Part shown: in pieces, positions 1 to 32,000 of the stretch | Layout: the number at the start of each line of letters is the position of its first letter | Numbering within the stretch: the first letter of the stretch is position 1 | The notes under the pieces: model-generated | The model's database searches: none | Seen by the model: the letters and a program-made list of their open reading frames with translations, nothing else | What the model was told of the DNA's origin: nothing | Made by a program: the position numbers and the translations under genes | Assembly (NCBI RefSeq): GCF_900095195.1 | Contig: NZ_LT606950.1 | Coordinates: forward strand, 997,207-1,029,206 | DNA: 32,000 nucleotides | Direction of reading: 5' to 3' | From: Polynucleobacter necessarius | GTDB lineage: Bacteria > Pseudomonadota > Gammaproteobacteria > Burkholderiales > Burkholderiaceae

Positions 1-163
1 GAACAATTTTGCGTACTGCACCCAAACCTTCAGAGTGCCCCACTACGCGAGGCATCATGCGCTTACTTGCCCAACGACCATTGCCATCCACGATGATTGC
101 CACATGGCGAGGGATAGCGGTGACCTCAGGTATAGATTGCGTCGAACTAAGGTGTTGGGTCAT
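1..163 (-). CDS. uppS: undecaprenyl-diphosphate synthase (cis-prenyltransferase), N-terminal ~54 codons; gene continues past the window start
   Basis: Manual minus-strand translation from the ATG at 163..161 gives [54 protein letters not shown]. It carries the HVAIIxDGNGRWA signature of UppS. The position downstream of frr is the conserved one. Confidence 0.85.
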
Positions 164-192
164 GTAATTAATCAAGTGAAAGCGAGCAGACC

Positions 193-753
193 TTAAACGG
201 TCATGATCTCTTTTTCTTTTTCAGAGATGATTTTGTCAATATCTACAACTACTTTATCCGTCATCTTCTGAATATCATCGGTTGCACGACGCTCTTCGTC
301 TTCAGAAATCTCTTTATCTTTCGTTAAGCGCTTGAGATGTTCGTTCGCATCACGACGCAGATTACGCACTGCGATCTTGGCATCTTCACCTTCACTCTTC
401 ACTACCTTTGTCAGCTCGCGACGACGCTCTTCCGTCAAGGCAGGCATCGGCACACGGATCACCGTTCCTTGCGAAGCAGGATTTAAACCTAAGTCGGAGT
501 CACGAATCGCTTTCTCAACCGCTGCAACCATGGTCTTCTCAAAAGGCTGAACATTGATCGTGCGAGCGTCGGCCAGACCCAAGCTAGCTACCTGACTTAA
601 TGACGTTGGATTACCGTAATACTCCACCTGAATATGCTCCAAGATGCCTGGGTTAGCGCGCCCAGAACGAATCTTTGCCAAATTGGATTTCAAAGCCTCT
701 AGAGACTTCTCCATTTTTTGCTGAGTGGTTGTTTTAATTTCTGCTGCAAACAT
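193..753 (-). CDS. frr: ribosome recycling factor
   Basis: The 186-aa ORF has a typical RRF sequence ([34 protein letters not shown]). The ATG is preceded by AGGAGG. It sits in the pyrH-frr-uppS order. Confidence 0.97.
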
Positions 754-764
754 CTGGCCTCCTA

Positions 765-1475
765 TTAAACGTGCACCAAAGTACCCTCAGACTCACCCTG
801 CACGACACGCATCAGCGCGCCTGGCTTGAGGATTGAAAATACTTTGATGGGTAATTTGCGATCACGGCACAAAGCAAAAGCCGTAGCGTCCATGACTTGT
901 AAGTTCTTAATTAATGCTTCATCAAAGGTGATGGTTTTATAAAGCGTCGCGCTGGGATCTTTTACCGGATCTGCGCTGTAAATGCCGTCCACTTTGGTTG
1001 CTTTGAGCATCACCTCTACACCCATTTCAGCGCCGCGCAGAGCGGCTGCGGTATCCGTAGTAAAGAACGGATTACCAGTACCTGCCGCAAAAATGACGAC
1101 CTTGCCTTCGCTTATGGCACGAATCGCACGAGGACGAATGTAAGGCTCAACTACTTGATCCATACGCAAGGCAGATTGCACACGCGCCTCAACGCCTTTT
1201 TGACGTAAAGCATCCTGTAATGCCAATGAGTTCATCATGGTGGCCAACATGCCCATGTAGTCTGCAGTAGCACGATCCATGCCCGCTGCGCCACCTGCAA
1301 CACCGCGGAAAATATTTCCGCCACCAATCACGATAGCCAGCTCTACGCCGCTATTTACGACTTGTGCAATCTCAGAAACCATGGAGTCAATGGTGACCGG
1401 ATTAATGCCAAAAGCATCATCCCCCATCAGGGCTTCACCAGATAATTTAAGGAGGACGCGTTTGTAGCCTGGCAT
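765..1475 (-). CDS. pyrH: UMP kinase
   Basis: [13 protein letters not shown] and the GGGNIFRG motif are present. The ORF track opens at a TTG (1499). The ATG at 1475..1473 gives the usual [17 protein letters not shown]-terminus. Confidence 0.95.
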
Positions 1476-1574
1476 ATTTTTATTTTCCGTAATTTGCAAA
1501 GTATTTTCGTACTTAGCTTATTGATCTTTAAGCACTTTTTAATATCTCCGCCAAATTATAAAGGGCTTGGGAAA

Positions 1575-1614
1575 GATCAAAGAAAAGGGCACAGAAACTA
1601 AGGTTTCTGTGCCC
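1575..1614 (-). terminator. rho-independent terminator downstream of tsf
   Basis: A perfect 12-bp stem GGGCACAGAAAC (1587..1598) pairs with GTTTCTGTGCCC (1603..1614) around a 4-nt loop. On the minus strand it is followed by TTTTCTTTG. Confidence 0.7.
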
Positions 1615-1659
1615 TTTCAGGTGCTATACGCATCTCGGGGACTTGCCCCAAAACGCTAA

Positions 1660-2544
1660 TTAAGCAGTTGCTTTAGAAGCTGCGGCAACCTGCGCTGCCA
1701 CTTCAGCCGCAAAGTCATCCTGACGCTTCTCGATGCCTTCGCCAACAACAAACATTGTGAATGCTTTCACATTGGTATTGGCAGCCTTAAGCATTTGCTC
1801 AACGGTTTGCTTGTCATTCTTGACGAAGGTTTGGTTCAACAAAGACACCTCTTTGAGGTACTTCTGAATAGAACCCTCAACCATCTTCTCGACAATTTCT
1901 GGTGGCTTACCAGATTCAGCAGCTTTTTGAACAGCAACACTACGCTCAACAGCAATCTTCTCAGCCGGCACATCCGCAGTAGAAAGCGCAACTGGTTTCA
2001 TGGCAGCAACGTGCATCGCCACATCTTTAGCAGCAACCTCATCACCATCAAACTCGACTACAACGCCAATACGGGTGCCGTGAAGATAAGAAACTAACTT
2101 ATTGCTACCAGCAAAACGCTTGAATCGACGCGGCATGATGTTCTCGCCGATCTTACCAATCAATGCGCTACGAACCTCATCCACTGTTTGACCGTTTAAA
2201 GGCAGTGCCAGTAAAGCAGCAACATCCGCAGGATTCTTTTCTGCAACCAACTTCACACAGTCATTTGCAAACGCCAAGAAATCATCGTTCTTAGAAACAA
2301 AGTCAGTTTCACAGTTCACTTCCAACAAAACACCGTTCGTGCCGTTGATAGAGACGGCAACAATACCCTCAGCGGTAACACGGGAAGCAGCTTTGCCAGC
2401 TTTACTTCCCAACTTGACACGCAGAATTTCTTCTGCACGAGCCATGTCACCATCAGCCTCAGTCAGAGCCTTTTTGCACTCCATCATCGGAGCATCTGTT
2501 TTGGCGCGTAACTCGCCAACCATTGCAGCGGTAATAGCGGCCAT
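1660..2544 (-). CDS. tsf: translation elongation factor Ts
   Basis: The 294-aa ORF has the N-terminal UBA-like [22 protein letters not shown] and the EF-Ts core. Its start overlaps the rpsB stop (TAATG at 2544). Confidence 0.97.
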
Positions 2545-3293
2545 TATTCAGCTTTCCCTTCTTCAACAAACTCGTCTTCGCCTTCTTTAACGGCAGTCAA
2601 CACTTCTTGAACAGCGTTTGCGCGACCTTCCAAGATTGCATCAGCGATACCACGTGCGTAGAGGGTTACAGCTTTGCTAGAGTCATCGTTACCTGGGATG
2701 ATGTAGTCCACACCCTCTGGAGAGTGGTTGGTATCCACTACAGCAATCACTGGAATGCCCAGCTTGTTCGCCTCGGTAATAGCAATTTTGTGATAACCAA
2801 CGTCCACCACGAAAATTGCATCTGGAATGCCATTCAATTCTTTGATACCGCCAAGTGCTTTTTGCAACTTATCGAGTTCGCGATCGTTTGTTAATGCTTC
2901 TTTCTTTGAAAGCTTTTCCCAGTCGCCCGCTTCTTTAGCAACTTCCATGTCTTTCAAATGCTTGAGAGAACCTTTAACGGTTTTAAAGTTGGTGAGCGTG
3001 CCACCCAACCAACGGCTGTCGATATACGGCATACCAGCACGAGTTGCTTCTTCAGCAATAATCTCGCGAGATTGACGCTTTGTGCCAACAAATAAAATCG
3101 TGCCACGATTTGCAGCAACTTGTTTTGCAAATTTCAGGGCGTCCTGAAACATTGGCAATGTTTTTTCCAAGTTGATGATGTGGATCTTATTGCGATGACC
3201 GAAAATGAAAGGGGCCATCTTTGGGGACCAGAAACGTGTTTGGTGGCCAAAATGGCAGCCGGCTTCCAGCATTTGACGCATCGTTACTGACAT
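2544..3293 (-). CDS. rpsB: 30S ribosomal protein S2
   Basis: The 249-aa ORF begins [26 protein letters not shown], the canonical S2 N-terminus. AGGAG lies 5 nt upstream of the ATG. Confidence 0.97.
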
Positions 3294-3560
3294 AACTTCT
3301 CCTAAGGGTTGGTTCTAAAGTTGAGTCCTAGCTGCGCTAAAAAACGCCACCCTGGAAGACTCAACTCGCGATTTCAGGCCCAAAATAGACCAGAGACCAA
3401 ATTATAGCTTAAATATCAATGCTCTAGCCAGGGCTGACGTGGTCTAGACGTCACTGCGACAAAGCAATTTCGGGCTTAGAGGCCCAAATTTCGTGAATGT
3501 TGCTTAATGTTTAGGCAAATGAACTCTGCCAAATGCATCCAAGCCGTTGATAATCAAGGC

Positions 3561-4397
3561 ATGAATAGCGTATTTACTGCAGAGAAAGATATCCTTGGGA
3601 TGCGAGACGCTGGCCGCTTGGCAAGCGAAGTTTTGGACCATGTAGCGCCCCATGTCAAAGCCGGCGTCACCACGGGTGAACTGGATCGCATTTGCCATGA
3701 ATACATGTGCGATATCCAACAAACTATTCCTGCTCCACTTAACTATCAACCCCCGGGTTACCCACCCTTTCCAGCATCCATTTGCACCTCAGTGAATGAT
3801 GTAATCTGCCACGGCATTCCTGGGGACAAAGTTCTCAAAAACGGTGATGTAGTCAATCTAGACATTACTGTCATTACACAAGATGGTTATTACGGCGATA
3901 CCAGTCGCACGTTTATGGTTGGTGAAGTCTCCGTAATGGCAAAACGACTTACCCAAATTACATTCGAATGTATGTGGCTGGGGATTGCCCAAGTTAAACC
4001 GGGTGCATCCCTAGGTGACATTGGTCACGTGATTCAAACGCATGCTGAAAAAGCTGGTTACTCTGTTGTGCGAGAATACTGCGGTCATGGAATTGGCAAG
4101 GTGTTTCATCAAGATCCCCAAATTCTTCATTACGGTCGACCCGGCGCCGGTGAAAAATTAGAAGCAGGCATGACTTTTACGATTGAACCCATGATTAACG
4201 CTGGCAAACGCGATATTCGCACCATGCCCGATCAATGGACTGTTAAGACCAAAGACCGCAGCCTCTCTGCGCAATGGGAGCACACTCTATTAGTGACGCA
4301 AACGGGTGTTGAGGTATTAACTTGGTCTGAGGGTAGCAATCCACCGCCAGATTGCGTCAAAGGTTTGAACTTCAGACCATCTTCTATTGCCGCCTAA
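3561..4397 (+). CDS. map: type I methionine aminopeptidase
   Basis: The sequence runs [15 protein letters not shown]...ICHGIP...VNLDITV...YCGHGIG...FTIEP...WEHT and includes the metal-ligand residues. The ORF opens at 3507. The ATG at 3561 gives the N-terminal length usual for Map. Confidence 0.9.
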
Positions 4398-4401
4398 TTT
4401 C

Positions 4402-6999
4402 ATGGGTCAGTCTTTAGTAGTTAACACGATTACAGATGCGGTTACTCTTCGTGCCGCTCGAGAGAAGGCGTATATCGAGTTTAAAAGTTCGCAAGCTGTT
4501 GGAAAACTGACCAAGCAACTTTCCAAGTTAACCGACCATTTGCTGTCGCATCTTTGGCAAGAATGCGGGCTTAATAATGAGGCTACTCTAGTTGCTGTTG
4601 GGGGCTATGGCAGAGGCGCGCTCTTTCCCTACTCTGATATTGATATCCTCATCTTGCTTCCAGCCAAGATCAAGACTGCCGAATCACTGTCAAAACGCGT
4701 AGAACAATTTGTTGCCCGTTGTTGGGATACGGGCCTGGAAATTGGCTCCTCGGTCAGAACGGTTGCAGAGTGCATCTCTGAATCGGAACAAGACATCACT
4801 GTTCGCACATCGCTATTAGAGGCACGCTTACTTTGCGGCCAACAGAAACTGTTTAAAGAGTTTTCCGTTGCATATGAAGCAGCCATGGGTCCTAAGAACT
4901 TCTTTCAAGCAAAGTTAGCCGAGCAAATTCAGCGGCATTACAAATACCAAAATACCCCCTACTCTTTAGAGCCTAATTGCAAAGAGAGTCCGGGCGGATT
5001 GAGGGATCTGCAAGTAATCTCCTGGGTCAGCAAGGCGGCATTGCTTGGAAATACCTTTAAAGATCTCAATGAAGTAGGTCTTGTCACACAGCGAGAGTTA
5101 ACTGAGCTCAATCGCAATCAGCGTTTTTTGGAAACGCTTCGAACCAACCTCCATTTGCTCGCGGGAAGACGTCAAGATGTCATCGCATTTGACTTGCAAG
5201 CACCTCTTGCACAGTCCATGGGCATCGAGACCGACTCATCCCGCCAAGCAAGCGAAGCCATCATGCGTCGTTATTACTGGGCAGCTAAAGCGGTTACCCA
5301 ACTCAATGATGTTCTCTTACAAAATATTGAGGCTTTGCTGTTTCCACAGGAATCGAAAACGATTTTGCCCATTCCAGGCGAAGGCAATGCTCATTTTGTT
5401 GAGCGTCAGGGCGTACTCGATATTTCTGACCCCCAGCTTTTTCAAAAGCATCCCGAACAAATTTTGAGGACCTTCTTGGTATTTGCCAAAACACCAAGTG
5501 TGAAGAGTCTTTCAGCAACGATTTTTAGAGCGCTCTACAACGCTCGTCAAAAGATGGATGCCAAATGGCGCTCCAATCCGATTAATCGGGCTTTATTCAT
5601 GGAAATTCTCCAGCAACCAGAGGGTGTTAGCCGAGCATTTCAACTCATGAATCGAAGCAGCGTGCTTGGACGTTACCTGCCCGCATTTAGAAAAATTGTG
5701 GGCCAAATGCAGCATGACCTGTTCCACGTCTATACGGTTGATCAGCATATCTTGATGGTCTTGCGCAATGTACGTCGCTTTATGACGCTTGAGCATACTC
5801 ATGAGTTCCCCTACTGCAGCAGTTTGATTGCGCACTTTGAAAAGCCTTGGCTCATTGTGATTGCAGCACTCTTTCATGACATTGCCAAAGGACGTGGTGG
5901 AGATCACTCACAACTTGGCAAAGCTGATATGCGTAAGTTTGCCAAGGAACATGGTCTCGATAAGAAAGACACTGAATTATTGGCTTGGCTCGTTGCAGAG
6001 CATCTCAATATGAGCCAGGTTGCTCAAAAGCAAGACATCACCGACCCAGATGTCGTGCGTGCCTTTGCCAAGAAGATGGGGGACGAACGTCATTTAACAG
6101 CTTTGTACCTGCTAACAGTGGCCGACGTTCGTGGCACCAGCCCTAAAGTGTGGAACGCTTGGAAAGGCAAGTTGTTAGAGGATCTCTATCGCGCAACACT
6201 GAGAGTTCTGGGTGGAGCAAAACCCGATGCTTCTTCAGAGTTGGCACAGCTTCAAGAAGAATCGAGAGCAAAACTGCGTCTCTATGGAATCAATGATGAG
6301 TCCTATGAAGATCTTTGGAAACAGCTGGATGTTGCGTTCTTTTTGCGACAGGATTCTTCCGATATTGCCTGGCTGACGCGCCATCTCTATAACAAGGTCA
6401 CCAGTGACCAGCCGATCGTGAGAGCGCGACTTTCGCCGATTGGTGAGGGCTTGCAAGTAGCGGTTTATATTAAAGATCAGGAAGATCCATTCGCCAGAAT
6501 TTGTGCCTATTTTGAGCGACATGGTTTCTCAATCTGGGATGCACGCATTCATACTACCCGCCATGGCTACGCGTTGGATACCTTCCAAATCTCTGGCAGT
6601 AACTTAGTCGATGGAGGTGGCAGGTATCGCGACATCATTCAATTAGTAGAATTTGAACTCACGGCAGCTCTCACGAATGCTGAGCCATTACCGAAACCTA
6701 GCATGGGGCGCCTCTCAAGACAGTCGCGGACGTTCCCGATTCAACCGCGTGTTCACATGGTTCCAGACGATCGTGGACGCTATTACACGCTTGCGCTATC
6801 AGCGAGCGACCGCACCGGGCTGCTGTGCACCATCTCTCGGGTATTGGCAAAACATCAGGTATCAATCCATAGCGCCAGAATTAACACTCTTGGTGAGCGA
6901 GTTGAGGATGTTTTGCTGCTAGACGCTGCCAACTTGGGCAAGAATCCTAAATTACAGATTCAACTAGAGACAGAGTTACTTGAGGCTCTAAGCGCTTAA
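4402..6999 (+). CDS. glnD: bifunctional [protein-PII] uridylyltransferase/uridylyl-removing enzyme
   Basis: The ORF is about 865 aa. It has the nucleotidyltransferase motif [19 protein letters not shown], the HD domain [13 protein letters not shown] and two C-terminal ACT-like repeats. The track start at 4387 is a TTG. The first ATG is at 4402. Confidence 0.93.
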
Positions 7000-7008
7000 T
7001 CAAAAGCG

Positions 7009-9033
<2,025 letters not shown>

Positions 9034-9124
9034 CTAGCTAAAGAGTCTGCTAGCGGTACTCGAACCAGCAGGGACGCCAGATCGCTCGAGATTGGCGTAA
9101 AGCCCATCTAGGTGTTGGCGAATA

Positions 9125-10089
9125 CTAATCGACCGCACCTTCACTTAGGTTAATGCCATTGTCATCTACCAGACGTCCGTTGGCGGCTTGGGCAATCTCG
9201 ACACCTTCAGCCAGCATTCTTTCAAAAGCGCGTTCTTCTTGCGCGACCAACGGAACTTCTAGCAACAAGGTAAGTTGAGTCACTGGCTTGCTGGGATCAA
9301 GATCAGTGCTGTTAAATATCAAGTTTCCATTGCTATAAAACTCGTATTGCCTACCACTGCGTGCTAATTTAAAGCCACGCTGACGCATGAGCGCATCAAA
9401 ATTACCCCAAGGGCATGACTCATCAAATAAGACATTGATACTCAGTTGAATATCGCTCTCAGCAGCCATAGCATCGAGTTCTTTAGCGCTCTTAAGCATG
9501 GTATTTACGCTTGGCATATCAATTTGGGAGCCTAAGGTATCCGCTAAGGCCTGCGCACGGGATCAGAAATCCGACAACTCAATCACGCCAATAGGGCCCC
9601 GACGACTGGCCAACTGAATGGCCAACTGCAAATCTGAATAACGTGAATCTGGGTGTAACTCTTCCCAGTCTTCTGCCACATCAATATTGGCATTTAAACT
9701 CTCACAGCTCCAGCGCGCAGCAGATGTAGTCTGTAAATCATTCCAAGTATTGATCTCTTCCAGAATTTCAGCACCACCAATGCTCTCGTCAAAACGCAAT
9801 GTGATGACGCAATCAATACGAGGGTCAATCGTAAACTTTTCTGGCGCAGTATTCACCGTTAAGGAAGCATCACCGAAACCAGGCTCAGTGCGCCCACTCG
9901 TATCGGCATCGGCAAATCCTTGACCAAAACTGGGCTCACGAGCGGAGCGCTCATCCGCAAAAAGTTTTGCTCTTTTGCCTTACGACGAGCGCGCGAATAC
10001 TTGAAATTGATAAAGGCTACGGATACCAAAATCAGCAGTCCAATGACCGCCAATGCGAATTGCAAATTAGACAAACCCAACATCGTCAT
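9125..10089 (-). pseudogene. zipA: cell division protein ZipA, disrupted by one frameshift and one in-frame TGA
   Basis: Three consecutive minus-strand ORFs cover the locus. 10107..9859 has an N-terminal TM helix LQFALAVIGLLILVSVAFINF followed by RARRKAKEQ. 9856..9563 and 9517..9125 hold the ZipA C-terminal-domain-like sequence (LLLEVPLV...RAFERMLAEGVEIAQAANGRLVDDNG). The last two share one frame and are separated only by the TGA at 9565..9563. The smc-zipA-ligA synteny is conserved in beta/gammaproteobacteria. Confidence 0.75.
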
Positions 10090-10107
10090 GATTTGTTCTA
10101 CGTACAC

Positions 10108-13100
10108 TTAGGCGGCCTCCACCATTGACACAGCAGATGCAATATCCACTGCCACAATTCTGGAGACGCCCTGCTCTTGCATGGTGACGCCAATCAACTG
10201 ATGTGCAATTTCCATTGTGATCTTGTTGTGCGAAATAAATAGGAACTGGGTCTTATCTGCCATTTTGGCAACGAGTTGCGCATAGCGCAAGGTATTCGCA
10301 TCATCCAATGGTGCATCCACCTCGTCCAGCAAGCAGAATGGTGCGGGATTTAATAAGAAGAGTGAGAACACTAGGGCAATCGCGGTCAACGCCTTCTCTC
10401 CGCCTGAGAGCAGATAAATGCTGCTATTTTTCTTGCCAGGCGGCTGCGCCATCACTTGGACGCCAGAATCCAAAATTTCTTCTCCGGTCATGACCAGCTC
10501 GGCATGTCCACCACCAAACAATTCTGGGAACAGTTTGCCGAAGTGTCCATTAACCTGATCAAAGGTTCCTTGCAATAAGTCGCGGATTTCTGCATCAATC
10601 TTCGCAATCGCATCAGTCAAGGTTTGCATAGCTTCATTCAAGTCAGCCGATTGCGCATCCAAGAACTGTTTACGCTCTCGAGAACTTGCCAACTCATCCA
10701 AGGCTGCCATATTGACTGGACCCAGAGACTGAATTTCACTATTGAGGCGATTTACCTCGGATTGCAAAGCACCCACTTTTAGATCTGGACTAAAGTTAGC
10801 CTCTAAAGCGGTTAAATCGGCTTCAGCATCTGATAGTAGCATTGCAAATTGCTCGTAATTCAGGCGAGCAGCTTGTTCACGTAACCGCAAATCTACTACT
10901 TTGTCGCGCATTGGCTGCAAGCTTCGCTCAATCTGCATGCGCGCTTCATCCGCTTCACGCAGTTGATGCAGTAATGCATCTTGTTCTGTGCGGGCATTAG
11001 CCAGCGCAGCTTCACGTGCACTACGCGCCAATAACAATCCCTGAAGCTTCTCTTGCGCTTCCTCATCACTCAGCGAGGCCAACTCTTGAGTAGCCTGATC
11101 ATGCTTATCCTGAATCTCCATGATCTGAGTACGAGCCGTACTTTGATCGCGTTGCAAATCAGCAATACGTTGTTGCAAAGCGCGGGTAGCAAATGCTGCC
11201 TCTTGTGCCGCCATCTCAGCAACTCGCAATGCTTCGCGCAAACGATCGCGCTCGAGCGTGCTGGTTTCTAATGTCTGCTGGGCTGCAGTCAGCGCATCCA
11301 GAAGACCCTGCTTAGCTTGTTCAGACTGGGCGACGTCGTCCGTAGATTGCTCTTGATTTACCGCTAATTGCTCAATTTGTTGGCGCAACTCACTCAATTC
11401 ATTCTGAATTTGTGCAGCACGCTGATTGTATTGCTCTTCAGCCTGCGTTAACTGCATTCTTTCGACTTCAAAACCATGCGCTTCTTGAACTGCTTGCTCG
11501 GCAGAAATGCGCGCTTGTTCGGCAACCTGATGTGCAGCTTGATAATTGGCGACACACTGATCTAGCTCACCTTGCAACTCGCTTTGCATTAGCTTTTGCG
11601 CACGCAATTGCTTCTCTAGACTTTCCATCTCCTGAGCGCGCGCTAACATACCCGCTTGCTCTGAGTCAGCAGCATAAAGCTGCACACCCACACGACTAAC
11701 TAAATGCCCTTGTTGCGTTACAAAAGCACCGCCTGCAGGTAACTTCTCACGACGGTGCAAGGCATCCTCTAGGCTAGAGGCGATGTATATATTGTCCAAC
11801 CACTCTTGCAGTACGGATGTGAGTCTTGGAGCGCCAGCACTTTGAACACGACTTAATAGCGGTGTGAAATCCGCAGGAGCTGAAGTATGCGCAGGACTAA
11901 TTTCCTCTGTCAGCAAAATGGCCAGACGACTTGGAGGCGCATCGTTCGCCAACGCCAGGGTCTCTTGCACACTCTTCGCAGTTACGGCAGCCAAGCGCTC
12001 ACGCAAAACAGACTCTAACGCAGCCTCCCAACCACTCTCAACTTTGAGCTCCTGCCAAAGGCGTTTACTTTCTTTTAGACCCTTGTTTTCTAGCCATGGT
12101 CCAATTTTGCCTTGCGCCTGTACACTCGCTTGTAGAGCAGTTAAGGCAGTCAGCTTCGCTTCGGTTTGTGCCAACTCTTGATTGGCTGTTTGGATTTTTT
12201 GTTGGGCAGTGTTACGCGCCTCATCCGCTGCTGGAACACGTTGCTGCGTTTCACTAGCGCGTTGCTTGATTTCTTCAACCTTACGCTGTGCCATGGCTTG
12301 ACGGTCAATCGCCATTTGCAACGCTTGGGCATCCGGCCTACGCATTCCCTCTAACTCACCGGTTAAGCGTGATTCGCGCCCTTTCAACTCATCTGACTGC
12401 GCAGACAAGGCGCGCATACGCTCACCTAAACTCGCCAATCGTTGTTCAATCGCAGCCAAACTATCGCGTGCCGCATTAAGGTCTCGTGAGGCGGATTGAT
12501 AGCTTTCTTCACGACTAGGCATTTGTTCTTGTAAGCCGGTCAAATTTGCCAACAAGGATTGTTCTTTTGCAGCAGCCTCACTTAACTCATGCTCCGCTGT
12601 GCGTTGCGCTTGCGCTGCATCCGTTTCTTGCACTGTCCAACGTTGTAATTGTGCTTGCAAATCTTGTGTTTGTTGCTGCAAACGCTGACGCGCTTCTTGT
12701 ACGTAATGAATCTGAGATTCAACCTGACTCACATCTGAATTGGTTTGATACAACTCGCCTTGAGCCTCTGAAACTTTGTCTTGCAATGCATATTGTTGAG
12801 TACGCATTGTTTCGAGCTCTGCCTCTGCATGGCGCAGCTTTGCTGTCTGCTCTTCAAGGCCTACTTGAGTGTTCCGAATGCCGTTTGCATGGCGCTCTTG
12901 CTCTTTGCCGACCTCAGTCTGACGCACAAACCACAACAACTGTTGCTGCGATTTCATTTGCGTAGAGAGTTCAGCGTGACGCTCTGCGACGGTCGCCTGC
13001 TTCTCCAAGCGAGTTAGCTGTTGATCTAACTCACGCAAGATATCTTCCACCCGCGTTAAGTTCTCAACCGCATCCTCTAAACGCGCTGCAGTTTCTTTGC

Positions 13101-13629
13101 GACGCTCCTTGTATTTAGAAACACCTGCAGCTTCTTCTAAGAACACGCGCAATTCTTCGGGTTTTGCTTCTAAGATGCGATTGATGGTTCCTTGACCGAT
13201 GATGGCGTAACCTCTTGGACCCATACCAGTGCCCAAGAAAATATCTTGAATATCTTTACGGCGCACTACTTGATTGTTGACGTAATAACTAGAGTTACCA
13301 TCACGCGTCAACACACGTTTAATACCCAATTCTGTAAAGGCGCTCCATTGGCCTTGCGCGCGTCCTTCAGAATTATCAAAAATAAGTTCTACGCTGGCTC
13401 GACCCGATGGCTTACGTAATCCAGAACCATTAAAAATCACGTCCTGCATAGACTCGCCACGCAACTCACTGGCGCGTGACTCACCTAAAACCCAACGCAC
13501 TGCGTCAATAATGTTCGACTTTCCGCACCCGTTGGGACCCACAACACCAATGAGCTGGCCAGGCATTCCAAAATGGGTGGGATCGACGAAAGACTTAAAG
13601 CCGGAAAGTTTGACGGATTTCAGTTGCAC
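10108..13629 (-). CDS. smc: chromosome segregation protein SMC
   Basis: The 1173-aa ORF has Walker A GPNGCGKSN, long coiled coils with a central hinge, the signature LSGGEKALTAIAL and Walker B FCLLDEVDAPLD. The start codon is a GTG. Confidence 0.95.
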   Translation of the reverse strand: MQLKSVKLSGFKSFVDPTHFGMPGQLIGVVGPNGCGKSNIIDAVRWVLGESRASELRGESMQDVIFNGSGLRKPSGRASVELIFDNSEGRAQGQWSAFTELGIKRVLTRDGNSSYYVNNQVVRRKDIQDIFLGTGMGPRGYAIIGQGTINRILEAKPEELRVFLEEAAGVSKYKERRKETAARLEDAVENLTRVEDILRELDQQLTRLEKQATVAERHAELSTQMKSQQQLLWFVRQTEVGKEQERHANGIRNTQVGLEEQTAKLRHAEAELETMRTQQYALQDKVSEAQGELYQTNSDVSQVESQIHYVQEARQRLQQQTQDLQAQLQRWTVQETDAAQAQRTAEHELSEAAAKEQSLLANLTGLQEQMPSREESYQSASRDLNAARDSLAAIEQRLASLGERMRALSAQSDELKGRESRLTGELEGMRRPDAQALQMAIDRQAMAQRKVEEIKQRASETQQRVPAADEARNTAQQKIQTANQELAQTEAKLTALTALQASVQAQGKIGPWLENKGLKESKRLWQELKVESGWEAALESVLRERLAAVTAKSVQETLALANDAPPSRLAILLTEEISPAHTSAPADFTPLLSRVQSAGAPRLTSVLQEWLDNIYIASSLEDALHRREKLPAGGAFVTQQGHLVSRVGVQLYAADSEQAGMLARAQEMESLEKQLRAQKLMQSELQGELDQCVANYQAAHQVAEQARISAEQAVQEAHGFEVERMQLTQAEEQYNQRAAQIQNELSELRQQIEQLAVNQEQSTDDVAQSEQAKQGLLDALTAAQQTLETSTLERDRLREALRVAEMAAQEAAFATRALQQRIADLQRDQSTARTQIMEIQDKHDQATQELASLSDEEAQEKLQGLLLARSAREAALANARTEQDALLHQLREADEARMQIERSLQPMRDKVVDLRLREQAARLNYEQFAMLLSDAEADLTALEANFSPDLKVGALQSEVNRLNSEIQSLGPVNMAALDELASSRERKQFLDAQSADLNEAMQTLTDAIAKIDAEIRDLLQGTFDQVNGHFGKLFPELFGGGHAELVMTGEEILDSGVQVMAQPPGKKNSSIYLLSGGEKALTAIALVFSLFLLNPAPFCLLDEVDAPLDDANTLRYAQLVAKMADKTQFLFISHNKITMEIAHQLIGVTMQEQGVSRIVAVDIASAVSMVEAA

Positions 13630-13717
13630 AGCGTACTTTGCAGGGAAAAGAGGGGTTTAAATTAAAGGGATAAACATTACATCGAAAGTGGGAAGATGAT
13701 AGCAAGCTTGAGGCTAC

Positions 13718-13747
13718 TTAGACGCTTTTTTGCCCCATCGATATAAT
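13718..13747 (+). promoter_or_regulatory. candidate sigma70 promoter for dapD
   Basis: The -35 element is TTAGAC (13718..13723). An 18-nt spacer separates it from a perfect -10 TATAAT (13742..13747), about 58 nt upstream of the dapD ATG. This rests on pattern only. Confidence 0.35.
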
Positions 13748-13804
13748 GATAAATCTACCTCTTGGGACAAAATCCCTTAACAATCTAATAGTTAACTAAA
13801 AAGC

Positions 13805-14632
13805 ATGAGCCAGTCACCACAAAGCATCATTGAACAAGCCTGGGAAAACCGTGCAAACCTCTCACCCAATGCCGTCCCTGGAGACGTCCGAGGTGCTGTC
13901 AATTCAGTCTTGGAAGGCCTAAATGACGGGACGATTCGCGTTGCAGAGCGTCGTGACGTCGGTAAGTGGGAAGTAAATCAATGGGTTAAGAAGGCAGTGC
14001 TGCTCTCGTTCCGCCTTGAAGACAATATTCCGATGAATGCTGGGGGCTATACCCAGTTCTACGACAAGGTTCCTAGTAAGTTTGAAGGCTATACCGCCGC
14101 GGACTTCGCTGCAGGGGGTTTTCGGGTAGTCCCTCCTGCGGTAGCCCGTCGCGGCTCCTTTATCGGTAAAAATGCGGTTTTGATGCCCTCCTACGTCAAT
14201 ATTGGAGCCTACGTCAGCGAAGGCACAATGGTTGATACCTGGGCAACCGTTGGCTCCTGTGCCCAAATCGGCAAAAACGTCCACCTTTCTGGCGGCGTTG
14301 GTATTGGCGGTGTTTTGGAGCCTATCCAAGCTGGTCCAGTGATTATTGAAGAAAACTGCTTTATTGGCGCCCGCTCCGAAGTTGTCGAAGGCGTTGTTAT
14401 TGAAGAGAATGCCGTTTTGTCGATGGGCGTCTATATTGGTCAAAGCACAAAAATTTATGATCGCGAAACGGGTGAGGTTCATTACGGTCGCGTTCCTGCA
14501 GGTTCCGTAGTGGTTCCAGGCTCCCTTCTCTCTGCTTGTGGCAAGTACAGTTTGTATGCCGCCATCATCGTGAAAAAAGTAGATGCTCAAACCCGAGCCA
14601 AAACTGCGATTAACGAATTACTGCGCGATTAA
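13805..14632 (+). CDS. dapD: 2,3,4,5-tetrahydropyridine-2,6-dicarboxylate N-succinyltransferase
   Basis: The 275-aa ORF has a typical DapD N-terminal domain ([12 protein letters not shown]...TIRVAE) and a left-handed beta-helix hexapeptide region. Confidence 0.96.
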
Positions 14633-14638
14633 TTCTGT

Positions 14639-15790
14639 ATGAGCGCCACTCTCGAACTCACGGAAACACTGATTGCTTGTCAGTCGGTGACCCCTGCTGA
14701 CAGTGGCTGCCAAGATTTGATTGCTAAGCGCTTACGAGCAATTGGCTTTCATACTGAAAGTGTTGTGAGCGGCCCCGAGAATTTTCAAGTAACCAATTTG
14801 TGGGCCATCAAAAAAGGGAAGGCTGGCGATGAAGGCAAAGTATTAATGTTTGCCGGTCACACCGATGTAGTGTCAACGGGCCCATTAGAAAAGTGGACAA
14901 GCAATCCCTTTAAGCCAACCATTCGTGATGGCAAGCTGTATGGACGCGGCGCTGCGGATATGAAAACCTCGCTAGCAGGCTTTGTGGTGGCTACAGAAGA
15001 ATTCATCACCGCTCATCCTGATCACAATGGATCGATTGCCTTTTTGATTACGAGCGATGAAGAAGGCCCAGCTAACGATGGCACCGTCATCATGTGCGAG
15101 CGTTTACAAAAACACCGTCAGCGTTTGGATTACTGTGTGATTGGCGAACCTACGTCCGTTTATCAACTGGGTGACATGATTAAAAATGGGCGACGCGGTT
15201 CCTTATCCGGCAGAGTGAAAATCAAAGGAATTCAGGCGCATATTGCGTACCCGCATTTAGGCAAGAATCCAATTCACCTCTCAGCACCGGCAATAACCGC
15301 ACTAGTAGAAACCGAGTGGGACAATGGAAATGAATACTTCCAACCAACTAGCTTTCAGATTTCCAATGTTCATGCTGGAACAGGCACAAACAATGTGATC
15401 CCAGGCGAATTGGTTATCGACTGTAACTTCCGCTTCTCCACTGAAAGCAAGCCGGAGCAATTGCGTGAGCGACTTGAAACCATACTCAAGAACGCTGGCC
15501 TCGACTTTGACGTTAAGTGGGTTTTGGGTGGTAGCCCCTTTATTACGGGCGATGGGGCGCTTGCTGGCGCTCTGCGTAAAGCCATTAAAGAAGAAACTCA
15601 GGTTGATACTGAACTCTCCACTACAGGCGGCACGAGCGACGGACGCTTTATTGCCAAAATCTGCAAAGAGGTTATGGAATTTGGGCCCTTGAACGCAACT
15701 AGTCACAAAATCGATGAGTGCGTCATCGTAGATGATGTTGAGCCACTGAAAAATATCTACCGCAAGACGCTTGAGCAATTAATTGCCTAA
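14639..15790 (+). CDS. dapE: succinyl-diaminopimelate desuccinylase (M20 peptidase)
   Basis: The 383-aa ORF has the motifs [16 protein letters not shown] and TSDEEG. It lies immediately downstream of dapD. Confidence 0.95.
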
Positions 15791-15845
15791 GTATCTGCCT
15801 GCTCCTCTCTCCCCTCTACTTCTCCATTAATCCACTATTTCCATC

Positions 15846-16742
15846 ATGGACCCTGAGCCTTCACAAGCGATGACCGTCAATCAATGTATTGACCAAATTA
15901 CGCAGAAATTAGAAGCAGCCAATTTGCATTACGGTCATGGCGCAATTGATGCCAACAGCGAAGCGTTATGGATCGTGAGTAAACAACTTGATCTAAGCCC
16001 ATCGGAAACGCTCGATCACCTGGATCAGACACTGTCACCCGACAAGCACCAAAAATCGTTTGCTGTTGCAGACCAACGCATTTCAACCAGAAAACCCTTG
16101 GCCTATATTTTGGGTGAAGCTTGGCTCATGGGCGTACCGTTCTTTTGCAGCGAGCAAAGTATTGTTCCCCGTTCCTGGATCGCGGAACTCATTGTGGATG
16201 GCTCATTAGAGCCTTGGCTACCTGCTGATGGCAATGTATTAGATCTATGCACTGGCAATGGCTCTTTAGCAATCTTGCTTGCCTTGTCTTGTCCAGACAT
16301 TCATGTCAGTGCGTGCGATATTAGTTTGCCAGCTCTATCTGTTGCGGCGCGTAATGTAGATCGCCACAGCCTAAGCTCGCAAATCGATCTTTTAGAGGGG
16401 GATCTTTGGGAAGCCTTGCCTGAGCCTAATGAGGACAATCTCTTTGATCTCATCATCTGCAACCCGCCCTATGTGAACGCAAATTCTATGGGTAAACTGC
16501 CCGCCGAATACCTGGCAGAGCCAAGCTTGGCACTTGCTGGCGGAGAGGATGGCATGGATCTGATTCGCAGAATTATTGCGCAAGCCCCGGATTATCTATC
16601 CGAACGTGGCGCCCTCTTACTTGAAATTGGTAATGAGTATGAGAACTTCAAAAAAGCGTTTCCGCAAATTCCGGTGATTTGGATGGAAGTGTCGGCCGGC
16701 GAAGAGCAAGTTCTTCTGATACAAGCTGAAGATTTGCGGTAA
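15846..16742 (+). CDS. prmB: 50S ribosomal protein L3 N5-glutamine methyltransferase
   Basis: The 298-aa ORF has the SAM-binding VLDLCTGNGSLAI, the NPPY motif (ICNPPYV) and a PrmB-type N-terminus (LHYGHGAIDANSEALW). Confidence 0.85.
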   Translation: MDPEPSQAMTVNQCIDQITQKLEAANLHYGHGAIDANSEALWIVSKQLDLSPSETLDHLDQTLSPDKHQKSFAVADQRISTRKPLAYILGEAWLMGVPFFCSEQSIVPRSWIAELIVDGSLEPWLPADGNVLDLCTGNGSLAILLALSCPDIHVSACDISLPALSVAARNVDRHSLSSQIDLLEGDLWEALPEPNEDNLFDLIICNPPYVNANSMGKLPAEYLAEPSLALAGGEDGMDLIRRIIAQAPDYLSERGALLLEIGNEYENFKKAFPQIPVIWMEVSAGEEQVLLIQAEDLR

Positions 16743-16760
16743 CTAATAAATAATCGGTAA

Positions 16761-18125
16761 TTAGCTAAGTTCTGCAGCTACAGCAATTGCCTGATCGATT
16801 CGCTCCACTGGAATTACTTTTAAGCCAGCGATCTTGGTCTTTGGCATATTCGCTTTTGGGATGACCGCTACGGTAAAGCCCAATTTAGCCGCTTCTTTAA
16901 GTCGCTCTTGACCACGAGGACAAGGCCGAATTTCCCCAGCCAAGCCAACCTCACCAAAAACAATCAACCCTTTTGGGAGGGCACGATTGCGAATCGAGGA
17001 TTGAATTGCCAATAATACCGCCAGGTCAGCTGCAGGCTCAGAAATTTTGACACCACCAACGGCATTCAAGAATACATCTTGATCAAAGCATGCTACTCCG
17101 GCATGGCGATGCAATACCGCCAAAAGCATTGCTAAACGAGCCTGCTCAAGACCTACCGCAAGGCGACGCGGATTTGGCACATGCGCAGTATCCACCAGCG
17201 CTTGAATTTCTACCAACAGCGGCCTGCTACCCTCTTGCGTGACCAGCACACAAGCACCTGGCACCATTTGCTCATGCTGCGATAAGAAAATTGCCGAAGG
17301 ATTGGTGACGCCACGCAATCCTTTTTCAGTCATCGCGAATACGCCAAGCTCATTGACCGCGCCGAAACGATTTTTAATAGAGCGAATCAAGCGAAATGAT
17401 GAATGTGTATCGCCCTCAAAGTACAACACGGTGTCCACAATATGTTCCAGTACGCGTGGTCCTGCTAAATGCCCATCTTTCGTGACATGACCTACCATCA
17501 ATACACAGATCCCACTCGCCTTTGCGGCTCTCGTCAGTTGCGCAGCACATTCGCGCACTTGTGCTACTGATCCTGGAGCGGAACTGAGCACCTCAGAATA
17601 TAAAGTCTGTATCGAATCCACTACCAATACCTGGGGCTTAACCGTATCCATGATGGAGATTAATTTCTCCAACTGAATCTCTGCTAAGACCTCAAGCTGT
17701 GGAGCATTTAGCGCAATCCGCTTGGCACGCAACGCAATTTGCGCAGCAGACTCTTCACCGCTGCTGTAAAGCACATTCATGCCGGCAGCACTCATTTCTG
17801 CAAGGGCTTGCAATAGTAATGTTGACTTACCGATTCCTGGGTCCCCGCCTAACAACACCACGCCACCAGGAACTAAACCGCCACCCAATACGCGATCAAA
17901 TTCTTCTACACCTGCACTAAAGCGGGGCAAGTCTTCTGCGGTAATTGCTGAGAGCTTTTGCCTTGATAAGGATTGCGCCAAACCCTGAAAACGCGAATTC
18001 GAAGTGGTTTCTGGCAAACCTTCTTCCATGGTGTTCCACGCCTGGCAGGAAGGACATTGTCCCTGCCATTTAGCAGAGGTGCCACCACAGGATTGGCAGA
18101 TATAAACCGTTTTGACTTTGGCCAA
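16761..18125 (-). CDS. radA: DNA repair protein RadA/Sms
   Basis: The 454-aa ORF has the C4 zinc finger CQSCGGTSAKWQGQCPSCQAWNT, Walker A GDPGIGKST, the KNRFG motif and a Lon-like C-terminal domain. The start codon is a TTG, with an in-frame TGA 13 codons upstream. Confidence 0.95.
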   Translation of the reverse strand: MAKVKTVYICQSCGGTSAKWQGQCPSCQAWNTMEEGLPETTSNSRFQGLAQSLSRQKLSAITAEDLPRFSAGVEEFDRVLGGGLVPGGVVLLGGDPGIGKSTLLLQALAEMSAAGMNVLYSSGEESAAQIALRAKRIALNAPQLEVLAEIQLEKLISIMDTVKPQVLVVDSIQTLYSEVLSSAPGSVAQVRECAAQLTRAAKASGICVLMVGHVTKDGHLAGPRVLEHIVDTVLYFEGDTHSSFRLIRSIKNRFGAVNELGVFAMTEKGLRGVTNPSAIFLSQHEQMVPGACVLVTQEGSRPLLVEIQALVDTAHVPNPRRLAVGLEQARLAMLLAVLHRHAGVACFDQDVFLNAVGGVKISEPAADLAVLLAIQSSIRNRALPKGLIVFGEVGLAGEIRPCPRGQERLKEAAKLGFTVAVIPKANMPKTKIAGLKVIPVERIDQAIAVAAELS

Positions 18126-18157
18126 GAGTGACTCAGTATTAAAAATAATGAAATGAA

Positions 18158-18667
18158 TTAATCAAGCTGTGTGCCGGCTTTGTTTTCTTGTGCACGCTTA
18201 GGGGCGTCTTTACGGCGCTGTTCTAGATCAGCCGCTCTTGCTGCAGCAGCCTTCTGTTTCTCGTTAAACTCGCGCTGATTATCAGCACGTTCAGCTGCTT
18301 TTGCAGGGGAAGCACGTTCAGCAGCGCGTTTTTGATCCTCTTGATCTTTAATGCTTTTGCGCAAATTACGTTGCACCTCATGCAAAGCCCGCTCCTGCTC
18401 ACTAATTGGATCAACCTCTTTACGGTATTGCGCACGTGCGTTACGCAAGCAGTAATTCACCCAGTAGTTTGCATAACACTCCGATGAGGCTTTGCCCCAG
18501 CGGTATTTTACCCAATCGCGTTGCAACTCTAATTCCGCCTCAATCTTATCGAGCCTATCCAGTTCCGCTTCCTCTGCGGGTGTAGCGAGAGCCACCCCAC
18601 TGAAAGCATTAACCAGCAAAAAGATTCCAATAAAGACCTTGGATCGGAATGAAAGAGGTTTTCTCAA
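18158..18667 (-). CDS. hypothetical exported protein
   Basis: The 169-aa ORF has a signal-peptide-like N-terminus MRKPLSFRSKVFIGIFLLVNAFSGVALA. It also has a Cys pair (SSECYANYWVNYC) and a K/R/E/A-rich tail. Its TTG start overlaps the kup stop (TTGA). I recognise no family. Confidence 0.55.
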   Translation of the reverse strand: MRKPLSFRSKVFIGIFLLVNAFSGVALATPAEEAELDRLDKIEAELELQRDWVKYRWGKASSECYANYWVNYCLRNARAQYRKEVDPISEQERALHEVQRNLRKSIKDQEDQKRAAERASPAKAAERADNQREFNEKQKAAAARAADLEQRRKDAPKRAQENKAGTQLD

Positions 18668-20610
18668 ATCTCTACCTTCGCGCCCAACTCAACCAAACGG
18701 TTCGCTGGAATCCTAAAGAAGTTCGATTGACGACCTGCATTTTGATACATCCAACAAAACAAACGCTCACGCCAGAGAGCCATTCCTGGAATAGCAGATG
18801 GAACAATAGTGTCGCGTGACAAGAAGAATGAAGTATTCATCATATCAAACTTCATATCAAAGTGAGATTCAATCAACTGAATGATAGTTCCCATATCCGG
18901 AGTTTCTTTGAAACCATAGATTGCCCGCACAACAAAAATATTGCCGCCCAAATCCTTAAGGGTGATGCGATCTTGATCGTTGACATAAGGCACATCCCAA
19001 ATGCTGACTTTCAAAAAGAAGACTCTCTCATGCAGGACGTGGTTGTGCTTAAGGTTGTGCAAAAAAGATACTGGTAAATAGTCGACATGGGCTGTTAAAA
19101 ATATCGCGGTACCCTCAACGCGATGCGGCGGATGTTGGAGTAAGGCGCCAATAAAGCTGCTTAGTTGAATACCTTCATCCATTGCACGTTTTCGCAATAT
19201 TTGACGCCCCCGATACCAAGTAATGAGGCAGGTAAAGCGCAGCAATCCCAAAGCCAACGGATACCATCTACCATCCTTGATCTTAATAAGGTTAGCTGTC
19301 CAAAAGGCAAAATCCACCAAAAAGAAAGATGCAGTAATGGTGGCAACTAGGAAAACATTCATCTTCCACTCTCGAAACATCACCACGGCAAGCAAGATTG
19401 TTGTTATCAACATCGTCGATGTAACCGAAATGCCGTATGCAGCAGAGAGGTTAACAGACTCTCGAAACTCAATGAGGGTAACAACCACCACAAAGAGCAA
19501 GGCCCAGTTGACAATAGGAATGTAAATTTGCCCTTGTTCAGAATCTGAGGTGTGAAGAATATTCATGCGAGACATGAAGCCCAACAAAATTGCCTGACTG
19601 ACTAGTGAATATGCACCAGAAATTACTGCCTGAGATGCAATCACTGTCGCCACGGTAGCCAAGCCCACGGTTGGCCACAAAGCCCACTCTGGAACCATCA
19701 AGTAAAAAGGATTTTTAATAGCCTCCGGGGTTCGAGAGCAGTAAAGCGCCCTGCCCCAAATAATTGATCAGAAGACTCGGCAAAACAACCAGCAGCCAAG
19801 CATAACGAACAGGAGTGCGACCAAAATGGCCCATATCCAAATAGAGCGCTTCAACGCCAGTAACAACAAGTACAACAGCGCCCATTACGATATAGGCAAT
19901 TGTGAGATGTAGCGCCACAAAGTCGATGGCATATAAAGGATTAACAGCAGCAACAATTTCTGGTGCGTCACCAATATTGGCAATACCGAGAGCCGCCAAC
20001 GTCACAAACCAAGCTAGCGTGATAGGGCCAAATAATTTACCAACTGCTGCAGTCCCATATTTTTGAATCAAAAACAGAGCTACTAAAATAATTAAAGAAA
20101 TTGGAATAATGAATTTATGCAAACCCGGGGTTGCAATTTCAATACCCTCAACAGCAGATAAAACTGAGATTGCTGGGGTGATAACGGACTCACCCAAAAG
20201 CATGCAAGCACCTAACATGCCCATAATCATGAAAAAGAAATAGCCTTTTGACTTGCTATCAAATGAACGAAGTGCCAACGCCATGAGAGAAAGCACCCCG
20301 CCCTCACCTTTATTGTCAGCCCGCATCACAAATAAAACATACTTCACTGTAACTACAAGAATTAGAGCCAAAATCATCATTGAGATCACGCCAAATAATG
20401 CTTCTTGCGTGAAAGCAATGCCATGATGCGGGTCGAAACGCTCCTTAAGAGCGTATAAAGGGCTTGTGCCAATATCCCCGAACACCACACCAATCGCGGC
20501 GAGCATCATGACTCCAAGGCTCTTTTCTTTTTATGCTCACCGCCAGGTCCGCTGACCTGCACAGGATTCAAAAGGGTTGAACTTGAAAACTCGGGATTAC
20601 TAATTGACAT
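18664..20610 (-). pseudogene. kup: KUP/HAK/KT potassium uptake protein, frameshifted
   Basis: The N-terminal ORF 20509..19715 contains [20 protein letters not shown]. The C-terminal ORF 19701..18664 (VPEWALWPTVGLATVATVIASQAVISGAYS...) is in another frame. The frames rejoin across a C4 run (plus-strand GGGG 19727..19730). A likely original start is the ATG at 20610 (MSISNPEF...GGEHKK). It is in a third phase relative to the N-terminal ORF, across the A-rich tract 20521..20535. Confidence 0.85.
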
Positions 20611-20723
20611 CTCATTACCTTAAGGTGATGTTGCGTGGCAATATGTTACTCCTTCTGCGCGGCCATTAAATTTGAAATTTCCGGCAAAAAACTGCATTTT
20701 TAGGCGTTTTAGAGTGGAAAACC

Positions 20724-20753
20724 TCGACATTGCAGTGCAAAAAATGGTAAAAT
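20724..20753 (+). promoter_or_regulatory. candidate promoter for the initiator tRNA
   Basis: The -35 element is TCGACA (20724..20729). An extended -10, TGgTAAAAT, spans 20745..20753. The tRNA 5' end is 13 nt downstream. This rests on pattern only. Confidence 0.4.
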
Positions 20754-20765
20754 TTCACCCTCAGA

Positions 20766-20842
<77 letters not shown>

Positions 20843-20850
20843 AATTCACA

Positions 20851-20892
20851 AAAGGCTTCTTCGTCAATCGACCAAGAAACCTTTTTGTTTTT
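20851..20892 (+). terminator. possible rho-independent terminator after the tRNA
   Basis: An imperfect stem AAAGGCTTCTT pairs with AAGAAACCTTT (one mismatch, 12-nt loop). It is followed by TTTTTGTTTTT. Confidence 0.4.
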
Positions 20893-20940
20893 ACTTCACC
20901 GTTACACCCTAGGTTCACCAACTAATGAATGGGTGCTGAG

Positions 20941-22347
20941 TTATTTCTTTTTTAAGCCGCCGAGTAATGCGCCGACCGCTGGTTTTGCTGGAGTAATTCC
21001 TGCTTTCTTCACCTCAGGCGTGCTGCTCGCGATTGCTGGATCTGCGTTAACGGATTTAGGCGCACCGCCAGGCTCGTAGGGTTTGTAGAAAAACGGGTCT
21101 GTCGGCTGACCTGGGGTCGCTTTGACATCCGGCAATGGCGCGATCTCCAGTTTGCGCTTCATCAACTTTTCAATGTCATCGAGCAATCGTTTTTCACTAT
21201 CGTCGACCAAGGCAATCGCATCGCCCTTGCTACCCGCACGCCCAGTTCGTCCAATGCGGTGGATAAAGTCTTCGGCATTAAATGGCAACTCGTGATTAAT
21301 CACGCAGGGCATATCAGGAATATCTAAACCACGCGCGGCAACATCTGTAGCAACCAATGCTTCGATTGCGCCAGACTTAAATGCGTCCAGAGTTAACGTT
21401 CTTTCACCCTGACTCTTATCACCATGAATGGCGCCTGCTTTAATGCCATCACGCTCAAGTGCGCGCGCCAATCTTGCACAACCGAGGCGGCTGTTCGTAA
21501 AGATGATGCACTGACGGGATAAGCCCTGACGGGTACGATTTTCAAGTACCTTGACGATAGCGCGCTGCTTGTCTTCCAATGCCACTAAATGCACGACCTG
21601 TTTAACCGTATCTGCCGCGGCATTTTGACGAGCCACTTCAACCGTTACCGGCGAACGCAAATAACTTTGCGCTAATTTCTTAATCTCTGGCGAGAACGTC
21701 GCGGAGAACAACAACGTTTGTCGTTGTGCAGGTATCGAATTAATAATGCGTTGCAAATCTGGCAAGAAGCCCATATCGAGCATGCGGTCCGCTTCATCCA
21801 ATACTAAAATTTCTACTTGAGATAGGTTGGCAACTTTAGATCCAATGTGATCTAGTAGACGGCCTGGTGTCGCAATCAGAATTTCCACTCCATTACGCAA
21901 AACGGTGACCTGCTCTTTCATATCCACGCCACCATACACTACGGCAGAGCGCAGATCGGTATGCTTCGAATAATTGGCAGCGTTCTCAGCAACCTGAACT
22001 GCCAACTCACGAGTTGGTGTCAGCACCAATGCCCGAATTGGATGACGTGCGGGCGAAGCGCTATTGCTGGCATGGCGCAAGATTTTTTGAATGATCGGCA
22101 ATGTAAACGCTGCCGTTTTACCCGTACCAGTTTGGGCGGCACCCATCAAATCACTTCCAGCCAAAACATGGGGAATCGATTTGGCCTGAATCGGAGTAGG
22201 AGTGTTGTAACCCTGCTCGGCAACCGCCTTTTGAATCAGCGGATCTAAACCAAAATCGGCAAAGGCAATGGTATCGGTAGGGGTGGTACTAGGGGCGGCA
22301 TTGCTAGCCCCTGTGGTTGACTGAAATTCAGTAGCAGTATTAGTCAA
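20941..22347 (-). CDS. rhlE: ATP-dependent RNA helicase, DEAD-box (RhlE-like)
   Basis: The 468-aa ORF has the motifs AQTGTGKT, PTRELA, DEAD (VLDEADRMLDMGF), SAT and HRIGRTGRAG, plus a basic/Pro-rich tail. The annotated start is a TTG 6 nt after the upstream stop, so the true start is uncertain. Confidence 0.9.
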   Translation of the reverse strand: MTNTATEFQSTTGASNAAPSTTPTDTIAFADFGLDPLIQKAVAEQGYNTPTPIQAKSIPHVLAGSDLMGAAQTGTGKTAAFTLPIIQKILRHASNSASPARHPIRALVLTPTRELAVQVAENAANYSKHTDLRSAVVYGGVDMKEQVTVLRNGVEILIATPGRLLDHIGSKVANLSQVEILVLDEADRMLDMGFLPDLQRIINSIPAQRQTLLFSATFSPEIKKLAQSYLRSPVTVEVARQNAAADTVKQVVHLVALEDKQRAIVKVLENRTRQGLSRQCIIFTNSRLGCARLARALERDGIKAGAIHGDKSQGERTLTLDAFKSGAIEALVATDVAARGLDIPDMPCVINHELPFNAEDFIHRIGRTGRAGSKGDAIALVDDSEKRLLDDIEKLMKRKLEIAPLPDVKATPGQPTDPFFYKPYEPGGAPKSVNADPAIASSTPEVKKAGITPAKPAVGALLGGLKKK

Positions 22348-22353
22348 GGGAAC

Positions 22354-22761
22354 TTACAGAATGGCTGCGATGCCAGCCTTAGCGGTCTCTGCATCCTCAG
22401 TCGATTTAACGCCGGAAACGCCGACTGCGCCGATGGTAAACCCATTTACCTCGATATTGACCCCACCCTCTAACATGCCTGAAATATGTGGGGCAGATAA
22501 GAAAGAGGTGCGACCATTATTAATAATTTCTTCATACACGCGACTCTCGCGTTTGCCCATCGCAGCAGTACGCGCTTTTTCTTGAGCAATGTAGGCTGAT
22601 ACCGGTGCACAACCATCGCGGCGAGTTAAACCTAATACATGACCTCCGTCATCGCAAACCGCAATGGTCACAGCCCAATTATTCGCGGCCGCATGTTTGT
22701 TTGCAGCATCCAAAATCTTTTGAACATCTGCTTGTGTCAAGTAGGGTTTAGTTGCCAACAT
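22354..22761 (-). CDS. GlcG/HbpS-like (DUF336) putative heme-binding protein
   Basis: The 135-aa ORF has the typical family length and pattern (AVCDDGGHVLGLTRRDG...IGAVGVSG). AAGGA lies upstream of the ATG. Confidence 0.75.
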   Translation of the reverse strand: MLATKPYLTQADVQKILDAANKHAAANNWAVTIAVCDDGGHVLGLTRRDGCAPVSAYIAQEKARTAAMGKRESRVYEEIINNGRTSFLSAPHISGMLEGGVNIEVNGFTIGAVGVSGVKSTEDAETAKAGIAAIL

Positions 22762-22926
22762 GTTGAATCCTTTTCAATACTGTGTCTCAAATATGTTTTA
22801 TGTGCTGGAAGTGCAATCATTGCCAGCTCCTGAATTATAAAGGGTGTGGCTTAGCCCACCACATTAGGCCAACCATACCCCTGTTTCCTCCAAAAACGTC
22901 ATTTGGGCTTTTCAGCCCCCTTCTGA

Positions 22927-24112
22927 TTACTTCAGAAACTCTTGAGCAGCTACTACCCCACTCGCTTTGGGCTTGTAACCCATAGATCCCAAACTCATCT
23001 CAACACCACTCAGGGCAGCCATTAAGCTAAGTTCATTACAGTCACCTAAGTGACCAATTCGGAATGCCTTGCCTTTAATTTTTCCAAGCCCCGTACCTAA
23101 GGAAAGATTGAATTTTTCCAAGGCATGTTTTCGTAAGACATCAGCATCCATACCCTCAGGGGTTGCAATACAAGTCAGTACCGGAGGATAGCAATCCTGA
23201 TCTTGGCACTGAATTTCTAATCCCCACGCATTGACTGCAGCACGGCAAGCTGCGGCTAAACGTTGGTGACGAGCAAAGACCGTATCCAGCCCTTCTGCCA
23301 ACATCATGTCTATCGCCTCATGCAATCCATACATCAGATTAGTACTTGGTGTTGTCGGCCAGTATCCATTTTTATGGGACTCTAAAATTTCATCCAAAGC
23401 CCAATACGATTTTGGAAACGTACTGCGCTTGCTCGCTTCAATCGCTTTTGGAGATAACGCACTAAAGCCAATACCAGGTGGCAGCATTAGGCCTTTTTGT
23501 GAGCCAGAGACTGTTACGTCTGCACCCCATTTGTCGTGCTCATAGTCCGCAGAGCCAAGCCCTGAAACGCTATCCACCAATAGCAATGCTGGATGTTTTG
23601 CCGCATCAATCGCTTTACGAACGGCTGCGATATTGGAAGTCACACCAGTAGAGGTTTCGCTATGCACGACACACACAGTCTTAATTTCGTGCTGGGCATC
23701 GTTACGTAAACGCTCCTCAATAACTGCCGCATCCACACCCCAACGCCAAGAATCTTTTCCAGGCTTGCCAACAACTTCTACATTCAATCCCAGTCGCTGT
23801 GCTAATGCTCTCCATAAGTTAGCAAATTGACCGGTCTCATAAAAGAGCACCTTATCCCCAGGATTGAGAATGTTGACTAATGCGCCTTCCCATGAGCCCG
23901 TTCCAGATGCCGAATAAATAATCACTGGCTGCTCAGTTTTGAAAATCTTTTTAATGCCTTCTAAAACTTTTAAACCAAACGCGCCAAACTCTGGACCACG
24001 GTGATCAATCGTTTGATAACTGATTGCACGCAATACGCGAGGTGGCACCGGACTTGGGGCCAGGGATATGCAAAAAATGACGGCCTGATGCGTGATTATG
24101 GAATTTGAGCAT
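22927..24112 (-). pseudogene. class-V PLP aminotransferase (serine/alanine-glyoxylate aminotransferase type) with an N-terminal frameshift
   Basis: The main ORF 24048..22927 opens at a GTG and starts at VPPRVLRAISYQTIDHRGPEFG. It has the PLP-lysine motif SGSQKGL. The expected N-terminus MLKFHNHASGRHFLHIPGP is encoded from the ATG at 24112 in a different phase. Removing one base in 24053..24059 joins them as ...IPGPSPVPPRVLRA. Confidence 0.7.
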
Positions 24113-24197
24113 AGTTTGTCTCGCTGAATGTAGGTTTTGGTTTTAAGGGATTAATGAAAATGAATGGCTACTGTAAGCCATTTTTTGATAATTTTCC

Positions 24198-24213
24198 ATT
24201 TTGCATACAAAAT
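24198..24213. promoter_or_regulatory. GntR-type operator-like imperfect palindrome (site 1)
   Basis: ATTTTGCATACAAAAT lies in the divergent intergenic region, about 86 nt upstream of the aminotransferase ATG. It shares the core TTTGyATACAAA with site 2. Confidence 0.4.
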
Positions 24214-24272
24214 ATTCTGAATAGATTAGCAATATATGGCTTATTTATGCTTTATTATCAAGTATTGACTAT

Positions 24273-24284
24273 TTTGTATACAAA
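24273..24284. promoter_or_regulatory. GntR-type operator-like perfect palindrome (site 2)
   Basis: TTTGTATACAAA is a perfect 12-bp palindrome 17 nt upstream of the GntR ATG. It matches the FadR/GntR-type GT-N-AC core architecture. Confidence 0.45.
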
Positions 24285-24301
24285 TTTAGGGATCCAGCAT
24301 C

Positions 24302-24976
24302 ATGACCAACGAAATACTGAATTCCCAGAATCTTCACGAAGTCACCTTCCAAAAACTGCGCTCCTTGCTCGTAGAGGGCAAGATTTCGCCTGGCAGCAAG
24401 CTCAATGAGCGCGAGTTAGCTGAGAGTCTGAATGTGTCTCGCACTCCAATTCGAGAAGCGATTTGTCGCCTGGCGGCAGATGGATTGGTGGAGCTAATTG
24501 CGAACCGTGGCGCCATTGCAGTTCAACTTAGCCTTGAAGATGTCATTCATACATTTAATGTCATTGCTGATTTAGAGGGTTTTTCAGGCGAACTCGCCGC
24601 CAATAATATTAGCGACGCCACCCTCTGCGAGTTAGAAGCACTTCAATATGAAATGATGGCCTCATATGCACGTCGCGATCTCTCAAGCTATTACAAACTC
24701 AACTTACAGATTCATCATCTAATTAATCAAGCAGCCAACAACCCCGTGCTGTCGCAACTTTTTACACAAGTGAACGCCCGAATCGAGGCATTACGCTTTC
24801 GCTCCAATCAAGATGGCGTCAAATGGAAAAAGGCAGTAGAAGAGCATCAAGAAATGCTCGATGCACTCAAGGCTCGAGATCCCAAGAGAATGCGTAAGAT
24901 CATGACCCAGCACGTTCACCATAAGCGTGGTGTGGTGGTACAACTGCTCAAAGCTGAAGCAGCAACAGCGGCATAG
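24302..24976 (+). CDS. GntR-family transcriptional regulator (FadR/FCD subfamily)
   Basis: The 224-aa ORF has an N-terminal winged helix (LNERELAESLNVSRTPIREAICRLAADGLVELIANRG) and an all-helical FCD-like C-terminal domain. The frame is intact. Confidence 0.9.
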   Translation: MTNEILNSQNLHEVTFQKLRSLLVEGKISPGSKLNERELAESLNVSRTPIREAICRLAADGLVELIANRGAIAVQLSLEDVIHTFNVIADLEGFSGELAANNISDATLCELEALQYEMMASYARRDLSSYYKLNLQIHHLINQAANNPVLSQLFTQVNARIEALRFRSNQDGVKWKKAVEEHQEMLDALKARDPKRMRKIMTQHVHHKRGVVVQLLKAEAATAA

Positions 24977-24987
24977 GAGACAGTCAA

Positions 24988-27900
24988 ATGAATAAGCCCC
25001 TCGACATCCGAGAAGTTTTGGTAGATCAAGCGTTGCTTGCAAAACGTCTAAAGCAAGAGACATCGGGCGAGGTGATGATCGATCGTGCTAGTCGATGTCG
25101 TTATGCTACCGATGCCTCCATTTATCAAATCATGCCGGTAGCAGTGTTTGTGCCAAAGACAGCTGACGATATTGCAACTGCTATTCAGATTGCTGCGGAA
25201 CTTGGTGTACCAGTGCTACCTCGTGGTGGAGGCACTAGTCAATGCGGTCAAACGACAGGTGCAGCATTAGTTATTGATAACAGCAAATACTTTCGAAATA
25301 TTCTGGATCTCAACATTGACCAAGGCTATGTAGAGGTTGAACCAGGCCTCGTGCTGGACCACCTCAATGGATCCTCAAACACATAGTCTTTGGTATCCCG
25401 TAGACGTCTCTACCGCTGCGCAAGCCACCATTGGTGGTATGGCTGGGAATAATTCTTGTGGAAGTCGGTCAATTGCCTACAGAAATATGGTGCACAACGT
25501 ATTAGGGATTGATGCCTGGTTAGCTGACGGCCAAATTGCCCAGTTTGGCAACTATGCGAATAGTTCGGGCCCCGCCAAGCAATTGGGTGATGTTGTTAAA
25601 ACTCTAGCCAACACCCTGCAACCCGAAATCGAAGCGCATTTTCCGAAGGTCCTAAGACGGGTAGCAGGTTACAACTTGGATATTTTTCATCCACAAAGTG
25701 AACTGCCCTATACCCGAGATGGCAGCGTGAACTTAGCGCACCTTTTAGTCGGTAGCGAAGGCACGCTGGCTTACTTTAAATCCCTCAAGCTTAAGTTAGC
25801 CCATTGCCAAAACATAAAGTGCTCGGCATTGTGAATTTCGCCAGCTTTTATAAAGCGATGGATGGCGCCCAACACATTGGGAAGCTCGGACCCATTGCAG
25901 TAAAGTTGGTAGATCGCACCATGATTGATCTCGCGCGTAGCAACCCCAGATTTCAAAAGACGATTGAGACGGCGCTAATAGATCCTAGTACCCAAACTCC
26001 AGAGGCAATTTTGTTGGTCGAGTTTTCAGGGGAAGATCATGCGCCTCTATTAGAAAAACTCTGCGCACTTCAAGAACTCATGGGCGATCTTGGCTTACCC
26101 GGACCTGTTGTTCCTATGCCCGACGTGACTCCTCAAAAGAATTTATGGGAAGTACGCAAAGCCGGATTGAACATCATGATGAGCCTCAAGGGGGATGGTA
26201 AACCAGTCAGCTTTATTGAAGATTGCGCCGTGCCACTAGAGAACTTGGCGGAATATACACAAGCACTAACAGATGTTTTTGCTAAATATGGCTCACGCGG
26301 TACCTGGTATGCGAATGCCTCTGTGGGCACACTTCATGTGTGGCCCATGTTGGATATGCGTAGAGATGGCGCGCAAAAGATGCGTGCTGTTGCTGAAGAA
26401 GCATCAGCGCTAGTGCGCAAATACAAAGGCGCCTACAGTGGCGAACATGGTGATGGCTTATGTCGAGGTGAGTGGATCTCTTGGCAGTTTTGTCCGAAAA
26501 TCACGCAAGCCATCGCAGAAATTAAACATGCGCTTGATTCCAAGGGACTCTTTAATCCCGGCAAGATCATTGATCCGCCAAAGATGGATGTTGCAAGCAA
26601 CTTTCGCTTTCCACCTAGCTACAAAGTCATTCCACTACAACCTGCGCTCGATTGGTCTGCTTGGAATGTGCAAAACAATCCTGTTACTGAAGAAACCTCA
26701 GCACCAGAAACTGGTGGCGATCCCGCTATGGGTTTAGCCAGAGCAGTTGAGATGTGTAACAACAATGGCCACTGCCGCAAATTTGATGCAGAAGTCATGT
26801 GTCCTAGCTATCGGTTACTCGGGATGAAAAACATCTGACTCGCGGCAGGGCAAATGCCTTACGTTTAGCCCTATCCAATCAACTCGATATCCAAGAGGAA
26901 TCTTCACCTTTGGGTAGCGATGCCATTAAAAAAGTAATGGAGCTCTGCGTCAGTTGTAAGGCTTGTCGCCGCGAATGCCCCACCGGCGTCGATATGGCAA
27001 AGATGAAAATTGAGTTCTTATCAGTCTATAAAAAACGGGTTGGACACTCGCTCAGAGATTTAGCAATAGCCTATCTTCCCAAGTATGCAGACACGATCAG
27101 TAGGATTCCACTTCTGCCTGCCCCACTCAATCTTCGCAATCACTTCAAACCCATTGCCACGTTACAAGAATGGATCATGGGCATCTCCGCTCAGCGGAGC
27201 CTGCCAACCTGGAGAGCCTCTACATTCTGGAATCAATCTGACTCATCACAAGACATCAATTCAGTCCCGAAGCACTGCAAACCCAAAAGGGCGTAGTACT
27301 TCTAGCGGATACGTTTAATGCGTAAGCAGCTATTCGCGTCTTAAAAGCTGCTGGATACACTATTCACATCCCTCACAAAAGCCAAAACAACGCAAAAACG
27401 AATTCGCAGAGCGAATGTTCAAAAGAGTTTTGCTGCGGTCGAACCTATCTAGCGGCAGGAAAGGTTGATAAAGCCAAAGAAACCTTGGATGAATTGGTTG
27501 ATCACTTGGTGCCATCTGCCCAACTCAACATCCCTATTCTTGGGCTTGAGCCATTGTGTTTATTCACATTAAAAGATGAAGCGCTGGTAATAGGCTTCGG
27601 TGAGCGCGCGATAACAGTTTCTCAACACGCACAACTCCTAGAGGAATTTTTAGTTAAAGAAGTCAAAGCAGGAAAGCTTTCGCTAAACCTCAAATCTGCC
27701 AACAAGTCTGTATTATTTCATGGTCACTGCCATCAAAAGCCTTTTGCTGCGGTAACACCCGCAATGGAATTACTCAAACTCATTCCAAACGCCAATCCAA
27801 CACTCATTGAGTCCTCATGTTGCGGTATGGCGGGTAGTTTTGGCTATGAGCCTGAACATATTGAAGTCTCGAAACAAATGGCAGAGGCAAGTTTATTACC

Positions 27901-28030
27901 CACGATTCGCAAAGCGTTCGCCTCTTGGGTAGTGGCTGATGGCACAAGTTGTCGCCATCAAATTGCAGATGGTGCGCAAAAGGATGCTGTGCATATCGCC
28001 AGAATATTGGCAGCACATTTATCAGAGTAG
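24988..28030 (+). pseudogene. YdiJ-like FAD-linked oxidase / 4Fe-4S / CCG-domain dehydrogenase (about 1010 codons), multiply frameshifted
   Basis: Five collinear ORF fragments sit in phases 1,2,1,0,2. The FAD-binding PCMH domain is at 24988..25834 (PRGGGTSQCGQT, GGMAGNNSCGSRS). The FAD-oxidase C-domain is at 25804..26838. The ferredoxin motif CVSCKACRRECP is at 26910..27296. The CCG motifs FCCGRTY and SSCCGMAGSFGY are at 27326..28030. An in-frame TAA lies at 27323..27325. AGGAGA lies 7 nt upstream of the ATG at 24988. Confidence 0.85.
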
Positions 28031-28040
28031 GCTCAGTGGG

Positions 28041-28400
28041 TTAGCGTATTACGCCATACACTACCATGAGCAGTGTTCCTGTTAGTAAAGCTGGAACTAA
28101 TCGCCGCGTCGGTTTAGAAAACATGACGCCAATACTCAATGCGCGAATCAATATTCGGATCCATAAGGGCACTGTTGACATCAGACCTAATGGCATCACA
28201 ATCAAGCGAATCGTTAATGCGGCTACCATGGCATAGGTAACCGCTGCCAGCCAACGAAAAATTTCGCTATCTTGATTAATGCTCTGCGAGAGCGTCACAC
28301 CAATCGTCCTACAAAAATAAGTTCCTAAGCAGGCACCAACTAAAGCGACCCACAACCCCCACCCTGAGAGGGCATTTGCCATGTGATCAATTGCACTCAT
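28041..28400 (-). CDS. azlD: AzlD-family branched-chain amino acid transport protein (small membrane subunit)
   Basis: The 119-aa ORF is strongly hydrophobic with 3-4 TM segments. Its size and profile are typical of AzlD. Its start overlaps the stop of an upstream AzlC-like tail (TAATG). Confidence 0.7.
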   Translation of the reverse strand: MSAIDHMANALSGWGLWVALVGACLGTYFCRTIGVTLSQSINQDSEIFRWLAAVTYAMVAALTIRLIVMPLGLMSTVPLWIRILIRALSIGVMFSKPTRRLVPALLTGTLLMVVYGVIR

Positions 28401-28500
28401 TACCCAATGACCCCTACTTTTTTACGGACGAACTTACGATCAATGAAGTAGGCTAAGGTGCCACCAACTAGACCTGCAGTGAGCAAACTGGTATCACACC
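28400..28500 (-). pseudogene. azlC: probable 3'-terminal remnant of azlC
   Basis: Minus-strand translation ending at the TAA 28402..28400 gives ...DTSLLTAGLVGGTLAYFIDRKFVRKKVGVIG*. This is a TM helix plus a basic tail. Its stop overlaps the azlD ATG as in azlCD operons. No AzlC body lies upstream. Confidence 0.4.
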
Positions 28501-29009
28501 CGACAACCGTTATGACAAACGACCCGGCCTTCCGTGAACAGTTAGACACCATTGGGAATTACGCTAACCTGACCAATGTGGAGCGCAATGCGCTCGTAAT
28601 TAATGGGGCGAGCTTTGTACCGCTGAGCTCAGGCAGTGCATTGCATGGCTTACCAGGCGATTATTTGAGCCCTAGCCGCTTTATTCGCGCACTCTTTCTA
28701 ACCAAGTCGGTGCCAACCAATAAAACTACTGCCCAACAAACCAATACTGCTTGGCATAGCTTGGGTAGCTTTGATATTCCTCCCGGTGCGATCAGTTTTC
28801 CTGCTACTAATGCCTATGGCGGCGGTGCAGGTGGCGTTGAAATCACGGAGTGGACGGTAGTTGCTGACAATAAAAATATGATGTATTACGTCAAGATGTT
28901 TGATAACACCAATGTTCAGGCGTTTGATCTCAAGAAAATTGATCCGAATGCAAATGGCGTTCAATTCATTAACTTGGATAGACTTCAGACTTATATCAAT
29001 TTAAATTAA
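28458..29009 (+). pseudogene. choloylglycine hydrolase-family (linear amide C-N hydrolase, Ntn) gene, 5'-truncated
   Basis: The ORF encodes only the C-terminal half of the family (VMTNDPAFREQL..., GLPGDYLSPSRFIRALF, EITEWTVVADNKNMMYYVKMFDN). The N-terminal nucleophile Cys and the signal region are absent. Confidence 0.75.
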
Positions 29010-29021
29010 GGATCGCATCCC

Positions 29022-30132
29022 ATGGGCTCGACTACACCTACCGTTGCTGAATATGTCATCCAGCGTTTAGCAGAATTAGGGATTGATCGAGTCTTTTGTG
29101 TTCCTGGTGACTATACGTTTCCGTTTGATGATGCTATTGAAGTGTCCAATAGCGTTCAGTGGGTTGTTTGTGCTAATGAATTAAATGCTGCATATGCTGC
29201 TGATGGCTACGCCAGGATTAACGGCGTAGCGATGTTGACAATAACCTATGGCGTAGGGAAGTTGAGTGCAATCAATGGCGTCATGGGTGCTAAAGCGCAG
29301 CGACTACCAGTTTTTCACTTAGTGGATGCCCCCAGTACACGAATTCAGAAGCAGGGATTAATTACTCACCATACTTTGGGGATGGCGTTTATAACAACTT
29401 TCGCCAACTTTCCGAGGCGGCTTGTTGTGTATCAACGTCGTTGACGCCTGACAATGTAATCGACGAAATGGAGAGAGTTATCCGTGAGGCGCTGCGCTTG
29501 AGTGCGCCCGCCTATATTTCTGTTCCTATGGATTTAGAAACAATGCCGTTGGCAATGCAACGATATTCTTGCTTGTATCTTCTCCAGAATGAAATCGATA
29601 GAGGCACTCAAAGCAGCAGGATCACCCTGAGCACGAACGATTTGCGCAAGCGGTCGACCTTTTACAGGGTTGCCGATGATAGGCATATGTGACGAATTAC
29701 GGTTTGACTTCAGTGTTGTATGATTTTTTGAATAAATCCAATATTCCGTTCGCAACCACCCCAATGGATAAGGGCGTCATCAGCGAGGCGCATCCAAACT
29801 ATTTGGGTATTTATAACGGCATAAACTCAAGCCCAGCGAATCTTAAGGAGCAGATTGAAGGCGCTGTATGGAGTTGAAAACGTTCTGAGTGAAATTGGCC
29901 CGTCGTATGATGATTTGGCGAAATGGAATTATGCACAAGTACCTACTGCTATGGGGCGCAACACCTGGTTCACTGCTCGCGTCAGTACTGTTGGGAATTG
30001 GATGCAACCATCGAAAAGGCGAATGCATTTGATGGTGCTTCGTATATTGAGGTCATGATTCCAACCTCGGAAAGCCAACCGTTACCAATCGCCATTCAGA
30101 ATCAAATCTACAAGAGTAATATTCCTAATTAA
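29022..30132 (+). pseudogene. indolepyruvate/phenylpyruvate/pyruvate decarboxylase-family ThDP enzyme, frameshifted and internally deleted
   Basis: The N-terminal PYR domain reads VPGDYTFPFDD...CANELNAAYAADGYAR...HHTLG. The middle domain reads NIPFATTPMDKGVISEAHPNYLGIYNG. The C-terminal end reads SYDDLAKWNYAQVP...RVSTVG / ELDATIEKANAFDGASYIEVMIP. These pieces are spread over at least four phases. The locus is about 370 codons against about 550 expected. The GDG...NN ThDP-binding motif region is missing. Confidence 0.8.
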
Positions 30133-30186
30133 TTGCGGGTTTATCAAAACAAAAGGTGAGGATTCACCAAAAGAGAAAGCGTTTCA

Positions 30187-31870
30187 ATGAAGATATTTCC
30201 AAAATGGGTTGGCCTAAGCGTAGCACTTGCATCTTTGCAAGTCATGGCAGCAAATTCCAGCGTCTATTTCAATGGCGATATTTTGACAATGGAGGGCAGT
30301 AGCCCAAAATATGTCGAAGCTGTTGTTGTGAAAGATGGAAAGATCGCATTTACGGGTAATTTGCAGGATGCGATGGGGCAGGCCGGTACAAATCGCACAC
30401 TCCAAGATCTCAAAGGGAAGACCTTATTGCCTGGGTTTATTGATACTTGGGGCCATTTTACATTAATTGCGCAAAATACCTTGGGAGTCAATCTGGCGTA
30501 CTTCTCTAATAAGCCGCCTCAAACCACTTAAGAACTTTTTAGTCGTTAAAAAACGAAGCAAGGCCATTTAATGGTTGGATTATTGGCACAATGCCGATGC
30601 TTTTCTGAAAGACGGCCCTTTAACGATTGCGCAACTTGATCAAGCCTTTCCGAATGAACCGGTTTTTGTAAACAATATTTCAACATTGACCGGCATCGTC
30701 AATACGGCTGGCTTGCGTAAATTAGGAATTACAAAAGCGACTAAAGCAGTGCAGGGAGCCATCCCAGTAGATCCAAAAACCGGCAAGCTTACTGGCGAAT
30801 TGATTGGTATGCTAAATGTCAATGCGACAGCAAAAGTATTCGGTAAATACTCGCCCGCTCTAACGCTCGAGACCTTTCGCAAGGCTGAAGAAATCTACAC
30901 ATCGTGTGGTTTTACAACTGCGCAAAGTTATGAGACTACAGTAGAAGATATTTGCAATATGCGCCAAGCAGTAGAGCGCAGCATGGTCAATATTGATTTA
31001 ATTGCTTTGCCAACATATCAAGTGGTTGACCAGTTGCTCGATACAAATCCAAATTACCCCTTTGGAATTTATACCAATGGTGATGGCGGTTTTAAGGTGG
31101 CAGGTATTCTGGTGTCAACAGACGGCGCGCCACAATTGCGCTTAGCTGTTTTCAGTAAGCCTTACATTGATACCGCTGGATTTCCGAAAGATTGGCGGGG
31201 GATTGCTTTTATCTCACAAGACATGGTCAATCACTATGCAAAACTGGCTTACCAGAAAAACATTCAATATTTTGGATGCTCCAATGGCGATGCTGGCATC
31301 GATATGACCTTATCCGCCCTCTCAAAAGCGCGGCAGGAGACCGGCATTACCGAAAATCGTCGATCGATCATCGCTCACTCCTTTTTTGTTCGAGATGATC
31401 AGCTGGATCAATAAAAGCTAACAAAGTCATCGCCCAATTCATGATGAACCATATCTGGATGTATGGTGATGTCTACCGTAAGGTTCTGGGTGATGAGCGA
31501 GCAAGCAATATCAATCCGTTGAAATGGGCGCAATCAAAAGATGTCGAGTTTGGAATTCACAATGACACTCTATCAATCTGGCCCAAGCGCCTTATTCACG
31601 ATGTGGACATCTGTTAATCGTAAGACCTATGGAGGCGATACTTTAGGACCGGATCAACGAGTAGATGCTTACACAGCATTGCAAGGCTTTACAACGAAGG
31701 CGGCCTACGAATATAAAGAGGAAGATAAGAAGGGAAGTATTACAACTGGAAAATTAGCGGATTTTGTCGTGCTCGATCGCAACCCCTTGAAAGTCAATCC
31801 AATGGAGATTAAGGACATTCAGGTGCAAGAAACGATTAAGAATGGCAAGTCTCTCCACTCTCGTCCCTAA
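30187..31870 (+). pseudogene. amidohydrolase-3 family (YtcJ-like metal-dependent hydrolase) with signal peptide, multiply disrupted
   Basis: The fragments are 30187..30531 (MKIFPKWVGLSVALASLQVMA, LLPGFIDTWGHF), 30543..30590 (SLKNEARPFNGWIIG) and 30575..31414. They continue with 31414..31575 (KANKVIAQFMMNHIWMYGD...VEFGIHNDT) and 31541..31870 (KGSITTGKLADFVVLDRNPLKV). The phases run 1,0,2,1,2. An in-frame TAA lies at 30529..30531. Confidence 0.8.
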
Positions 31871-32000
31871 TGAAAGATTCTTTAAAACCTGGTTTGAAGT
31901 ATGAGCACCGTTATACGGTGCCGTTTACTAAGACTGTTCCTGGGTTGTATCCAGAGGCTCCCGAGTTTTTAGTCATGCCCGAAGTGTTTGCTACGGGTTT
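31870..32000 (+). CDS. hotdog-fold thioesterase (FlK / fluoroacetyl-CoA thioesterase-like), N-terminal part; continues past the window end
   Basis: Manual translation gives MKDSLKPGLKYEHRYTVPFTKTVPGLYPEAPEFLVMPEVFATGF. This matches the LYPExPEF...PxVFATGFMVGL signature of the family. Its ATG overlaps the preceding stop (TAATG). Confidence 0.7.
   Translation, partial: MKDSLKPGLKYEHRYTVPFTKTVPGLYPEAPEFLVMPEVFATG

Follow-up and report, generated by a model that had tools for sequence, protein, structure and literature searches.

Polynucleobacter necessarius, an endosymbiont of Euplotes, carries a probable recent pseudogene of a divergent zipA between intact smc and ligA

Depletion of the cell-division protein ZipA in Escherichia coli leads to multinucleoid filaments. 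Among Betaproteobacteria, ZipA of Burkholderia cenocepacia (BCAL2097) binds both FtsZ and FtsA, as established by two-hybrid analysis and co-sedimentation (PMC7761207). The ZipA of Neisseria gonorrhoeae was negative in two-hybrid assays and showed no interaction with the divisome (PMC5727935). In the literature covered here, the essentiality of ZipA is not established for Betaproteobacteria. Reduction of the division machinery has been described in ‘Ca. Kinetoplastibacterium’, an endosymbiont of trypanosomatids, where FtsA and most of the divisome are gone and division involves a dynamin-like protein of the host (PMC13109935). The name P. necessarius is reserved for obligate endosymbionts of Euplotes, which are unculturable and possess genomes of approximately 1.6 Mb with many pseudogenes (PMC5018217; review PMC11253213). 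Their cells are elongated and contain several nucleoid-like structures (PMC5018217). Our literature search, outside which lay the original genome descriptions by Boscaro (2013 and 2017), returned no paper naming both P. necessarius and zipA.

We have analysed a stretch of 32,000 nucleotides (hereafter, the window) from a P. necessarius chromosome that is represented by a single contig of 1,550,368 bp. The zipA slot is located on the minus strand, with smc upstream and ligA downstream, and no single ORF covers the space between them. On the E. coli map, too, zipA and ligA are neighbours. The locus comprises the following features:

9034..10107, minus strand: the whole zipA pseudogene, 1074 nt; three minimal edits give an ORF of 357 aa, alignable with orthologues over its whole length
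10107..9859, minus strand: ORF of 82 aa, the N-terminal zipA piece
9856..9563, minus strand: ORF of 97 aa, the second zipA piece
9517..9125, minus strand: ORF of 130 aa, the third zipA piece
9144..9034, minus strand: ORF of 36 aa, the C-terminal zipA piece, in a separate frame
10003..10059, minus strand: N-terminal membrane anchor FALAVIGLLILVSVAFINF, residues 17-35, a hydrophobic stretch that is still in the frame of the start codon
9109..9448, minus strand: region homologous to the FtsZ-binding domain, approximately residues 221-333 of the repaired protein, from Pfam ZipA_C and the family profile against PDB 9iue, 1f46 and 1f47
9034..9129, minus strand: C-terminal coding remnant left stranded (ISIRQHLDGLYANLERSGVPAGSSTASRLFS, followed by TAG), from ORF 9034..9144 and the alignment of orthologues; its frame differs from that of the fragment before it
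10108..13629, minus strand: smc, intact, 1173 aa; its TAA stop abuts the zipA GTG at 10107; dN/dS against the related locus L001 is 0.018
7009..9024, minus strand: ligA, intact, 671 aa (RefSeq WP_114662739.1, LigA); dN/dS 0.024; starts 9 nt past the true zipA stop

Both flanking genes are uninterrupted and of full length, as had been reported in a preliminary description of this DNA. The smc product also measures 1173 aa in the sister assembly L084, a 20-kb Logan contig from run SRR32119647, which encodes a 197-aa protein that clusters with the 130-aa fragment at the 90% level. Translation of zipA may start at GTG 10107 or at ATG 10089. A DNA alignment with orthologues places its true stop at TAG 9036-9034. 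In RefSeq, three fragments of the gene are listed as separate proteins (WP_231968546.1, WP_231968545.1 and WP_231968544.1). A scan of the zipA region for promoters and terminators revealed no promoter-like site and nothing notable.

Alignment of the window DNA with five orthologous loci mapped three lesions:

9959..9969, minus strand: lesion 1, loss of 1 nt from the CAAAAC-TTTTT run (A4-C-T5), codon ~49; from the DNA alignment, with the same deletion in L084
9563..9565, minus strand: lesion 2, TGA at codon 182 of 357, in place of the Cys of SDFCSRAQ; from DNA and protein alignments
9130, minus strand: lesion 3, insertion of one G (+1), codon 327; from the DNA alignment, absent from L084

At lesion 1, the window reads GAGCAAAACTTTTTGCGG (9972-9955), and the two nearest relatives are one base longer there. 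The N-terminal frame runs through ...FKYSRARRKAKEQ and then out of frame to TAA 9861-9859, the homologous peptide resuming in the next phase, so the deletion parts the membrane anchor from the remainder of ZipA. This agrees with the phase change by a 1-nt deletion, just after the anchor, that had been described before. The site of lesion 2 is TGC or TGT (Cys) in all five aligned orthologue DNAs, and the Cys is invariant in the orthologue proteins (11 of 11). Lesion 3 lies inside the last helix of the FtsZ-binding domain: GTC-ATTAGT of the orthologues has become GTC-G-ATTAGT, which creates a premature TAG (9127-9125) and removes this helix together with the conserved C-terminal tail. Intact orthologues end in ...SEAAVISIRQHLDGLYANLE(K/R)SG(I/V)PAGSSTASRLFS; the window encodes that peptide in a different frame, in ORF 9144..9034, and the conceptual protein obtained by joining the pieces is about 36 residues short at the C-terminus compared with intact proteins. 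The preliminary description had the gene broken twice and ending at 9125. Both of its breaks are present, but the inserted G at 9130 had been missed, and the supposed end is the stop created by it, the remnant continuing to 9034. As the -1 and +1 indels cancel each other, the pseudogene has the length of its closest intact orthologue (1074 nt), and undoing the three edits yields an uninterrupted frame of 357 codons. In its present state, the gene does not read through from the anchor to the end of the FtsZ-binding domain, being interrupted by the -1 frameshift, by the TGA and by the +1 frameshift. Lesions 2 and 3 are outside homopolymers, and both are known from the window's assembly alone. 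The peptide patterns DFCSRAQA and RW[MS]CEGLN are both destroyed in the zipA of the window.

A search with the conceptual protein retrieved hundreds of Polynucleobacter proteins of 350-358 aa, the best of which was 92% identical, and the repaired ORF shares 92% identity with intact orthologues of 357 aa. Pfam ZipA_C (PF04354) matched the last fragment with 29.2 bits and the repaired protein with 27.6 bits (cut-off 23); the match spans profile positions 69-121 only, likewise in intact orthologues. The equivalog cut-off of TIGR02205 (septum_zipA), 119.65, was not reached (14-22 bits, intact orthologues included); residues 14-45 at the N-terminus of an intact orthologue align with positions 1-32 of that model. 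A PDB search with a profile of 11 close Polynucleobacter orthologues gave no match. The family search, in which a profile was compared with 1.8 billion representatives, identified 1229 members at E<=0.001, mostly matching end to end. The profile of 71 diverse members matched full-length E. coli ZipA (9iue) with E=4e-21 in two collinear stretches, one covering the anchor (profile 1-80 aligned to E. coli ZipA 2-107) and the other the FtsZ-binding part (209-333 aligned to 194-322). Against the ZipA domains in PDB (9iue, 1f46, 1f47), the E-value was ~1e-15, and ZipA_C was matched by all 71 diverse members. The features predicted from sequence are thus those of ZipA, with a single hydrophobic anchor at the N-terminus and a ZipA_C domain at the C-terminus.

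Since the profile matches E. coli ZipA and ZipA_C is found in all 71 members, the family is a true, yet divergent, betaproteobacterial ZipA homologue, and not a demonstrated equivalog. The earlier assignment as ZipA-like is sustained by the Pfam alignment check that we ran, with ZipA_C above the cut-off, and by the family profile. Binding of the FtsZ peptide and membrane tethering are putative functions here, experimentally shown only for the relative BCAL2097 of B. cenocepacia (PMC7761207). A published reverse primer for the N. gonorrhoeae zipA encodes ...ALRLFS followed by the stop (PMC5727935), and gonococcal ZipA therefore has the same C-terminal tail as the present family. Homology to the FtsZ-binding domain starts at approximately residue 212-221, and the TGA at codon 182 is thus situated outside the domain, about 30-40 codons upstream, in a conserved middle region. 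The in-frame TGA at 9565-9563 had been recognised correctly and replaces a Cys, but it does not split the FtsZ-binding domain, as had been thought. A structure model of an intact orthologue (11-sequence alignment) had a mean pLDDT of 41.6, too poor to place the lesions or to search for folds. Aligned by hhalign, the middle region and the FtsZ-binding domain matched across 19 columns with E=0.079, which is at most suggestive of an internal repeat.

Full-length zipA is intact at 80 loci, which come from free-living strains or metagenome-assembled genomes. Two further genomes deposited under the name P. necessarius, LT606947 (1.89 Mb, L049) and LT615228 (1.83 Mb, L082), have retained it intact as well, and its loss is therefore specific to this more reduced lineage. 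The L082 genome has a split rseP of its own. Neither the stop nor the phase change of the window was found among the free-living orthologues examined. The best 120 full-length matches included no second zipA copy on the 1,550,368-bp contig.

Over 8.6 kb, L084 and the window show 99.0% identity, and they share the ligA-glnD junction. Its zipA shares lesion 1 exactly and is free of lesion 3. It has, in addition, two private changes: a 7-bp tandem duplication (TAGCCTT) in the anchor and a 228-bp deletion that corresponds to window positions 9747-9520 and includes the TGA site. A 197-aa ORF of L084 retains the complete FtsZ-binding domain together with the conserved tail. Because the same deletion occurs in this independently assembled contig, lesion 1 is real and older than the split of the two strains. 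After the split, the decay of zipA went on separately in each lineage. With three lesions, more than 80 intact relatives and a frameshift shared with a 99%-identical sister, the inactivation proposed in the preliminary description is upheld.

Between the window and L084, we counted six nonsynonymous changes to one synonymous in zipA (omega ~1.75) versus 28 to 26 in smc and ligA together. This is what neutral evolution would produce, but with only seven zipA changes the excess is not significant (Fisher p=0.12). Three substitutions private to the window, E206K, N273S and H310N, affect sites that are invariant in orthologues. Over the longer term, the picture is one of ordinary constraint: dN/dS of zipA is 0.037 against the nearest intact relative and 0.034 between two intact relatives, window-specific amino-acid changes number 11 of 355 in zipA vs 43 of 1534 in the neighbours (p=0.73), and relaxation tests against L001 and L002 (dN/dS, window-specific substitutions) revealed no zipA excess. 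Synonymous divergence from the nearest intact relatives is ~1. As there is no long-term excess of change, the inactivation must be recent; judging from these comparisons, zipA was apparently under normal constraint for nearly all of the divergence time and died recently. The dN/dS ratio is raised genome-wide, reaching 0.3-0.4 between the two close strains vs ~0.02 in the long term.

Erosion is not restricted to zipA. Roughly one in four gene slots of the window is broken, with at least five genes affected besides zipA:

20509-18664: kup, frameshifted
24988-28030: large FAD/Fe-S oxidase, in at least five pieces
CBAH gene: 5'-truncated
TPP enzyme: only scraps left
amidohydrolase: split

The window has also lost a NUDIX gene that sits between ligA and glnD both in a free-living strain and in a second P. 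necessarius genome.

Overall, the zipA of the window is very probably a recent, non-functional pseudogene, driven by drift, in an obligate Euplotes endosymbiont. The oldest datable lesion is lesion 1, which separated the anchor from the FtsZ-binding part in the cytoplasm and thereby abolished any membrane-tether function. With selection on zipA gone, the two daughter lineages decayed independently. The window lineage gained the +G frameshift, and it also carries the Cys-to-TGA change, which is undatable. In the sister lineage, the 7-bp duplication and the 228-bp deletion followed. The likely cause is drift under weak purifying selection, as is usual in bacteria confined to a host, and not selection on division, which presumably continues via FtsZ with FtsA or other anchors. 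Since genome-wide drift in a pseudogene-rich endosymbiont, with about a quarter of the slots broken, explains the loss of zipA, no division-specific story is needed. The essentiality of ZipA in E. coli is not transferable to this case, given that the homologue is divergent (21 bits vs 119.65) and that its gonococcal relative showed no interaction with the divisome. The preliminary description had further suggested a relaxed or altered control of division, which is speculation.

Several other explanations were weighed against a drift-driven pseudogene. It is very improbable that the breaks are sequencing or assembly errors in an organism with an intact zipA. The short homopolymer runs at lesion 1 (A4, T5) and the confinement of lesions 2 and 3 to the window's assembly would suit such errors, but lesion 1 recurs exactly in L084 (SRR32119647), which is ~1% different from the window and carries two further, private lesions that disable the gene, neither lesion 2 nor lesion 3 lies in a homopolymer, and broken genes are numerous elsewhere in the window, in keeping with the published description of the species (PMC5018217). 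Error is hence excluded for lesion 1 and unlikely for lesions 2 and 3. Scarcely conceivable is the production of a whole ZipA through recoding, with the TGA read as selenocysteine and the frameshifts bypassed by programmed frameshifting or transcriptional slippage. The TGA at a conserved Cys does follow the classic Sec/Cys pattern, the frameshifts (-1 and +1) keep the net length, and lesion 1 falls within an A/T run. However, no stable SECIS-like hairpin follows the TGA (MFE -12.3 kcal/mol, where shuffled sequences average -13.9, z = 0.58; folds of equal or greater stability arose in 138 of 200 shuffles), and the sequence downstream is the same as in TGC-bearing orthologues. Transcriptional slippage needs a homopolymer of about nine or more; the A4 and T5 runs at lesion 1 are too short for it, and at lesion 3 there is no run. 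Furthermore, deletion of the 228 bp with the TGA site and duplication of 7 bp in the anchor, both in L084, are unexpected for a gene that is kept functional, and the ratio of six nonsynonymous changes to one synonymous since the split also argues against it.

Improbable, too, is a gene that is split and not dead, from which one or more fragments would be made by termination-reinitiation, for example the 130-aa ORF, binding or bundling FtsZ without tethering it. Restart codons are at hand, GTG 9856 being 2 nt past TAA 9861-9859 and ATG 9517 being 45 nt past the TGA, and RefSeq annotates all three fragments as proteins. The ORF 9517..9125 holds most of the FtsZ-binding domain, and the 197-aa ORF of L084 keeps all of it with the conserved tail. 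However, the former is devoid of the last helix and the nearly invariant C-terminal tail, the private changes E206K, N273S and H310N fall on invariant sites, and the region contains no promoter-like site. A selected fragment product is disfavoured, as the two lineages keep different pieces of zipA. Also unlikely is a loss that was adaptive or consequential, with a looser Z-ring giving rise to elongated multi-nucleoid cells, or with the timing of division ceded to the host. It draws on the elongated shape and multiple nucleoid-like structures of P. necessarius (PMC5018217), on the resemblance of this form to the ZipA depletion phenotype of E. coli, and on other betaproteobacterial endosymbionts that lost Z-ring tethers and divide with a host protein (PMC13109935). 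Nevertheless, zipA is intact in LT606947 and LT615228, both deposited as P. necessarius, the morphology belongs to the species description and not to this lineage alone, the inactivation is very recent, and sequence does not tell selection from drift.

By itself, the decay of zipA reveals no new mechanism: we regard it as an ordinary young pseudogene in a pseudogene-rich genome. It adds a division gene to the functions that are being lost in a young endosymbiont, and its practical value is small. The annotation should be corrected to one pseudogene where WP_231968544.1, WP_231968545.1 and WP_231968546.1 now stand as three proteins. The window and SRR32119647 form a pair that documents stepwise decay, with a shared frameshift first and independent indels after. 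That the loss of the ZipA tether weakens autonomous assembly of the Z-ring, and feeds the elongated multi-nucleoid form or a host-paced division, is a doubtful proposition. If true, Polynucleobacter would represent a natural series of a bacterium giving up control of its own division, in which relatives with intact and with independently decayed zipA coexist. The P. necessarius group, with both intact and broken zipA, could reveal the effect of tether loss on cell length, nucleoid number and host dependence.

Compared with known systems, the ZipA of E. coli (PF04354; PDB 1F46, 1F47, 9IUE) shares with this family the single N-terminal anchor and the C-terminal FtsZ-binding domain, but has a P/Q-rich linker where the family has its conserved middle region (~residues 90-205) and is without the conserved C-terminal tail GIxAGSxxALRLFS. 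Its sequence is very divergent from the family, which scores 21 bits where the TIGR02205 cut-off is 119.65. BCAL2097 of B. cenocepacia and the ZipA of N. gonorrhoeae belong to the same bacterial class as the present homologue, and their genes, unlike that of the window, are intact. ‘Ca. Kinetoplastibacterium’ resembles the organism studied here in being a host-restricted betaproteobacterium without an FtsZ-membrane linker. Its loss is ancient, however, whereas we see a single, very young pseudogene and no sign of a take-over by the host. The closest likeness is with the pseudogenes of P. necessarius itself and of other recently host-restricted endosymbionts, which offer the same picture of small frameshifts and nonsense changes in well-preserved genes with intact housekeeping flanks. 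From other P. necessarius pseudogenes, the zipA of the window does not differ in kind; what is specific to it is the gene that has been hit and its labelling as three proteins in RefSeq.

The remnant of zipA in the window is represented in RefSeq by three separate proteins rather than by one pseudogene; one of these is named 'ZipA C-terminal FtsZ-binding domain-containing protein' and the other two are 'hypothetical'. The gene has also decayed in the sister strain L084, a contig assembled in Logan from run SRR32119647, with lesions of its own.

Window 9125-10107, minus strand: zipA remnant (RefSeq WP_231968544.1, WP_231968545.1 and WP_231968546.1)
L084 3743-4594: decayed zipA of the sister strain, 99% identical to the window

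The sister copy carries a 7-bp tandem duplication, located in the anchor, and an in-frame deletion of 228 bp; what remains is an ORF of 197 aa. This ORF keeps the entire FtsZ-binding domain and the tail.

Downstream, the stop codons of ligA and glnD are separated by 9 bp (window 6999-7009). A NUDIX hydrolase gene occupies this gap in the free-living strain L004 (6110-6604) and in L082, the locus of LT615228.1 deposited as P. necessarius (5796-6299); it was cleanly lost in both the window and L084. Another gene of L082, rseP, is a pseudogene made up of two ORFs, one 237 aa and the other 119 aa long.

Window 4387-6999: glnD, compared with L084 6629-8594
L082 (LT615228.1) 15977-17115: rseP (Peptidase_M50)

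The glnD ORF of 870 aa is still intact in the window. Over its 3' two-thirds, 13 nonsynonymous and 2 synonymous differences were counted between the two strains, which are 99% identical (omega about 1.9), and the gene may be unconstrained and heading for the pseudogene state.

Several other genes in the window are broken.

Window 18664-20509, minus strand: kup (potassium transporter), frameshifted
Window 24988-28030, plus strand: large gene for a FAD-linked oxidase/Fe-S (Fer4, CCG) oxidoreductase
Window 28458-31870, plus strand: three further decayed genes, consecutive

The frameshift in kup leaves ORFs of 264 aa (K_trans positions 2-260) and 345 aa (K_trans 269-452 plus the C-terminal domain), and what is left of the oxidoreductase gene is a series of five or more successive ORFs that lie in different frames. 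Among the last three, the choloylglycine-hydrolase-family gene is missing its 5' half, the TPP enzyme gene retains only the N domain and a scrap of the middle domain, and the Amidohydro_3 gene is split in two.

Two regions of betaproteobacterial ZipA were located on the intact Polynucleobacter orthologue P0001 (357 aa).

Window 9840-9495, minus strand: conserved middle region (P0001 residues about 90-205)
Window 9034-9080, minus strand: conserved C-terminal tail (P0001 residues 343-357)

Within the protein, DPRIDCVITLRFDE weakly resembles ESDIQLSINVLFDE (hhalign, E=0.079), a hint that a second ZipA_C-like module may make up the middle region; the quality of the AF2 model was too low to settle the point. 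Compared with ZipA of E. coli, which has neither element, the betaproteobacterial protein is distinguished by this conserved middle region and by a nearly invariant C-terminal tail, GIxAGSxxALRLFS.
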